Of a stretch of 64,000 nucleotides of DNA, positions 1 to 64,000 are shown in pieces. Source of the DNA: Enterobacter phage CC31; sequence record NC_014662.1; one strand, 5' to 3'. Position 1 is the stretch's first letter. Every line of letters starts with the position of its first letter. The notes below the pieces were generated by a model, which had not been told where the DNA came from, did no database searches, and saw only the letters and a list, made by a program, of their open reading frames with translations. The position numbers and the translations under genes are program-made.

Positions 1-2214
1 TTACTCATCTTCATCTTTACCTTTTAAGGAAGGAGCGCTTTCCAGCGCTCTCATAATACGGGAAATATCATCAGCATAATTAGCTACACGCCATTCGTTT
101 AGCATATGCTCGATGACAGGATATTCTTTCTCAAACTTTTTGAATGCAGCATCTACTTCAGCTGAAGCAGCATCCGTGAGTTTATTATAAATCCGAACAC
201 ATAAAGCTAAATCTTCACGAATCTGTGAAGAACCATCAGGACTTGCCGTGATATAAGTGTTCTTCAGATTGCGTCCGATTTCATTGATACGAGATACTCG
301 CTCACCGTTATCTTTGCCAGTAATGAACTTCAGAAGCCACTTTAACTCAGGAGTATTGATGATGTTACTTACAACACGGCGGTTAAAGAATGTTGATGGC
401 AAATATTCATCAGCATCCAGGTCGTCAATAATCTTGATGAATTCATCAACAATGAAACGGTCCAACGATTCAAGATTATCATTCAATTTAGCAACCTTGG
501 CTGAGTTTGGACGAATAACGTAGAACTCAGTTACGCCCAGTTCTTTAGCCAAAGTTCTGATAGTTTCAATATCAATTCCAGACCAGTACAGCTCTTCAGG
601 GAACGTACGAATCTCATCGCGTGAACGGAAAATTGCATAACCTTCAAGTTCCGCAATATCGTCCTTGTTCATAAATAAGTCTTCAGAAGTCCACCAACCA
701 CCTTTAGCATCTAACTTATGCAATTGGCCGTTCGGAGATTTTGGACGTGGTCCACCATCACCTTTAGATGAGTTTGAGTAATGCTCTTTTTCAAACTTAC
801 GGTATTCTTCCATCTCAGAAGACTTCAGAACAACAACTTCATCTTGGTCAAACAGTTTGATAATTTCATCTTTAATTTCAAGATGTTTAGGGTCTTCTGG
901 GTCAATCATGATAAAACGCTGATATCGGTGGAAGTCTTTCAAATACATTCCACGGAACATTGCTGCGCGGCGAGATGGCTTGTCATCAATCATGATATGA
1001 ACTTTATTCTGCTGAACATTAAGCAGATTTGAAACTGAAGTACGCTTTCTCGTTGACCAAGAACTCGTAAGACGCATACGCTCAGCATCCAGGTTCACAA
1101 GATAAGTGTAAACCATTGAAGACTCAATTTTCTTCTGAAGTTCATTGATGTTATAAGTTTCAACCCATTCGCCATAAGTCTTATCACCAAACATGATGTT
1201 CTGGCGATTCAGAATAGCACGTTGGTTTGAATCAAATTGAGACAGCTGACGAACTAGCTCACGCTTATTCTCAATAGACTGAAGATGTGCAATATCAGCT
1301 TCAAGAGTAGCTTTTTCTAAGCTGTTAACACGTTTCTTGATGTTCTCAATTGTAACATCGTCCAGTGAAAGTTCTTCACGAGATGGAGTGATATCCAATT
1401 CACCCAGAGGGAAATTGACGTAAACACATCCATAACGATTCAGAAGCCAAGAACATTCAAGACCCTGGAATTGGTCAATCGGATAAACAATCTTACCGTA
1501 AACCGCATACAGACCACGAGAATCTTTTCCAAATCCATTAGGAGAATGGAACCACTCTACATCTTGTGGGAAAGAGTCAATGTTAATGCTTGCGCCAGTA
1601 ATGATTGGTTTAACTGGCATTGGACGCATTACATAAGCAATTTCATGCGCAAATTTTTCTACATCTTCAAGACGAACAGGAACCGTAATTTCAATACCAG
1701 TCTGCTCACCTTCTTTCATTGGCTCAACAAACAGAGGACGAATATCAGGTTCACCATTGTTCATCACAGCCATGTAACCACGAGCTTCACCGTCATGATA
1801 AGAAACAATAGTGAAGGACTTAGTGTAGCTGAACGGAGATTTTGAACCAAGACCCAGAGCACCGATGAAATCGTTACTTTCAGCTTTTGTCGAAGCAAAG
1901 TAGCTATTGTACAGACCGGGTTCTTCGTCATTACCACGAATCTGGAAATCACTCATACCAGGACCAAAGTCACGAATAATGAAACGCGGGTCTAACTTAT
2001 TCGGACACTTGATTTCGCATGGAACATCTTGCTTTCCGTTCAGAATGTGAGCATCAAGCCAGTTAGTTGTAAGCTCACGAACAACAGCACGGATTTTGTT
2101 CTTATAGAGCTTATCAGACAAAATCATAAAGGCCTTGGGAGAGGCCTGAATGGTGAACTTAGTTTTCTTACCAGCAGAACCTAAAACTTCTTCATTATCA
2201 GCAATTAATTTCAT
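1..2214 (-). CDS. rIIA: rIIA protein (GHKL-type ATPase-like, membrane-associated)
   Basis: 737-aa ORF; N-terminus matches recalled T4 rIIA motifs (KIRAVVRELxxN, DFGPGMSDF, NSYFxSxKAESNDFIG, GLGSKSPF); ATG at 2212-2214, stop at window edge 1-3. Confidence 0.9.
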   Translation of the reverse strand: MKLIADNEEVLGSAGKKTKFTIQASPKAFMILSDKLYKNKIRAVVRELTTNWLDAHILNGKQDVPCEIKCPNKLDPRFIIRDFGPGMSDFQIRGNDEEPGLYNSYFASTKAESNDFIGALGLGSKSPFSYTKSFTIVSYHDGEARGYMAVMNNGEPDIRPLFVEPMKEGEQTGIEITVPVRLEDVEKFAHEIAYVMRPMPVKPIITGASINIDSFPQDVEWFHSPNGFGKDSRGLYAVYGKIVYPIDQFQGLECSWLLNRYGCVYVNFPLGELDITPSREELSLDDVTIENIKKRVNSLEKATLEADIAHLQSIENKRELVRQLSQFDSNQRAILNRQNIMFGDKTYGEWVETYNINELQKKIESSMVYTYLVNLDAERMRLTSSWSTRKRTSVSNLLNVQQNKVHIMIDDKPSRRAAMFRGMYLKDFHRYQRFIMIDPEDPKHLEIKDEIIKLFDQDEVVVLKSSEMEEYRKFEKEHYSNSSKGDGGPRPKSPNGQLHKLDAKGGWWTSEDLFMNKDDIAELEGYAIFRSRDEIRTFPEELYWSGIDIETIRTLAKELGVTEFYVIRPNSAKVAKLNDNLESLDRFIVDEFIKIIDDLDADEYLPSTFFNRRVVSNIINTPELKWLLKFITGKDNGERVSRINEIGRNLKNTYITASPDGSSQIREDLALCVRIYNKLTDAASAEVDAAFKKFEKEYPVIEHMLNEWRVANYADDISRIMRALESAPSLKGKDEDE

Positions 2215-2219
2215 ATCTC

Positions 2220-2426
2220 TCAGTCACAGTGTCGTTTTATAAGTTCAGCTACTTCAAGGAGTTCTTCCGCAGTAGCCGTATCGGTAGTAAAAATTTTATT
2301 ACGAATTTCTTTAAAGCGCTCTTTGAATTCTTCAGCCTCTCCGATGTCAAAGAAGCGTTGGATGATACGATACTCTTTGTAAACAGCATCGTCGAACAGT
2401 TCAGCAGAAGGTTTTAAAGTTAACAT
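2220..2426 (-). CDS. hypothetical protein at rIIA.1 position
   Basis: 68-aa charged ORF immediately upstream of rIIA, same strand. Confidence 0.55.
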   Translation of the reverse strand: MLTLKPSAELFDDAVYKEYRIIQRFFDIGEAEEFKERFKEIRNKIFTTDTATAEELLEVAELIKRHCD

Positions 2427-2704
2427 TTGATAGTTCCTATTGAGTTAAGGATTTTCGCCATTTGTTTTATTGTATACTTTTCTCGGCGATTGTAAACCAC
2501 CTTCAACGCGAACGTACGAAGGTTCATAGGAATGGTCTGGCGAGTTTCAATACAGTTGACAATATAATCTATTGCCTGTTTGAATTTAATGTGATAGGGG
2601 TCATCTGGCGAACCTCCATGCTCAGTGAGATGCCGTTCTCCGTTCTGTTTGATACATTCTGCCACGTTTTCAAGATTTACCAAAGTTCCATCATCAAGAA
2701 TCAT
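2420..2704 (-). CDS. hypothetical protein
   Basis: 94-aa ORF, minus strand, overlaps next gene by 7 nt. Confidence 0.5.
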   Translation of the reverse strand: MILDDGTLVNLENVAECIKQNGERHLTEHGGSPDDPYHIKFKQAIDYIVNCIETRQTIPMNLRTFALKVVYNRREKYTIKQMAKILNSIGTIKC

Positions 2705-2716
2705 CTGTTCACCTCA

Positions 2717-2743
2717 TAAAAATGGGACTCCCGAAGGAGTCCC
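2717..2743 (-). terminator. intrinsic terminator (GGGACTCC-UUCG-GGAGUCCC + U-run on minus strand)
   Basis: perfect 8-bp stem with 4-nt loop at 2724..2743, preceded on plus strand by an A-run (U-tail on minus transcript). Confidence 0.7.
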
Positions 2744-2749
2744 TAAGCA

Positions 2750-2905
2750 TTACCACGAAGCACGAGAAACAATGCCTGTGACTTTAGTATAAGAGCCGTT
2801 GGTATGTCTTACACGGATAGTGACAGTATCACCAGGGAGAGGCAGAGCATCTCCCCACATGTAGCCGTAACTTCCATCTACTAATGTTACCCAAATCTGC
2901 GACAT
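2750..2905 (-). CDS. small hypothetical protein (51 aa)
   Basis: ATG at 2903-2905 preceded by AGGAG; ends just before terminator hairpin; not in ORF track because under 60 aa. Confidence 0.35.
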   Translation of the reverse strand: MSQIWVTLVDGSYGYMWGDALPLPGDTVTIRVRHTNGSYTKVTGIVSRASW

Positions 2906-2944
2906 AATAGCTCCTTATTGTACCGGGCAAGACGCCCGATATAT

Positions 2945-4819
2945 TTATTCGCTCATCCACACTTTACGTGGAGCAGCGTCATCACCCATAACCATTTCGA
3001 AGAGTTCTTTCCAGTTTTCAGGAAGAGAAACTACATCATAATGAGGTTCTTGGATTACTCGCTCATATTCATCTTCTTCCAAAGAACCCAGTCCTTTGAT
3101 GTAACGAAGTTTCCAACCAGCAAGTTCATCTTTTTCCGCTTCATATTCAGCGGCGGTGTAATACCACTTCTGTTTGTCTCCTTTACTCATAATGATAACA
3201 GGAGTTTTGACGAAGCGAATTCGGCCTTCTTCAAACAGACGAGGCCAATTACTGAAGAATGCCAGAAGACTTGGATAGATTGAACCTGTTCCGTCAACAT
3301 CCGCATCTGTCATGATAGCGATGTTTTTGTAGTTCAGATTTTCATAATCTTCACCAATAGTCAATCCAGTGATTGCGCAGATGTCGAAGACCTCTTTGTT
3401 CTTCATTGCTTCTGCTGCGGTCATTCCCCACGTATTCAGGAACTTACCGCGAAGTGGATAACCACCATGAAGTTTACGGTCACGAGTAGTCAGAAGATAA
3501 CCAATTGCAGAATCACCTTCTGTTAAGAACAGAGTGGTTTCTTCTTTATCATTACCATAAAGTTCTGGCTTAATATGTTTAGCAACCTTAGCTTTTGAAG
3601 CAGCTTTTGCAGCTTTAGTTTCAGCAGCTTTTTCTGCCGCCAATTTACGAGCCAGCATAGCTTCAATAATTGGCATATGAATTGCTTCGGACTTCATAAC
3701 TTGTTGAGCAAGTTTTTTGTAGTCCAAGTTCAAATGAGCTTTAACTTCACCCCATGGAGATGTCAGACGTTCTTTAGTCTGAGAATCAAATCGCATGTTG
3801 CTCATATCACGAACGAACATCACGAAAGTAAAACACTCTTTGATACGAGCCTTGTTTACTTCCAGTTTGTACTTACGTTTGAGCATTGGGATGAGTTCAT
3901 TTGACAATTCGTCAACAACCAAATCCACATGAGAACCACCCTTAGAAGTATGGATGTTGTTCACATAAGTCAGTTGGCGGAAACCATCATCTGAACGACC
4001 AATTGCAATTGAACAATTATCTTCATCAGCTACAATAGCTTCTTCATCAAATTGCTTAGCGAATTTCTTGAATCCGCCATTGACTTTTTTGCCTTGGAAT
4101 TTGAATTCAATATCCGGGAATACTACCGCCAGAGTTTGAAGACGGTCCAAAACAATTGATTCATCTACTTCTGTAAGTCCTGAACTTTCAAAGTGACTGA
4201 AGTCAGGAATGAACGATACTCGAGTTCCGGTCTTGGTTTGAATGAACTCTTTTTCCTTTGCTGGCTTACTATCCCAAGAGATATTCTCAGCCCCATTAGA
4301 GCATCGGACGATAATTTCATTCTGGCCGTCACAAGTAGCTCCTGCAAAAGTCACAGAGAAAATATTAGTCAATGCAGAACCAACACCGTTCATACCACCA
4401 GTTTTACGTTCAGCATCATCACCAAAGTTACCACCAGCGCGTGGACGAGTCCAAGCAGCTACTGGTCCAGGAATTTCATCTCCTTCAGGAGTAACTACTG
4501 GAGCTTGTGGAAGACCACGACCATTATCTGTTACGATAACTTTATTGCCTTTAAGCTCAACAGAAATTTTATTTGCAAACTTGAAGTTGGTACGAATTGC
4601 TTCATCGACTGAGTTATCAATGATTTCGTCAATCAGCTTGATTACACCCGGAACGTAAGTTACACTTTGGAATTTACCAAACAGAAAACGTTCGTGAGCT
4701 TCCATAGCTGAAGAGCCGATGTACATACCAGAGCGCTTAATGATATGCTCTCGGTCTGACAGAATTTTAATTTCGTTCTTAATCATCATTTGTCCTCGTT
4801 TAGGTGAACATTCTATCAA
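2945..4819 (-). CDS. 39: DNA topoisomerase II large subunit (GyrB-like ATPase; gp39/gp60-type fused form)
   Basis: 624 aa; N-terminus MIKNEIKILSD...RSGMYIGS and motifs DNGRGLP, GGMNGVGS, EGDSAIGY, IMTDADVDG match recalled T4 gp39 and continue through the gp60-equivalent C-terminus without interruption. Confidence 0.92.
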   Translation of the reverse strand: MIECSPKRGQMMIKNEIKILSDREHIIKRSGMYIGSSAMEAHERFLFGKFQSVTYVPGVIKLIDEIIDNSVDEAIRTNFKFANKISVELKGNKVIVTDNGRGLPQAPVVTPEGDEIPGPVAAWTRPRAGGNFGDDAERKTGGMNGVGSALTNIFSVTFAGATCDGQNEIIVRCSNGAENISWDSKPAKEKEFIQTKTGTRVSFIPDFSHFESSGLTEVDESIVLDRLQTLAVVFPDIEFKFQGKKVNGGFKKFAKQFDEEAIVADEDNCSIAIGRSDDGFRQLTYVNNIHTSKGGSHVDLVVDELSNELIPMLKRKYKLEVNKARIKECFTFVMFVRDMSNMRFDSQTKERLTSPWGEVKAHLNLDYKKLAQQVMKSEAIHMPIIEAMLARKLAAEKAAETKAAKAASKAKVAKHIKPELYGNDKEETTLFLTEGDSAIGYLLTTRDRKLHGGYPLRGKFLNTWGMTAAEAMKNKEVFDICAITGLTIGEDYENLNYKNIAIMTDADVDGTGSIYPSLLAFFSNWPRLFEEGRIRFVKTPVIIMSKGDKQKWYYTAAEYEAEKDELAGWKLRYIKGLGSLEEDEYERVIQEPHYDVVSLPENWKELFEMVMGDDAAPRKVWMSE

Positions 4820-4834
4820 CAGATTCTTAAAGCA

Positions 4835-5221
4835 TTATATCTGCGACAATTTTTCTTCAAGTTCAGCTTTATACTGCAGTAAATGGGTTTTAGCTTCTTC
4901 ACCGAAAATAGGATTATAACTTGGATTGTATGCAGCCCAGCGGGCAGAACTGTAAACCTTTTTATAGAACTTATGGCGCACTTCACGAGAATTCGTATAT
5001 GCGTATATATCAATACCATAATATGCTTCGCACTCATAGCTTCCATCTTCATTTTGATGAACATGCTCATGACGAATCTCATAATACTTTTCAAGCCAAA
5101 TATAGCTTCCATCGACTATACGGGTAGGCCATAAAGCAAACTTCCAGCGCCCAAGTGCACTGTTCACAATTTTGAGTTGCTTGAGCAAATTTTTATGCTC
5201 TACTGTTAATCCAAATCTCAT
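4835..5221 (-). CDS. hypothetical protein
   Basis: ATG at 5219-5221 with GGAGA RBS; the longer track ORF (to 5302) reads through the terminator hairpin and is rejected. Confidence 0.55.
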   Translation of the reverse strand: MRFGLTVEHKNLLKQLKIVNSALGRWKFALWPTRIVDGSYIWLEKYYEIRHEHVHQNEDGSYECEAYYGIDIYAYTNSREVRHKFYKKVYSSARWAAYNPSYNPIFGEEAKTHLLQYKAELEEKLSQI

Positions 5222-5246
5222 AATGTTCTCCTCTTTTGGTAGAGCT

Positions 5247-5276
5247 ATTTTATCATACTTTGTAGAGAAAGTAAAC
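5247..5276 (-). promoter_or_regulatory. putative T4-type early promoter (GTTTAC -35, A/T-rich -10)
   Basis: minus strand GTTTAC (plus 5271-5276) about 18 nt upstream of TAAAAT, then RBS and ATG at 5221. Confidence 0.35.
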
Positions 5277-5280
5277 AACA

Positions 5281-5298
5281 AAGGGCCCGAAGGCCCTT
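5281..5298 (-). terminator. intrinsic terminator hairpin AAGGGCC-UUCG-GGCCCUU
   Basis: perfect 7-bp stem plus tetraloop directly after stop of the 5302..6837 gene; same 18-mer recurs at 34240 and nearly at 28043. Confidence 0.7.
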
Positions 5299-5301
5299 TC
5301 A

Positions 5302-6837
5302 TTATACTTTACCTTGCAGAACGTTAGTGAACTGCGAACCACGCCAGAAGTAACCTTGGTCATTCGGATGGACGTTATCATTTGAGGTGTACAGATTTGC
5401 GTTCTCTGCAGTAACCCAACCTTTAACATCTACGAACTCTAAGTTCAACTCAGTAGTAAGTTCAATCAGTGCATCACGAACTGCCGCGATTTGGTCAGTC
5501 ATTCCAAGAGGAGTTGCCGGTCCAAACACGATAATTTTAGCTGCAGGTTGATATTGCTTAATCAGAGCAATTGACTCTCTGAAGTTAGTTTTAAGCAAAT
5601 CAATTCTACCAGCCGGAGCATCGTTATAGCCTAAAGCTAAAGTGATGATATCCGGAGTGAAACTCAGAGTTGCAAGCTTAGCCGTGATACGAGCTTGAGG
5701 CTGAGTTGAGCTTGTTGAAGTCCAACCAGAACCACCGATGCCATCAGCTAATCCGACTAAACCAAGCTTATCACAATAGAAACGGAAATCGTTGAACGAT
5801 GCTTGAGTTGCCATTGTACCGAAGGTGTAAGAGTCACCAAGCTGCCAAATCATCTTAGCTGGACGAGTAATTGCAGTGATAGTTTTTCCAGTGTCTACAT
5901 AAATTCCGCCAAAGGCAGTATTCACGCCAACAAGAGAATATTCACGCATTTGCTCAACACCGTTCCAATCTATGCTATAGATGTAAACTGCACCAGACGA
6001 ATCAGTAGTGACTGAAGTTGCAGAAATACGTTGTCCATCTACATAAAGGTCATACTTGGAGTTATTCCCGGCGAGTTTGAAATCAATTTTGCTTGAATCA
6101 GTTTTGAAATTAACTCGACATTGAGTTCCGTTGCCAGTACCATTTCCTCTGAAACCAGAAACAGCGTCCTTGATGTCAGAACCCCAATAAGTGATTTTAG
6201 CATCAGTACGAGCAATTGTTACGCCAGCATAAATTGTTGAAGCTACACCAGCGTTGGTCGTTACAGTGAATTTAGCGCCTGTACCAGTACCACCTGTTGC
6301 TGAAATTTCACCAGTAGGAGCAGTTGCATATACACCAGGTTTACGAACTTGAGTAGTCGTAATTTCGCCATTACTACCAACAGCCGTTACACGGATTTGT
6401 CCATTAACATCACCAGTGGCTCCAGGAATATCCAAAATATCACCGAATGTATATCCAGTGCCACCTGAAACTAAAGTAGCATTTCCAGAAATACCTACGC
6501 CCTTAATAAGCTTTTGCGTTGGTGGATTTGACATTACTGCAACTGGTTGAAGCATTGGCCCTAATGGTGGTTGAGGGTCTGGACCATCTACTGTATATTC
6601 GCTTAAAGTATATTGATATCCATTTCTAGACTCAATGAAATTAACTTCACCGTAGTCTACATAAGCTTGTTTGAGAGTATCAATTTGAAGTGCATATTGA
6701 GGGTCAGCGTATTCACGCCAGTCTTTACCTTCTTCCTTGGCTTTAATAAGGATGTTGTGAATCCACCAAGGAAGGTAAAGGAAGCTTGTGTTACGCCACG
6801 GAATAGGATGTACCGTGGTCCAAATATCTGTAGCCAT
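5302..6837 (-). CDS. SGNH/GDSL-family hydrolase (esterase) with Gly/Thr-rich beta-type N-terminal domain
   Basis: 511 aa; C-terminal GDSYTFG (catalytic Ser block), LALGYNDA, DNVHPNDQGY (Asp-x-x-His block); N-terminal half rich in G/T/S repeats; strong AAGGAGA RBS before ATG at 6837. Confidence 0.7.
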   Translation of the reverse strand: MATDIWTTVHPIPWRNTSFLYLPWWIHNILIKAKEEGKDWREYADPQYALQIDTLKQAYVDYGEVNFIESRNGYQYTLSEYTVDGPDPQPPLGPMLQPVAVMSNPPTQKLIKGVGISGNATLVSGGTGYTFGDILDIPGATGDVNGQIRVTAVGSNGEITTTQVRKPGVYATAPTGEISATGGTGTGAKFTVTTNAGVASTIYAGVTIARTDAKITYWGSDIKDAVSGFRGNGTGNGTQCRVNFKTDSSKIDFKLAGNNSKYDLYVDGQRISATSVTTDSSGAVYIYSIDWNGVEQMREYSLVGVNTAFGGIYVDTGKTITAITRPAKMIWQLGDSYTFGTMATQASFNDFRFYCDKLGLVGLADGIGGSGWTSTSSTQPQARITAKLATLSFTPDIITLALGYNDAPAGRIDLLKTNFRESIALIKQYQPAAKIIVFGPATPLGMTDQIAAVRDALIELTTELNLEFVDVKGWVTAENANLYTSNDNVHPNDQGYFWRGSQFTNVLQGKV

Positions 6838-6869
6838 AATGTTCTCCTTATAGTCTACAGATATTTATT

Positions 6870-7130
6870 TTATTCAAACCTGATAGTTGAATTTTTGAAC
6901 AGAATACCAGAACAAACAGCGCCTTCTACTTTAACACCAGTAGGGCCTACTGCTTTAAATCCAGTAGATTGAGTATCTTTTTCTGAGCAGGAGAACCAAG
7001 AATAACCAGTGATTTCAATATTGCTGAAACCATTTGCTTCAAGAATACGAGTAGCATTATCTGCGTCAGTGCATCCAGCTACGCCAAAAGCAAATAAAGC
7101 GGCTACAATAGCACGATTGATATATTTCAT
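6870..7130 (-). CDS. putative lipoprotein
   Basis: 86 aa; N-terminal signal with lipobox FGVAGC. Confidence 0.55.
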   Translation of the reverse strand: MKYINRAIVAALFAFGVAGCTDADNATRILEANGFSNIEITGYSWFSCSEKDTQSTGFKAVGPTGVKVEGAVCSGILFKNSTIRFE

Positions 7131-7222
7131 TTCTTAGTCACCTTAATAATTTTGCCGCTATGAAGTTTAATAACCCGGCTTTCGCCGGATTTCATAAAAC
7201 GAATACGTGGACGAGTACCCAT
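7127..7222 (-). CDS. small basic hypothetical protein (31 aa)
   Basis: ATG overlaps stop of upstream Zn-ribbon gene (TAATG); translation MGTRPRIRFMKSGESRVIKLHSGKIIKVTKK. Confidence 0.3.
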   Translation of the reverse strand: MGTRPRIRFMKSGESRVIKLHSGKIIKVTKK

Positions 7223-7398
7223 TAATAATCACCACTCTTAAGTCCGTCATAATGAACCGCCGGAGCAGAAACTACTCGTTTCATTTCGCCTTCACAGTTC
7301 AAGAATTTGCACGGCTGTGGATTATCTCGCTCAGAAATTTTAACATTCTTTTCTGATTTTTCACCGCAAGCTTCACACTGATAATCATATAATGGCAT
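7222..7398 (-). CDS. FmdB-family-like zinc-ribbon protein (58 aa)
   Basis: hand translation MPLYDYQCEACGE...CKFLNCEGEMKRVVSAP; two CxxC pairs; GGAGG RBS 6 nt upstream of ATG at 7396-7398. Confidence 0.5.
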   Translation of the reverse strand: MPLYDYQCEACGEKSEKNVKISERDNPQPCKFLNCEGEMKRVVSAPAVHYDGLKSGDY

Positions 7399-7720
7399 TG
7401 ACAGCCTCCGACCACTTTTTAGTTTTAAGACGAAGTTGACGATTTAACTCTTCAGTAACTGCAAGAGCAACTTCTTCATGAGAAGCTCCGTCCATTTTAT
7501 CACGCATATGCAGCCAAAGAGCATCGATTACGCAATTAATTACATCTGCGCATTCGCCAGCGAAGATTTCTTTCTGACGATGAGGACGATTAATCCAATC
7601 GCACATTTCACCAGTTTCAGAAGAAAGCTGCAACATAACAGATGTGATGTTGCGCCATGGTTTATTTTCAGTGTATCTAGCAGATACTTGGAGTACTGGA
7701 GTGATATCTAATACTTGCAT
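7385..7720 (-). CDS. hypothetical protein (weak MazG-like resemblance)
   Basis: start placed at ATG 7718-7720 overlapping upstream stop (TAATG); motif EIFAGECADVINCVIDAL loosely resembles MazG/HisE helix. Confidence 0.5.
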   Translation of the reverse strand: MQVLDITPVLQVSARYTENKPWRNITSVMLQLSSETGEMCDWINRPHRQKEIFAGECADVINCVIDALWLHMRDKMDGASHEEVALAVTEELNRQLRLKTKKWSEAVNAII

Positions 7721-8409
7721 TATTTCTTCCATTTCATAGTTTGAAGAATTTCAATAGCTTTCTTGCGTTCAGCTTCGCTTTCGATTTTGAACACCATCAC
7801 GCCTTCAACTTCTGCATTCCACTCTTCTGGTTCTTCTGGTTCTTTGATAGCAGCAATCTGCTCATCCAAAGATTCCATACTGCAAATTGGACTATACTCT
7901 TCATAGTCATCTTCTGAAATTACTTTAAAGTAACGATATTCACCAGGAGTGAAAGTGATTTTCATCTTAGCTGTGTAGCCATCGTTGTGAATGTATTCAA
8001 TTTCTAAAGTGCGTTCACAGTCGTTCATCATCTTAGAAACTTTGAACACTTTAGTTCCAACTTCTCTGACAAAGCGAGAGTTAATTGAAGACGCTCCGAC
8101 AGCACTGAGATTAATGCATTTGTACACTACTCCTGCACGCCAGCTTCCGCCACCAGTTACATCTTCGAAGTATTCACGTTCATCTGCAGTGATATAGAAT
8201 CCGTCCCAAGATGTTTCACCAGTTCCTTCAAAACGGACCTTAACTGCTGAATCACCGTTACAATCTTCTTGTACTTCAAGAACGGTGAATTCAGGACCCT
8301 TAGATTTGATATCATCTAAAAGTCTTTCGTTATGAAAACTCTGAGATAAGAACCACTGCTCGTTTTCTTCCGGCAGACGATAAGTACGACCTTTAATGAA
8401 ATTAGGCAT
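7720..8409 (-). CDS. hypothetical acidic protein
   Basis: 229 aa from ATG 8407-8409, 3 nt after stop of upstream gene; longer track ORF rejected as 5-prime extension. Confidence 0.55.
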   Translation of the reverse strand: MPNFIKGRTYRLPEENEQWFLSQSFHNERLLDDIKSKGPEFTVLEVQEDCNGDSAVKVRFEGTGETSWDGFYITADEREYFEDVTGGGSWRAGVVYKCINLSAVGASSINSRFVREVGTKVFKVSKMMNDCERTLEIEYIHNDGYTAKMKITFTPGEYRYFKVISEDDYEEYSPICSMESLDEQIAAIKEPEEPEEWNAEVEGVMVFKIESEAERKKAIEILQTMKWKK

Positions 8410-8626
8410 TATAAGTTTCCTTCCAGTATTCTGTGCCATCATCAGAGATTTGACGGAACATACCATAGATTGGCAGAGTGTCACCAACATTTTCATAAAC
8501 ATAAGCGATTTGAGTATGCTCAAGGTGACCCGCAACATCTTTCTGAACTACTACTAAGTCCGGGTTGTACAGAGTATCTTCAAATTCGTCACGAGTGATA
8601 CCGGTAATGATAGGTTGGTTTTTCAT
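8402..8626 (-). CDS. hypothetical protein
   Basis: 74-aa ORF directly downstream of early promoter. Confidence 0.5.
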   Translation of the reverse strand: MKNQPIITGITRDEFEDTLYNPDLVVVQKDVAGHLEHTQIAYVYENVGDTLPIYGMFRQISDDGTEYWKETYNA

Positions 8627-8656
8627 GATTTTTTCCTCATTAGTTTTGATAGGGCT

Positions 8657-8686
8657 ATAGTATCATAGCCCTCAAAGAAAGTAAAC
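8657..8686 (-). promoter_or_regulatory. T4-type early promoter with embedded 8-bp inverted repeat
   Basis: minus strand GTTTAC (plus 8681-8686), about 18-nt spacer, TACTAT (plus 8657-8662); palindrome AGGGCTAT/ATAGCCCT at 8651..8672 spans the -10. Confidence 0.5.
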
Positions 8687-8692
8687 GGTTAA

Positions 8693-9130
8693 TTACGCTT
8701 TGCCTGGGCGATTGCCATAGCTCATCACGTAGTTAATGTTATCGGTAGGAACTACAGCGTACTCACCCATGAACACAACGTTGGCTACGATTTGGTCAGT
8801 ATCTTCGTCACGATAAACCAGAGATACCCAAGCACCCATGCCGTCGATGGTTTTACCACTGGAATTTTCAAGTGCGTTATGCAAATCTACAGAAACTGGT
8901 TTGCGTTCGAACTTAGATTTTGCTGTAACAAGCGCAGTGTCAATAGGGTCATTGACTTCAACGAAATGATACTTAGCAGAAATCTTAAAACCACTTGAAC
9001 CAAGAGTAGGACCTGCAACATTGATGATGTACTGACCGCGTGCTGCATTGTCAGAGATAATCCAACCGACCAGACCTTTGTTCTGACCACCAATAACTTT
9101 TACACTTTTACCAATCATTTTACTAGCCAT
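8693..9130 (-). CDS. hypothetical protein
   Basis: 145-aa ORF on minus strand. Confidence 0.55.
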   Translation of the reverse strand: MASKMIGKSVKVIGGQNKGLVGWIISDNAARGQYIINVAGPTLGSSGFKISAKYHFVEVNDPIDTALVTAKSKFERKPVSVDLHNALENSSGKTIDGMGAWVSLVYRDEDTDQIVANVVFMGEYAVVPTDNINYVMSYGNRPGKA

Positions 9131-9185
9131 CTTATCACCTTATCATTTAAGAGAATTCAATTCTAACACATTAAGTTAAAGCAGA

Positions 9186-9875
9186 TTAACCGCGGCCTTT
9201 TGGTAAAGACAGAGGGTCAATTTCATCACCTTCAGGTGCATCTTCTAAACCAAGGGCGTATCGTTGAGCGTATTTTAACATCAAAATATCTTTAGCACAA
9301 TCGTGAATAGAGTCATGAGCAATGAAACCATCCAGGACGCCCTTACGAAGAGGAGTTGTCGTTAAGTCACGAGTTAAAAGAAGAGCTTCAATCGCTGTAC
9401 GAACATCTCGTTGATTCCAGAACTTACAAGGCTCTAAGCCGAAAGTATCGATATCTTTTTCAGCAATACCTTTACGAGCTTCACCTTCACGGAGAATATC
9501 CACAAGAATTGGGAAGTCGAAAGATTGACCACGACACCAACCGAAAGATTTCCACGGGTCAACTCCATTATCTTTCAGGAATTGAAGCAGCTTGTACAGA
9601 CCTTCAACATGGTCAATATCTTCATCAGATGGAAGCAGGTTTTTACGAGCTTCTTCAGATTGAGATTTCCACCACTTCATAGTAGAAGCACCGAATAGAC
9701 GAACACCTTGTTGTGCTTTAAGGTTGAACTTCAGTTTCATACCGCGCTGAACGAGTTCATCAAATGTTTCAACTACTTCCGGGTTCGGGTCAAATACAAC
9801 AGCAGCCACATCAATAACAGCAGAGCGAGAGACGTTACCGAACGTCTCCCAGTCAATAATAAAGTCTTTAATCAT
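9186..9875 (-). CDS. dexA: exonuclease A
   Basis: 229 aa; N-terminus MIKDFIIDWETFG and position upstream of dda match T4 DexA. Confidence 0.85.
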   Translation of the reverse strand: MIKDFIIDWETFGNVSRSAVIDVAAVVFDPNPEVVETFDELVQRGMKLKFNLKAQQGVRLFGASTMKWWKSQSEEARKNLLPSDEDIDHVEGLYKLLQFLKDNGVDPWKSFGWCRGQSFDFPILVDILREGEARKGIAEKDIDTFGLEPCKFWNQRDVRTAIEALLLTRDLTTTPLRKGVLDGFIAHDSIHDCAKDILMLKYAQRYALGLEDAPEGDEIDPLSLPKGRG

Positions 9876-10123
9876 GTCATTTCCTTAAATTCACGGATAT
9901 TACCTGCAACAAATTCAGACAGAGCAATTTTTGGATAATATCCAGTATACCACGAAATAGCTTTAGCATCTCGGATAATGTCATTTAATTCTAACACAAT
10001 CTGACTGCCTTTGATGTTAATTCCACGCTCTGTTGTAGTAGATGGATTTGACACCATGTTATCTTTGACGCCGGCTACAATAGCCTCGGCGTCTTCAACG
10101 GTAATTGTGTACATAAGCCTCAC
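9872..10123 (-). CDS. hypothetical protein (dexA.x position)
   Basis: 83-aa ORF between dda and dexA, ATGA-coupled. Confidence 0.5.
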   Translation of the reverse strand: MRLMYTITVEDAEAIVAGVKDNMVSNPSTTTERGINIKGSQIVLELNDIIRDAKAISWYTGYYPKIALSEFVAGNIREFKEMT

Positions 10124-11451
10124 ACATAATAAACATTTTTACGAGCACGAGTCGTGCCGACATAAAGCAACTGTTGAGCTAATTCAGCATCTGCCATATG
10201 AATACACGGAGTGTAAACATAGCAGTTATCAACAGAAACACCCTGTGCTTTGTGGAAGGTTGAGCATGGAAGTGCTTTCACCTTATGATAACGACGTTTA
10301 GCAGCCCAGAAATCTTTCCAAGGTGCTTTACCACCTTTGTTCCAATTTTTGTAAGTATCAGCTGCTTTAGCCAAGAAGAACTGGAATTTGTTCTGTTCCT
10401 GCTCATCAGCAATTACTCTGATAGTCTCTCTGTAGTAATCGTCTTCATCGCCGTAAGTTTCAAGTTCTAAATCCCAATGACGAACCATGTACTCGCCTGG
10501 AACTCCTTTCGCCCCAATGAAATCTGAGGACTCTTTACACGAAAGAATACGAACATATTGACCGTTGTTGAAGATGACCTCAGAGAACTTCTTACCGTCA
10601 TATTCCAACTCTTTGATGAGTGGTTCCTGCATCACTACTACTTCACCAACGATAAATGGCTCTTCCGTCTGGAAAATCCGTCGACGAATAATAGAGTTCA
10701 ATTTATCAACGGATTTGTTGGTGAATGCTAACATTCGGTTCTCAAACATATCTTCCATGGTTTTGACATTTTCAAAGTATGTCATCATGAAATCGCGTAA
10801 AGCGGTCTGAGAAGTAAAGCCATGAACACCTTCGCCATCTACGAGATGCTCATAAATCCACTCACCATTACGAATGTCAGTAGCAACTTTTATGATTGGA
10901 GCATTACTTCGCATTACCTCAGTAAGATAAAGCTGCTCAAAATCTTTGTGAGTGAAGAACGGAGATAGAGCCGGAACAGTGCTTCCTGGTTCTACTGGAC
11001 GAATCTGAGATTTATCACCGATAGCGATAATCAGACACCAGCTTGGAACACTGGCCATGATAATTTGGAAAAGCTTACGGTCATACATTGAAGCTTCATC
11101 ACAAATTAGAACTCGGCATTTAGCCATGTCCGGAACTTCACTTTGTTCGAAGAGCATGTTCTCTTCGTAAGTGGTCGGGTTAATCTTCAGAATGCTGTGA
11201 ATAGTGTTTGCAGCCATACCTGCAAGCTTACTAAGTACTCGTTTAGCTCCGTGAGTAGGAGCAGCCAGCATTACACCCGATACTCCGGTTGAAATCAAAT
11301 AATTGATGATGAACTTTGTCATCGTGGTCTTACCTGTACCGGCAGGACCATTAATAGTGATGTGACCACCACGACCAGCTTTAATACGTTCAACTACACG
11401 ATTGAACGTAGCTTTCTGGCCTTCGTTGAGCATATCAAATGTAATATTCAA
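10120..11451 (-). CDS. dda: Dda DNA helicase (SF1)
   Basis: 443 aa; INGPAGTGKTT Walker A, ILAAPTH, VLICDE, C-terminal LLYVGTTR match recalled T4 Dda along full length. Confidence 0.92.
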   Translation of the reverse strand: MNITFDMLNEGQKATFNRVVERIKAGRGGHITINGPAGTGKTTMTKFIINYLISTGVSGVMLAAPTHGAKRVLSKLAGMAANTIHSILKINPTTYEENMLFEQSEVPDMAKCRVLICDEASMYDRKLFQIIMASVPSWCLIIAIGDKSQIRPVEPGSTVPALSPFFTHKDFEQLYLTEVMRSNAPIIKVATDIRNGEWIYEHLVDGEGVHGFTSQTALRDFMMTYFENVKTMEDMFENRMLAFTNKSVDKLNSIIRRRIFQTEEPFIVGEVVVMQEPLIKELEYDGKKFSEVIFNNGQYVRILSCKESSDFIGAKGVPGEYMVRHWDLELETYGDEDDYYRETIRVIADEQEQNKFQFFLAKAADTYKNWNKGGKAPWKDFWAAKRRYHKVKALPCSTFHKAQGVSVDNCYVYTPCIHMADAELAQQLLYVGTTRARKNVYYV

Positions 11452-11459
11452 AACTTCTC

Positions 11460-11777
11460 CTACGCGACTTTAACCTTTTTAACCTGTAATGTGTTAATCA
11501 TTTGTTGCACATTTCGGCGCTCTTGTTCAGTGAGCGGTATATGTTCAATAATATCACGTTTGAAGAAAAGCCATTTTGTTTCTTGGTACTCAATTTTACG
11601 TCCATACTTCATCAAATATTGAAGTTTTCCAAGTTGAGTTCCACAATAACGCTCAGCTGCATATTTACCTGTGAAGATAATACACATTCCAAGTGGGTCT
11701 TTGTCCCAAGACTCATAGAATGGAATCTCAAATCCATCTTTATCTTTTGTAATCAGCGCGTAGCCATAGTGCATCAC
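11460..11777 (-). CDS. hypothetical protein (dda.1 position)
   Basis: 105-aa ORF. Confidence 0.5.
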   Translation of the reverse strand: MMHYGYALITKDKDGFEIPFYESWDKDPLGMCIIFTGKYAAERYCGTQLGKLQYLMKYGRKIEYQETKWLFFKRDIIEHIPLTEQERRNVQQMINTLQVKKVKVA

Positions 11778-12526
11778 ATTTTACCTCGAATAAGTTGAAA
11801 CATTGAAGCAGATAATGGGAGACCTTTATTCAGCTTAGCTTTATCAATAAAAGATAAGTTCTGGAAGCGAGTTAATCCCTTAATTACTATATCATAATTA
11901 TGGACAGAATTTTCTGCTTTTGTAGCCTTTTTACTTGTAGTTGCGGCTTTTGAAGCCAACTTGTCAGTGTTCCCAGAAACTTTACGAAGACGCTTAAGTT
12001 CAGCTTTACCGCCAGTGATACGAGCCTGTAAAGACTTTTTCACTTCCGCCGTGACACCTTTTTGCTTCATATGTTGTTCACGTTTAGCGATATTATTCAG
12101 AATAGCCAAGTACTGCTTGTGGTACTTTTTGGCGATACCAGCCAGCGGGTCTTCAGATTCTGGTTCTTGTTGGTCGACAATGACGTGACCACCTGCATCT
12201 GCAGCACGAACAATACGAGAAGCTAACTCATCTCGTTTCTCAATCAGCTCCTCTAAGGAGAAGTTTCCACGAGCAGAGTTGTACTTCTTCTTAACTGGAA
12301 TGACATTACCTGGCACATATCCTTTGTCGTTGTCAAAACGCTCAAGAGTCATCATGTCATCGTTGACACCTTCACAGAATGGCTCACCTGAGTAAGCACA
12401 CACTTTCTGTTGAGCGATGTTGGCAAGATATGACATCGTTAATCCGAAATCTTTTTGACGTCTCGTAGCTGAAGCGTAAGTATTTACTAAACGAGTTGCA
12501 ACGACAATTTCCAATGGCTTGGCCAT
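11774..12526 (-). CDS. srd: Srd-like protein (anti-sigma/RpoD-similar family by position and size)
   Basis: 250 aa, position between dda.1 and modA as in T4; call is positional. Confidence 0.65.
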   Translation of the reverse strand: MAKPLEIVVATRLVNTYASATRRQKDFGLTMSYLANIAQQKVCAYSGEPFCEGVNDDMMTLERFDNDKGYVPGNVIPVKKKYNSARGNFSLEELIEKRDELASRIVRAADAGGHVIVDQQEPESEDPLAGIAKKYHKQYLAILNNIAKREQHMKQKGVTAEVKKSLQARITGGKAELKRLRKVSGNTDKLASKAATTSKKATKAENSVHNYDIVIKGLTRFQNLSFIDKAKLNKGLPLSASMFQLIRGKM

Positions 12527-12681
12527 ATGATATCCTTATATGCTTTTGCGAAAGTAGCGGTATAATGGTTTCAAGGAGTATTCTATAACATCTGATTCCG
12601 GTTGTAAACGGTCAGAATGAAATAAGTTCTACATCATAGATTGTATGCATTCCACCTGGATTGAAATCCACATCCTCAATG

Positions 12682-13290
12682 CTAGTTACTCGGAACTTCG
12701 TTCCGATTGGCAATCATCCATTCTTGTTCATCCTGGACCATGTTGATTTTATTTTTACGGTCAATTTTTGCTAAAGGGTCGTAAGGTGCTGCGCTGAACT
12801 CACAATTTGGAGCTGCGGCTAAAATCTTTAGCATATCTTCCTGGTAGTTATAAGCTATTGTAGGGTTAGACCAGCGAATGATGGTCTTGGTCCCATAGCA
12901 TCCAAAGCTAGCAAAACTTCTTGCTGTGTTAAAGTCGGTTGAAAAGCTTACAACTCTTTCAGATGTAAAAACCTCTCCAACTTCGACGTTTTGAAGAACA
13001 TTGAGCATTCGTCTGTTGACTCCACGATAAAGCATTTCAGGAGTAACGGTTGTCATACGACGGCGGATAACTTTATCCAACCCACGATTAACCCAGTCTT
13101 CCACTTTATCGTTCAAACACTTCCATAAAACTGCTTGTTCTTCATCAGTGAACATCGAGTTAACTTCAGACTCGAGCATTTTACGCTCGACTTCCTCTGA
13201 GCCTTCCCAATACTCATAGATTCCACCAGAAGGAACTGGTATTGATGGTGTGATTTCTACTTCAATGACAGGACTTTGATAGAATGCCAT
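12682..13290 (-). CDS. modA: ModA/ModB-like ADP-ribosyltransferase
   Basis: 202 aa from ATG 13288-13290 (GGAGG RBS); R-S-E ART signature: LYRGV (Arg), SFSTD (STS), DEQEW (Q/E-x-E); size matches T4 ModA. Confidence 0.7.
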   Translation of the reverse strand: MAFYQSPVIEVEITPSIPVPSGGIYEYWEGSEEVERKMLESEVNSMFTDEEQAVLWKCLNDKVEDWVNRGLDKVIRRRMTTVTPEMLYRGVNRRMLNVLQNVEVGEVFTSERVVSFSTDFNTARSFASFGCYGTKTIIRWSNPTIAYNYQEDMLKILAAAPNCEFSAAPYDPLAKIDRKNKINMVQDEQEWMIANRNEVPSN

Positions 13291-13318
13291 GATAACCTCC
13301 GTTTGTTTTACGGAAGCT

Positions 13319-13348
13319 ATCATAACACAGAAGAGAAGGGATGTAAAC
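13319..13348 (-). promoter_or_regulatory. T4-type early promoter
   Basis: minus GTTTAC (plus 13343-13348) and TATGAT (plus 13319-13324), about 18-nt spacer, upstream of modA start. Confidence 0.45.
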
Positions 13349-13350
13349 GG

Positions 13351-13560
13351 TTATTTTGCCCAGGGAGTCCAAGGCGGAGGGTCTGCCCACAATGAGGACA
13401 GTTCTTCACATAGAGCTTTTGTGCAATCTACCCCATGCTTTTTGAAGATTAGTTCTAACTCAGTAGCGATACTCTGGTCCACCTTCGGACCAGATTTCAT
13501 ATCAACTTCGACATATCCTTCAGGAATGTCTTCTTCAAACATATCGAAAATGTTACTCAA
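13351..13560 (-). CDS. hypothetical protein
   Basis: 69-aa acidic ORF. Confidence 0.45.
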   Translation of the reverse strand: MSNIFDMFEEDIPEGYVEVDMKSGPKVDQSIATELELIFKKHGVDCTKALCEELSSLWADPPPWTPWAK

Positions 13561-14069
13561 CGCGGAAGTGCCTCCGTTTTAGGAACACCCAATAGATGCC
13601 AAATACCTTTACGAAAAAGAATCATATCAAACTGGTCTGTGATTAACCAATTATTCACATGAGTAATTCCGTATCCATCAGTGTGCATCATATTCGGAAT
13701 TTTCACAGTATCGATACTTTTATCACCGAATTTAGGTTCTGGAATAATGTCAATCAGATTAGTTTGTGGAATTTTCCAGCCACCAATTAAGAAACTGTCT
13801 TGAGTATCAAATGGAGAGTTTTTGGTTTTAACATAAGTGTTGTATTCTTTGATGATAACGTCAACACCTTCAGGCCAACCATTTTTCAATTCACTTGGGT
13901 CAACATTGTCACGATAGCTAGTTCCATATTCTAAAAATGGATTATAGCAGATAGCTACCATGATTTCCCTTTTATGAAGAGGATGTCTTTTGTCAGTGAA
14001 CGATGGAAAATCTCGAGAAACAAATTCCAGACCGAATGTAGTAATTTTGTATTGTTTTTCGTCAGTCAC
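13557..14069 (-). CDS. hypothetical protein
   Basis: start placed at GTG 14067-14069 with GGAGG 8 nt upstream, 2 nt after upstream stop; track ORF uses a TTG further upstream without RBS. Confidence 0.5.
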   Translation of the reverse strand: MTDEKQYKITTFGLEFVSRDFPSFTDKRHPLHKREIMVAICYNPFLEYGTSYRDNVDPSELKNGWPEGVDVIIKEYNTYVKTKNSPFDTQDSFLIGGWKIPQTNLIDIIPEPKFGDKSIDTVKIPNMMHTDGYGITHVNNWLITDQFDMILFRKGIWHLLGVPKTEALPR

Positions 14070-14454
14070 AGGTGAAGCCTCCGCCAGTGTCACAGGATGT
14101 ATTTGAGGGACTGTCAATATAAGACGTTGTATGTATCATTGGACTATCATAAGAAGATACTCTGGATGAACTAGAGTGATTCTGGTGATTAACCGGAGTA
14201 TGAGTTACGCGTCCAGTATAAGTCTGTCCATTTCGTTGGACTTTCTCTTTCTTCACTATCACTTCTTCCATCATACCATCGCCCATGTAAATCCATTCAC
14301 GGTGTTCATTAGCGCCTTCTTCATAAGCTACGGCCATATCGTTGGCTCCGTACATATGCTCTTTAATGCTTTCATCAAGTCGGGTTTCTTCAGCTTTGAT
14401 TTGAGCATCTGGCCGAGGATTACCGAATAACCCTCTGACAAAATTCATAACCAT
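14062..14454 (-). CDS. hypothetical protein (Ser-rich C-terminus)
   Basis: start at ATG 14452-14454 overlapping upstream stop (TGATG). Confidence 0.5.
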   Translation of the reverse strand: MVMNFVRGLFGNPRPDAQIKAEETRLDESIKEHMYGANDMAVAYEEGANEHREWIYMGDGMMEEVIVKKEKVQRNGQTYTGRVTHTPVNHQNHSSSSRVSSYDSPMIHTTSYIDSPSNTSCDTGGGFTCD

Positions 14455-14705
14455 CAATAACTCCAATTCAAAAATTGAATGTTGAATACGTTTCTTTTGT
14501 AAACACCATCTACTTTAACCAAATCATAATACAGAACTTCGATAGCACATTCAATTGATGTACCAACTTCTCTGTATGCATGTAGCTTAACATCGACAAA
14601 GAAATCAGTATTAGTTTCTTTTTCTATGTATTTTAAGCGAACCAAGTCACTGATTCCGCCACAATCACCTACTGGTTTACGCCATGGAGTTGTTTTAACA
14701 TTCAT
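14454..14705 (-). CDS. hypothetical protein
   Basis: 83 aa from ATG 14703-14705 with GAGGA RBS. Confidence 0.5.
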   Translation of the reverse strand: MNVKTTPWRKPVGDCGGISDLVRLKYIEKETNTDFFVDVKLHAYREVGTSIECAIEVLYYDLVKVDGVYKRNVFNIQFLNWSY

Positions 14706-14730
14706 AGTATTTTCCTCATTTAGTGGAGTC

Positions 14731-14754
14731 ATTATACACTACTCTACAAAAGCA
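14731..14754 (-). promoter_or_regulatory. putative middle-type promoter (MotA-box-like + TATAAT)
   Basis: minus TTGCTTTTG then about 11 nt then TATAAT (plus 14731-14736). Confidence 0.3.
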
Positions 14755-14779
14755 AAAAAGGGACTCCAGAAGGAGTCCC
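14754..14779 (-). terminator. intrinsic terminator GGGACUCC-UUCU-GGAGUCCC + U6
   Basis: 8-bp stem 14760..14779 preceded on plus by AAAAAA; directly after soc stop. Confidence 0.75.
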
Positions 14780-14785
14780 TAAATT

Positions 14786-15025
14786 TTAGTCATCAGATGG
14801 CGCAGGCCCGTTGACCAGTTCTTCGTTGAAAGCTACCCAAGCATCACGCTGGTTGTACTCAAACTTAGTAGAGAACAGAGCAGTTTCTGTGGTTGAGATG
14901 ATGTACATTGTACCAGCAATCTTGTGAACGTCAGAGTACAGTTTGAAATCTACTGAAACTTCTTTCGCTGGAATTGAAGTACCTTTGAATGTACGAGCTT
15001 TGGTCTTAATATTAACGTATGGCAT
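14786..15025 (-). CDS. soc: small outer capsid protein Soc
   Basis: 79 aa; YVNIKT, E-x-SV-F-LYSDVHKI, NQR-W-A-NE match recalled T4 Soc. Confidence 0.85.
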   Translation of the reverse strand: MPYVNIKTKARTFKGTSIPAKEVSVDFKLYSDVHKIAGTMYIISTTETALFSTKFEYNQRDAWVAFNEELVNGPAPSDD

Positions 15026-15052
15026 AATAGCTCCTTTAGTGAATATGCAATA

Positions 15053-15256
15053 TTATTTATTCACTAAGAACTTATCGGTAACACTGAAATAACCACCACC
15101 GCGCACGAGAATTACCCAATCACCATCAATTAAAACAGCAGTGTATGCTTCAATCTCGTTAAATTTCCAATGAAGACGCAGGTCGTATGCATCTGAACCC
15201 TTATAAGGAGAGGCCGGACGCCCGGCCTTCTGCCATGCATAAAAATCAAATACCAT
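15053..15256 (-). CDS. hypothetical protein
   Basis: 67-aa ORF; contains GC-rich hairpin GGCCGG-ACGC-CCGGCC at 15212..15227. Confidence 0.45.
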   Translation of the reverse strand: MVFDFYAWQKAGRPASPYKGSDAYDLRLHWKFNEIEAYTAVLIDGDWVILVRGGGYFSVTDKFLVNK

Positions 15257-15774
15257 TAATAACCTCTTTCTTGACGAGCAAAGTTCTCTGCATTTTTCAG
15301 GTAATACAGTTTGAATACTTCTTCCGCTGTCATGCCAAGAGCCATGATTTTATTCAGGAAGAAGTGAAGCTGGTCAATAAGTTCAAATTTGATTTCGAGC
15401 TGGTCTTCTGGAGACAGGTCTTTAATTTTCTTAGCCTGCATTTCTACATGCTGAGCTTTCCATGGTTTCCACACAGCAGATGCTGCTTTTTCACCATTGC
15501 TCATGCCGCCCAGAGCAGTGTACAGCTCGCGAGTTTCATCTGCGATGTAGTCATCTTGTGCACGCAGCCAAGCAAGTACTTCACCAGCAGTTTCCAGAGA
15601 ATCTGGGTGACGGTTACTGAATGGCTTATCTTCAGCCAGTTTAATCTGCAGAGATTTCTGCATATCGAGCATTACTTGCAGAGGGTCTTGACGATTATCA
15701 ATTACTGCATTATACGCACCATTTGCTTGGTCAGCGCCTTCAATCAGATGTGAGCATTCATTAAAGTGAGCCAT
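15256..15774 (-). CDS. 56: dCTP pyrophosphatase (dCTPase/dUTPase, MazG-like)
   Basis: 172 aa; MAHFNEC..HLIEG, DPLQVMLDMQ, EDQLEIKFEL, FKLYYLKNAENFARQ match recalled T4 gp56 end to end. Confidence 0.92.
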   Translation of the reverse strand: MAHFNECSHLIEGADQANGAYNAVIDNRQDPLQVMLDMQKSLQIKLAEDKPFSNRHPDSLETAGEVLAWLRAQDDYIADETRELYTALGGMSNGEKAASAVWKPWKAQHVEMQAKKIKDLSPEDQLEIKFELIDQLHFFLNKIMALGMTAEEVFKLYYLKNAENFARQERGY

Positions 15775-15819
15775 TGTGTTTTCCTTTTATCAAATCAGAA
15801 ATAAATTATATCATTAACT

Positions 15820-16104
15820 TTATTTAGCAACGAATCCAAGATTTTCAGAAATCTTACGGAACTTTTCCATCTTTTCAAATTTCTTCCAAACTTCTTCTCT
15901 GTCTTCTACAAAATCAAAATCAGTGTGTACTCGCAAATTCAGAAGACACCCCATGATGTCATTCAATTCAGCAATTAATCTGGCGCGATTAGTTTTGCCT
16001 TCATATTCAGAATCAATTCCGAATTGAATAATTTTAGAGCAAAGCATTGCAACTTCAGTACATTCTTCACCTAACTTAAGAAAAGCATGTTGTTCTTGGT
16101 TCAT
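15820..16104 (-). CDS. hypothetical protein
   Basis: 94-aa ORF between 61 and 56. Confidence 0.5.
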   Translation of the reverse strand: MNQEQHAFLKLGEECTEVAMLCSKIIQFGIDSEYEGKTNRARLIAELNDIMGCLLNLRVHTDFDFVEDREEVWKKFEKMEKFRKISENLGFVAK

Positions 16105-17126
16105 ATTTTAGCATACCGAGTAAATCTCATCTTAGCCATTAAGCCTGATTCGATATTGTTGTTGATGTAATCCATGATTTGTTCAGGCGTAGCACCTTCT
16201 TTCATAATCATGTCGTTCACGTCTTTTGAAGACCAAGGTGACTTATCCCAAAAGACCACTCTTTCTCCAGCATCAATAAGCTTCTTCATACGCTTTATTG
16301 TATCTGGATGACGAGGTTCATGGTCCATAATCCAAGCACGATTACCTTCATATGGAACCATGCTCAACTCAATAGAACCACCAGTAATTGCAATAGCATT
16401 GTTGATGAACAAACTATCTAATGGACCTTCCATTACAAATACGAGCTTATTAGGGTCTACTGTATCTTGACCATAAATCTTCGTAGCAAGCTCATGAGCT
16501 TTAATTGTCATGTATTTTTGGGGAGCGTCTTTTGAGAGGGCTCGCCCTTGGAAGGATTCAATTTTGCCTTTTTCATTAAAGATTGGAATAACCAAGCGCG
16601 GTTCATTTTTCTCATGCGAATATGTACCTTCGTTTACTGAGTTAACGAGAGCCGGCCATTGTGTAGTAAACCACAGTCGGTTCCATTTATCTTTAGGAAT
16701 TTTACGTCCTGCAACGTATTTGCATATTGGATGAGCCGGTGAAAGCCTATCTAATCGCTCACAATAATCAAGCTTTTGAATGAACTTCTTTTCAACTGGA
16801 GGAAGTTTAACTTCTTTCTTAGGAGCTGCACGGGATTGACCTTGTTCTTTGCGAACTTCAAGAATGTACTCTCGATATAAGTCCGGTTCATTTTCTCGCA
16901 GATATTTAGCTAATCCTAAGTGTGCGTCACAGTTATAGCAATGGACTACAATTCCGCCAGTTGGTTGTTCATACGCCCATCCACGAGCTTTGAATTGGTC
17001 TTTTTGCGAGTCGCCACAAATTGGGCAACGAAAATTCAATTTAAAACGATGACCGTTTGTTACTTGTTTAAATCTTGGAAGGTGTGAAAATGCGCGATAC
17101 GCAAACTCGTTATCAACCCAACTCAC
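16101..17126 (-). CDS. 61: DNA primase
   Basis: 341 aa; zinc ribbon FRCPICGDS...HCYNC and C-terminal Toprim-like region match recalled T4 gp61. Confidence 0.92.
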   Translation of the reverse strand: MSWVDNEFAYRAFSHLPRFKQVTNGHRFKLNFRCPICGDSQKDQFKARGWAYEQPTGGIVVHCYNCDAHLGLAKYLRENEPDLYREYILEVRKEQGQSRAAPKKEVKLPPVEKKFIQKLDYCERLDRLSPAHPICKYVAGRKIPKDKWNRLWFTTQWPALVNSVNEGTYSHEKNEPRLVIPIFNEKGKIESFQGRALSKDAPQKYMTIKAHELATKIYGQDTVDPNKLVFVMEGPLDSLFINNAIAITGGSIELSMVPYEGNRAWIMDHEPRHPDTIKRMKKLIDAGERVVFWDKSPWSSKDVNDMIMKEGATPEQIMDYINNNIESGLMAKMRFTRYAKI

Positions 17127-17165
17127 TATATTCTCCTTAGTGGCCTTATTTCTAAGGCCATTATA

Positions 17166-17630
17166 TCACAGTTTATTGAGATTTACTTTGATGCGCTTAC
17201 GTTTCTTTGGTAGGGTCTCAGGACCTTTATTGACGATTGCTCCGGTTGTGGTACCAGAGGCGATATTCTGGACACTTCCACCGGAATCTCCGGCTACCAT
17301 GTCCTCGAACAAGGGAAGAGCCTCAAATATCTCTTTTTGTTCGGATTCAGTGATATTGTAACGTGAAGCTACTGCTGACCATGCACTCATCATGGATGCT
17401 ACTCCATTGAGTCCTGGGACAGTTGTTAACATTCTTTTGATTGAACGCACAGATGCGTGGAAAGCAGTATAAGATGCTTTCTCTTCTGGAGTAGTAGGTC
17501 GCTTCAGAACCGTACCCTTTTCATCGATTATCTTGGCTTCATATGCTTTCCATTCAGTGAATGGTTTTTGCATTAGCCTGATAAACTTATACGCATAAAC
17601 GGCGTCAATACCGCTTTTAATAGTTGACAT
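17166..17630 (-). CDS. hypothetical protein (61.1 position)
   Basis: 154-aa ORF. Confidence 0.55.
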   Translation of the reverse strand: MSTIKSGIDAVYAYKFIRLMQKPFTEWKAYEAKIIDEKGTVLKRPTTPEEKASYTAFHASVRSIKRMLTTVPGLNGVASMMSAWSAVASRYNITESEQKEIFEALPLFEDMVAGDSGGSVQNIASGTTTGAIVNKGPETLPKKRKRIKVNLNKL

Positions 17631-17645
17631 AGTCTCCTCTTCTAT

Positions 17646-17846
17646 TTATCGTTTAACACAGACGAATTTAGCAGAGGTTGAAAAATCGCGAGCAGAAGTG
17701 CGCCACTCTTCACCAGCTTGATTGCACAGTTCTTCAGCAGTTGGACCAGTTTGAGTAGGTTTAAACTCAATTTGGTTCATAGCGACTCCGCCATGTTCAC
17801 TAATAAGAGTCATGATTAAAATAAATGTGCTCATCGTTTCATCCAC
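17646..17846 (-). CDS. hypothetical protein
   Basis: 66-aa ORF with hydrophobic N-terminus. Confidence 0.4.
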   Translation of the reverse strand: MDETMSTFILIMTLISEHGGVAMNQIEFKPTQTGPTAEELCNQAGEEWRTSARDFSTSAKFVCVKR

Positions 17847-18166
17847 GCGTTAAAAATGTCATCATCACTACCGGTATAATCCAATCGCTCTTCAAAGGAT
17901 TCGCAATCAACACAGATTACTTCAATTCCTTCCCAGAGCAAATCATCGTCAATACCAGATTCCCAGGCAGAATCTTTAGCTAATTTTTCAATCAGCTGTT
18001 TTGTCAATTTTTGACCTTGATGAACGAAGCTAGACTCAAATGACAAATCTACTTTAAGTACTCTTTTAAAGATATCATAATGAACTGAACCGCATTCGCA
18101 CCCACACTCATCGATGAAACGAATTAACCCTTGGTGTTCATCACAAACAGCTTTCATTTTGTACAT
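17831..18166 (-). CDS. hypothetical Cys-rich protein (61.2 position)
   Basis: 111 aa; CDEH...CGCECGS and CVDCES motifs. Confidence 0.5.
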   Translation of the reverse strand: MYKMKAVCDEHQGLIRFIDECGCECGSVHYDIFKRVLKVDLSFESSFVHQGQKLTKQLIEKLAKDSAWESGIDDDLLWEGIEVICVDCESFEERLDYTGSDDDIFNAWMKR

Positions 18167-18357
18167 CGTCTTTCCTGCTCTATTTTAATTGCGACCAATA
18201 CTAAGCCTTTACGATAAGATTCGCGAGGGTCTGCTGGAAATCCCCAACGAGTAAGGCCAGTGTCAATTTCACGTTCAAAACGTAAACGAAGCTGAGCTAG
18301 TTCAGCATCATGATAATCTACAAGGTCTCTGCCTTCAAAAATCATAAGCCAATCCAC
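18154..18357 (-). CDS. hypothetical protein
   Basis: 67-aa ORF. Confidence 0.45.
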   Translation of the reverse strand: MDWLMIFEGRDLVDYHDAELAQLRLRFEREIDTGLTRWGFPADPRESYRKGLVLVAIKIEQERRCTK

Positions 18358-18623
18358 TCTAACACTTCTGGAACAGAAGCATTTTCACAATACAGATTTG
18401 TGCCAGCTACTACCAGGTCACTTTCACCTAGGTCTTCGATGAGCATCTTCTGATTCTTATCTGCACCAGCTTCAAGGTCATGAATCAGCTTAGGCTTAAC
18501 TTTGTCCCAGTCGCCTTCAACGAACTTGATGCATGGAATTGATGTGTAATCTGCTTTAGCCATAGCTGGAACAGCGGAGCAAGATGATATAGCAAAGATT
18601 AGTGCAAGTACAAGTTTTTTCAT
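18342..18623 (-). CDS. periplasmic protein, Spackle (Sp)-like by position and signal peptide
   Basis: 93 aa; signal peptide MKKLVLALIFAISSCSAVPAMA resembles N-terminus of T4 Sp; mature part diverged. Confidence 0.55.
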   Translation of the reverse strand: MKKLVLALIFAISSCSAVPAMAKADYTSIPCIKFVEGDWDKVKPKLIHDLEAGADKNQKMLIEDLGESDLVVAGTNLYCENASVPEVLEWIGL

Positions 18624-18632
18624 TTTGAAACC

Positions 18633-18914
18633 TTACGCATGCTTGACGTTAGTTAAACGAATGAGACGATAGTCATCGTTTTCTAAAGTTGTTACACCAA
18701 TTGTTACACCACCGTGTTTATCGTTAAATGGAGGAATAACTACAATAAGCGTTTTTCCAAGCTCAAGAGCTTCTCGGACAGGTCCTGTGCACTCTAGCTT
18801 AGCATCATCGGACTTAACCACTAAGGTTCCCGGAAGGCAATCCTTGATTTCAGCCTGTGGTTTAGTGTTATCGTAAGTGTTACGAACGACAAGAAGCATT
18901 TGATTCAATTTCAT
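18633..18914 (-). CDS. hypothetical protein at the dmd (61.5) position, not Dmd-like
   Basis: 93-aa ORF immediately upstream of gene 41 with its own early promoter; no similarity to recalled 60-aa T4 Dmd. Confidence 0.55.
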   Translation of the reverse strand: MKLNQMLLVVRNTYDNTKPQAEIKDCLPGTLVVKSDDAKLECTGPVREALELGKTLIVVIPPFNDKHGGVTIGVTTLENDDYRLIRLTNVKHA

Positions 18915-18943
18915 TTTATTTTCCTCATTTTGTTGATAGGGCT

Positions 18944-18973
18944 ACTATAACATAGCCCTACCAGAATGTAAAC
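18944..18973 (-). promoter_or_regulatory. T4-type early promoter with embedded inverted repeat
   Basis: minus GTTTAC (plus 18968-18973), TATAGT (plus 18944-18949); palindrome TAGGGCTA/TAGCCCTA at 18937..18960. Confidence 0.5.
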
Positions 18974-18975
18974 GG

Positions 18976-20418
18976 TTAGAATTTGAGGTCTTCAGCCAAT
19001 GCATCGAGTTTAGCTCTTGCACTAGCGTTTTGTTCAACACGAGTCATTCGGTTACCTTCTGCAACTCGTTGCTGAGCACCGGAAGTCTCTTTGACTGAAG
19101 TCGGTTGTTCACCATGTTCTTGAGCGATTTCAACCCAACGCTGATTGCCTTTACTTACACCAATCAAGAACTTATTGTTGATGTTCTTATCGCCGTAACG
19201 AGACTTAATCTGCTTAATGAGCTGTTGTCCTTGTTGAGCAAGTTCCTCAGTTTCAATTACCGCTAGCATAAAGTCTGCTGTTGCTGGTAGACCTGCGGAT
19301 TCTGCAACATCACCCATAGAAATATCAGAAGCATCCCAACCTGAACGAGTTGTCTGAGCTGCTGTCCACAGAACAGTTTCAGATTCAACAGCCAATGCAC
19401 GAAGTTCTTCTGCAATAGCTTTAACTAATGTGTAGCTGTTTTCGGTGTAAACTTTAATACGACAAGAAGCGCAGATACCCAGATAGTCAATAATGATGAC
19501 ATCAGGAACGAAGTTCTTCTTAAGTTTAAGTTCATTCAGTAATGCACGGAACGTATTTGCATGAGCTCCACCAGTTGGATATTGCTTGATAATCAGACGA
19601 CCAAGAGTATTCTTTGAGCGCCATTTTTCCATCTTGCCTTTGTATTCAGCATATGAAACGTGACCATCGTCAATATCATCCAGTGATACATCAAGTAAGT
19701 TAGCATCGATACGTTTTGCACAAACTTCTTCTGCCATTTCCATGGAGATATACAGAACGTTCTTACCCATCTGAAGATAGTCAGCAGCAAGAGAACACAG
19801 ACCTAATGACTTACCGACGTTTACACCTGCGAGTAATACGTTCAGAGTGCCGGTCTCTGCACCGCCTTTTGTGATTCTGTTCAGAATATTGAGTTTGAAT
19901 GCAACCTTACGAGCTTTGTTTTGATAAGCTAACCAACGAGCCTCATGGTCTTCCATCCAATCATGACCAATGTAACTATCAAATGAAATTGACAGAGCAG
20001 CTCGCATGATGTCCGGAATTGCACCTACATCAGGAAGTTTTTTGTTTCGCTTTTCTGGTGGAAGTTGGGCGTTAGTCTGAATTTCAATAATCTTTGATGT
20101 TGCATTGTACATCGCAGATTCTTGAACAAAGCGTTCAGTTTCAGCTACGAGCCAGTTTAAATCTTCTGGAGTATCTTGAAGCTTATTAATTAACTCACTT
20201 GCGCCCTGTACTTCAGTTTCAACTAATTGACTATTATCCAAAGCCACTGCCAATGCAGTTTTACTTGGAACAGCTTGATATTTTAATACGTGCTGATGAA
20301 TCAGTTTGAAAACATTTTTGGCTGGGCCATGTTCAAAATACTCATCTCCCATATAAGGCCAAACCTTCGAGAAGAAGGCTTGGTTATACAGCAAATGAGA
20401 TAAGATTGTTTCTACCAC
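18976..20418 (-). CDS. 41: replicative DNA helicase (DnaB-like)
   Basis: 480 aa; near-identity to recalled T4 gp41 over long stretches (LLAGVNVGKSLGLCSLAADYLQ, IDANLLDVSLDDIDDGH). Confidence 0.93.
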   Translation of the reverse strand: MVETILSHLLYNQAFFSKVWPYMGDEYFEHGPAKNVFKLIHQHVLKYQAVPSKTALAVALDNSQLVETEVQGASELINKLQDTPEDLNWLVAETERFVQESAMYNATSKIIEIQTNAQLPPEKRNKKLPDVGAIPDIMRAALSISFDSYIGHDWMEDHEARWLAYQNKARKVAFKLNILNRITKGGAETGTLNVLLAGVNVGKSLGLCSLAADYLQMGKNVLYISMEMAEEVCAKRIDANLLDVSLDDIDDGHVSYAEYKGKMEKWRSKNTLGRLIIKQYPTGGAHANTFRALLNELKLKKNFVPDVIIIDYLGICASCRIKVYTENSYTLVKAIAEELRALAVESETVLWTAAQTTRSGWDASDISMGDVAESAGLPATADFMLAVIETEELAQQGQQLIKQIKSRYGDKNINNKFLIGVSKGNQRWVEIAQEHGEQPTSVKETSGAQQRVAEGNRMTRVEQNASARAKLDALAEDLKF

Positions 20419-20428
20419 GGGAACCTCA

Positions 20429-20818
20429 TTAAAATAGTTTGAAACGTTTTTTCTTTCTCATAATATCGGCATGAGCCTGTTGAATTTGTATTTTAATACA
20501 TTTTTCAACATGTGGTGCAAGGTCGGCTTTTCGTGATTCGTCCAACGTAGAGAACTCTAGTGACACCTGGCCGCTTTCATCCAAGTGTAATGAGGTAACA
20601 TATACGATATGTTCTTCGCCGTCCTCTAGTGTTATCAGGATTTCCTGGACGACATTCTCCATAGCCTTTTGGATTATCTCAAGACTCTTTTTGAACATCC
20701 GTTCGGTTCTTTCAAATTCCCCCTCCGAAGAGGGGGTTTCATCTTGAACTTCAACATCAGTCAAATCGAGGTCTAAGTCCTCGAAATTATTCTTCATCTT
20801 CGTAATTTTCCAGTTCAT
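20429..20818 (-). CDS. hypothetical protein at gene 40 position
   Basis: 129-aa ORF between uvsX and 41; start uncertain (ATG 20818 or 20797). Confidence 0.5.
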   Translation of the reverse strand: MNWKITKMKNNFEDLDLDLTDVEVQDETPSSEGEFERTERMFKKSLEIIQKAMENVVQEILITLEDGEEHIVYVTSLHLDESGQVSLEFSTLDESRKADLAPHVEKCIKIQIQQAHADIMRKKKRFKLF

Positions 20819-21953
20819 CTTCGATTGAAGCTGGAGTTGCTCTTACTTCGCCTTCCGGAGCATGGAATTCTTCGGTCTTCGAATTAATCAGAGCATCAAC
20901 TTCTTCATCTACCACTGCGTTGGTTTCAATAGCACCCAACTGATAGCGGTTCTTAATTGCATCACGGAATGGCTGATGTTTAAACAGAGGACCCCAGAAT
21001 GCGGTGCTTGAAGTATCTTTTGCACGCCATGATTTCTCTTCGCGAACCATTTCACCGGTGTCTACGTCCAGATATTCACGAGCGTACCAGCCATTTTTAG
21101 GTTTAACTACAAAACCAAGTTCCAGCGCCATATCTAACAGACCAGAGTAAGGGTCAATACCACCATCGAATTTAACATCGATGAAGAACTTACTCTTCTC
21201 TTTAACAGTACGAGATTTCTCAGCGTTCAGAACAAACTGATAACCTTGAAGGTCTGTACCATCTTTAATTTGACGTTTACCGATGATGAACACAGTATCT
21301 GCTGAGTACATTGGGCCAGTACCACCAGTCATTACAGTCTTACTGAACATCTCAATTGTTTCGATTGTGTGGTTAACCGCAACGCATGGAATGTTTTTGA
21401 TAGAGAAGTAAGGTGTAACAATACGGAACAGAGACTTCAGTGATTTCGCACGAGTCATATCCGCAACTGATTTTTCGTTCAGAGCATCTTCTGTTTCTTT
21501 CTTAGAAGCCAGGTTACCGATGGAGTCGATGAATACGATAACTTTCTCACCGCGTTCAATTTCTTCCAGCTGATTTACCATGTCAATCTTAAGCTGTTCA
21601 ACAGATTGTACAGGAGTGTGTACTACACGGTCAGGGTCAACACCCATTGCACGAAGATATGCTGGAGTGATACCGAATTCTGAGTCGTAGAATAGACAAA
21701 TAGCATCCGGATATTTTGTCATATAAGCGGAAACCATAGTCAGACTCATATTTGACTTGAAGTGCTTTGACGGACCCGCAAAGATTGTTAAACCTGATTG
21801 CATGCCACCATCTAATGCACCTGAAATCGCGATATTAAGCATCGGAATCTTAGTACGAACTACATCCTTTTCATTGAAGAATTTGGATTTATCCAGAGAT
21901 GCGGTCATTTTAGAAGTGGATGCTTTAATCAGACGAGATTTTAAATCAGACAT
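20787..21953 (-). CDS. uvsX: UvsX recombinase (RecA-like)
   Basis: 388 aa; N-terminus MSDLKSRLIKASTSK and GPSKxFKSN Walker A region match recalled T4 UvsX. Confidence 0.93.
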   Translation of the reverse strand: MSDLKSRLIKASTSKMTASLDKSKFFNEKDVVRTKIPMLNIAISGALDGGMQSGLTIFAGPSKHFKSNMSLTMVSAYMTKYPDAICLFYDSEFGITPAYLRAMGVDPDRVVHTPVQSVEQLKIDMVNQLEEIERGEKVIVFIDSIGNLASKKETEDALNEKSVADMTRAKSLKSLFRIVTPYFSIKNIPCVAVNHTIETIEMFSKTVMTGGTGPMYSADTVFIIGKRQIKDGTDLQGYQFVLNAEKSRTVKEKSKFFIDVKFDGGIDPYSGLLDMALELGFVVKPKNGWYAREYLDVDTGEMVREEKSWRAKDTSSTAFWGPLFKHQPFRDAIKNRYQLGAIETNAVVDEEVDALINSKTEEFHAPEGEVRATPASIEDELENYEDEE

Positions 21954-22008
21954 TAATTATTTTCCATAAGTCTCCATAATATTTTTCTCACAGGTTTAAG
22001 ATAGAGTA

Positions 22009-22032
22009 ATTATATCAACTACGGTTTAAAGC
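22009..22032 (-). promoter_or_regulatory. putative MotA-dependent middle promoter upstream of uvsX
   Basis: minus strand CGCTTTA (MotA-box-like), 12-nt spacer, TATAAT (plus 22009-22014). Confidence 0.4.
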
Positions 22033-22116
22033 GGATTGCAATGCGGTGAATCATTTTGACAAGGTGTGTAACAACAAGCATTACAATGACCACCGACAAA
22101 GTCGGTGGTGTATTCT

Positions 22117-23193
22117 TTAGATTTCAATTGCTTTTTTGAATTCAGCTTGCCAAATTGGTTTTTCATCAAGATATTTTTGAAGAATTTTGTGCTGATATTC
22201 AAGAGTTTCAATTCTGAAGTCCTCATCGTTTTTAATTTTATTAATTTTATCAACAAGCTCTTGACGATTGCTCACATAGAAGAACTCATTGCCTTCCATG
22301 ATATTCATGTCAGGGTCAAATGTGCTATCGAAGAATGCTACTGCAGTAGATGCCAGAGCTTCCCATACACGTGGAGTGATTTGGTTATTATCGTAAGTCT
22401 TATCACCGAGCACGATAGTAGCATACGCGGTTGAGTTACGCTGAACCATTTCACGAGAATCTACCTTGCCAGGAAATACTGGTGGAGTAGTCCAAGGAAA
22501 TTCTGGGTTCTTGAATTGGTCTGCCTTAACTGAACCGAAGAACTCAACGTCCAGTCCAGTGTCAAACAGATATTCAACCATCTTTTGTTCGCGATTACCA
22601 GAACGGAAAGTTCCACCATAAATCAGGTCACGCATTTTGATGCCATCAGCAGCAATCTTGAAGACGCTGTGATACATCTTATGACGGTCCAGTGCAAAAT
22701 GAACAAATTCCATTCGGTCCTTAGAGACACCAACTAAACGGTCAGAGTGAATTCGTTTAGCTTGTTCCAGGTCACGGCCTTGAGAAATTACACGAATTGG
22801 AGAGCGAACAATGAACTGCTCTTCTGTGTATTTGCTGGACCATTTTTTCTTCGACATTCGACGCCAAGCTTGTTCCCATGGAAGACGAATATCAGTGAAC
22901 AGATAATAAATCTTTGACTTATATTTGTTCAAGAACATATAAGCCGCTTTATTCATCTTGTTCTCTTCACCGCCGTAGAAGTTCAGAGAAGCATTCACTA
23001 CCAGAACTCGGTCATATACATTCGGGTCTGGGACATCATCAAATGCGATGCCATAAATTGTCTGTTTCATTGAAATGAGGTCAACATCAAGCCCCATATC
23101 TTTTAAGCATTCGGACAGATAAATTGTCTCAGAAGCAGGGGTTGTTTTAAACCCCTGGATGTTGTTACCTAAGTTCAGGATAGCAATTTTCAT
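22117..23193 (-). CDS. bgt: DNA beta-glucosyltransferase
   Basis: 358 aa; MKIAILNLGNN, KYKSKIYYLFTDIRLP, GGTFRSGNREQKMVEYLFDTGL match recalled T4 beta-gt. Confidence 0.9.
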   Translation of the reverse strand: MKIAILNLGNNIQGFKTTPASETIYLSECLKDMGLDVDLISMKQTIYGIAFDDVPDPNVYDRVLVVNASLNFYGGEENKMNKAAYMFLNKYKSKIYYLFTDIRLPWEQAWRRMSKKKWSSKYTEEQFIVRSPIRVISQGRDLEQAKRIHSDRLVGVSKDRMEFVHFALDRHKMYHSVFKIAADGIKMRDLIYGGTFRSGNREQKMVEYLFDTGLDVEFFGSVKADQFKNPEFPWTTPPVFPGKVDSREMVQRNSTAYATIVLGDKTYDNNQITPRVWEALASTAVAFFDSTFDPDMNIMEGNEFFYVSNRQELVDKINKIKNDEDFRIETLEYQHKILQKYLDEKPIWQAEFKKAIEI

Positions 23194-24020
23194 AAAGTGG
23201 GCTCAATCTCACTGAATTTGTTGAAAGCGTCTGACTTTTGTTTCTTGGCTACGCACATACGAAGTACTTTCAGAGGTTCGTCAGTGCCAAACATAGTTTT
23301 GGTTGGGTCACCTTCTGATTTCCAACGAGCTTGAGTTGGGAAGTCAGCATGAATTTTTTCTAATGCGCGGTTTTGTTTAGCCGCATTACGCATAGATGAT
23401 ACGCCGCCAGGAGCTTGTCCTTTGCCAGATTTGACGAGATATTTGAAAATCGCCAGATGAGGATAACCCATATTAATGAGTTTAAGGAACGCGTATGTAT
23501 CTTCGGACAGGTCTACTATACCATATCCAATGTCATCAGCAGAAAGTTTGCTTAAATCGTAAAAAGTGTTAGTGAATCCGTAAGAGTTCTCACGGAAATG
23601 ACCCCACTTAGAATCAATCTTGAAGATAGGCAAACGAGCATGACCATGATAAAATCCACAGTCCATAGCTGCTTCAACATACTGAGTGAGTTTATTGAAT
23701 TCGTCCCATGTCATTCCAACATCGTGAAGAATACGACGGTCGTCTTTAGCACGAATCTCAGTAGTATGAATTGTAGTGTCATCGTCCAGCATCCAGATTC
23801 GTTGACCTTGATACATTTCAGTAATAAGACGACGAGTACCAGCAATACCATTTACATCATCTGGAATAGTTACGATTTTAGCCAACGCACCATAATGCAT
23901 CTCATATTCTTCTTTCTGAGACTCACGTACTACTAAATGAGGTACATAACCAGTAGGGAACATGTCCAGGGCAGTTACTGCCCCAGCACGATTGTAACTC
24001 GGAATTACAAATTGAATCAT
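23190..24020 (-). CDS. GT-A-fold glycosyltransferase-like protein (candidate DNA sugar transferase)
   Basis: about 276 aa; N-terminal QFVIPSYNR nucleotide-sugar-binding-like strand and LDDD (DxD) about 70 aa later; ATGA-coupled to gene 42 upstream and beta-gt downstream. Confidence 0.65.
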   Translation of the reverse strand: MIQFVIPSYNRAGAVTALDMFPTGYVPHLVVRESQKEEYEMHYGALAKIVTIPDDVNGIAGTRRLITEMYQGQRIWMLDDDTTIHTTEIRAKDDRRILHDVGMTWDEFNKLTQYVEAAMDCGFYHGHARLPIFKIDSKWGHFRENSYGFTNTFYDLSKLSADDIGYGIVDLSEDTYAFLKLINMGYPHLAIFKYLVKSGKGQAPGGVSSMRNAAKQNRALEKIHADFPTQARWKSEGDPTKTMFGTDEPLKVLRMCVAKKQKSDAFNKFSEIEPTL

Positions 24021-24754
24021 TTCCATTTGCCTTTGTAGTCAGATTTCTTAACATCAATCCGGCCGGTTTGACGATAATAGTCAACCAGATAGAAATGACG
24101 CTCATACACATGCAGAGACCCAGCGTTCCAAATAATGTCACCTGGAACATATTTTTCACCAGAACCTGCATTAACTGTTTCTACTAATGATTCTAATACA
24201 TATTTCTGCCAAGCATAATCATTGCGGAAACCAAATACAACATCATTGCTTCGCATATTAACGATAGCGTTTACACGACCATCACGAATAAGATATTGAA
24301 CTGTGTTAGTGCACATGAAATCACTCATACCATCACGTTCAAAATCAACTTGCATACTCGGACGAGTGTAAATCATAATTGCACGACGAGAATCTGGTTT
24401 TTCAATCAGCTCAGTTGCGCAGAATGAGAATTGATTATAATTTTCAGCAGACCAAATAGCCCAGCCATAGTTTGAGTTAATTTCGCCCTTTGAAGATGAA
24501 ACCTGTTCCCAGATAGCCGGAGTACCGCCTGGAATATCTTTCACGAACAGAGACTTGGATTTGTACCATGCAAGTTCACGTTCAACATATTCTTGGTTAA
24601 CTGTTCCGAAAATTGAATCTTCGGTTACTACAAAAGATGGACCAATTAACTCAATGGTCTTTGCGCCAGTTTTGTCAATTACAAACATTTCATTGAACAG
24701 AGCATGGCACAGTTCATCACGAATGTCTTCGTTAGTCAGTGGAGTTACAATCAT
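24017..24754 (-). CDS. 42: dCMP hydroxymethylase
   Basis: 245 aa from ATG 24752-24754; VIDKTGAKTIELIG, WYKSKSLFVKDIPG, MCTNTVQYLIRD match recalled T4 gp42. Confidence 0.9.
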   Translation of the reverse strand: MIVTPLTNEDIRDELCHALFNEMFVIDKTGAKTIELIGPSFVVTEDSIFGTVNQEYVERELAWYKSKSLFVKDIPGGTPAIWEQVSSSKGEINSNYGWAIWSAENYNQFSFCATELIEKPDSRRAIMIYTRPSMQVDFERDGMSDFMCTNTVQYLIRDGRVNAIVNMRSNDVVFGFRNDYAWQKYVLESLVETVNAGSGEKYVPGDIIWNAGSLHVYERHFYLVDYYRQTGRIDVKKSDYKGKWK

Positions 24755-25191
24755 TTTGCCTCTTCGTAGTTTTTCTTCATACAACGCTTAAATGCTTCAT
24801 ATTGGCCAGAAGACCTGAAGTTTTCAAATGCGTTGATATTTTTGCTGGTAGGATTATTATACATCGTTTGATATAAGCCTGCACCATGGAACTCAACGAT
24901 AGCTTGACACTTACGAGCAGCTACTTGCTTCTCATAGGTTGCGTCAAATTCGCGTTGTTTCTTCATGACACGTGCCTGGTCACGAGCGATAGGGTCATTA
25001 GCCTGCTGTTGAGCAAGATACTCTTCGCCTGCACGAACAGAAGACTGATTGATTTGAGGGGTTGAACGAGCATACACCAAACCGGTGCCGCCTACATACT
25101 TAACTTGCCCTACAGTACTAGCATGAACAGTGTCTCCTTGGTAAGCACAACCTGCCAGTAGCATAGCAGCAGCTACTGCTAAAAATTTCAT
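24751..25191 (-). CDS. putative lipoprotein (at imm position)
   Basis: 146 aa from ATG 25189-25191 (GAGGA RBS); signal MKFLAVAAAMLLAGC with lipobox; ATGA-coupled to gene 42. Confidence 0.55.
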   Translation of the reverse strand: MKFLAVAAAMLLAGCAYQGDTVHASTVGQVKYVGGTGLVYARSTPQINQSSVRAGEEYLAQQQANDPIARDQARVMKKQREFDATYEKQVAARKCQAIVEFHGAGLYQTMYNNPTSKNINAFENFRSSGQYEAFKRCMKKNYEEAK

Positions 25192-25254
25192 TTTCAATAT
25201 CCTCATTTGTGTATAGAAGAATTATACCACATCCGTGTGGTAATTTACAATGCT

Positions 25255-27963
25255 TTAGAAATCAAACATATTGTCTAAAGATGCTTTTTCTTCATAGTCA
25301 AGACCTGAAGCTTCTGACATACCAGCAAGCGGCTTAACGAAAGACTTTTGGAACAGAGTCGTGTAGTCTAACCAAGCCAGAACATCTTGACGAATTTCCT
25401 GTGGAAGTTCTGTACCTGATGGCCAAGCGATACATTTGTCACCGAATGGGTTACCCTGACGAAGTGGAAGAACCATCACCTTGTTACCCTCGAGAATCGG
25501 AGTGACAGAGAATCCGGCTGTTGCACGATTATAAGTCAGTGCACCACGAACGTGATATGGACATTTAAGACCAGGGAAACCATTATCGTCATATTTACCG
25601 ATGTCATTACAAGTTTTAACTTCTGCAATAACTTTGTAGTCCAGCTGACGATATTCTTTTTCAAACTGCTTGTAGTATTCTTGCAGCGATTCTTCACCTT
25701 CTTGAACCATGCGGCGAATACTTTCTTCCAATGCTTTCTGAACCGCTTTCGGAGTAGAAGACTGCTGAGTCTCCATGCCCATAATCTTCAGGTGTGGTTC
25801 AGCATAACGCTTATCTTCCATATCGTAAACGTTCAGTGCATAACGTTTCTTAGCTTTCCAGAATCCACCACAACCTTTTGAACCAAGCGGCGGACATGAA
25901 ATAGCTTCTCGGTCCATATGCATGAGGTGTTCACGGTTATTGAAGTACTCGCACAGTTCACGATAAGCGGTATCAATCATCGGTTCCATTTTCTTCTTAC
26001 CGAATTGGTTCATAAATTCAACCACTTCGTCAGTTGTTTTGAAACGTTCAAGACCTACTTTTTCAATAACTTTGTCAACTGAAACATAGATTGAGTCAGT
26101 ATCACCTGCTGCGATGAAATCAAATCCTTCGGTTCCACACACTTTATTCAGATACTCGTTAACTTTACGAGCAATCCAACGAATACCTACTTGACCAAAC
26201 AGTGTAATCGCAGATGCGTTACGAAGGTCATAATAACGGAAGTAAATGTTACCCAAAGCACCATAAAGACTGTTGATAAGAATCTTACGGTTCAGCTGGT
26301 TTGTGTTTGCCAGAATAGCAGCAGATTCACAACGAGCCAGCATAGTTTCCAGCACCAACTTAGTGTACTTATTTAGAGACGCTTTCTGTTCGTCAGTGTA
26401 CTGAGTGTAACGAGTTTCATCTGGAGTATCAATGTCACCGAATACGCCAGCAGCTAAAACTTTCTTAATTTCTTCTGCGTTACGTTCTTCTGCGAACATC
26501 TTTTTCTTCCAATCTTTACGCTGGAAGAACACCTTAGCGATTTCTACCGGGATGACACCCTCAATATCTTTACGATACATCCAACCGTTCGGTGAACATG
26601 AATATTCGTCACTTGGTCGTGGAGCAGTCTTATTGATATAAGCTTCGATATCATAAAGTTTGAATTGACCAACAATTGTTTCCGGAGAAATATTCACCTG
26701 ACGAATGATACTCGGATACAGAGATGTTAAGTCGAAACTCATGATGTACTTACGAGCACATGCTAATGGTTCAAATACATATGCACCTGGATAAGTCTGC
26801 TTGATGTGACGCTTACCTTGAGGAATTACTTTGTTCTGTTCTTTCAAGGAGTTAAAGATGATTGCGTCCCAAGTTTTAATTGGAGACATTACACCACCGA
26901 ACGGCATCTTAGCATAATAAGACATACTCAGCGCCAGGTCAATGAATCCACGAACTCGGTCAATACCACCCACAGACTCAACGTCCATGATGTTATAAGA
27001 AATATAACGTTGGTGATTTGTTTCACGAAGTTTGTTAATTGGACCGTCATATGGTAACTTACCACGTTTCGTCTCATACAGAGCGATGTAGTCCAAGTTA
27101 TAAGTTGGTTGGTTCGTGAATGAATACTTCTTGTACAAATCCATGTAATCCAGAATTGTTACACCATCAATACTGAATACTTCTTTTTCACCGTACATGT
27201 TCTGAATGAGTTTTGAATTCACTCGGTTAATTGGAGAGAATCGTTTCATTGTACGTTCACCCAACACATTCTTAACACGGTTCATGATGTACGGAATATC
27301 AAAGCCTTCAATGTTCCAGCCTGTGAAAATTGCTGGACGCTTTTGTTCCCAGAGATTGATGTATTCCAGAAGAAGTTCTTTCTCTGAATAGAACGGCATG
27401 TACACTACGCGGTCAAGAATATGCTGCGGAACTTCATCACCGCCTTCCTTATCGCTTCGTGCTGCTAGCTTCACGTCCCATTCTGAAACTGAGCCATACA
27501 GAGAATCCAGTAAGTCGAAAACGTAGAACTTATCATCGATTGAATCATAATGAGTGATTGCATCGATTTCATACATCGCTTTCATTGGGTCTGGGAATTT
27601 ATCACCTGTAACTTCGATGTCACAGTTAGCAACACGAATGAATTTCTTGTCATAAACAATCTCAGAACCATAAGTGTCGGAGATATAAGCAAGTTTGAAG
27701 TCATCCATACCCATGGCTTCAAGACCGATATCTTCCATACGACGAATCCAATCACGAGCATCTTTCATGGTCGGGAAAGTATTCTTGACACATGGCTTCC
27801 CATAGATATCAAAGAACTTTGTCTTCACACCTTGTTGAGCATGAGAAAACATAGTTGGAGAATATTCAATTCGTCGCTGACGTTCTACACCATTAGAGTC
27901 AATATAACGTTCAATGATGTCATTACCTGCGGTTTCAATAGAGATATAAAATTCTTGTGCCAT
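25255..27963 (-). CDS. 43: DNA polymerase (family B, with 3-5 exonuclease)
   Basis: 902 aa; long stretches match recalled T4 gp43 (FDIEV exo I, YGDTDS pol motif C, SLYPSII motif A). Confidence 0.95.
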   Translation of the reverse strand: MAQEFYISIETAGNDIIERYIDSNGVERQRRIEYSPTMFSHAQQGVKTKFFDIYGKPCVKNTFPTMKDARDWIRRMEDIGLEAMGMDDFKLAYISDTYGSEIVYDKKFIRVANCDIEVTGDKFPDPMKAMYEIDAITHYDSIDDKFYVFDLLDSLYGSVSEWDVKLAARSDKEGGDEVPQHILDRVVYMPFYSEKELLLEYINLWEQKRPAIFTGWNIEGFDIPYIMNRVKNVLGERTMKRFSPINRVNSKLIQNMYGEKEVFSIDGVTILDYMDLYKKYSFTNQPTYNLDYIALYETKRGKLPYDGPINKLRETNHQRYISYNIMDVESVGGIDRVRGFIDLALSMSYYAKMPFGGVMSPIKTWDAIIFNSLKEQNKVIPQGKRHIKQTYPGAYVFEPLACARKYIMSFDLTSLYPSIIRQVNISPETIVGQFKLYDIEAYINKTAPRPSDEYSCSPNGWMYRKDIEGVIPVEIAKVFFQRKDWKKKMFAEERNAEEIKKVLAAGVFGDIDTPDETRYTQYTDEQKASLNKYTKLVLETMLARCESAAILANTNQLNRKILINSLYGALGNIYFRYYDLRNASAITLFGQVGIRWIARKVNEYLNKVCGTEGFDFIAAGDTDSIYVSVDKVIEKVGLERFKTTDEVVEFMNQFGKKKMEPMIDTAYRELCEYFNNREHLMHMDREAISCPPLGSKGCGGFWKAKKRYALNVYDMEDKRYAEPHLKIMGMETQQSSTPKAVQKALEESIRRMVQEGEESLQEYYKQFEKEYRQLDYKVIAEVKTCNDIGKYDDNGFPGLKCPYHVRGALTYNRATAGFSVTPILEGNKVMVLPLRQGNPFGDKCIAWPSGTELPQEIRQDVLAWLDYTTLFQKSFVKPLAGMSEASGLDYEEKASLDNMFDF

Positions 27964-27985
27964 GAGTTTCCTTAGTTTTTCCTAT

Positions 27986-28003
27986 AGACCGAGTGATTGG
28001 TCT
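27986..28003 (-). promoter_or_regulatory. candidate gp43 translational operator hairpin
   Basis: minus-strand RNA AGACC-AAUCACUC-GGUCU (5-bp stem, 8-nt loop) about 20 nt upstream of gene 43 ATG, then AAGGAAA RBS; same architecture as recalled T4 operator. Confidence 0.4.
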
Positions 28004-28014
28004 TTGGTGTGTCT

Positions 28015-28039
28015 ATTATACTCCGCTCTGCCGATAGCA
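28015..28039 (-). promoter_or_regulatory. putative middle-type promoter upstream of gene 43
   Basis: minus TGCTATC (MotA-box variant), 12-nt spacer, TATAAT (plus 28015-28020). Confidence 0.3.
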
Positions 28040-28042
28040 GAA

Positions 28043-28058
28043 AGGGCCCGAAGGCCCT
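28043..28058 (-). terminator. terminator-like hairpin AGGGCC-UUCG-GGCCCU
   Basis: 6-bp GC stem with tetraloop, followed on minus by UUUCUGCU; between small ORF and gene 43. Confidence 0.5.
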
Positions 28059-28060
28059 CT

Positions 28061-28222
28061 TTAGATTTGTGCAGCTTCGTATTGAACTACGCCTTCTTCG
28101 TCTTTCCAATACGCCATGAAAGCGTAACCATCAGGATAAACTCGTTTTCCATCTGGAGTCATGGCAGCACGAAGTTGTTCTTTTTGACGTTCAATTTGTT
28201 CTTCTTTAGTACCTTCAAACAT
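28061..28222 (-). CDS. small hypothetical protein (53 aa)
   Basis: ATG at 28220-28222 overlaps regA stop (TAATG); AGGTG RBS; track ORF started further upstream. Confidence 0.4.
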   Translation of the reverse strand: MFEGTKEEQIERQKEQLRAAMTPDGKRVYPDGYAFMAYWKDEEGVVQYEAAQI

Positions 28223-28587
28223 TATGCACCTATCGTGTATTTTGATTTGAGAGTCCATTCAGATTTCTGCTGGAACGTAATAACGCGGAAGTTATTCTGC
28301 ATTTCAGCAAGATGAACATCCGGAGTCACGATATCAAGTAAGCCCCATCCTTGTAATAGTTGGGCAATTGAATCTCGACGGATGTAGTCTTCAGAATCAA
28401 TAGTAACAGGACGACCATCGAGTTTCAACATTTCTTTGAAGTGAACGATGTAGTACTTGCCCTGTTTCTGAAGAATGTGGCAACTTTGATATAGTACCTT
28501 ATCTTTGTTATTAGCAATACCCATACGAGTTAGGGTTTCTTTCACTTTCAGAAAATCTTCAGGTTGTTTCAGAGTAATTTCAATCAT
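28222..28587 (-). CDS. regA: RegA translational repressor
   Basis: 121 aa; MIEITLKxPEDFLKVKETLTRMGIANNKDKVLYQSCHILQK almost identical to recalled T4 RegA. Confidence 0.92.
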   Translation of the reverse strand: MIEITLKQPEDFLKVKETLTRMGIANNKDKVLYQSCHILQKQGKYYIVHFKEMLKLDGRPVTIDSEDYIRRDSIAQLLQGWGLLDIVTPDVHLAEMQNNFRVITFQQKSEWTLKSKYTIGA

Positions 28588-28588
28588 T

Positions 28589-29152
28589 TTACCATTCCAA
28601 TGCTAATTTTTTAAGTTGCTTTTGTTCTTTCACGTTTTTGGTAATGCTTTTGACCAGCTCATCAGTCACTGTACCTTTAAGACGTTTTAATGTCTCAGAC
28701 AGTTTATTTTTGTTGGCTAGAGTCACTCTATAACGCTCAGCGTCATTGATATTGATTGTATAATGATTCATCAATACTTTCAGAACAAGTGTCTCCTGGG
28801 CGCTCTCGTTTAACTTAGCCCACTTACCAAAACGACGTCCACGAGGAACAGCCGCTTTCAGATAATTGAAGTGAGCTTCATCTGACAAGCCAGAACCAAC
28901 TAAATTCATCACATAAACTGATGGCATACATTCTGGAAATTGAGATAGAGCATTTTCTACCATGAACTTCGAATAATCACGAGTTCCGATTGAGATATCT
29001 TTCTTCTCGTTAATTGCACCGATTATTGCGAAGAATTCATTTTCTGCTGTTTCTTTGAAAGTATCAGAGAGACGTTTAATCTCCGCCTCATCTTTACTAT
29101 ACCAAGCAATCTGGTGTTCGTTCAGCTGAACGTCATCTTCGAATAAACTCAT
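28589..29152 (-). CDS. 62: clamp loader small subunit
   Basis: 187 aa; MSLFxDDxQLNEHQxAWYSKD and C-terminal [14 protein letters not shown] match recalled T4 gp62. Confidence 0.9.
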
Positions 29153-30108
29153 TTGAATTGCATCTCTACAACAAGTTGCATGAACATATAAGTTATGTGC
29201 AGTTCCGTTGAAGCTGCTACACCATGATATTGATTGTTCTCACCGACAATCTCATACATCCGAATTATGCTGGCTTTATCAAGTTTAGTGTAAAGCTCGT
29301 TGGCAAGTTTCTCGATAAACCAAGAATAATTGACCGCATACTTAGGAGCCAGTGCACGAAGTTGTTTAACGTCTTTAGATTTCAGTGCATCAAGAACATC
29401 ACTGATATCACCAGAAGTTTTTGTCACCAAATCCAAAATTCCCGAGTCAATAACACCCTTGGAAGAATAATGGTCCAAATCACCAATCGTCTTACGAAAA
29501 TCTGGGAAGTTCTTGTTAACCAAAGCCGCAATGACTTTAAGGTCTTCAACCTTGATATTTTCATTTTTGCAGATTTCTACACAACGACGAATCATCTCTT
29601 TCATCATGTTGCGTTTATCGTCATCAGTTGCTTGACCGAATTTGATAACACGGCAACGAGATTGAAGTGGTTCAATAATACCGTCAATGTTGTTAGCAGT
29701 GATGATGATTGTACAGTTGCTTGAATAAGCTTCCATGAAAGAACGTAAGTGACGTTGAGATTCAGCAAGACCTGAACGGTCAAATTCGTCAATCACAATA
29801 ACTTTCTGCTTACCAGATAATGAAGCAGCAGTTGCAAAGTTTGTTAGTGGTCCGCGTACGAAATCAATCTTACAATCTGAACCGTTAACGAACATCATTT
29901 CAACACCGACGTCGTTACAAAGTGCTTTTGCTAAAGTAGTTTTGCCTGTACCTGGAGATGCAGATACTAGAATCATATGAGGGATAGTGCCTTTCTTGAT
30001 GATAGCATCAAATACTTGGCGGTCAAATTCCGGAAGAATACATTCCGAAATTGATTGTGGACGATATTTCTGCTCGAAGATGTGTTCTTTTTCGTTAATG
30101 CTTAACAT
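29149..30108 (-). CDS. 44: clamp loader large subunit (AAA+)
   Basis: 319 aa; NEKEHIxEQKYRP, SPGTGKTT Walker A, match recalled T4 gp44. Confidence 0.92.
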
Positions 30109-30167
30109 AATTTCCTCATATTGAATTAATCAAATCAGTGGATGGTCCGAAGACCATCCTATCACAA

Positions 30168-30854
30168 TTAGAAATCGTGAGTACTATCTGCTTCCATTGC
30201 TACTACATAACTTGCATGTTCGCCTTCGAACTTAGCAGCAGTTTTCTTACCCTGTGCCCAGAGCAGCAGTTTATAATCGGCAGGCTGCATCTTCATGTTA
30301 CCCATATTGATAACAAAGTTGAAGTTATTCGTGCCGTCATAATCACCGAGAGTCAGAGAATATTTGGTACGAACCAGAGCAGAATCTTCTACCTTATTGA
30401 AACCGTTCAGAACAATCTTACCATCTTTATTAGTGATGGTGATTGTGTCAATCTGCAGACCGCGAGATACTCGCATCAGCTGTTGCAAGTCTTCAGATTT
30501 GAAGTCAACGATAACAGAAGCAACCGGGAATGGAATTGGCTTGCTTGGGAATACGATAGTGCTTGGGTCAGCTGCTGGCCAGAAAATGGTTGAACGAGCA
30601 TCGGCAATTTTGATGTTACCGTCATCAGCCAGAGAAATTTCTGCATCTTCATTAACCAGAGACAGAATACCAAGGAAGCCGTTCAGTTCATAAATCGCAA
30701 CTTCAAAATCAATCTCGTCGGCGATAGTTGCTTCAGCGTAAGTTGTACCATTAACTGCACGAGTCATGATAAACTTACCAGGTTTCAGCATAATACCAGA
30801 GTTGATGGTAGAGAAGTTTTTCAGAATATTCAGAGTATCTTTAGACAGTTTCAT
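30168..30854 (-). CDS. 45: sliding clamp
   Basis: 228 aa; near-identical to recalled T4 gp45 (MKLSKDT, FIMTRAVNGTTYAEA, KFEGEHAxYVVAxEADSTHDF). Confidence 0.93.
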   Translation of the reverse strand: MKLSKDTLNILKNFSTINSGIMLKPGKFIMTRAVNGTTYAEATIADEIDFEVAIYELNGFLGILSLVNEDAEISLADDGNIKIADARSTIFWPAADPSTIVFPSKPIPFPVASVIVDFKSEDLQQLMRVSRGLQIDTITITNKDGKIVLNGFNKVEDSALVRTKYSLTLGDYDGTNNFNFVINMGNMKMQPADYKLLLWAQGKKTAAKFEGEHASYVVAMEADSTHDF

Positions 30855-30862
30855 GTTTTTCC

Positions 30863-31288
30863 TTAGTTCAATTCAATTTCAGTTTCAGATGATTCAGATT
30901 TTACAACAAATGGAGCGAAGCTATCATAAACTTCTTGAGCAACGATTTCAGCAGCTACCAACAGCTGTTCATCAGCGTTAGTACAGAATTCGTCTTCCAG
31001 ACGTTCACCACCGACCTTATCAAGAATAACTTTAGCACCGGCTTTAATTGAACGGTCGTAGTGCTTACGCATTACTTCAATCCACTTTTCAGAGACTGAA
31101 TTATCAACAGAAGAGTAATAAGCGAAGCGAACTTCTGCATCTGGCAGTTTACGTTTAATAGCTTCTTTAATTTCTTCAGGCAGCATCAGAACCCATGCAC
31201 GACGGATTTTATTCTGATTGTTCGGGTTGGAGTCAGTACGTACGTTTTTAGGTTGGATTTCTTTAACATCAGTAACGATATTCAGCAT
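30863..31288 (-). CDS. rpbA: RNA polymerase-binding protein RpbA (by position)
   Basis: 141-aa ORF immediately downstream of gene 45 as in T4. Confidence 0.65.
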   Translation of the reverse strand: MLNIVTDVKEIQPKNVRTDSNPNNQNKIRRAWVLMLPEEIKEAIKRKLPDAEVRFAYYSSVDNSVSEKWIEVMRKHYDRSIKAGAKVILDKVGGERLEDEFCTNADEQLLVAAEIVAQEVYDSFAPFVVKSESSETEIELN

Positions 31289-31299
31289 ATATTATTTTC

Positions 31300-31491
31300 T
31301 CATTCAAAAAATTCAGAAACTGTCCAAGCAGGATGCCTGTTGGAAGATATTTTATCATAGTCTTTACCGAAAGCATCTTTTAAATGCTGTTCAGTAACGA
31401 TATGTTCTTCACCAGAAAAATTATTGATGAGAACATATCTTTTAAGTTCAGGGAACGTTAGTAACTCGTTCCCGGTTGCGTATTGTTTCAT
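31300..31491 (-). CDS. hypothetical protein (45.x position)
   Basis: 63-aa ORF, ATGA-coupled to gene 46. Confidence 0.45.
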   Translation of the reverse strand: MKQYATGNELLTFPELKRYVLINNFSGEEHIVTEQHLKDAFGKDYDKISSNRHPAWTVSEFFE

Positions 31492-33176
31492 TCCAGTACC
31501 GTAAAGCGACCAACTTTCTTCATTTGAAGATGTTGACCGTATGCTTGAGGGTCATGGTCACGATGGCTGATGATGAAGATATTTGAATCTTGCATCTTGT
31601 TGAGTATTTGTGTGATAGATTTTACACCATCAACGTCCGTAGCAGAATCGAATACTTCGTCTAAGAACAAACAGTTAATCTTAACACCAGATACTAATTC
31701 AGCTATATCACGCCAAGTGAATAACAGCGCAATATCAATACGTGCCTTTTCACCCTGACTAAAAGAGTTGTAACTAAATTCTTCGCGTCCGCGAGATTTG
31801 ATAGTTTCATTGAACTCTTCGTTCAAAGTAAAGACATAATCAGCATCCATCACTTTCAAATAAGAATTAATTTGCTTATTGAACAACGGAATGTACTTCT
31901 TAATTATTAAGCCTTTAATACCAGAATCCTTGAACATCTCCGTAAGAATACCACGAAGATATTTTTCCATGACTGAATTGGATTTGGTATCAACTATTTT
32001 ATTCAATTCTTCATTAAGCGTTTTGATTTCATCTGAATAATCAATGAACTCTTCAGCTGCTTTATCAATAGCTGCTTTAATCTTGCGAATACGCTCAACA
32101 GCTGCTTTCAACTCTTCAGTTTTGGCTGCTACCTGTCCTCGGATGTCTCTGGCTCGGCGTTTAACCGCTTCATATTCCATCTGGGACGCCTGAAGATTCT
32201 CTAGATGCGTTTTTAACTCAGCATGTTTGATATTACATTCATCAACTTTCGAGTTAATCTGGCCGATTAGAGTGTCACTGGAGTGCAAATCCTGCAAACA
32301 TGTTGGACAATGACCACCTTTATCATACAATGACAGAACTTTTGTGTATGACTCGATGCGGTTCAGGATAGTAATCCCAGCCATTTGAGTCTTTTGAATT
32401 CCTTCAGACACATCGTCTTCTTCACCGATTACGATATTGGCCAGGTTCTTGTTCAACTCATCAATAGCAGAACGAATATTACGAGCATCCGCCATAGACT
32501 CTTCGTACATGTTCTGCCAACGAGCAACGTTTTCACCAGAAAGTTTCTTTTGCTTCTCTATGTTTTCTTCATAGATTTTGATTTGTTGCTGAATTCCGTC
32601 TTTCTTGGCATCTAGAACTTGAACTTGAGAATTCAGTTCTCGAACCAAAGACTTATTCAGTTTATCCATTTCAGCAATGATTGAAACTTCGAGCAGGTCT
32701 TCTACTAACTTTCTTCTAGCGGGTGTACTAAGACCCATAAACGGAGTGTAGCCTGCTGTTCCGAGTACCACGACTTGTTTGAAACTCGTGTATGACATTC
32801 CAATGAGTTCTTCGAAATAACTTTGGAAGTCTTTAACTGAAGCCGCTTCATCAAGCTTAGCACCATCGCGTTCAATTTCAAAGACATTTGGTTTCTGCCC
32901 ACGTTTGATGTAATACGAATGACCATCATATTCCATCCACAATTCACACAGCAATCCTTTCTTGTTTGTGGAATTGATTAATTGGCCTTTCTTGAAATCA
33001 CGGAACGGTTTGCCAAACAATGCGAATGTAATTGCTTCAAGCATTGTACTTTTACCGGCACCATTCTTACCAGTGATTAGTGTTTTGTGGACCTTATCAA
33101 GTTGAATATCAATGGGCTGTCCGCCCACTGACATAATATTCTGATACTTGACTCGGTTCAATTTGAAAATCTTCAT
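31488..33176 (-). CDS. 46: recombination/repair nuclease subunit (SbcC/Rad50-like ATPase)
   Basis: 562 aa; Walker A GKNGAGKST, coiled coil with CPTC hook, C-terminal signature; matches recalled T4 gp46. Confidence 0.92.
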   Translation of the reverse strand: MKIFKLNRVKYQNIMSVGGQPIDIQLDKVHKTLITGKNGAGKSTMLEAITFALFGKPFRDFKKGQLINSTNKKGLLCELWMEYDGHSYYIKRGQKPNVFEIERDGAKLDEAASVKDFQSYFEELIGMSYTSFKQVVVLGTAGYTPFMGLSTPARRKLVEDLLEVSIIAEMDKLNKSLVRELNSQVQVLDAKKDGIQQQIKIYEENIEKQKKLSGENVARWQNMYEESMADARNIRSAIDELNKNLANIVIGEEDDVSEGIQKTQMAGITILNRIESYTKVLSLYDKGGHCPTCLQDLHSSDTLIGQINSKVDECNIKHAELKTHLENLQASQMEYEAVKRRARDIRGQVAAKTEELKAAVERIRKIKAAIDKAAEEFIDYSDEIKTLNEELNKIVDTKSNSVMEKYLRGILTEMFKDSGIKGLIIKKYIPLFNKQINSYLKVMDADYVFTLNEEFNETIKSRGREEFSYNSFSQGEKARIDIALLFTWRDIAELVSGVKINCLFLDEVFDSATDVDGVKSITQILNKMQDSNIFIISHRDHDPQAYGQHLQMKKVGRFTVLE

Positions 33177-34195
33177 TGATTCTGAGCCTCAACATAAAGA
33201 GCTTGTGCAAATTTTTTCAATGCAGCGTTATCAGTTGGAGATAAGTCTTCCAATGCATCAATATATTCTGACATCAAATCTAATAAGCTTTTAACTTCAA
33301 TGTCTTCTTCATCGTCAGATTCAACTGAATTGTCAATCTTAGAAACCATGCGTAGTTCATGAACTACTTTTTCAAGTTCGGTTTCAAACTTAGTGATATC
33401 TTTATCAACATCAGTGACAATTACTCGGACTGAAAGATTTTTGTAGTCGTTGTAATCAATCTTACCAGTGAATGGATATTGAAGTCTTACATGCCAGGTA
33501 GTTTCGTTTGGCACAAAATCCATACTTTCCGTTGCGGTATCGAAAATCCAGAATCCGCGAGGGTCGTTCTCGTCACCTGCTGTAAGGGTCCAGGGAGTGC
33601 CGATATACTTAACATTGGCAGCAGAGGATATAGTATGGAAATGCCCTGACCACACTTGCTTATATGACTTAAGGAAATCTGGCTCGAGACCATGAGATTT
33701 TAAACCTTTGTAGTAATAGAAGCCATTAAGCTCCCAGTGCCCAATACAATACTCTGCAGATGATTCTTTAACATGCTTCATAATAGAAGCTACGTTTTCA
33801 TCGCAAAGCCATGGAATTAGGTCAATTAAGCATCCGTCAAAATCAACAGTAGTAGGCACATCATAAATTTTGATGTGGTCATGTTTGCCTAATACTTCTG
33901 TGATAGCATTGGGATGAATTTTATTCTTATAATGCATGTCGTGGTTTCCGATGATTGTATGCATCGTAATCCCAGCTTCTGCTAGCATATCAGCGATTTC
34001 ACGAGCGAATTCCATCGTCTTGTGAGTGATAGCTTTACGTACGTCAAAAATATCTCCGTACTGAATCCACACAGTAATTCCGTGCTTCTTCGAATACTCA
34101 ATTTTTTGACGAATACCATTACGTTGAATTTCTTGAAGCCAAGGGTCATCACCCTTTACGCCCAGATGCCAGTCACCTGTGTGTAATATTTTCAT
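33173..34195 (-). CDS. 47: recombination/repair nuclease subunit (SbcD/Mre11-like phosphoesterase)
   Basis: 340 aa; MKILHTGDWHLG and GNHD phosphoesterase motifs. Confidence 0.92.
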   Translation of the reverse strand: MKILHTGDWHLGVKGDDPWLQEIQRNGIRQKIEYSKKHGITVWIQYGDIFDVRKAITHKTMEFAREIADMLAEAGITMHTIIGNHDMHYKNKIHPNAITEVLGKHDHIKIYDVPTTVDFDGCLIDLIPWLCDENVASIMKHVKESSAEYCIGHWELNGFYYYKGLKSHGLEPDFLKSYKQVWSGHFHTISSAANVKYIGTPWTLTAGDENDPRGFWIFDTATESMDFVPNETTWHVRLQYPFTGKIDYNDYKNLSVRVIVTDVDKDITKFETELEKVVHELRMVSKIDNSVESDDEEDIEVKSLLDLMSEYIDALEDLSPTDNAALKKFAQALYVEAQNQ

Positions 34196-34212
34196 GTTTT
34201 CACCTCAAAGAG

Positions 34213-34237
34213 ATTATATTCCATACTCCAGAAAGCA
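34213..34237 (-). promoter_or_regulatory. putative MotA-dependent middle promoter upstream of gene 47
   Basis: minus TGCTTTC, 12-nt spacer, TATAAT (plus 34213-34218), about 18 nt before ATG. Confidence 0.4.
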
Positions 34238-34239
34238 GA

Positions 34240-34257
34240 AAGGGCCCGAAGGCCCTT
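34240..34257 (-). terminator. intrinsic terminator hairpin AAGGGCC-UUCG-GGCCCUU
   Basis: identical 18-mer to the 5281 hairpin. Confidence 0.65.
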
Positions 34258-34302
34258 AATTAAAATCCGTCGAATTCATCAAAGACATCGACATCTTCTG
34301 CA

Positions 34303-34566
34303 TCAAATTTTCTTAACGAGAACATAACCCAATTCCTCGGCTAATTTCTTAGCTTCATTGAATTTTTTCCACATTTCAATTTTTGAATTATGAATAGCTT
34401 CATAATCAATTTTTGGTTCTGGTCTTTCAGATGTGTTGCAGATATTGCAAAATATAGAACGCTTTGGACCAATATAATTGATACCACAGTGTCTACATGT
34501 GCACATATAATCGCCAGAAGGCCAATCTTCAGGCATACTACGAGGTAGCATTAAAGTTTCCACCAT
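34303..34566 (-). CDS. zinc-ribbon hypothetical protein
   Basis: 87 aa; CTCRHC...CNIC Cys pairs. Confidence 0.5.
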   Translation of the reverse strand: MVETLMLPRSMPEDWPSGDYMCTCRHCGINYIGPKRSIFCNICNTSERPEPKIDYEAIHNSKIEMWKKFNEAKKLAEELGYVLVKKI

Positions 34567-34725
34567 GGTTTAACTTGGAGAGTATCAACCCATACAACTT
34601 CTTTTGGAGAAGCTTTTACTGCCGGGCCTGTGCTTCCAAGAACACGATAATGAGTTTCGGATAGTTTTACTGCCATGACTCCGTTGGAAACTGACAGAGT
34701 AAAACCTGCATTAACTTTTAAACGC

Positions 34726-35052
34726 TTAAACGGTTTCTGTACCAGCATTGATGATTTCCCATACTTGTTGGCGTGTAGTCTGCCAGTTAACACGGATGAT
34801 TTCGTCATTATAAGGTTGTTTGTAAATGTCACGCAGTTTACAGAGAGCGTACTTATATGCTTCGAAATTATTTTCGAGGACTGCGCCAGCGGCATGGTCA
34901 TTCAGTCGCTTAATTTCACGACGATTCTTTTTGAAGATTTTAGTTGCCATAGCATTTGCACGTCTCTGGCTTTCTTCTTCAATTAAACGCTTAATACGTT
35001 CTTCTTCGTTATCGTCGATTTGTTCTACGCTGTCAATATTACGTTCGTTCAT
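34726..35052 (-). CDS. hypothetical protein
   Basis: 108-aa charged ORF; overlapping alternative-frame ORF 34551..34901 rejected. Confidence 0.5.
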   Translation of the reverse strand: MNERNIDSVEQIDDNEEERIKRLIEEESQRRANAMATKIFKKNRREIKRLNDHAAGAVLENNFEAYKYALCKLRDIYKQPYNDEIIRVNWQTTRQQVWEIINAGTETV

Positions 35053-35057
35053 TTGAC

Positions 35058-35312
35058 CTACTTACTTTTGTAATCAATTGTTATGCTAAAATCATTTTCT
35101 CCTAGATTATAACTGTGAGTTATCTCAGCATTATCAGAAGTGAATTCAGCGTCATGTGGGTTCTTGGGGTCGATGCGAATGTCCAAATCCAATACCTCCC
35201 TCATATACATTTTAAGCAAATAAGGGATAGCATCATAATCGGGCACTTCTTCCAGGAAACCTGCGAGGTTAATCGTCAGCCTCATATAAAAAATCCAAGT
35301 TCGGACCTTCAT
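35058..35312 (-). CDS. hypothetical protein
   Basis: 84-aa ORF, start uncertain (ATG 35312 or 35285). Confidence 0.45.
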
Positions 35313-35802
35313 CTACAACATCGCTCTTTTTGTCAGACCCTGGCTGTTTGTAGGTGGAGGTTTCGTAATGCGTCATTTTATCGTAGATGTCTTGAATAAA
35401 AGTTTCATCTACTAACGCAACCATATCATCGTCACGAGCGTCATAGACGTTGTGAACAAAATAGCTATACTTTTTAGCAACTTCCTTACGTTCTTTCTTG
35501 ATACGTTGGACGAATGCGTTAAAGCAAGCACGGGTTATATACGCATGCGGGTTGTCGTACTTTGTTTCATCGAAGTTGTGTAGACCTTTAATAGAAGCCT
35601 CTACACCGTCTGAAATCATTTCATCTTTCCAAGAGCGGGTGTACCCCGAAAAGTTAAAACGCTTACTCAGACCCTCAGATATCAACATAATTGCTCTGCC
35701 GATAGTATCATTCTGACGAACGGGTTTACCAGCTTCGCGACATTGCTGTTTCCACTCAGTGATGGCTTTCAGCAACTCCTTATTATTTACATAGTTAGCC
35801 AT
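35269..35802 (-). CDS. 55: late-transcription sigma factor
   Basis: 177 aa; YVNNKELL, [28 protein letters not shown], [30 protein letters not shown] match recalled T4 gp55. Confidence 0.93.
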
Positions 35803-35868
35803 ATTACCTCTTCCGCTTCATTTAATAAGAATATTATAACACGTTTGGAGGAAGGGTATTTTAAGCAT

Positions 35869-36165
35869 CTATTTAAGGAGTTCGTAAAGCGAAAAGCACT
35901 TAATCATGAGTTTGCGGAAAGTAACAAAATCGAGTTCTGGCTCAAAAGCATTTTCATTACAGAATCTGAGCCATGATTTCCAAAGTTCGATGTAGCCGTT
36001 TTCATTCAGCTTAGATACATGGCCTCGCCAGACGTATTCTAAACTCGGGCCAGGTTCATTTGAGTCTGAGAATGTAATTCCCATCCACTTATCTACGAAA
36101 AATTCACCTAATCCAGTAACACGGAATGATGTGATTTCAATATTATCTAAAGTAATTCTGCTCAT
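35869..36165 (-). CDS. hypothetical protein
   Basis: 98-aa ORF in 55-nrdG small-gene array. Confidence 0.5.
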   Translation of the reverse strand: MSRITLDNIEITSFRVTGLGEFFVDKWMGITFSDSNEPGPSLEYVWRGHVSKLNENGYIELWKSWLRFCNENAFEPELDFVTFRKLMIKCFSLYELLK

Positions 36166-36413
36166 AGGTCAAATATCCTAAAAGTATCTTCGATTAAAGT
36201 CTTGAACGTATTGAAATGCATAGGTTCAAGGTCTTCACATGTTTCTTCACAGAATTCACGATAAAGAATATCTGGAGTGTAATCACGGAAGATAGCAATA
36301 TCAGATTCCCAGTAAGCACCAGTTTCTTCATCAGAGAAATAAACGGTACCATCACGACGAATAACCCAGTCGCCGTAGTTCAATACTGTGATAGTGAATT
36401 GATTATATTTCAT
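36162..36413 (-). CDS. hypothetical protein
   Basis: 83-aa ORF, ATGA-coupled. Confidence 0.5.
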   Translation of the reverse strand: MKYNQFTITVLNYGDWVIRRDGTVYFSDEETGAYWESDIAIFRDYTPDILYREFCEETCEDLEPMHFNTFKTLIEDTFRIFDL

Positions 36414-36637
36414 AGGATAAGTTCCTTAGCACATTCAATAGCTTCATCCATACTTCCGAATGCATCTACTGAGTGATAATCTTTCCCAGTGTATTCATAA
36501 ACCCACCAGGCGTCAAAATCTTCTTCAATAACGAAATCAACATCGTTCTTTGAAGTACCTTCAATCATTAGGCGGCCGTCTTCAGTACGCTTTGTTTGAA
36601 ATCCGGCTAACTGTAAATCACTTTCAATTTTATTCAT
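36410..36637 (-). CDS. hypothetical protein
   Basis: 75-aa ORF, ATGA-coupled. Confidence 0.5.
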   Translation of the reverse strand: MNKIESDLQLAGFQTKRTEDGRLMIEGTSKNDVDFVIEEDFDAWWVYEYTGKDYHSVDAFGSMDEAIECAKELIL

Positions 36638-36899
36638 CGAGGTACTCCTTCAGTTCTTCCTCTGTCATTCCTTCTTCCCACATATGATAAAAAGGATAAT
36701 CCACACTTCTATCTTGAACTGGGAAATATCTAACTTGGAAATTTTTGTTTATCATTTCGCATGCTTTGAGATAATCAACAGCATTATTGATATCTTCCCA
36801 ATTGGTTCCAAAGACGAATCTAGCGTGCAGTTTAGCATGCCAAACGTCTATTTTATGAGATATCAATATGATAACACTTATGCCTTCGTTCATAACCAC
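36630..36899 (-). CDS. hypothetical protein
   Basis: 89-aa ORF. Confidence 0.5.
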   Translation of the reverse strand: MVMNEGISVIILISHKIDVWHAKLHARFVFGTNWEDINNAVDYLKACEMINKNFQVRYFPVQDRSVDYPFYHMWEEGMTEEELKEYLDE

Positions 36900-37204
36900 T
36901 CCTCTTTATAACCAGGCACAGTCAAATGGATTTCATAACGTGAACGATGACCGTGATGAAGATGAAATTCCATATGAGCCTTAGCACCCATAAAGAAACC
37001 AATAAACATTTCAAGGTCCATTCTTGTTTCAATCATATCTGGCAAAGGCCAGATGAGTTGATTGCTACCTTTAAGCTTAATTGCTTTAAGACTTGGACCA
37101 AATTCCCGGCATAATTTCACCGGAACATAACGCTTATTTGAAGTAAAATCAGCATAAGGCTTGAATCCAGGGTCACATTTGAAGTAGACCTTGACATTTA
37201 TCAT
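36890..37204 (-). CDS. hypothetical protein
   Basis: 104-aa ORF. Confidence 0.5.
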   Translation of the reverse strand: MINVKVYFKCDPGFKPYADFTSNKRYVPVKLCREFGPSLKAIKLKGSNQLIWPLPDMIETRMDLEMFIGFFMGAKAHMEFHLHHGHRSRYEIHLTVPGYKEEWL

Positions 37205-37539
37205 TTGGCGGCCTTGACAATTTTAAGGTCAACGAATCCTTTCTTACGCTGGTTCTTCATCTTACGGATAGTGCTATCAGAGATTTCTTTACGCTTTATA
37301 GTTGGAATACCGAAAGCATCAAGATTAAATTCAGACAGAATGTAAGCAACAACCAGTTCACGGATACGAGCTTTACCAATTTTCTGGTCATTTTCTTTCA
37401 TCGTACCGTGCAGTTCAACTTCCCACTTATCCAGCAACTTAGGAGTCACGATAACGTCTTTGAACTCACCATCAACTTTCATTGCTTCCACCTTCGGGAA
37501 TACGAAAGCGTTCAGTACGTTTTTGATAGCCTGTGACAT
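37201..37539 (-). CDS. hypothetical protein
   Basis: 112-aa ORF, ATGA-coupled. Confidence 0.5.
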   Translation of the reverse strand: MSQAIKNVLNAFVFPKVEAMKVDGEFKDVIVTPKLLDKWEVELHGTMKENDQKIGKARIRELVVAYILSEFNLDAFGIPTIKRKEISDSTIRKMKNQRKKGFVDLKIVKAAK

Positions 37540-37604
37540 ATTGATTTCCTCATTTTAACTAAGTTTGACATAAGAGATTCTATTCCGAATCTCTTATAGC
37601 AAAA

Positions 37605-37871
37605 TTAGCAGTTTTTGACGTATTCGTAGATAGCACGAGTCAGTTCAGCCGCTTCATCTTTTTCAATATCTGAAATCAGAGCATAGATAGCATTAGTGAT
37701 TGAGCTTGGGCGATGACGAGCAGCACTAATTGAAACTTCTGTCATACACGAACGACCACGAAGAACAACTTCAACGTTGTTGATTTCAATGTTCATACGT
37801 TCTTGACCACGGCTTTCAGAACGAATGAAAACTCCTAACTCGACAGTTACTTTCTTTTTCAGTGTAATCAT
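37605..37871 (-). CDS. hypothetical protein
   Basis: 88-aa ORF with AAGGAGAG RBS, downstream of early promoter. Confidence 0.5.
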   Translation of the reverse strand: MITLKKKVTVELGVFIRSESRGQERMNIEINNVEVVLRGRSCMTEVSISAARHRPSSITNAIYALISDIEKDEAAELTRAIYEYVKNC

Positions 37872-37898
37872 GTTACTCTCCTTGGTTGGTGTAAGAGT

Positions 37899-37928
37899 AT
37901 AGTAACACCTTCCGCAACGGATGTAAAC
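37899..37928 (-). promoter_or_regulatory. T4-type early promoter
   Basis: minus GTTTAC (plus 37923-37928), 18-nt spacer, TACTAT (plus 37899-37904). Confidence 0.45.
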
Positions 37929-37941
37929 GGTTGGTAGAAAT

Positions 37942-37966
37942 AAAAATGGGGACCGCTAGGGTCCCC
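37942..37966 (-). terminator. intrinsic terminator GGGGACC-loop-GGUCCCC + U-run
   Basis: 7-bp stem 37948..37966 with plus-strand A-run (minus U-tail) 37942..37947. Confidence 0.65.
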
Positions 37967-38017
37967 GAAGATGTGAGCCATATGTTTATATGGACTTCAA
38001 AAGAAAGTGTCTTAGAG

Positions 38018-38332
38018 TTAATCCAGCGAATCGAGGTCGTAACCTAGTTCACCGAGTCTTTCTTTTATTGTTCTTAGATTTGGGTAATATACACCACCGA
38101 GGATGACGACCGGGTAATTGACGCGCTTGCTTGGGAAAACTCCTGAGGCTTTAGCGGCTTCTTCAATCGCCTTGTAGTTGTATTGGACGTCACCGGCCAT
38201 GTAGATAACGTCGATGAACTCATACGGAATTTTGAATTCGTCAAAAATTTCTTTGACTGCTGCGCAACCAGCGCAGCGATAGACGTCTTCCGGAATTCCA
38301 TAAATTTTAGCTCTTAGTTGTGAGTTTTCCAT
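38018..38332 (-). CDS. glutaredoxin-like (thioredoxin-fold) protein, NrdH-like
   Basis: CAGC active-site CxxC after KIYGIP strand; C-terminal VVILGGVYY like Grx GG motif; start at ATG 38330-38332 with GAGGT RBS. Confidence 0.6.
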   Translation of the reverse strand: MENSQLRAKIYGIPEDVYRCAGCAAVKEIFDEFKIPYEFIDVIYMAGDVQYNYKAIEEAAKASGVFPSKRVNYPVVILGGVYYPNLRTIKERLGELGYDLDSLD

Positions 38333-38582
38333 TGACTGTAACCTCAAGCTTATCATCTAAACCAATATCCTTAAGCGCATCAGTCATTCGACGAATACGA
38401 GCAGTAACTTCTTCAGGAGAAAGTTTAGGCTTATCATCAGTCTTCGGAGCGATAATCACTGCCATTCCGAATACCAAGAGTGCAGGTACAGCAACAATAA
38501 TTCCGTAAGCAATAACAATATAAGCCAGAAGCTTAGATAAAGCAGTTCGAGTTCCGTTGAAGAAAGATTTGATATGTTTCAT
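38307..38582 (-). CDS. small membrane protein
   Basis: 91 aa with one long hydrophobic helix (LLAYIVIAYGIIVAVPALLVFGMAVII). Confidence 0.5.
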   Translation of the reverse strand: MKHIKSFFNGTRTALSKLLAYIVIAYGIIVAVPALLVFGMAVIIAPKTDDKPKLSPEEVTARIRRMTDALKDIGLDDKLEVTVNGKLTTKS

Positions 38583-38681
38583 ATTTTTCCTTAGGAGAAA
38601 GTTACGATACCGGCGAAAACATACAGAGCTGGAAATTCTTCACCCCAACTTTGAATGATGAAGTTTGCGTTTAATGCGAGT

Positions 38682-39167
38682 TTATTCAGGATGTTCATTG
38701 TGTTCCTCATTCCAAGTTCCGCTGTTAATCCACAGCCTTTGATTATCACTGCCTCTCCAAAGCTTTTTAGTTGGTAGAGACTGTTCATATTTACCATCGA
38801 TAATAACATCAACATAATTTAGCAGTTCCAAGTCCTTGATATCTTCGAACTTGTATCCCGTCCACATCCAAACATCTTTGTGAGGGTGACTATTATGTAA
38901 GCACTTGAGTAGTGCTTCTATAGTTTCTCTATTGTCTGGATAAAGAGGGTCTCCACCTGTAAGAGTGATTCCTTGAATGTAATCTTTGCTTAAAAGCTCT
39001 CTGATTTCTTCAATGGTTTCACCGGTGAACTCTGTTCCATTACGTGGATTCCATGTGGATTTATTATAACATCCTTCACATTTATGCAAACACCCGGTGA
39101 CGAAAAGAACGACCCTGCAACCAGGGCCATTCACAAAATCACAAGGATAGATTCTGTCATACTTCAC
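38682..39167 (-). CDS. nrdG: anaerobic ribonucleotide reductase activating protein (radical SAM)
   Basis: 161 aa; YPCDFVNGPGCRVVLFVTGCLHKCEGCYN almost identical to recalled T4 NrdG. Confidence 0.93.
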   Translation of the reverse strand: MKYDRIYPCDFVNGPGCRVVLFVTGCLHKCEGCYNKSTWNPRNGTEFTGETIEEIRELLSKDYIQGITLTGGDPLYPDNRETIEALLKCLHNSHPHKDVWMWTGYKFEDIKDLELLNYVDVIIDGKYEQSLPTKKLWRGSDNQRLWINSGTWNEEHNEHPE

Positions 39168-40986
39168 AGTGTTTCGTCCTGTGCATTATTTCTTTGTTCT
39201 TACCAAGATTAAATCCGCGTTCAGACGGATTACCAAGATATCCACAAGTGCGTCTGATTGTGTTCATCTTTTTAGGGTCTGATTCACCGCATTCATGACA
39301 GATAAATCCATCTTCCGTTGGAGTCATTTCATGAGTTGAACCGCATGTAAAGCACTTATCAACTGGCATGTTCACACCGAAGTAATCAAGATGCTCAACA
39401 GCATAATCCCATACAGCTTCAAGGCCTTTGAGATTGTTCTTCATATCAGGAAGTTCTACATAACTGATATGACCACCTTTGGCAATAAAGTGGAAAATAG
39501 ATTCACGGTCAATTTTACCGAACGGAGAAATCTTTTCTTCTACTGAAACATGGAAGCTGTTAGTGTACCACCCTTTATCGGTGACGCCTTTAATGTCACC
39601 ATGGACTTCAGCATCAATCTTACAGAAGCGATAGCACAAGTTCTCTGCTGGAGTTGAATAAAGACTAAAAGCAAAGCCAGTCTCTTTAGTCCATTCAGCA
39701 AGATAATCGTTCAGGCATTTCAGAAGAAGCTTACCGATATCAGCACCCAATAGAGTTTGAACTTCATGGATTCCGATGTACCCTAACGAAATTGAAGAAC
39801 GACCATTTCGGAAGATGTCGAGAATCTCATCGTTTGGCTTAAGACGAACACCAAAAGCACCTTCTTGGTAAAGAATAGGAGCTACCGAAGCTGTTACACC
39901 ACGAAGCGATTCAATACGAGCTAAAAGAGCTTCTTTACAAATCTTCAAACGGTCATCAAGAATATGGAAGAACTTGGTCAAATCTGGACGACCATCAACC
40001 ATACAATCGAGTGCTACTCGTGGAAGGTTAATTGTCACTACGCCAAGATTATTACGTCCGTCAAGAATTTCTTCACCGTCTTTGTTCTTCCATACGCCAA
40101 GGAATGAACGACATCCCATTGGAGAAACTGGAACAGAAGAACCAGTGATTAGACGGTTATTCTTTGAACTAATGATGTCAGGATACATTCGTTTACTTGC
40201 ACATTCCAATGCAAGTTGTTTGATGTCATAATTCACATCAGTTGGATGAAGGTTAATTCCTTCTTCAACAAACATAACGAGCTTAGGAAAAATTGGAGTG
40301 ATTCCGTCTCGTCCAAGGCCTTTGATTCTATTTTTGAGAATAGCTTTTTGAATCATACGTTCATAATCGCTTGTGCCAGTACCAAAGGTAATTGTCACGA
40401 ATGGAGTTTGACCATTTGAGCTGAACAGAGTATTGACTTCATATTCATAAGCCTGGAATGCATCATATACGTCTTTTTCTGTTTTCTCAATCGCGTATAC
40501 GTAGTCATTGACGTGCTCAATACCGTATCTTTCTGCATCACGTAAATGCTTAAAGAAAGTCTTCTCTACAAAAGGAGCAAGCACAACATCAACATTAGCA
40601 AATGTCGTTCCACCGTATTGATGAGAAGCTACTTGAGCAGTGATTTGAGCCATGATAGCAGTTGCTACACCAATTGACTTTGGAGTCTCAATTTGAGCAT
40701 TACCAAGTTTAAATCCATTGCTGAGCATACCCTTCAAATCGACTAAGCAACAGTTAGTGAATGGAAGAGCTGGAGAATAGTCTAAGTCGTGAAAATGAAT
40801 AAGACCTTTATCATGAGCATTTAGAACAGTAGGAGAGATAACCTGACGAGCAATGTGTTTTGAAACAATTCCTGCCATCAGGTCTCGTTGAGTTGGAAAA
40901 ACACGAGAATCTTTATTAGCATTCTCATTAAGTAAGTCTTTGTTGGTACGGTTGATTAAACCCTGGATTTCTGATTCAATTGTCAT
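39157..40986 (-). CDS. nrdD: anaerobic ribonucleoside-triphosphate reductase (glycyl radical)
   Basis: 609 aa uninterrupted; N-terminus and C-terminal zinc ribbon/glycyl radical region (RTCGYLGNP) match recalled T4 NrdD; no intron-sized interruption. Confidence 0.93.
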   Translation of the reverse strand: MTIESEIQGLINRTNKDLLNENANKDSRVFPTQRDLMAGIVSKHIARQVISPTVLNAHDKGLIHFHDLDYSPALPFTNCCLVDLKGMLSNGFKLGNAQIETPKSIGVATAIMAQITAQVASHQYGGTTFANVDVVLAPFVEKTFFKHLRDAERYGIEHVNDYVYAIEKTEKDVYDAFQAYEYEVNTLFSSNGQTPFVTITFGTGTSDYERMIQKAILKNRIKGLGRDGITPIFPKLVMFVEEGINLHPTDVNYDIKQLALECASKRMYPDIISSKNNRLITGSSVPVSPMGCRSFLGVWKNKDGEEILDGRNNLGVVTINLPRVALDCMVDGRPDLTKFFHILDDRLKICKEALLARIESLRGVTASVAPILYQEGAFGVRLKPNDEILDIFRNGRSSISLGYIGIHEVQTLLGADIGKLLLKCLNDYLAEWTKETGFAFSLYSTPAENLCYRFCKIDAEVHGDIKGVTDKGWYTNSFHVSVEEKISPFGKIDRESIFHFIAKGGHISYVELPDMKNNLKGLEAVWDYAVEHLDYFGVNMPVDKCFTCGSTHEMTPTEDGFICHECGESDPKKMNTIRRTCGYLGNPSERGFNLGKNKEIMHRTKHCEV

Positions 40987-41456
40987 TTTAAACTCTTACG
41001 AAGTTGCTTTTTGAATGAAGCAACAAGCTTTGGTTTGGAATCATCTTCAGAATAGGTAAACCCGTAAGCATTCATTTCAGCTATCATCTCGGGTTTACCA
41101 AGTCGACTGAATTCTTTTGACTTATCGCCAATGAAATTAGGATGAATGTTATTTTTAGTATAGTCATTCTTCAGATAGGTCAGCAAACTCTCAAGCCACT
41201 CGAGGTAGTCGACTTCACGACCTTTTAAACCAGAGCGGTTGAACTTATGCTTCATTTGACCTTCTGCTGCGTTACACAGATTACATAGTAAACCACGAAC
41301 TTTACCGGCTTTTGGTCCGTTCAATTCATGGTCGTGGTCAAGGTGGTTACTTTGAACATCGCCGTCTAATTCGCGTTTACAAATCGGACAGATACCATGC
41401 TGTGCATCAAATAGTCTTTGTTTTTCTTCTTTGTAGAGTTTGCTGGTCAATAACAT
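40983..41456 (-). CDS. 49: endonuclease VII (Holliday junction resolvase)
   Basis: 157 aa; nearly identical to recalled T4 gp49 (HLDHDHELNGPKAGKVRGLLCNLCNAAEGQMKHKFNRSGLKG). Confidence 0.93.
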   Translation of the reverse strand: MLLTSKLYKEEKQRLFDAQHGICPICKRELDGDVQSNHLDHDHELNGPKAGKVRGLLCNLCNAAEGQMKHKFNRSGLKGREVDYLEWLESLLTYLKNDYTKNNIHPNFIGDKSKEFSRLGKPEMIAEMNAYGFTYSEDDSKPKLVASFKKQLRKSLK

Positions 41457-41480
41457 AGTTCACCTCAATATTAGATGAAC

Positions 41481-41488
41481 TATTTATA
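41481..41488 (-). promoter_or_regulatory. late promoter TATAAATA upstream of gene 49
   Basis: plus-strand TATTTATA = minus TATAAATA about 25 nt upstream of gene 49 ATG; T4 gene 49 is known to have a late promoter. Confidence 0.5.
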
Positions 41489-41490
41489 GT

Positions 41491-41964
41491 TTAGAACTTC
41501 CTTGAGTTAAATTCAAGTTGAGCTTCAAGCCAACGAATATAATCTGCAGCAGCTTGCATCAAATCGTATTCTTCAGAATCACAATTTTCTTGACCAGCCA
41601 TTTTATAGAGCTGTGCAGTGATATCTTTTCCGTTAAAAAGGTTACGAGGGATATCTCCAGAAGAGCCGTATTGGTCAGAAGAAAGTTCTTCAAGTTCTTC
41701 AAGTTCTTCTAAATGATCAATCTCATCAGAGTAGAAGCACCAGAACCATGAATCTTGTCCGCTGATTTCTGGATGAGTAGCAGTTTTAACATGAACATAA
41801 GGGCCGTTCTTAAATTGAACAGAAGTCATGCCAGTTGATTCGCCTACTTTACTGATGCTCAGAACTTTAAATTCTGCGCCCTTAACAAATTCAGGGAATT
41901 GAGAAAGCAGCTCTTCATCTTCTGCAATGACACGAAAAACTTTATTCAGGAAACTCATATCCAA
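41491..41964 (-). CDS. hypothetical protein (pin/49.x position)
   Basis: 157-aa acidic ORF with EELEELEEL run. Confidence 0.5.
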   Translation of the reverse strand: MDMSFLNKVFRVIAEDEELLSQFPEFVKGAEFKVLSISKVGESTGMTSVQFKNGPYVHVKTATHPEISGQDSWFWCFYSDEIDHLEELEELEELSSDQYGSSGDIPRNLFNGKDITAQLYKMAGQENCDSEEYDLMQAAADYIRWLEAQLEFNSRKF

Positions 41965-42072
41965 ACTCCATATCGATTAATTCATTGTTGGTAGGTTCAT
42001 TATAATCATCTTCAGGAAAGCGTTCTTCTTCCTCTGGCTCGAGGGTTTCCCATCGAGCCGCATACCAAGGTT

Positions 42073-42384
42073 TTAGAGCGTAACCCATTCTGTGATAGTC
42101 TTAGTTACTTCACGTTCGCGTTTTTCAACCAACGATACGTCAGGTTCCATGTAGTACCAGTCAGTATGATACGAACCAGAACGAGTTTCATTTACGGCAA
42201 CGTGTACATCATGCTTCTTGCTGTAGTAAACTACTTGACGATATTGATACTTGTGATTCTGAGTCCATTCATCATGGTCTACTTCTTCAAGATAATCGGA
42301 ATCTTCAAAGTCATAATACTCTGAATGCCCATCATGGTCTTCCATGATTTCTTTCAGAATCTTTTCTTTCATTTCAGAAATCAT
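42073..42384 (-). CDS. hypothetical protein
   Basis: 103-aa ORF. Confidence 0.5.
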   Translation of the reverse strand: MISEMKEKILKEIMEDHDGHSEYYDFEDSDYLEEVDHDEWTQNHKYQYRQVVYYSKKHDVHVAVNETRSGSYHTDWYYMEPDVSLVEKREREVTKTITEWVTL

Positions 42385-42553
42385 TATTCACCTCGTAAAG
42401 TTTCAAGAACTTCATCATCAACCCAAGACTCTAAACCACTTGGAAGAGAACGTTCAACTTCCCAAAGCAAAGCTTCACATTCACGAAGACGATTGAGCTC
42501 AGCAGAGCAAATTACTTCTTCTTTCTTTGGGTCAATCAATACAGAGTTCAGAC

Positions 42554-42835
42554 TCATTTCAAATATTCCTTCAATTCAGTGAATCCACCGATAGGCGAAC
42601 CTTTTTCGTCAAAAATCTGGGGCATTGTCAGACCAACACGAGATGGTCTATTCAGACGCACCAGAAGCTCAGAGATAACTTCTTCATTAAAGATTGGTGT
42701 ACCATCAGCTTCATTACCTGAAGTCACAGAGATGAATTCGTAATCTTTACGTTTAGCATCTAACAGACGCTTAGAATTAATGCATGGAACACATTTAAAA
42801 TGCTTGCTGTCGTAACCGAAAACCTTGAATGTCAC
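42554..42835 (-). CDS. nrdC: thioredoxin (NrdC-like)
   Basis: FKVFGYDSKHFKCVPC (CxxC) and GLTMPQIFDEKGSPIGGF match recalled T4 NrdC; start placed at GTG 42833-42835 with GAGGA RBS. Confidence 0.8.
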   Translation of the reverse strand: MTFKVFGYDSKHFKCVPCINSKRLLDAKRKDYEFISVTSGNEADGTPIFNEEVISELLVRLNRPSRVGLTMPQIFDEKGSPIGGFTELKEYLK

Positions 42836-43088
42836 TAGAGATGTCCTCAATAACGGATGAGACTACTTTATCATAGTCGGGATGATTTTGTGTGCGATGG
42901 TCCCATTTAACACCAAGTCGTTTTGCAACTTCACGGTTAATTGAACCAAACGCAAATGAATGAGCACGGGTTAAAGCACTCTTCAAGACTGAATAAGAAT
43001 CCGGCATTTTACCATGGTCTTTATGATAAGCTACCATCATTCGGAGGAGGCTGTCTTCGGCCTCCATCATATATTCTTTACGGCTCAT
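42795..43088 (-). CDS. hypothetical protein
   Basis: 97-aa ORF. Confidence 0.5.
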   Translation of the reverse strand: MSRKEYMMEAEDSLLRMMVAYHKDHGKMPDSYSVLKSALTRAHSFAFGSINREVAKRLGVKWDHRTQNHPDYDKVVSSVIEDISSDIQGFRLRQQAF

Positions 43089-43378
43089 AGTTCTTTTAAT
43101 CTCTTATACGATTCGTGAGCTGCAATAGCAATCTTTTCACTCATTGGAAGAGAAGTGTTAGGTTGACTATTCAATTGATGGTATGCATATGTTTTGAACA
43201 TTATAACATCAAAATCAATTGAAGCGTGAAGAGAACGGTGGACGTGGTCCATGTTAAGATTTTCACCTTTTTCTTCAGCGTATTGAAGACAAATACGCCC
43301 GGCAACTTCGCGAAGCTCTTTAAACAGAGATTTCATCTCTTCAGTTTCGGAAATAGCACTGCTTTGAAATGGATTCAT
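43085..43378 (-). CDS. hypothetical protein
   Basis: 97-aa ORF, ATGA-coupled. Confidence 0.5.
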   Translation of the reverse strand: MNPFQSSAISETEEMKSLFKELREVAGRICLQYAEEKGENLNMDHVHRSLHASIDFDVIMFKTYAYHQLNSQPNTSLPMSEKIAIAAHESYKRLKEL

Positions 43379-43710
43379 TTGACCGCCTTAACACCAGGAA
43401 TTTTAGAGATAGTTTCGAATACTTCGTCAAAATCGTCTTTATTGATTGTGACTACAATAGTACGAGTTGTTTGCTTCTTTTTCCAACGCTTAAAGAAAGT
43501 TTCTAAACGAAGGTCATGAGCTGCAAAACTATCTTCATTATGCTTATAAACATACCCAGATTCGATTGTAACTACTGCGTCTGGAGCTGGGTTTTCATAT
43601 TCTTCAACTTCTACATCATCGAATAGGACTAATGTGTCGTCATGATAATAGCCTTCCCAGAAGGCTTCATCGTTATAGAATTCTTTCCAAAGTGCGCCAG
43701 TAGTTTTCAT
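43375..43710 (-). CDS. hypothetical protein
   Basis: 111-aa ORF, ATGA-coupled. Confidence 0.5.
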   Translation of the reverse strand: MKTTGALWKEFYNDEAFWEGYYHDDTLVLFDDVEVEEYENPAPDAVVTIESGYVYKHNEDSFAAHDLRLETFFKRWKKKQTTRTIVVTINKDDFDEVFETISKIPGVKAVK

Positions 43711-44222
43711 TTCTTCACCTCAGGGAAAGCTGCAGCGATACGTTCAGCAATTGCTTTATCGAGCATATTACCAAAGTGATTATTGATACGAGAAACAATC
43801 ATTTGTTCCCAGCGATGTTCAGTCATTCGAAGAGTATCTTCAATGCGGTTTTCTAATTTTTTGGCGGCTTCTTCAATGCATTTAGCGATTTTGTTTTGAA
43901 TGATATTTTGAGCAACTTCAATAGCCTCTTTACGCATTGCTTGGTCTAACTCAAATGTCGAGTCATAGTTATTCCAACCGCGCTTAGTGAAGAACGTTTT
44001 GAGTTCAGTTTCAACAGCAGCCTTCACTGAAGGAACACGAGCGCCAAGTAATTCAATTTCCTGCGAAACTGCTTTACGAATTTTGTTATCAGAGTCTTTA
44101 AGCACCATCTCTTTGACGATGTTCTGAATAACTGACTGTTGCAAGGCGGCACGAATTTCTGTTCCTTCTGGGAACAACTGACGAATTGTGTTGGTGTCTA
44201 ATTTTAAATCAATGAGTGACAT
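43707..44222 (-). CDS. hypothetical protein
   Basis: 171-aa helical-looking ORF. Confidence 0.55.
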   Translation of the reverse strand: MSLIDLKLDTNTIRQLFPEGTEIRAALQQSVIQNIVKEMVLKDSDNKIRKAVSQEIELLGARVPSVKAAVETELKTFFTKRGWNNYDSTFELDQAMRKEAIEVAQNIIQNKIAKCIEEAAKKLENRIEDTLRMTEHRWEQMIVSRINNHFGNMLDKAIAERIAAAFPEVKK

Positions 44223-44234
44223 AATATTTTCCTC

Positions 44235-44663
44235 TTAAATAATATCCGAATTCATCCAATCAATTACTGATTTAGGTAAACATACTATCACAGAAAAGAA
44301 GAAAGCAAGTATATAAGTGATAATATAAAGGAACGCTGAACCAAATGACCAAGCAACGTTCCATCCTTGGCGATATTCAGAATAGATTAGTTCTGGTCGT
44401 ATTTCTAAATCGTATGTTGAACCAACTTGCGCCATGCTATAAAAGGCAGGTGAAATTTCTCGGTCAAATCTTCGTCCGTTTTGGTCTTCATATACAGCGA
44501 TGAATTCAAGATGAGAATACTTACCGGATGAAGTTCCGGAATAAAGTTGAACTAATTCTGCTTTAATGAGCTGGTCTTTTGAAAAGTCAGGACGCACATC
44601 AGTGAAAATAGAGAAGCACCAAAAGCAAATTGCTGCTATGAGAAATTTCATACGAGTTGTCAT
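44235..44663 (-). CDS. membrane protein (N- and C-terminal hydrophobic segments)
   Basis: 142 aa; MKFLIAAICFWCFSIF and ITYILAFFFSVIVCL helices. Confidence 0.55.
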   Translation of the reverse strand: MTTRMKFLIAAICFWCFSIFTDVRPDFSKDQLIKAELVQLYSGTSSGKYSHLEFIAVYEDQNGRRFDREISPAFYSMAQVGSTYDLEIRPELIYSEYRQGWNVAWSFGSAFLYIITYILAFFFSVIVCLPKSVIDWMNSDII

Positions 44664-44917
44664 TTTAATTCCTTCACAAATTTATGAAAACAGATTCGGC
44701 ATTTCATCTGAAGTTGAGGAGTTTGCCAGTTAACTAATTGTACTTGAATACTATCACATTTTGGACAAGGCGTAACTTGTTTAGCTGCTGCTTCACGGCG
44801 TTCAACCATTTCCATCATCGCTTCCCAGCGAGTAGCGGCCAGAAGCCGCTCCATTCCTTCAGGGTCATCTAAAATTTCTTGACTTAAATCAACGTCTTCT
44901 GCTAATTGCTTTTTCAT
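44660..44917 (-). CDS. zinc-finger hypothetical protein
   Basis: 85 aa; CPKC...CRIC. Confidence 0.5.
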   Translation of the reverse strand: MKKQLAEDVDLSQEILDDPEGMERLLAATRWEAMMEMVERREAAAKQVTPCPKCDSIQVQLVNWQTPQLQMKCRICFHKFVKELK

Positions 44918-45912
44918 ACGCCAGCCTTAGGTTCAGAAATAACTTCTAATGAGATTCGCAATGTTTCCATTTGGCGTTTCAGCTGAATAGTACGTGAACT
45001 GATTCGTGAAACTTCGTCATTAAGATTACGTTTTTTCGTTTCAAGTTCATTGAACTCTTTTTCAAGCTCGTTAATTTTCGCTTTAATAACTTTGCCTGCA
45101 TCTACAGGAGTTTCAACAATTTCTTTGACTGTGTTAGGAGTCACAATTGGCTCTTCTGGAGCAACAAAATCTTCGCTTTTCTTGATATTCAAGTTCACCA
45201 TAATTTGATGCTGACGCGGTGTTTCCACAACAAGATTATGAAAACGAACGATATTCATTCGCTTAAGAGCTGAGATAATCTGCTTTGAGATTCGTTCCAT
45301 ATCACCGTTTTCACGCCCGGCACGAATGGTGATAGTCATTACATCTTCACTTTCTTCAATAAATGAAACCGTCGGAATGGTCCATTTACTAGTTGAAAGC
45401 ATGAAGTTAGTTTTAGCTTTGTCGTTTTCAGTCAGAAAAGCTGCACCCAGACGTAACAGACGAGGAAACTCAAAAGAAAACTGATTAATGATGAAATTAA
45501 CAGCGCTTTGATTATGCATTTTATTCGTGTGCACATTAGTTTTATCACCATCAGCGTTATAATAAAGAGCATTGTATTCGTCAGGAGCTTGCATTAAGTA
45601 ATGACGAAGACGGTTATTTGCTTTAACACGACGGAGAATTCCACTGGTGCGCAGTACATCAATCCAGGCGTCGGGTTTATTAGCATCTCCAGTAGCTATT
45701 CGCGTAGCGTTGATGCGAGCATCAATTCCCATTTTACCAAATTCAGTGTTTAAAATGGTTGAAATCCACTGACGAATACATCCAAGTTTTTCAATTCGGT
45801 CAGCTCGTAATCCTTCGCCTGGGACGAAGTTGAAAGATGCTTCAGCATTAGCAATAAGTTCTTTGATGTAAGTATTGAAATTGTTGTTGGTCAACACATT
45901 TACTAATTTCAT
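44914..45912 (-). CDS. hypothetical protein with C-terminal coiled coil
   Basis: 332-aa ORF; heptad-like charged C-terminus. Confidence 0.6.
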   Translation of the reverse strand: MKLVNVLTNNNFNTYIKELIANAEASFNFVPGEGLRADRIEKLGCIRQWISTILNTEFGKMGIDARINATRIATGDANKPDAWIDVLRTSGILRRVKANNRLRHYLMQAPDEYNALYYNADGDKTNVHTNKMHNQSAVNFIINQFSFEFPRLLRLGAAFLTENDKAKTNFMLSTSKWTIPTVSFIEESEDVMTITIRAGRENGDMERISKQIISALKRMNIVRFHNLVVETPRQHQIMVNLNIKKSEDFVAPEEPIVTPNTVKEIVETPVDAGKVIKAKINELEKEFNELETKKRNLNDEVSRISSRTIQLKRQMETLRISLEVISEPKAGV

Positions 45913-45962
45913 ATCTATTCCTTCATTGTCAGGCGTAAATTTGATTGAGAATCCGTGAAACC

Positions 45963-45988
45963 ATTATACATCACGGATTTTAAAGCAT
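45963..45988 (-). promoter_or_regulatory. putative MotA-dependent middle promoter with 9-bp inverted repeat across -10
   Basis: minus TGCTTTA (plus 45982-45988), 12-nt spacer, TATAAT (plus 45963-45968); inverted repeat AATCCGTGA/TCACGGATT at 45950..45979. Confidence 0.45.
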
Positions 45989-46194
45989 TAATCGAAGATG
46001 ATTGCGCAAATCCAAAACAGTGGCCAAGTTGCTACTTTAAAGATAAAAATCACCCAAACGATTGGCCAAGTCATGATAATCCATGCAGCAGTATCACCAT
46101 CGATGTCGATGAACCAGTCTTCTACAAGCTTAAAGAATCCAGTTGATACTGCGCCGATGGCTAAGTAAACCAGAATAGCTCCTATGATTTCCAT
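45988..46194 (-). CDS. small membrane protein
   Basis: 68 aa, two predicted TM helices; preferred over overlapping plus-strand ORF. Confidence 0.45.
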   Translation of the reverse strand: MEIIGAILVYLAIGAVSTGFFKLVEDWFIDIDGDTAAWIIMTWPIVWVIFIFKVATWPLFWICAIIFD

Positions 46195-46619
46195 AATATC
46201 TCTCTCGCTTCAATGATACAAAGTTGTGCTTGCTTGTAAGTATACACTGCTTCTTTTAGTTGAGCATTTGAAACTTGAAGATGGTCTTTATACCACTTGT
46301 TCAAGTCCTGATGCTTTTTAAAAGTTTCAACAAGTTTGTTATTTGCTTCAATTAAAGCTTCTTGAAGTTTATCAAAAGTCTTTTCAATAACTTCGCGCTT
46401 TACTGAACCATCATAGTTCAATTTACAGAGAATGTTAGCATGACGCCAAATTTCTCTGAGTTCTCCAAGGACGTTTTTCTTATCACCCCAAGTGAACTTA
46501 TAAAGCTCTTCACATATAGCTTCTGCTTGCTTTTCAGCTTTACCTTTAGCCATTCCAGCGTAGATATAAGCAGGAGGATAAAGGGCCGTGTTATCGACCC
46601 AGTTAGAAAGAATCAGCAT
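46182..46619 (-). CDS. hypothetical protein
   Basis: 145-aa ORF. Confidence 0.55.
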   Translation of the reverse strand: MLILSNWVDNTALYPPAYIYAGMAKGKAEKQAEAICEELYKFTWGDKKNVLGELREIWRHANILCKLNYDGSVKREVIEKTFDKLQEALIEANNKLVETFKKHQDLNKWYKDHLQVSNAQLKEAVYTYKQAQLCIIEAREILWKS

Positions 46620-47389
46620 ATAACCACCTTAGTTGGGCGCTTAAAGAACGAATGAGTGCTATCGTCTTTAGCATGTTCAAAAGTTGCAGAGAATTCAATG
46701 ACTCCACGATAATCCATCGGAACTGCTTTTGGCAGAGAGCCGTAGACCGTTGCACCGTTTTCAAGACGGACAGTCATTTTGACTTGCATCCCGTAATAAT
46801 CTTCCCAGCACTTAACTGAGACGACTTTACCTTTAACTATTTGCTTGCCAGTAGGTGCTTCGCCTTTGTTCTTTTTGAACGATTCATACAGTTCATCAAA
46901 GAACTTCTTAGAAGCTTCTTGAATAGCCGCAAGAATGTTCTTATGAGCTCTGACTTCAACCATCATAACAGTGGTGAAATCTTCAAGTTCCCAACGTTTG
47001 TAAGGTTCACGGACCTCGATAGGATGTCCGTAAAGTTTAAGTTCAACATACATTGCTGCAGTTAAACGAAGTTTCCACCATCCATGGTCTCCTGTATACT
47101 CTGGTTTATCAAAGTAATCAAGTTCCGTGACGTATGGAAGATAACTACCAGCGTGATATGCTTCCACTTCGCCTAAATCATTTTCCCAGAGATAACCATC
47201 GAACGGAGCATGTGGACGATCATCAATTCCCCAGGTTGGAGCAACCACCTTATCAAATCCTTCACGACCGTAGCGGGTCTTCGCCCATCCAGCATTCAAC
47301 TCCAAAGCGCGTTCTTCAACTTTCGCTCGGCGTGCAGCATGTGCTTTACGATTTTCATCTAAGATTGAATCGATGATTTCAGTTAACAT
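46613..47389 (-). CDS. hypothetical protein
   Basis: 258 aa from ATG 47387-47389 (GGAGA RBS) downstream of early promoter; track ORF start overlaps the promoter. Confidence 0.55.
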   Translation of the reverse strand: MLTEIIDSILDENRKAHAARRAKVEERALELNAGWAKTRYGREGFDKVVAPTWGIDDRPHAPFDGYLWENDLGEVEAYHAGSYLPYVTELDYFDKPEYTGDHGWWKLRLTAAMYVELKLYGHPIEVREPYKRWELEDFTTVMMVEVRAHKNILAAIQEASKKFFDELYESFKKNKGEAPTGKQIVKGKVVSVKCWEDYYGMQVKMTVRLENGATVYGSLPKAVPMDYRGVIEFSATFEHAKDDSTHSFFKRPTKVVIC

Positions 47390-47419
47390 TTTGTTTCTCC
47401 ATTGGTTGATTACGAGACT

Positions 47420-47449
47420 ATCATATACTAGCTTTTCAAGGATGTAAAC
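47420..47449 (-). promoter_or_regulatory. T4-type early promoter
   Basis: minus GTTTAC (plus 47444-47449), 18-nt spacer, TATGAT (plus 47420-47425). Confidence 0.45.
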
Positions 47450-47521
47450 GGTTGAATGCGGATTCACCAGAACGGTTGAGAGGAACTTTCTTGGGAAGGA
47501 TGATAAATCATATTACGAGGA

Positions 47522-47549
47522 TACAAAAATGCCCCAGCGAAGCCGGGGC
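47522..47549 (-). terminator. intrinsic terminator (GC stem with G-U wobble + U-run)
   Basis: hairpin 47531..47549; plus-strand A-run gives minus U-tail; after stop at 47555. Confidence 0.6.
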
Positions 47550-47554
47550 GAACT

Positions 47555-47986
47555 TTAGTGATAAGCTGGAGTATTAGGGTCGCCAGAAAACCACACAGAC
47601 TTTTCTATAACAGCTGTTTGCAATTGATTGTTATAAAGAGTCTCATTAATAATTTTTTCCATCTCAAACAAATGTGCAGCTTGCAACTGCTCACGGTCCA
47701 TTGAGATTAGAGCTTTACAGCGTTTCTTATGATATAGACGCTTACCTGTATTGTTATCGGGAGTGTCATCACAAGCTGTTGCATTACGAATCCAATCGTC
47801 TGATGCTTCATCAATAGCATTTTTGTATTCTACTATAGAATCAGTCATGCGGTTATAAAAGTCTAGTTTAGCTTCTTTATTGTTCTTTTGAAACATTTCC
47901 AAAGCAATTGATTTTAAACTCACTGCTTCCACTCCTCTGTTCGACCTATTCGGTCGGGGTGACAATTCCAGAAATAGTCCTTGCAC
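47555..47986 (-). CDS. hypothetical protein
   Basis: 143-aa track ORF; real start may be GTG near 47923 (GAGGAG RBS). Confidence 0.45.
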   Translation of the reverse strand: MQGLFLELSPRPNRSNRGVEAVSLKSIALEMFQKNNKEAKLDFYNRMTDSIVEYKNAIDEASDDWIRNATACDDTPDNNTGKRLYHKKRCKALISMDREQLQAAHLFEMEKIINETLYNNQLQTAVIEKSVWFSGDPNTPAYH

Positions 47987-48336
47987 TTATTTCCATTAGT
48001 GCGGCAGAACTTTTGCTGGTACGATTTCTTTTTAAACGGCTCACCACAGCTTGGACACACAAGTGTAGAACCAACTTTCATTAATGCATTATTCCGGTAG
48101 ATAGGTTCCATAATATCGTACCGGGTTGTTGGCTTCTGCCCTTTAGCACTTTTACTACTATGCTTTCCTTTTCCATCTTTGTTGTGTCGCTGAGCATCAC
48201 TAAGAAGTCTGAGGACTTCAATTCGCTCGCCATGCAAGTTGATGGGTCGAGGTTCATATCCATATTCTTCATTTTCATAGTCCTCGTCTTCATAATCATC
48301 ATACCAATCGTTGAGTTCATCTAATCCGTAGCCCAT
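47920..48336 (-). CDS. zinc-ribbon hypothetical protein with acidic N-terminus
   Basis: 138 aa; CPSCGEP...C...C...C Cys cluster. Confidence 0.55.
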   Translation of the reverse strand: MGYGLDELNDWYDDYEDEDYENEEYGYEPRPINLHGERIEVLRLLSDAQRHNKDGKGKHSSKSAKGQKPTTRYDIMEPIYRNNALMKVGSTLVCPSCGEPFKKKSYQQKFCRTNGNKCKDYFWNCHPDRIGRTEEWKQ

Positions 48337-48551
48337 TATTTACCTGCAATTAAAACGACAACCATGAAAATAATCCAGAATGGATAAAACAAAACCATAG
48401 ACCATTCTGCTAAACATTTAACCACTTTCTGTTTAGCGGTGTGACAACTTGATGCTGGCATTCCAAGACACCAAGCGAAAGTGCTGGCAAAGAAAACTCC
48501 GCCAAGTAAATAAACCGCAATAGCTATTGCAATAAGAATTGGAGTTACCAT
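48336..48551 (-). CDS. small membrane protein
   Basis: 71 aa, two hydrophobic helices. Confidence 0.5.
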   Translation of the reverse strand: MVTPILIAIAIAVYLLGGVFFASTFAWCLGMPASSCHTAKQKVVKCLAEWSMVLFYPFWIIFMVVVLIAGK

Positions 48552-48730
48552 AAGTCTTTCCTTAGTAGATTTTCAACATCGCTTCTGTAAATGGATGAAG
48601 AAGTTATAAGTTCATCGTCAAATTTCACTTCAACCTCTAACGTTCCAAATAATGAATCATTGCGAACTTCTATTGTTAAGTTCTCTTTAAGCATTTCTTT
48701 TAATAATGCTCGAATCTCTTCAGGGCTCAT
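48545..48730 (-). CDS. hypothetical protein
   Basis: 61-aa ORF. Confidence 0.45.
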   Translation of the reverse strand: MSPEEIRALLKEMLKENLTIEVRNDSLFGTLEVEVKFDDELITSSSIYRSDVENLLRKDLW

Positions 48731-49230
48731 AATTTCATCTCAATCCGTTCTTTACTTTTAACACCCTTTCCGTTATCTGAATATTTACGTTCCATAATAA
48801 AATCATATGGGTCATCAATATCCATACGCATCCAGAAGACGCCAAGTTGAATATTACACGGGTCATTAGATTTAGAACCTGTGCAACGTCCTAAGTCACG
48901 GCGAGAATAACGATGATGACCATTTTCGTCCATGATAGTTTCATAACCAGTGCGACGGTCAAGACCAAGGTCTTTGAATTTTGTCATCAAGACTTTATCA
49001 CCAGACAGAGTTTCATAAGTCCAGCCTTCTTCAAAGTGACTTGGATTTCCGTCTTTTGATTGAACCATCACAATAACATCTTCAATGTTCTGGTCATCAT
49101 TATAAGTGCCAAGATGCCATACTGCTTGATATTGGTTCTCAGCTTTTACTGTTGCTACTCGGAACTTTTCGTCCCAAATTCCATTAACAAAACGTTTAAA
49201 CTTGATTTCATAAGTGATTAATTTGCTCAT
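48727..49230 (-). CDS. hypothetical protein
   Basis: 167-aa ORF. Confidence 0.55.
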   Translation of the reverse strand: MSKLITYEIKFKRFVNGIWDEKFRVATVKAENQYQAVWHLGTYNDDQNIEDVIVMVQSKDGNPSHFEEGWTYETLSGDKVLMTKFKDLGLDRRTGYETIMDENGHHRYSRRDLGRCTGSKSNDPCNIQLGVFWMRMDIDDPYDFIMERKYSDNGKGVKSKERIEMKL

Positions 49231-49240
49231 TATAATTTCC

Positions 49241-49582
49241 TCAGATTAAGCCTAATGCACGTTTTTCTTCAGGGTTCAATTTAGACAAAGCATTTTGTTT
49301 TACTTTTTCTAAACGAGCAACTCGTTCTGCTTCAGTTTCGGTACGAATTTCAAAAGCACTTGTTCTTAAGAAAGAAAGTTTGCTTCCATCTTCAAAAGTT
49401 AAAGTGATTGCCTTTTGAGGCTGATGGTCAACAGTACCGTTTGAACCATAGAAGGATTTACCAGCGACACTCTCTTCAGCTTTAAAGTAAGAGTCATAGT
49501 AACCATAAACTTCTGAGCGCCGGTCGTCTGGTGAAATTCTGGCGACATATACATCCGATTCTTTTACATTGACTACTTTCAT
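49241..49582 (-). CDS. hypothetical protein
   Basis: 113-aa ORF with GAGGA RBS; stem-loop GGGGC-UUUC-GCCCC just upstream (49598..49611). Confidence 0.55.
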   Translation of the reverse strand: MKVVNVKESDVYVARISPDDRRSEVYGYYDSYFKAEESVAGKSFYGSNGTVDHQPQKAITLTFEDGSKLSFLRTSAFEIRTETEAERVARLEKVKQNALSKLNPEEKRALGLI

Positions 49583-49620
49583 TTTATTTCCTCAGTTGGG
49601 GCTTTCGCCCCGTGGTTGAA

Positions 49621-50598
49621 TTATTTCAGCATAGTTACTTCAGCAATTTCAGTCCAGTTTTTCTCGTCGGTAGCGACGAAATCTGCCAGGTAAAGAGCTG
49701 TGCGGAGAGATACATTACGAAGGCGATTAACGTTGTTTTGCATAAATGCCAGAACGTCAAGTACTTGGTAGTGTTTTAAGCCGCGGTTCTGCAACATGTC
49801 GGTTGTCATAATAACATCTTCAACGCGAGACATGATTTCTTCGTTTGTGTGAACACCGAGGTCCAGATAAACAGAACGAGATACCAAAGCAGAAAGATGA
49901 GGAGCTAATTTGCTACCACGTTCTAATTCTTTATCAATATCAACGTTTGTGATGAAGACGACAGTACCTTCAAATTCAAATTCGTTTGGAATATCTTTTT
50001 CTTCCAGGAAAGCAGAAGCAGTTGACCAGCAAACTTTACGTTTTTCGCCAGAATCAAGAGCAGCTTTCAGAAGGTTCAGGATGTCCATATCAGAAAATAC
50101 GTCCACATCATCAATAAGCAGAACAGAATTTGAATGACGAGATTCCCAGAGACGGCAGTAAAGACCGATGCCAGAAATCTTACCGTTAACCATTTTGTAT
50201 TCAATATCACCGCGAGCATCTGCTTTAGTTAATGCTTTATCTAAGGAGAAAGTTTTACCGATACCAGCAGCACCTGAGATAATCAGTGAACGAATGTTTC
50301 CGTTAACCAGACCAGCAGTCATTAACCCCATAACGTTGAAGCGTTTAGCGATACGTGCTTTCATTTCTTCAACAGATTCGGTCAGAACTTCTTTAGTTAC
50401 TTGACCTTCAATTTTGTAATCACCGTGGAAAACCCATACTCCACGTTTCTTACCATCAATCATTACGAATACTTTACCATCACCCTGAGCAGCGTCAGCT
50501 TCAGATAAATCTTTTGGGAACCACTGATCAATGAATTCAAAAGTACCAGAAATTTCTTTACCGAAGTTAGTACCTTTGGTGATAGTGATGGTTTTCAT
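49621..50598 (-). CDS. P-loop NTPase (AAA-like) hypothetical protein
   Basis: 325 aa from ATG 50596-50598 (GGAGA RBS); Walker A GAAGIGKT, Walker B VLLIDDVD. Confidence 0.65.
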   Translation of the reverse strand: MKTITITKGTNFGKEISGTFEFIDQWFPKDLSEADAAQGDGKVFVMIDGKKRGVWVFHGDYKIEGQVTKEVLTESVEEMKARIAKRFNVMGLMTAGLVNGNIRSLIISGAAGIGKTFSLDKALTKADARGDIEYKMVNGKISGIGLYCRLWESRHSNSVLLIDDVDVFSDMDILNLLKAALDSGEKRKVCWSTASAFLEEKDIPNEFEFEGTVVFITNVDIDKELERGSKLAPHLSALVSRSVYLDLGVHTNEEIMSRVEDVIMTTDMLQNRGLKHYQVLDVLAFMQNNVNRLRNVSLRTALYLADFVATDEKNWTEIAEVTMLK

Positions 50599-50669
50599 TT
50601 TTGTTCTCCGAGTTTCTATTTGTTTGGTATGAGGTAATAGTATCATCATCTCATACCGTTGTAAACAAT

Positions 50670-50933
50670 TTATTTTAATGTCCGCCAAATTTTTACTGCT
50701 TCTCGTCTAGAAACTTCTACAGCTCCAAGCTCTACAGCTTTTTGACGACGGTCTGCACGCAAGTCATAGTGCTTAATGCGTTTGTCCTGGAACCAAGAAC
50801 GTTTCATTCCGATTGCTTCTGCTACTTTATGTAGCTCTTCGATATCTCCATCAGTGAACATATGACAATTTTTAGTTGGATGACCACGAAGCTTCCAACC
50901 ATGATTCATTAGAACATCTACGTAAACTGTCAT
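50670..50933 (-). CDS. DUF4031-like protein
   Basis: 87 aa; MTVYVD...CHM..D...ELH..A..IG.KR.WFQ...HYDL pattern recalled for the DUF4031 family. Confidence 0.55.
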   Translation of the reverse strand: MTVYVDVLMNHGWKLRGHPTKNCHMFTDGDIEELHKVAEAIGMKRSWFQDKRIKHYDLRADRRQKAVELGAVEVSRREAVKIWRTLK

Positions 50934-51079
50934 TGGTTTTTATCCAAATAAGTTTCGATAATTTTCTGGGCGAGATAAACTGCGTTATCTTCGGTTGCAT
51001 CTTCTAAGAAGCTTTCAAAACATGCTGAAATTTCTTCTGTGTCAATCAACTTCTTTACTTCAATCGGTGTAGTTTTCAT
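50930..51079 (-). CDS. small acidic hypothetical protein (49 aa)
   Basis: hand translation MKTTPIEVKKLIDTEE...; ATG overlaps upstream stop (TAATG) and its stop overlaps the DUF4031 ATG (ATGA). Confidence 0.35.
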   Translation of the reverse strand: MKTTPIEVKKLIDTEEISACFESFLEDATEDNAVYLAQKIIETYLDKNQ

Positions 51080-51291
51080 TAGCTTTCCAAAATTTCGTTG
51101 ATGTAGTAAGGACGAACTGAAGAATTCAGGAAGAATTCATCTACGAAGTCAATCAGAGCATCTGAAGTACCTTCCAAAACGATGTAATACTTTTCTGAAA
51201 TTTGCTTTTCAGAAGTGATTTCAACTTTATACTCCTGTGCTACTGCTTTAGCTTGAGCGATATTTTTAACTACGATTTCTAAAGTTTTCAT
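51079..51291 (-). CDS. hypothetical protein
   Basis: 70 aa from ATG 51289-51291 (AGGAG RBS); track ORF extension overlaps promoter. Confidence 0.5.
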   Translation of the reverse strand: MKTLEIVVKNIAQAKAVAQEYKVEITSEKQISEKYYIVLEGTSDALIDFVDEFFLNSSVRPYYINEILES

Positions 51292-51319
51292 TTTGTTCTC
51301 CTTTGGTTTTGATAGTGCT

Positions 51320-51350
51320 ATAATACCATATGCTATAGCGCTTGTAAACA
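51320..51350 (-). promoter_or_regulatory. T4-type early promoter
   Basis: minus GTTTACA (plus 51344-51350), about 18-nt spacer, TATTAT (plus 51320-51325). Confidence 0.4.
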
Positions 51351-51356
51351 TTATTT

Positions 51357-51641
51357 TTAAGCAATGTATGGAGTTGCTGAACCGTCTGAGTAACGCGCCC
51401 ATACTTCATTGCCAACGTTGAAAAGTTTTGCTTTACGACCATTAGGCATCTGAACCATTTTGCTTTTAACCGGAGTTACAGCTTCAATCAACGTTCCAGC
51501 AGCTTTTGCATTTTCTTTAGTTTTAAGAATTTTTTCCATGTATTCAACGTATTCGATGATAGCAGGTGCCATATGCTGTTTGTGGCCCATACCGCCAAAA
51601 TCGAATTCAGTTACTGCGTAGAAAATTTTTGAAGTAGCCAT
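51357..51641 (-). CDS. hypothetical protein
   Basis: 94 aa from ATG 51639-51641; upstream TTG-start extension overlaps the promoter -10. Confidence 0.5.
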   Translation of the reverse strand: MATSKIFYAVTEFDFGGMGHKQHMAPAIIEYVEYMEKILKTKENAKAAGTLIEAVTPVKSKMVQMPNGRKAKLFNVGNEVWARYSDGSATPYIA

Positions 51642-51682
51642 TTTATTATCCTTGATTTTGTTACCGTTTAGTTGATAGAGAT

Positions 51683-51712
51683 ATAGTATCAAAACTTAAA
51701 GCATCTGTAAAC
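51683..51712 (-). promoter_or_regulatory. T4-type early promoter
   Basis: minus GTTTAC (plus 51707-51712), 18-nt spacer, TACTAT (plus 51683-51688). Confidence 0.45.
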
Positions 51713-51734
51713 ACTTTTTGAAAACTTTCTTCAA

Positions 51735-51760
51735 AAACAACAAAACCTCCCGAAGGAGGT
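51735..51760 (-). terminator. intrinsic terminator ACCUCC-UUCG-GGAGGU + U-run
   Basis: 6-bp stem with tetraloop 51745..51760, plus-strand A-rich run upstream; abuts stop of 51760..52020. Confidence 0.65.
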
Positions 51761-52020
51761 TATTTTGAGTGTTTTTCTAGCTGGCGTTCAGCAAACAGTT
51801 TAGGTTGATACAACAACCAACTTAAGATATGCCAGATGACTTTTATGACACCGACAGGCAGCCATAATATAATACTAAACAAGTAATTAAAAGGTGTCTC
51901 TATGTACCCTCGTTTAACGAGAGCATTTGTGATGAGCCACCCGGCGGCTAGATAAACCAATGCAATAAAGACAGGCATAATCCACCATAGTTGAGCCAAA
52001 AGTAAAGTAACCATAATCAC
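51760..52020 (-). CDS. small membrane protein
   Basis: 86 aa, three hydrophobic segments. Confidence 0.55.
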   Translation of the reverse strand: MIMVTLLLAQLWWIMPVFIALVYLAAGWLITNALVKRGYIETPFNYLFSIILWLPVGVIKVIWHILSWLLYQPKLFAERQLEKHSK

Positions 52021-53027
52021 CTGTAGTAAGAGTTGTGGTTCGCCAGATAAACCTCTTCAAGGAACTCGTCCCAGAATGTCATGTCAACTTTATCAGGCAT
52101 ACCGTTTTTAGAAGCGATGATGCTTTGACGTTCAACTTCATCTACACAGTTTTCTAACCATTCTTGAACTTCTTTGAATGGAATAGTGCCAGCTTTAACT
52201 TTCTTGATGAACTCAGCATCTTTAAGCGGATAAACCAAATCACCTGTGGTGTAGATTTCCTGGAGCTGAAGACCACCACGAAGAGCATGAGATAGAGCTT
52301 TCCAGTCTACGCCTTCGTTAGCTTCTGCTTTACGAGCACGTTCACCATATTCATTCCACAGCTTAGTGAGACTGTATTTCATTTCGGCAACAGTGATTGT
52401 TGTCTGGAATTTACGGCCAAGCACATTATAGAACTTCTGAACACCAGATTTGTGGTCAACAAAATCAGTCCACTCAAGGAACTCTGAAGTTGGAAGCAGA
52501 TGAGCAATATCAGCAACTTTCCAACGAACATTATGAGCTTTATCTTTTGGACGGTCTTCGTATTTCCATTCTGGATAAGGCTCTAATACTTCAAGAACTT
52601 TACGAAGTTCAGCTAAACGAGAACCTTTGACACCATACTTAGCTGCTTGCTTACGAACATAACCAAGATAAGCTTTCATATCGGTGGTGTAGAAGCGCCA
52701 GCGGTTATCTTGAATGAATTTCCATACTTCAGGAAGTTCAGACTTAACAACCATATTTGCAGGAGTATGAAGCATATCAAGCGCGACAGTTTCACCTGTA
52801 GCTGCTAATTGCAGGAAGTACTTCAAAGAATAGAGTTCATGGTCAACATCATCATGGGAGTTCTTTGTTGATGTGTTGTTTGTATTCAAATTGGTGTGAT
52901 TCATTGCACGGCCAAGAAGAATTTCCTTCGGATGAGGAACGAAGATTTCTTTGAAGTCCGTGTCACTTTCTGGTGTTGACGTACCATAAAGATGGCTACC
53001 GAAGTAGCCTTTCATAATTGTTTTCAT
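52017..53027 (-). CDS. Pol-beta-superfamily nucleotidyltransferase-like protein
   Basis: 336 aa; N-terminal YFGSHLYGTSTPESDTDF fits the G[SG]-x(9-13)-DhD nucleotidyltransferase signature. Confidence 0.6.
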   Translation of the reverse strand: MKTIMKGYFGSHLYGTSTPESDTDFKEIFVPHPKEILLGRAMNHTNLNTNNTSTKNSHDDVDHELYSLKYFLQLAATGETVALDMLHTPANMVVKSELPEVWKFIQDNRWRFYTTDMKAYLGYVRKQAAKYGVKGSRLAELRKVLEVLEPYPEWKYEDRPKDKAHNVRWKVADIAHLLPTSEFLEWTDFVDHKSGVQKFYNVLGRKFQTTITVAEMKYSLTKLWNEYGERARKAEANEGVDWKALSHALRGGLQLQEIYTTGDLVYPLKDAEFIKKVKAGTIPFKEVQEWLENCVDEVERQSIIASKNGMPDKVDMTFWDEFLEEVYLANHNSYYR

Positions 53028-53449
53028 AGATAAATGTGTTGTCCTTTGGCAAATTTTACTAGCTCATTGGTAATTTTAACACATTGTTCAACGTGTTCTT
53101 TATCTTCGCTTTTCTTTGAAGTTCTATTAATATTTCCAACTTTCTGCTGAGAATAATAGTATTTCACTTCATGCGTATGATATTCTTGGCCATCTGGATG
53201 TTGTTCCCGCTGAACATGTTCTTTTAAAACAGTTTCATAGAGTGGAACTAATGCCCAATCACTTCCGATATTAATGATTGCTACTTGAATGTCAATCTTA
53301 TTCCACTTAAAAGCATTAACATATCCAAGTACCCTTTGAGAAGGGTCCATCATAGCAAATTTTATTCCGGAAATAGAAGCCATTGGCATTTGTTTTAGTA
53401 ATGACATACTAAGTTTTTTCTTAGTAGTTACAACTTCTATTTCAATCAT
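53024..53449 (-). CDS. hypothetical protein
   Basis: 141-aa ORF, ATGA-coupled to nucleotidyltransferase gene. Confidence 0.5.
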   Translation of the reverse strand: MIEIEVVTTKKKLSMSLLKQMPMASISGIKFAMMDPSQRVLGYVNAFKWNKIDIQVAIINIGSDWALVPLYETVLKEHVQREQHPDGQEYHTHEVKYYYSQQKVGNINRTSKKSEDKEHVEQCVKITNELVKFAKGQHIYL

Positions 53450-54000
53450 TTAGTAGGTTGACCCCATGTGAATTGACCACCAAATGCCGAAATCAGAGAA
53501 GTGTCATTCAGATTCACTGGCAGACCGTCACCGCTTTCAGATTCGAGGAACATTGTACCACCATTTTTAGTGATAGCAATTACAGTGAATTCTTTAGAAC
53601 CTTTTTGGAATACATCACCAACAACTACTGGAATATTTTTGAAACCGGAAGCTTCAGCTTCATATGTTTCTGTGTATCGGCCTTCTTTTGGTCTGAAATT
53701 AGTAAAATCAACTAAATACTTGTTACGGTTTGAAGTTACATACACATTAGTAACGCCATATGATGTAATTTTATCTTCGCTATAAACGAAGAGTTCAATC
53801 ATAATACGAGTTGAATATACTTTTAAAACAGCTCGTTGATTTTTATTAATTTTAAGGAAAATATGAGTTGTTCCTTGACACCGGCTAATAAAATCAATTT
53901 CACCATCAAATTCTGTAGTTCCAGATTGAACTGTAATTGAGCGTCCAACTTCAAGTTCTTTCTTTACCAGACCTTTAGCTTTTACTTGACGAATAAACAT
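53446..54000 (-). CDS. hypothetical protein
   Basis: 184-aa ORF. Confidence 0.55.
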   Translation of the reverse strand: MFIRQVKAKGLVKKELEVGRSITVQSGTTEFDGEIDFISRCQGTTHIFLKINKNQRAVLKVYSTRIMIELFVYSEDKITSYGVTNVYVTSNRNKYLVDFTNFRPKEGRYTETYEAEASGFKNIPVVVGDVFQKGSKEFTVIAITKNGGTMFLESESGDGLPVNLNDTSLISAFGGQFTWGQPTK

Positions 54001-54009
54001 AATATTTTC

Positions 54010-54231
54010 CTATACGAAGCGCCATGAACCATTACGATAAGCAATTGCACGGTCCATCAAGTCAGAAGCAGTTGATGTACCTTTCAGGTTGTTATGAACA
54101 ACTCGAATAATTTTGCCATCAGGGAAAGTGAATTCTGCTACCGGGAAGAGGCCCATAAGGCCTCGTTCAACCGTTGCATTAAACTTTGCAGATTCACCAT
54201 TAATTACATAATTGTGGTCTTGTTTAAGCAT
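54010..54231 (-). CDS. hypothetical protein
   Basis: 73-aa ORF. Confidence 0.5.
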   Translation of the reverse strand: MLKQDHNYVINGESAKFNATVERGLMGLFPVAEFTFPDGKIIRVVHNNLKGTSTASDLMDRAIAYRNGSWRFV

Positions 54232-54683
54232 TATTTAAATTCCAGAGTTGGGCAGAACTTCTCTTTACGAGCCTTAATGAAAGCGATAATGATATTAGGC
54301 TGCGGTGGAACGTAAGTGCCATTTTTACGAGCTTCCCATTCGGCAGCTTCTTTCTTTTCTTTTCGACGAGAGATTACTTTATAAATTCCGTAACCAATAC
54401 AGAAAATTGTACCAAAGACCGCGGCCAGAATAAGCCAACCAACAATCAACCCAGGAATAATTGCTGCCGCAGAAGACAGAACTACACCGCATTTAGCGAA
54501 CAGCCAAGTTGCTAAATCAACACCAGAACCCCAACCAGCGAAACATACAGCGAACGCGGCGAAAGCCAGAAGGAATGTATGCCATACGCCTTTCCAAAAG
54601 TATGGGCACAGAGAACGTGGGGCGCTTTCAGCACCATTCATAGTAACGAGTTTGTAGTGCCAAGAGTTAGTATTGATTTGCAT
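54231..54683 (-). CDS. membrane protein
   Basis: 150 aa, multiple TM-like segments, basic C-terminal tail. Confidence 0.55.
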   Translation of the reverse strand: MQINTNSWHYKLVTMNGAESAPRSLCPYFWKGVWHTFLLAFAAFAVCFAGWGSGVDLATWLFAKCGVVLSSAAAIIPGLIVGWLILAAVFGTIFCIGYGIYKVISRRKEKKEAAEWEARKNGTYVPPQPNIIIAFIKARKEKFCPTLEFK

Positions 54684-54704
54684 TATAATTTCCTTTCAGT
54701 TCAG

Positions 54705-54950
54705 TTATTTAAAGTTTTTGGAATTGGTCATATGAGGTATTGTAACCTGCAACCATGAAAGCAATTTCTCAGCTTCTTCTTTAAGAAGCTCAACTTCTTC
54801 ACCCTGAGAAATGATGGTGAGTACATCTTTCTCATCATTGACAAGGAGAAGAGTTTTAATATTAGCGTGTCCACCATGAACTGATTCAGCTTCATAGCTG
54901 ATAGTAGCATCTAAACCTGGGACTTTCCAATCTAACGTACACTTAGCCAT
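54705..54950 (-). CDS. hypothetical protein
   Basis: 81-aa ORF. Confidence 0.5.
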   Translation of the reverse strand: MAKCTLDWKVPGLDATISYEAESVHGGHANIKTLLLVNDEKDVLTIISQGEEVELLKEEAEKLLSWLQVTIPHMTNSKNFK

Positions 54951-55233
54951 TTGCTTGTTCCTTGCGAGCTCGTTCTTTAAGTTGCTCTTGAATTTTGAGC
55001 ATTGTTTCTGTGTATTCTTCTGAATTAGCTCTTACAATTCTAGAAGAATACGGAAGCGATTCATGATATTTCAAAAATCTCTCAAGACGCGGTTTGTATT
55101 GAGTAGAGAAATTGTACATCAAAAATCCTGTAGCACTTACGTGAGTACAAATTTCATATTGAATTCCGTCGTATTGACGAGTAACAATAATGTCTTTTAG
55201 CTCAAGACTTAGGCTCATTGACTTCTCCTGCAT
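54943..55233 (-). CDS. hypothetical protein
   Basis: 96-aa ORF. Confidence 0.5.
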   Translation of the reverse strand: MQEKSMSLSLELKDIIVTRQYDGIQYEICTHVSATGFLMYNFSTQYKPRLERFLKYHESLPYSSRIVRANSEEYTETMLKIQEQLKERARKEQANG

Positions 55234-55408
55234 AAAGTTTAAGAATGAAAAACGCTACCTTTAAAGCCTCTTCTTTACTTAAACGAAGAGGAGAGCCGGC
55301 ATAACATGCTCCTTCAGGGACGGCATGCTCCAAAACAATTTCATCTTCTTTAGTGCGAATGTCTAAACTTCCTAGATGAAATTGTTCATATCCCCAAGGG
55401 TCTTTCAT
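55202..55408 (-). CDS. hypothetical protein
   Basis: 68-aa ORF. Confidence 0.45.
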   Translation of the reverse strand: MKDPWGYEQFHLGSLDIRTKEDEIVLEHAVPEGACYAGSPLRLSKEEALKVAFFILKLYAGEVNEPKS

Positions 55409-55698
55409 TGCATTTCCTTAATAGCTTTTAAGAAGTTATCAAGATTCTTTTTACTGCAAAAAGATACGCAGCCATAGCTTCCATCTTTTGCTTCAAAAGT
55501 AAATGAATCATCACCATAATCAGTGTAATCAATATTAGGACATTGATTACATTCAATCAGATGTGCTTTGTCCAGACGAAAATGGATTTTGAACAAATCT
55601 TCATCATCTACATGACCAAGTTTGCAAAAGTTTCCACGTACTTCAAGAACCAGAGGACCATGTACTGAACCGCTTTCAAATGTATGTTTCATAATCAC
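55405..55698 (-). CDS. hypothetical protein
   Basis: 97-aa ORF, ATGA-coupled. Confidence 0.5.
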   Translation of the reverse strand: MIMKHTFESGSVHGPLVLEVRGNFCKLGHVDDEDLFKIHFRLDKAHLIECNQCPNIDYTDYGDDSFTFEAKDGSYGCVSFCSKKNLDNFLKAIKEMQ

Positions 55699-55964
55699 CT
55701 CAGCTGTGAATCTTTTGAACCGCGTCTGTTGTAAGACGCTTTAATAATAGTGTCATGTGAGCTTTGGCAAGCTACGCATCGGGTGCATCCTTTTTGAGCT
55801 TTGCGTCTAGCTTCCGGAATTTCTCCGTCACAATCTTCACAGTATTTTTCGCTCTCACGATTTTGAGATTTGATGAGCTCTAAACGAGCCCATTCAATTC
55901 CATCACTTACTGTAGCTTCAATAGCTGCAAATCCGTCGTCACTTGGACCCCATCCACTTGCCAT
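55695..55964 (-). CDS. DksA/TraR-family C4 zinc-finger protein
   Basis: 89 aa; CEDCDGEIP-x17-CTRCVAC spacing typical of TraR/DksA zinc finger. Confidence 0.6.
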   Translation of the reverse strand: MASGWGPSDDGFAAIEATVSDGIEWARLELIKSQNRESEKYCEDCDGEIPEARRKAQKGCTRCVACQSSHDTIIKASYNRRGSKDSQLR

Positions 55965-56098
55965 TACAAACTCCTTTGAACGAGGTCCATTATACCATTA
56001 ACCAAGTTGTATGTAAACAACGGATTGTGGTATTGAACAAACAGATAAAGCAGTACAAATACCGTTCTCATTACCAGCCTGCCGTATCAAATTCACCA

Positions 56099-56530
56099 TC
56101 ATCGTAGATGTCCCAAGCCATTCTTTCTTCCAGAACTCGGACTGGTGTCCCAATAGTCCGCATATTCTTGGTCTTCCGGAGAAGAGAATTTATTTGCTTT
56201 AAGTTCAGCCATAAATTCCAAAGCAGATTCAACATCACCGAACAGCCGGTTCAAGTTGTGAGGTTTACGTTTATGGTCTTCAAATACTGCGTTATCACCC
56301 GGGCAAATTTGAGTACGATAAGAACGCTTTGTTTCGCCGTTGATGTCAGTATACTCGCAGATGATATCAACCATCAAGATATCTGATGTTGGGCTACGAT
56401 ATGGTTTACTGAGGATAATGTACTTGCTAACTTCATCCAGCGACACTGTGGTTTCAGTACGAGATACACCGTACACGTGATACATGATACGACCTGGAAC
56501 GAAATCAGATAATTTAGTAATGCGATTCAT
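56099..56530 (-). CDS. hypothetical protein
   Basis: 143 aa from ATG 56528-56530 with GAGGAGA RBS; track ORF extension reads through terminator. Confidence 0.55.
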   Translation of the reverse strand: MNRITKLSDFVPGRIMYHVYGVSRTETTVSLDEVSKYIILSKPYRSPTSDILMVDIICEYTDINGETKRSYRTQICPGDNAVFEDHKRKPHNLNRLFGDVESALEFMAELKANKFSSPEDQEYADYWDTSPSSGRKNGLGHLR

Positions 56531-56558
56531 GATGTTCTCCTCTTGTTTGTGTAAGGTC

Positions 56559-56588
56559 ATAGTATCACCTTTTGAAGAGGATGTAAAC
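56559..56588 (-). promoter_or_regulatory. T4-type early promoter
   Basis: minus GTTTAC (plus 56583-56588), 18-nt spacer, TACTAT (plus 56559-56564). Confidence 0.45.
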
Positions 56589-56600
56589 GGTTCATTTAAA

Positions 56601-56631
56601 AACAACAAAAGCCCTGACCAAAAGTCAGGGC
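56601..56631 (-). terminator. intrinsic terminator GCCCUGAC-loop-GUCAGGGC + U-run
   Basis: 8-bp stem 56611..56631, plus-strand A-rich run upstream. Confidence 0.7.
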
Positions 56632-56636
56632 TCAAA

Positions 56637-57029
56637 TTATTCCAAAGACAGCAAGTATTTGGTTTGAAACACTATGCCATTGATTTCATCAATTGTGTTT
56701 CTGATTGCTCCGGGCATCTTCTCATAGATGCTTTCAGCTTTTGCTGTGATGCTATCGAGCATCTCAATTGTGTCAGTAGGCAAATCCTGTTGCGAAGGTA
56801 TAGATGGAGTGTACTTTTTACCAGACCATCCAAGCCATTGCTCTCCGAACTTGTCGGTTAACTCAGGGATTGCATCAAAGAAGAAATTGTATGCTTTGTG
56901 ACGAGCATAACTTTTAGTTTCAAAATGAGCTGAATGGAAGTATGACGCAGAAGCCATCAAAAGACCAATGAACTCATCCTCTGGAAGTTTCTTTCCGGTT
57001 GTTATGAAATCTTCAAATTTCGTTTTCAA
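56637..57029 (-). CDS. hypothetical protein (rI.1 position)
   Basis: 130-aa ORF. Confidence 0.5.
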   Translation of the reverse strand: MKTKFEDFITTGKKLPEDEFIGLLMASASYFHSAHFETKSYARHKAYNFFFDAIPELTDKFGEQWLGWSGKKYTPSIPSQQDLPTDTIEMLDSITAKAESIYEKMPGAIRNTIDEINGIVFQTKYLLSLE

Positions 57030-57288
57030 GTTTAACCTTCGTTAGAGAAACGTACTGCTTACCGGCGTGAACTCCTTCTTCAGTGCACTGGGTAGTACAA
57101 CTTGAAGCTGCCCATCTCTGCTTAATGAAAGAAAAGAAACGTTCGGATTCTTCTTTAGAAGGTTCTTTGAACTTGCTATATACTGCCATAGCACCATCAG
57201 CGTATTGTTCAAAATTTGCTTCTTCTGCCGATACGGGCGAGATTAAAGTGGCTGCAAATAAAATCGCAGCCAATGCGCGTAGAGTCAT
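57013..57288 (-). CDS. rI: lysis-inhibition regulator rI-like periplasmic protein
   Basis: 91 aa from ATG 57286-57288; signal-anchor MTLRALAAILFAATLISPVSA; FFSF...C...G...KVKLENE resembles recalled T4 RI. Confidence 0.65.
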   Translation of the reverse strand: MTLRALAAILFAATLISPVSAEEANFEQYADGAMAVYSKFKEPSKEESERFFSFIKQRWAASSCTTQCTEEGVHAGKQYVSLTKVKLENEI

Positions 57289-57295
57289 AAAAGCC

Positions 57296-57508
57296 TCAGC
57301 GTTGTCCTGTATTAAGTTTGTGCTGAAGAACAGCCTTAACTTTATCGAGGTATTTTTGCAGCTGGCGTTTACGCAAATAGTCTGGGCGTGCACCATGCTG
57401 GCGAAACTCTTCGTTTAGACTTGAGATAGCGTGGCCAATCTCGCACTTAATTTCTTCCAGTTGAGATACACCAAGATTACGAAGTTGCTTATCGTTCAAA
57501 TGCTTCAT
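57296..57508 (-). CDS. hypothetical protein (rI.-1 position)
   Basis: 70-aa ORF downstream of late promoter. Confidence 0.5.
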   Translation of the reverse strand: MKHLNDKQLRNLGVSQLEEIKCEIGHAISSLNEEFRQHGARPDYLRKRQLQKYLDKVKAVLQHKLNTGQR

Positions 57509-57532
57509 ACATACCTCATTAGTTAGTAATAG

Positions 57533-57540
57533 TATTTATA
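57533..57540 (-). promoter_or_regulatory. late promoter TATAAATA
   Basis: plus TATTTATA = minus TATAAATA, about 25 nt upstream of ATG 57508. Confidence 0.45.
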
Positions 57541-57542
57541 AA

Positions 57543-57558
57543 GGGGAGCATGCTCCCC
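57543..57558 (-). terminator. terminator hairpin GGGGAG-CAUG-CUCCCC
   Basis: perfect 16-nt palindrome followed on minus by UUUAUAAAUA; after stop at 57568. Confidence 0.55.
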
Positions 57559-57567
57559 AATTTAACT

Positions 57568-57951
57568 TTAGTCCCACAACATTTGGCACAGACCTTTCTC
57601 ATACTTACGAGCAGCCTTTTCGTCCCAGTTATAGTCTGTATCGTTTCTCAACGAGTGTTTGATTTCCATCTTGTGAAATACACGAGGAATCGGTGAAGCA
57701 TAGCGCATCCAGCGCAGAGTCTTCCAGAATGAATCACGATGACGTTCTTTCATCATAGAAGCAAGCTCTAATGGTCTTTCCATGTTTTCTTTAATTTGCT
57801 TATCAACATATTTCTGCTGATATTCTTCGTCTTTCTTTGTTTTAACGTATTCGGTATATCGTTTGATATAAGCGAATTTGTTATTCTTCTGGGCGTGCCA
57901 TTTAGAAGAAGTGGTTACGTGCCAGCCTTTACGACGAATAGTTCTTGACAT
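57568..57951 (-). CDS. hypothetical basic protein
   Basis: 127-aa ORF. Confidence 0.55.
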   Translation of the reverse strand: MSRTIRRKGWHVTTSSKWHAQKNNKFAYIKRYTEYVKTKKDEEYQQKYVDKQIKENMERPLELASMMKERHRDSFWKTLRWMRYASPIPRVFHKMEIKHSLRNDTDYNWDEKAARKYEKGLCQMLWD

Positions 57952-58007
57952 ATCTACCTCTTGAGTTAAAGTACCTCAATGGTAGTAAAATCCTGCTTTA
58001 AAATATT

Positions 58008-58118
58008 TCATGGTGATACCTTTCCTTCAATTAAAATCTTTAAGAACCCAAGCAAAGCAGCTATAACAAATCCTGCTGTTGGAAAAGCGAATAACCAAAA
58101 TAATACATCAATAGTCAT
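58008..58118 (-). CDS. small membrane peptide (36 aa)
   Basis: hand translation MTIDVLFWLFAFPTAGFVIAALLGFLKILIEGKVSP; ATGA-coupled. Confidence 0.3.
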   Translation of the reverse strand: MTIDVLFWLFAFPTAGFVIAALLGFLKILIEGKVSP

Positions 58119-58246
58119 CCTAATGTTACCTTACATTTGCATTTTGGACATTCAACTTCTTTTACACGAAGACGCTTTGTCTTCGTACGAGTAGCGGTAT
58201 CATGGTCGTAAACATGAAGACAACGATAGCAAATGACTAATTTCAT
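58115..58246 (-). CDS. small zinc-ribbon protein (43 aa)
   Basis: hand translation MKLVICYRCLHVYDHD...VECPKCKCKVTLG (CxxC...CxxC); ATGA-coupled on both sides. Confidence 0.35.
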   Translation of the reverse strand: MKLVICYRCLHVYDHDTATRTKTKRLRVKEVECPKCKCKVTLG

Positions 58247-58407
58247 CGGTCGATAACCTCGAAGATTTCATCTATGATTTCATCACCTTGACGAGCACGA
58301 ATTAACTCTTCAAATGTAACGGGCTTTTCAGACCAGCCAAGAACAACAGTGTTGCGTTGTAGCATATCACGAAGTTCTTCTAAAGCTTCTTGTTTAGTTG
58401 AAATCAT
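58243..58407 (-). CDS. small hypothetical protein (54 aa)
   Basis: hand translation MISTKQEALEELRDMLQ...; ATG overlaps stop of 58404..58616 (ATGA); AAGAAGG RBS. Confidence 0.35.
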   Translation of the reverse strand: MISTKQEALEELRDMLQRNTVVLGWSEKPVTFEELIRARQGDEIIDEIFEVIDR

Positions 58408-58616
58408 AGAACCTTCTTATAACATTCGAAATTACCTGAATAATATGCTTCAGAAACGTAATCACCTTCAACAACTAGTTGGCAAACTTTATCTGCGAGC
58501 AATTTATTAGCTTCAATTTGTTTACTAATTGCATGACCTTTTATACCTAAGAAAACGAATGCAACCAAAGTGATAGCAAGAAGAACCGTGTTGAAGATTT
58601 TTACATTCTTATTCAT
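58404..58616 (-). CDS. small membrane protein
   Basis: 70 aa with one TM helix. Confidence 0.5.
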   Translation of the reverse strand: MNKNVKIFNTVLLAITLVAFVFLGIKGHAISKQIEANKLLADKVCQLVVEGDYVSEAYYSGNFECYKKVL

Positions 58617-59193
58617 AAATACCAGTCATTTCACACCAATGTTTTCGACAGAGTGAGACGTATTTGTCTTCACCACCTAATTCAATAGTATCACCTTCTA
58701 CAATAGCATTTCCTTCTTGGTCAACACGAGCAACCATAGTTGCTTTACGACCGCAATGACAAACACCCTTCAGTTCACAGAGTTTATCTGCCGTAGCCAG
58801 AAGAGCAGCTGAACCCTTAAATAGGTTACCACGGAAATCTGTGCGAAGTCCATAGGCCATCACTGGAGTATTATAGAGGTCAACAATTTGACATAACTGA
58901 AGAACATGAGATTGAGTCAAGAACTGTGCTTCATCAACAAATACACAGTGAATGTCTTTTTGAGTCTGTGCCCATTTGAAGAACTCAAGAATGTCCATGT
59001 CTTCAGTAATAGTATTTGCTTCAGCATGTAGACCAACACGAGATACAACTTCATTTGCTGAATCTCGAGTATCAATAGCCGGCTTAAGAATGAGTGTTCC
59101 CATTCCACGCTCTTTATAGTTATGAGCTGCTGTAAGTAGAGATGCTGATTTACCAGCGTTCATTGAAGCATAGTTAAAATAAAGTTGTGCCAT
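58609..59193 (-). CDS. tk: thymidine kinase
   Basis: 194 aa from ATG 59191-59193; SMNAGKSASLL Walker A, VFVDEAQF, YGLRTDF, CHCGxKA zinc site match recalled T4 Tk. Confidence 0.9.
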   Translation of the reverse strand: MAQLYFNYASMNAGKSASLLTAAHNYKERGMGTLILKPAIDTRDSANEVVSRVGLHAEANTITEDMDILEFFKWAQTQKDIHCVFVDEAQFLTQSHVLQLCQIVDLYNTPVMAYGLRTDFRGNLFKGSAALLATADKLCELKGVCHCGRKATMVARVDQEGNAIVEGDTIELGGEDKYVSLCRKHWCEMTGIYE

Positions 59194-59648
59194 TATTCGC
59201 CGTCCCAATCAACAACTACAATATCAACATTCGGTGTAAACATATTAATTAGTGCTTCAATTTTTTCCCAATCGCCGCCAGCAATACCTGCTCCAATACG
59301 AGGAATATGAACTTCCATTTTAAACAGAGAACCAGATAAAAATTTATCCATTTTCTGGAAAGCATTAACTAATGCGCCGTAATCAAGATTAGGACCTGGC
59401 TCATATTGAGTATAAAGATTAAAGCAAGCTCCACCTTTTGCTGCTAATGCTAAACTAAATGTTCCAAGCTTTTCGCGGGCGGCATAATCCGTAGCTGCTT
59501 TATCTGTTGATAAAATAACTGGAAATTTTGATGCAAGCTGTCCTGCTACACCCGCACCCATTGTATGAAAACAATTACATCCGTGAGCAATTACTTTTCC
59601 TTCAGAATACAGCTTAACAATATCGCCTTTAATGTATTTTACAATCAT
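59193..59648 (-). CDS. macro-domain (ADP-ribose-binding/processing) protein
   Basis: 151 aa; KGDIVK...VIAHGCNC...MGAGVAGQL parallels macro-domain GDIT...AIVNAAN...GGGVDGAI block. Confidence 0.6.
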   Translation of the reverse strand: MIVKYIKGDIVKLYSEGKVIAHGCNCFHTMGAGVAGQLASKFPVILSTDKAATDYAAREKLGTFSLALAAKGGACFNLYTQYEPGPNLDYGALVNAFQKMDKFLSGSLFKMEVHIPRIGAGIAGGDWEKIEALINMFTPNVDIVVVDWDGE

Positions 59649-60064
59649 CTTTTCCTCAACTCGGGTATGCTTTTAAATTGGTAAGTAGCGTAGTTTTCGA
59701 ATTCATCGTAAACTCGCACATAAATTTCTTCGCCACATGTTAAATTCTTAAAAGACTTCAAATCTCTTTCAGAAAAATCTATCGATACTCCATCAATAGT
59801 TCCGGAGGATTTGGCTCCGCAACCTCGAAAATGAATTGAACCACCCGGAATAATAGCTTGGTCTTCTTTGTTGGAGTAATTGTAAAATGATACACCAAAA
59901 GCTTTCTTTTTCGGATAGTAAGAAACTTCAATATTCTTTTTAAACGAACCAGTTGTTTCAACTAGCCTACCATTAATAGCATAGATGTTATCAGGATAGC
60001 CTGGGAGTTTTTCCCAGGCATTTACTGATAATGGTAGAGCTAGCAGAAATGCTGCTATTTTCAC
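59645..60064 (-). CDS. secreted hypothetical protein
   Basis: 139 aa; signal peptide MKIAAFLLALPLSVNA. Confidence 0.55.
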   Translation of the reverse strand: MKIAAFLLALPLSVNAWEKLPGYPDNIYAINGRLVETTGSFKKNIEVSYYPKKKAFGVSFYNYSNKEDQAIIPGGSIHFRGCGAKSSGTIDGVSIDFSERDLKSFKNLTCGEEIYVRVYDEFENYATYQFKSIPELRKR

Positions 60065-60387
60065 TTAGATAATCCCGCTATATACACCCTCAATAATGTG
60101 TCACGATATTCTTCGCATACATTCATATCAGGCGCATTATCACATAACGACTCAAGGTCTTTAGCCTTACGAGCCACCAAGGTAGACCATTTAAAGCGGC
60201 TACCAGAATCAGTTTGTCCTTCAGCGTAAGTTTTGTCAAAGTCAAATGACAAAATGTTCAAACACTCCGTATTAGTCTTTGTGCAGAATTGCTTTGCTAA
60301 TGTCAAAGAATCATCTTGTTCAGTAGAAAAATCAACTTTACACCCAGATAGAGCAAAAACTACTAGAAGTACAAACAACTTTTTCAT
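60061..60387 (-). CDS. putative lipoprotein
   Basis: 108 aa; MKKLFVLLVVFALSGC lipobox. Confidence 0.55.
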   Translation of the reverse strand: MKKLFVLLVVFALSGCKVDFSTEQDDSLTLAKQFCTKTNTECLNILSFDFDKTYAEGQTDSGSRFKWSTLVARKAKDLESLCDNAPDMNVCEEYRDTLLRVYIAGLSK

Positions 60388-60935
60388 TATTCCACCGTAT
60401 AATGAAGCATTTTACGAGATTTCAAGTAATTCGCCTTTGCTAATACTTCAGAGGCGTACTTGTTACCGGCTTTCCACTTGTTTCCTGCGTTGTATGACGC
60501 TATGGCTTTTCTCATATCACCGTTATGACGGTCCAGCCAATAACTTAACTCAATATACGCCCAAGCGGCGGAGTGCTTCCGGTTCTTTGCCATGCGGATG
60601 ATTTCTGCGTCTGTCATTGACCATCCGGCTTGTTTAACTCTTTCCCTGAGTGTAGGAAGATAATTTTGAAATATCCCGTAAGCGTGATGCCCGTGTTTAC
60701 CAGTTGTACGTAAGCCTGCAGAACTTTCCTGCCAGACTAGTGCAGCCATAATGTAACCAAGTCCATTGTTGTCATACCGCTTACTATGGTCTTTATACTT
60801 CCCATTCTTCTGAAATTGTTCACCAAACGAATATGCATATTGCAAATTGTCGAGTTGGACATTACTGAAGGTGTGTTCGGACGCAAATCCTAAAGACGAA
60901 ACTAGGAGTAACGCCGCGCATAGAGCTTTTTTCAT
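60387..60935 (-). CDS. secreted lytic-transglycosylase-like (SLT/lysozyme-like) protein
   Basis: 182 aa; signal peptide; WQESSAG...HAYGIFQ resembles SLT catalytic Glu-Ser and downstream Gly-h-h-Gln block. Confidence 0.55.
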   Translation of the reverse strand: MKKALCAALLLVSSLGFASEHTFSNVQLDNLQYAYSFGEQFQKNGKYKDHSKRYDNNGLGYIMAALVWQESSAGLRTTGKHGHHAYGIFQNYLPTLRERVKQAGWSMTDAEIIRMAKNRKHSAAWAYIELSYWLDRHNGDMRKAIASYNAGNKWKAGNKYASEVLAKANYLKSRKMLHYTVE

Positions 60936-60957
60936 GCTTGCCTCAATTGAAACTAAA

Positions 60958-61428
60958 TTATAACTTGATAATCTTTGTGCTGATTTTACCTTTCAAGCGT
61001 TTATCATTTACGAATGCCATGCGACATTGCATGGAGTGACCGCGGAACGGGTGTTCTGGGTTTGGTAGAGAGACAGTCATTCCAAGCCATAGAGTACCAT
61101 CAGTGATTTCCAAACGCTGAGGCCTGTATTCTACTTCTGGGTCAATTTCCGATGGGTCAATAGGAAGCATCGGCATTTCTAAGAACTCGTGAATTTCTGT
61201 TACGTGATTGTGTACTTTGTGGAACAGAGCGAACACATACTCTTCATCAATCTCCCGTTGGATAGCACGGTCCAAGAGATGATTAGAATATTTAATAAAG
61301 AAAGCTGGGATACCAGCAGATGCGCAAGCACTACGTATAGAATCGTTTACACTCTTGAACTCAGTCTCAAAGCGACGACGTAGCTTGTTTCGGCGGATGA
61401 ATACTTCTGGATTAGTTGTCATTTTCAA
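60958..61428 (-). CDS. regB: RegB site-specific endoribonuclease
   Basis: 156 aa; EVFIRRNKLRR, KYSxHLLDRAIQREIDE, EYRPxRLEITDG-LWLG, LQCRMA match recalled T4 RegB. Confidence 0.88.
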   Translation of the reverse strand: MKMTTNPEVFIRRNKLRRRFETEFKSVNDSIRSACASAGIPAFFIKYSNHLLDRAIQREIDEEYVFALFHKVHNHVTEIHEFLEMPMLPIDPSEIDPEVEYRPQRLEITDGTLWLGMTVSLPNPEHPFRGHSMQCRMAFVNDKRLKGKISTKIIKL

Positions 61429-61448
61429 TCTCCTTTGTTGATAGGGCT

Positions 61449-61478
61449 ATAGTATCATAGCCCTTGGAGAAAGTAAAC
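61449..61478 (-). promoter_or_regulatory. T4-type early promoter with embedded 8-bp inverted repeat
   Basis: minus GTTTAC (plus 61473-61478), TACTAT (plus 61449-61454); palindrome at 61443..61464 identical to the 8651..8672 copy. Confidence 0.5.
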
Positions 61479-61708
61479 TAGTAGTTTTGGTCGTCATAGA
61501 ACACTTGAAGCAGAACGTTGTTACGTAACCGCTTTGTGTCAGCTAAACGTTGTCTAAGCTTGGAGATTTTGTCCTGTACCCGGTTAAACTCTTCTGAGGT
61601 TGACGGGTCATGAATCTTCATAGCCTCATCCACAAGCTGCTCCATCTTTTCTTCCATAGCATTAATAGCTTCAGAGAAAGATTCGGAGACTTTGTTGCGG
61701 ATAGACAT
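61478..61708 (-). CDS. hypothetical protein (vs.3 position)
   Basis: 76 aa from ATG 61706-61708 overlapping upstream stop (TAATG). Confidence 0.5.
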   Translation of the reverse strand: MSIRNKVSESFSEAINAMEEKMEQLVDEAMKIHDPSTSEEFNRVQDKISKLRQRLADTKRLRNNVLLQVFYDDQNY

Positions 61709-61989
61709 TAGTACTTTTCTTCTGGTTGAAACACTGAACGGCATGCCCACATAGATGCTTCTTTAAGGTGCTGAATAGCATTACGAATTTGAGTGATACG
61801 CTCATGAGCCAAATCAAACTCTTCGTCACTAATTTTATCAACATCTAAATCCATGTATACTTTTACATGTTCTTCTTCAAGAGCTTTAAAAATCAGGCCA
61901 AGACGAAGTTCAGCATCTTTAATAGCATTCACTTTACCGATTTTATCTTCAGTATGTGGTTTATAGCCTTTGATATCTTCAATTGACAT
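61708..61989 (-). CDS. hypothetical protein at vs.4 position (possible Acb2-like cyclic-oligonucleotide sponge)
   Basis: 93 aa, second gene after regB as T4 vs.4; size matches; sequence-level homology not verifiable here. Confidence 0.5.
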   Translation of the reverse strand: MSIEDIKGYKPHTEDKIGKVNAIKDAELRLGLIFKALEEEHVKVYMDLDVDKISDEEFDLAHERITQIRNAIQHLKEASMWACRSVFQPEEKY

Positions 61990-62351
61990 TACATTTCCTT
62001 GGTGAAAGTACGTGCAATAACGTCACGCTGCTGTTCTGACGTCAGAGAATTAAATCGGACAGCATAACCAGAAACACGAATAGTCAGCTGAGGATATTTT
62101 TCTGGATGTTGAACTGCATCTTCTAAAGTTTCTTTAGTCAGAACATTCACGTTCAGATGTTGGCCACCTTCAACTTTAACTACAGGTTGACTTTCAATTC
62201 CAACTTCTCGAGATTCAAGTCCAAAGAAAGTTTCTACATCAACAATAGAATCTTCTGCCAAAGTTTTAGATACAATCACACGGGCTTTATCACCATCTTC
62301 AAGATAAATTGTGCCTTTATGAGTGCCATTCAAAATTTGATATGCGTTCAT
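61989..62351 (-). CDS. grcA: autonomous glycyl radical cofactor (GrcA/YfiD-like)
   Basis: 120 aa; C-terminal [58 protein letters not shown] almost identical to recalled E. coli GrcA, includes RVSGY glycyl radical motif. Confidence 0.85.
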
Positions 62352-62360
62352 AGTAGTTCC

Positions 62361-62597
62361 TTATGGGTATTGAATTTCTTCGTCAGTCTCTTTATCATAC
62401 TCACGAATTTTGATTGGTTCATTAATTCCGTAACCACTTATAAGAAGTCCAGTTTTAGCATCTTCCCACTGTTTAGTTTCTTCATTCCACACACCATTAG
62501 CGTGTGCTTCCATTAAATCTTGTTCGCCTTGGTTTGAAAACCAGTCGCAGAAAGATTTAACCAAGTGGTCGGGGACGTCGATAATAATTTGCGCCAT
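62361..62597 (-). CDS. hypothetical protein
   Basis: 78-aa ORF. Confidence 0.45.
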   Translation of the reverse strand: MAQIIIDVPDHLVKSFCDWFSNQGEQDLMEAHANGVWNEETKQWEDAKTGLLISGYGINEPIKIREYDKETDEEIQYP

Positions 62598-62932
62598 GTT
62601 GGCTCCAGAGAAATGACCCTGCGGTCGTAAGTAATTAAGCTTGAAGTTTTGATGCCTTTACATGGGCCAGAGATAAACTCTACTTCAAACCATGGATGCT
62701 CATTCATCAGACCTACATCCGGTGAAGTGCAGAGAAATAATGAACCTTTAAAAGGCCCATCTAAAAATCTATACAGCTTAGGTTCAAGAACTGCACCATC
62801 TGAAAACTTAATATGCAAAATATTAATCAAAGATTCTATATCACATTTTCCGGTAGAGCGCAAGAACCTGATATATTCACTTGTAGTCATTCCAAGAGCC
62901 CGAAGGCCCTTATTAAAATTTTCTTTCATCAT
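62513..62932 (-). CDS. hypothetical protein
   Basis: 139-aa ORF ATGA-coupled to upstream gene; N-terminus is encoded by a degenerate copy of the terminator hairpin, so the start could instead be ATG 62888-62890. Confidence 0.45.
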   Translation of the reverse strand: MMKENFNKGLRALGMTTSEYIRFLRSTGKCDIESLINILHIKFSDGAVLEPKLYRFLDGPFKGSLFLCTSPDVGLMNEHPWFEVEFISGPCKGIKTSSLITYDRRVISLEPTWRKLLSTSPTTWLNLSATGFQTKANKI

Positions 62933-63528
62933 TGCATTCCTATCACAAAGAATAATGGCATCATCTCTTCACCGCTAATGTGTGATTGATGAACACATGC
63001 ATAAAAAGGACCTTTGAAATGAGCTTCGTAGAACTTTTCCATTTCAGGGAGTTTCATTGGTTCTTCTATAATATACAAGATTCTGTTAAGCGTTCGGCCA
63101 CGGGCTTTTGAACCACCATTACTCAAGAAACTTCGCACAGTGTCCATGATAATCATGCGTTTAGCTTCATCTGGATTTGCTTGATGAATGAGTTCTTTCT
63201 CATAACAAGCTCGTATTCTTCTTGCTGTTTCTTCGGAGTTTCGTTGATGGGTGCTAATAATCCAGACAGTTCCACCGTCATGTAACCAGTCCGCTGCAAA
63301 TTCAGCAATAGCTTTAGTTTTACCTGACTGACGCCCGCCGTCGATTTTTAGCGTAGCATATTCGCGTAGAATATCTATAGGAGTGTAATGACTTTCTTTG
63401 AGGATTTCTATACAATCATCTGCGCGGATTTTAAATGCGTGCATCAGGGATAGATATGGAGCAAATAGAGATTTCGTTTTCATAAAGTTACCGTTAGTGA
63501 GGGCCTTCCATGGCTCAAGGATTTCCAT
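62929..63528 (-). CDS. P-loop NTPase-like hypothetical protein
   Basis: 199 aa; Walker A-like GGRQSGKT and hydrophobic-D block IIMDTV; at the position where T4 has denV but unlike DenV. Confidence 0.5.
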   Translation of the reverse strand: MEILEPWKALTNGNFMKTKSLFAPYLSLMHAFKIRADDCIEILKESHYTPIDILREYATLKIDGGRQSGKTKAIAEFAADWLHDGGTVWIISTHQRNSEETARRIRACYEKELIHQANPDEAKRMIIMDTVRSFLSNGGSKARGRTLNRILYIIEEPMKLPEMEKFYEAHFKGPFYACVHQSHISGEEMMPLFFVIGMQ

Positions 63529-63670
63529 CAGCTAGCGGGAGTGCTAGGACCCTGATTGTAACTGGCTTTACCGCACTTGGGCTCGACCTTTTTACAGGTA
63601 CCAGAAGCTACTTCACTCAGAGGACACGACGTTCATGAGGAGAGGTCCAGGTTGGCTTTTTGATTGAAGA

Positions 63671-63967
63671 TTAACTAAACGGGTCGTGGAGCTTATTACC
63701 GACACGACGGAACACTTTAGCTGCAAATTTATTGGAAGGGTTATCAACCATGACTTTGCGCATGTGACCGGTCGCAACTGTTCGAGCAGCCTTATAACCA
63801 GCAATATTATCTTTCAAAGTAATTCGACCTTTTCCTTTAGGGTCATCAATGGTCACTTTGTAAGTTCCCATATCTTCGCCAGGCTTAATTTCTTCAATCC
63901 AGATATAACCACCTGGGACTCGCTTTTGTTCAGCGGCTTCAGTAATAAATTCGTTGTAGGTTTTCAT
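63671..63967 (-). CDS. internal protein (capsid-targeted, IP family)
   Basis: 98 aa; N-terminal MKTYNEFITEA matches T4 internal-protein capsid targeting sequence consensus MKTYQEFIAEA; basic body. Confidence 0.7.
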   Translation of the reverse strand: MKTYNEFITEAAEQKRVPGGYIWIEEIKPGEDMGTYKVTIDDPKGKGRITLKDNIAGYKAARTVATGHMRKVMVDNPSNKFAAKVFRRVGNKLHDPFS

Positions 63968-64000
63968 TTTAATCCTTAGTTGTAAATAGCCTTACCATAA

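Follow-up and report, generated by a model that had tools for sequence, protein, structure and literature searches.

The region between the internal head protein gene and the vs.8 homologue of Enterobacter phage CC31 holds a structured RNA on the minus strand, which is the sense strand of both genes. This RNA is under strong purifying selection, and its core is a modular unit that recurs in unrelated virulent phages, is linked there to tRNA genes, and is absent from cellular genomes. We think it probable that the end of the window (the whole 64-kb stretch of DNA analysed here, in whose coordinates all positions are given) contains two adjacent and separate features, namely a T4-type internal protein (IP) gene and a functional structured RNA with a core that belongs to a phage-specific family. 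With slightly less than even confidence we further propose that this core, a three-way junction of about 45 nt present in T4 as well as in unrelated virulent phages and associated with tRNA genes, represents an undescribed RNA family confined to phages. Word searches of the literature found no description of the RNA; the motif may already be listed, without a name, in large catalogues of candidate viral RNAs, such as one of 10,006 candidates (PMC10690425).

Gene order and the internal head protein

The end of the window derives from a Karamvirus-like T4-type phage, and the surrounding 1.1 kb is 94% identical to the Enterobacter phages SonariX and PG7. All of the genes here lie on the minus strand in the T4-like order e, IP, vs.8, and vs.7 onwards, and the order e–ip–(denV)–vs.8 is common to PG7, KaAlpha, JD18, Melville, TG1, Moon, and T4. 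The denV gene lies between the IP gene and the RNA element in PG7 and T4 and is missing from the window phage and KaAlpha, while ipII, ipIII, and denV are differently ordered in TG1, JD18, and T4. In the direction of transcription, the spacer that concerns us follows the IP gene.

The limits of the spacer depend on where vs.8 begins. The vs.8 homologue (62929..63483, minus strand) encodes a P-loop NTPase-like protein of 184 aa, as judged from its match to PHROG 1488 (1e-69), alignment of the N-termini, and the annotation of PG7; the open reading frame list gives it as an over-extended product of 199 aa (63528..62929). The start is most likely the second ATG, at 63483 (MKTKSLFAPYLSLMHAF), as all of the homologues begin at the equivalent position, with MRTFLTGPYLSLMNAF in T4 and MKYLTPIYLTLMHAF elsewhere; PG7 is annotated with the shorter form, and in that phage the ATG further upstream does not share the vs.8 frame. 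With vs.8 starting at 63483, the non-coding element extends on the minus strand from the IP stop codon to the vs.8 start codon (63484..63670), a total of 187 nt with a G+C content of 0.497. The preliminary description had delimited a spacer of 142 nt (63529..63670), which is indeed non-coding, but the element continues for a further 45 nt. The same 142 nt had been described as G+C-rich and without a tRNA gene, and both statements hold: its G+C content is 0.507 compared to a window mean of 0.397 (standard deviation 0.039, in 142-nt windows), only 0.38% of the 142-nt windows are as rich, and ARAGORN reports neither a tRNA nor a tmRNA across the whole window.

The gene that precedes the element (63671..63967, minus strand) encodes 98 aa starting with MKTYNEFITEAAEQKR, and the T4-type capsid-targeting start attributed to it at the outset is present and aligns with the MKTYQEFIAEA of T4 IPII and IPIII. 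The targeting sequence, MKTYNEFITE, corresponds to codons 1–10 (63938..63967, minus strand) in an alignment with T4 IPI, IPII, and IPIII and the IPs of JD18 and Melville; eight of its ten residues are shared with IPII and IPIII, among them the two linked to targeting (Y4 and F7) and the two linked to processing (I8 and E10). Truncation and suppressor studies of T4 IPIII have shown that the first 10 residues suffice for targeting to the head, and have implicated residues 4 and 7 in targeting and residues 8 and 10 in cleavage (PMC9026906). The cleavage motif of gp21 (I/L-x-E followed by a small residue) is found at positions 8–10, as I8-T9-E10 followed by A11. The gene is on the same strand as its neighbours, in the position of T4 ipII and ipIII between e and denV/vs.8, and the product matches PHROG 3966 (2e-23). 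Motif identity and synteny suggest that MKTYNEFITE would direct the protein to the prohead core and that the prohead protease gp21 would cut it after E10; the predicted mature protein, which would start with AAEQKRVPGG, has 88 aa (9.8 kDa) and is basic, with a pI of 9.9 (9.6 for mature IPII), and would be injected along with the DNA.

Judged by its sequence and gene order, then, the 98-aa product belongs with the T4-type internal head proteins that have a capsid-targeting sequence, and it forms a conserved family of its own, PHROG 3966. It shares with IPI, IPII, and IPIII the propeptide MKTY(Q/N)EFI(A/T)E followed by A, a small basic mature protein, and a gene placed between e and denV/vs.8, but differs from them in its mature part, which has no detectable similarity to any of the three (22–34% identity in forced alignments, 22% with IPI). 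There is no Pfam family and no match in the PDB by sequence search, PHROG 3966 is without an assigned function, and the AlphaFold model, with a pLDDT of 46, is unusable for fold comparison. IP genes had been expected to be hypervariable between T4-like phages, which is not the case for this one: homologues are 79–97% identical in close relatives, and because identity stays at 49–53% in other Tevenvirinae contigs the family is fairly well conserved over several genera. IPI inhibits GmrSD and IPIII is needed on E. coli ECOR17 (PMC9391042); neither role can be transferred to this protein, for which some anti-defence role is plausible by analogy. It would be a further conserved and uncharacterised candidate for a 'first-response' protein injected with the DNA.

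Conservation and coding potential of the element

That a small RNA or a structured leader might be encoded in the spacer, as was suggested, is strongly supported by its conservation, by covariation, and by a family of related motifs found across phages. The spacer is conserved in related phages, with blastn matches in 401 phage records, and a core of 80–92 nt is 84–98% identical in Jiaodavirus, Gelderlandvirus, Tegunavirus, Moonvirus, Gaprivervirus-type, and RB69-type phages, in whose records it is almost always unannotated. By comparison, identity is only 37–51% between the adjoining vs.8 proteins and 56–60% in the DNA that encodes them. In the Tevenvirinae the element is always on the gene-sense strand, past the last ip or denV gene and ahead of vs.8; in the JD18-type phages a small IP gene is inserted between the element and vs.8. 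We independently fetched 40 vs.8 loci, and in 38 of them the RNA core is upstream of vs.8 on the same strand. The two loci that lack it are the two most divergent, and as these two phages have vs.8 and no element, it follows that vs.8 can do without it.

Given this constant position, the element could act in cis as a leader or operator of vs.8 and of the genes further along (vs.7, vs.6, and so on to regB), with the junction and two GGA-containing boxes that follow it controlling translation, mRNA stability, or read-through, and possibly binding a protein or a small ligand. In keeping with this, the 3′ boxes stop 20–45 nt ahead of the vs.8 start codon in all of the genera, and invariant junctions are typical of leaders that bind ligands or proteins. 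The minus strand of the spacer has neither a promoter nor a terminator, so that in the window phage the RNA would form part of a read-through transcript, as a leader would. Against it, the IP gene of the JD18-type phages separates the element from vs.8, and the two divergent vs.8 loci have no element to act as a leader at all; evidence from other phages, discussed below, further lowers our estimate of it.

An alternative of a different kind is that conservation is at the level of the DNA, as in a recombination linker or the edge of a cassette, or that the stretch is protein-coding. Arbiol et al. are said to have described, in 2010, PeSL regulatory cassettes at the borders of gene shuffling in T4-type genomes, and the element resembles these in being a conserved intergenic segment where denV and ip genes come and go; indeed, gene content (denV, ipII, ipIII) varies exactly at its 5′ edge. 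It differs from them in having no early promoter, in being G+C-rich, in having a structure that is kept by covariation, and in being present in phages that are not T4-like. As to coding, the T4 copy, at about 64,830–64,935 of NC_000866, lies inside the annotated first ~38 codons of vs.8 (the N-terminal extension MRDSRQPVIRSSPSAV..., MRDSRQPVIRSS...), KaAlpha is annotated with a plus-strand ORF of 42 aa over the element (63510..63638 in the window phage), and in several genera an antisense frame stays open across most of its length. The spacer was initially described as having no ORF. Strictly, the 42-aa plus-strand ORF and a 63-aa minus-strand ORF overlap it, but neither is kept as an ORF in relatives, and in this sense the statement stands.

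No reading frame is conserved in the element on either strand, each being broken in some genus: there are stop codons within the invariant core in Melville, TG1, and locus L014, frame shifts in TG1 and loci L041 and L047, and the JD18 frame is without a start codon. Since stops or frame shifts in some genera dispose of every candidate frame, a protein-coding spacer is rejected; the out-of-frame upstream ATG of PG7 speaks in the same sense, and the start annotated for T4 vs.8 is very probably wrong, judging from the alignment of its homologues. Because compensatory changes preserve base pairs in the element, G-U pairs are confined to one strand, and the core recurs in unrelated phages amid quite different genes, explanations that rest on DNA-level conservation or on coding are essentially excluded.

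The folded RNA

The core of the RNA is a three-way junction of 43 nt (63562..63604, minus strand), defined by a covariance model together with counts of base pairs. In the window phage helix P1 is formed by CUGGU and AGCCAG, P2 is ACCU-GUAAAA-AGGU (63586..63599, minus strand), and P3 is GC-CCAAGU-GC (63573..63582, minus strand); P2 and P3 are joined by CGA, and P3 is joined to P1 by GGUAA (63568..63572). Across the family the same plan is found, with P1, a stacked P2 of the form (A/G)CCU-GUAAnA-AGG(U/C), a C-N-A linker, a P3 hairpin of 2–3 bp (G-N...N'-C), and an invariant GGUAA. Rfam 15 has nothing in the window either at the gathering threshold or at E≤10, and a search at the motif in 20 other loci likewise returns no family. 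To our knowledge, no compact three-way-junction riboswitch or ribozyme has junction sequences that fit C-N-A and GGUAA.

The pairs at the centre of the junction vary in a coordinated manner. For example, among 40 diverse copies the pair that closes P1 (13:46) is AU in 19, UA in 10, CG in six, UG in four, and GC in one; the pair closing P2 (14:27) is AU in 38 and GC in two; and the second pair of P3 (32:39) is CG in 29, UA in nine, and GC in two. There is not a single unpaired combination at any of these three positions in the 40 sequences, and the same is true of 54 distinct matches to the model. The covariation score is 0.27, a value reached in none of 500 shuffles, compared to 0.11 in the shuffles. 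We note also that the U-G pairs are confined to the sense strand, and because they would be A-C mismatches on the opposite strand, it is the sense strand that functions. P1 is less regular: only 67% of its cells pair, and a control in which the register is slid by +1 scores nearly as high, which we attribute to the bulges and ambiguous register of its outer pairs.

Folded singly, the sequence gives z scores of 0.36 (minus strand) and -0.01 (plus strand), so that by this measure the segment is not more stable than its shuffled counterparts. This near-null result, the extent of the element, and the reach of the family into both T4 and non-T4 phages were all unforeseen when the sequence was first read.

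In the Tevenvirinae the core is set within further conserved structures on the same strand. On its 5′ side is a nearly invariant hairpin (63614..63640, minus strand) with an outer stem, CCUCA/UGAG(U)G, that encloses an inner hairpin GAAC...GUCC (63622..63634, minus strand; GUYC across the Tevenvirinae), and a pyrimidine box, CCUCUCCUCA (63636..63645, minus strand), runs into it. In TG1 and locus L047 this stem is retained through a paired compensatory single-base deletion (CCU-A/U-AG), and at the same site T4 has a simpler hairpin, CCUCAU/AUGAGG. A pseudoknot between GGAC and GUCC in this 5′ domain was considered and rejected, as the upstream GGAC is not kept in other genera.

Between the core and the 3′ boxes there is a hairpin of the Karamvirus type, CUAGC-ACUCCC-GCUAG (63532..63547, minus strand), that is absent in other genera; where it is found its stem is preserved by other sequences, including CCAUC/GAUGG in locus L018 and CCACC/GGUGG in loci L020 and L058. 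The 3′ boxes (63503..63529, minus strand) comprise a conserved AUGGA box and the hairpin GCC-AUGGAA-GGC (63503..63514), in place of which other genera have GUGCCA-AGGA-AUGGCC; for the Tevenvirinae at large the hairpin can be written GCCA-AGGA-UGGC. They are flanked by a helix, P4, in which ACAA (in the region 63554..63561) pairs with UUGA (63514..63519) on the minus strand; P4 has one covarying pair (UA in 14, AU in two), and the sequence of P5 is invariant. Because these flanks hardly vary, covariation cannot judge most of the Tevenvirinae helices outside of the core. The 3′ boxes are missing from the CHI14-like locus L058, which has the core, and this too is at odds with the element being a leader of vs.8 in which boxes and junction act together.

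Distribution of the junction and possible roles

Other members of the family were found by searching with a loose sequence pattern, followed by a covariance model, R1. The 64-kb window has a single R1 match (63554..63612; 64.5 bits, E 2e-16). IMG/VR loci yield 59 matches scoring 48.9 bits or more, and metagenome loci, a TARA ocean contig among them, yield 51 scoring 42 bits or more, for a total of approximately 110 copies in viral and metagenomic contigs; a clean gap separates these from the next-best matches, which score 30 bits or less. The pattern fits only 24 places in bacterial and archaeal genomes totalling 596 Gb, all scoring 24.6 bits or less, and a version of the motif from outside the T4-like phages is not matched in any of 5,426 E. 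coli genomes. Carriers that are not T4-like include the rV5-like Vequintavirinae, 46-kb Klebsiella phages such as KP591P1, a jumbo contig of 360 kb, and several lineages without cultured relatives. Tandem copies of the motif are present in several lineages, among them relatives of the Karamviruses.

Several apparent extensions of the family were discarded. The pattern of the second box, TGTGCCANGGAANGGCC, has only chance matches in G+C-rich contigs beyond the T4-like phages, and the variants CCTGTAAAAAGGTGGGAATGTTGCGGTAA and ...GGTTGCGTCTAGCATAAGCGGTAA fit the loose pattern and not model R1, and were excluded. Mimicry of host rRNA was also considered, since the 3′ end of 16S rRNA contains a 10-mer, GUAACAAGGU, that is also present in copies with n = C, and rejected: R1 scores no more than 6 bits over a whole rrn operon, and a chance match to such a 10-mer has an expectation of about 0.1.

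The copies in phages that are not T4-like are associated with tRNA genes. Among 68 distinct copies with the non-T4 signature, 35 have a tRNA gene within the fetched locus, and in each of these 35 the motif and its nearest tRNA share a strand, with the tRNA lying within 700 nt in all but five (30/35). Some of the copies lie 25–60 nt past the end of a tRNA, or between two tRNAs. The placement nonetheless varies, with copies upstream of, between, and downstream of tRNA genes (about half are downstream of the nearest one), and because of this variation no single cis role is indicated. The gene that follows the element is vs.8 in the Tevenvirinae, and elsewhere there are tRNA genes or none, rather than the one class of downstream gene expected of a riboswitch. 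The core is thus present in many phages that have no vs.8, in tRNA clusters or in small separate units, and this absence of a consistent downstream gene family weighs further against a cis-acting leader of vs.8. We consider that explanation unlikely, although in the Tevenvirinae the constant position and the 3′ GGA boxes agree with it.

A few of the loci have the appearance of independent transcription units. In the rV5-like locus L118 a promoter, TTGACA-17-TATACT, with 11 of 12 matches to the sigma-70 consensus, is directly upstream of the motif; in locus L121, of siphovirus type, the motif is past the endolysin gene with a weak promoter-like site before it and a 13-bp terminator after it, a unit of about 175 nt. 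Such a pairing of promoter and terminator, which would mark an independent small-RNA gene, is not found on the minus strand of the window.

The proximity to tRNA genes could also be accounted for if the core were a signal, in long transcripts that are poorly translated, for RNA processing or transcription elongation, either as a self-cleaving or nuclease-recognised 'punctuation' or as an antiterminator that binds RNA polymerase in the manner of HK022 put; its place in tRNA operons would then be explained. The consistent strand relative to the tRNAs and the frequent spacing of 25–60 nt from a tRNA end fit this well, as do the promoter-proximal position in the rV5-like phages, the restriction to phages, and a compact junction with invariant unpaired nucleotides. 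Like the lambda nut boxB and HK022 put sites, the motif is a sense-strand phage RNA element within operons, and P2, CCU-GUAAnA-AGG, resembles the boxB sequence, GCCCU-GAAAA-AGGGC, in having a short G-C stem and a purine-rich loop with one variable base. However, the loop of P2 has six bases rather than five and the hairpin is set in a three-way junction; there is no boxA-like partner and no nearby N-like gene, and the position relative to downstream genes is variable. Moreover, no ribozyme or antiterminator family of Rfam is matched, and about half of the copies are downstream, rather than upstream, of the nearest tRNA. A processing or elongation signal seems to us quite improbable.

The reading that we prefer, and offer as a tentative one by analogy with known phage RNAs, is that the junction acts as a module to which a conserved factor of the cell or the phage binds, and that the RNA would be released, or act in trans, as a stable small RNA, much as T4 rnaC and rnaD are released from a tRNA precursor. 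Release as a trans-acting stable RNA is favoured by finding the core within tRNA precursors, in mini-genes of its own, and in tandem copies, and the near invariance of ~25 nt across phages of different hosts suggests either a universal partner or catalysis. In the Tevenvirinae the 3′ extension, with its two GGA-containing boxes before the vs.8 start, may in addition act in cis on vs.8.

The likeness to the T4 RNAs rnaC and rnaD (species 1 and 2) is one of context. These are small structured phage RNAs encoded beside tRNA genes of the same strand and co-transcribed with them, which is also the context of the non-T4 copies of the junction. They differ in that the T4 junction copy is ~6 kb further down, ahead of vs.8, and that the tRNA-like 3′ ends of rnaC and rnaD have no counterpart in the junction motif. 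A relationship by sequence was examined and rejected, since the motif is absent from both RNAs. Compact three-way junctions represented in Rfam (hammerhead, purine, TPP, and others) are similar in their size of ~45 nt, invariant unpaired junction nucleotides, and covarying helices, but no Rfam 15 model matches and, in contrast to the riboswitches, the phage junction has no consistent family of genes downstream. The nearest analogues of the RNA are therefore alike either in context only, as are the stable RNAs of phage tRNA clusters, or in the look of one hairpin, as is boxB.

T4 is the best-studied of phages, and it holds this element annotated as protein; other records annotate nothing there, and Rfam has no corresponding family. 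The immediate consequence is a correction of the probable vs.8 gene starts in T4 and in the window phage. If the proposal of a family is right, these RNAs would constitute a new class of phage non-coding RNA that is testable directly in T4, and the RNA would bind or act on a universal cellular component, for example the machinery of translation, tRNA processing, or transcription, or a widespread defence nuclease, or would be catalytic. The linkage to tRNA genes would tie it to an old question, the role of the stable RNAs other than tRNAs that are exemplified by species 1 and 2 of T4. That the RNA is almost unchanged in T4-like, rV5-like, and Klebsiella phages and in uncultured marine and gut phages, yet absent from cellular genomes, points to a general role in virulent phages.

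Genes flanking the RNA element

The gene for the 98-aa T4-type internal protein (IP; window 63671..63967, minus strand, as are all window features here unless stated) has an AAGGA at a suitable spacing ahead of its start codon (63954..64000). According to the PG7 annotation, this start overlaps by 14 nt the 3′ end of the lysozyme gene e, which itself extends past the end of the window, and the overlap suggests that e and the IP gene may be translationally coupled.

At its other end, the IP stop codon directly abuts the conserved non-coding RNA element (63484..63670) at 63670/63671. In PG7, SonariX and T4 the denV gene (endonuclease V; comparison locus L001 3259..3672) sits at precisely this border, separating the IP gene from the RNA element; we note that it is missing in CC31 and KaAlpha, and that this junction is the corresponding site without denV in CC31. 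Gene order 5′ of the element varies by genus, with ipII-denV-ipIII in TG1, and two IP genes ahead of the element and one behind it in JD18. In KaAlpha a 42-aa 'hypothetical protein', KAALPHA_132, is annotated antisense across the element (L002 3112..3240, equivalent to window 63510..63638, plus strand); other genera do not keep this ORF, and it is probably spurious.

Copies and contexts of the core

The three-way-junction core of the element (63562..63604) is tandemly duplicated in several loci (L018 5087..5256, L020 9015..9185, L055 824..967, L216 357..527, L253 and L226). In the Karamvirus-like contigs, helix P3 of the second copy has diverged (GUC...GAC or GCC...GGC), and one unrelated lineage also has two copies. 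In an rV5-like phage (L118 17..250) the motif has on either side a sigma-70 promoter close to the consensus (11/12 and 10/12 matches, each with an extended -10 TG) and lies about 520 nt upstream of a tRNA-Arg(UCU), a spacing repeated in related contigs. In L260 (1150..1530) and L262, which are divergent T4-like contigs of 167 kb, vs.8 (37% identity) is separated from the preceding ORF by only 40 nt, and the 3.5 kb fetched contain no copy of the core.

Motif copies with a C at the variable position of the P2 hairpin loop (GUAAnA) have the 10-mer GUAACAAGGU in common with 16S rRNA (window 63586..63599; L223 1766..1775, the E. coli 16S rRNA 3′ end), within a universally conserved segment near the decoding site, and a nearby CCUGCGGUU looks like CCUG...GCGGUAA. 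The covariance model built for the core (R1) finds no similarity of 16S rRNA to the motif (at most 6 bits), a 10-mer shared in this way has an estimated probability of about 0.1 of arising by chance, and the match is probably a coincidence.

The start of vs.8 and the boxes ahead of it

In T4, the annotated vs.8 CDS (NP_049732, 219 aa) carries an extension at its N-terminus, MRDSRQPVIRSSPSAVMGKYRNGQFMCHGMAQTYRAYREE, that is simply a translation of the RNA element (L007 2326..2434; NC_000866, about 64,825-64,933). Because its homologues begin at the equivalent of MRTFLTGPYLSLMNAF, the annotated T4 start is probably wrong. The CC31 199-aa ORF (62929..63528) is 15 codons too long for vs.8, its additional in-frame ATG at 63528 being located in the RNA's conserved AUGGA box, and the CC31 gene likely starts at 63483. 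This start lacks a good Shine-Dalgarno sequence of its own.

Directly upstream of vs.8, the Tevenvirinae have two conserved GGA motifs (window 63503..63529), AUGGA and an AUGGAA in a hairpin loop, the loop being AAGGAA in other genera. In the Serratia phage CHI14-like lineage (L058 1760..1985) the core is retained together with the 5′ hairpin and the Karamvirus-type hairpin, but unrelated sequence stands in place of the AUGGA and GCCA-AGGA-UGGC boxes. By analogy, the GGA motifs could be likened to CsrA-type binding sites or, alternatively, to a sequestered Shine-Dalgarno sequence.
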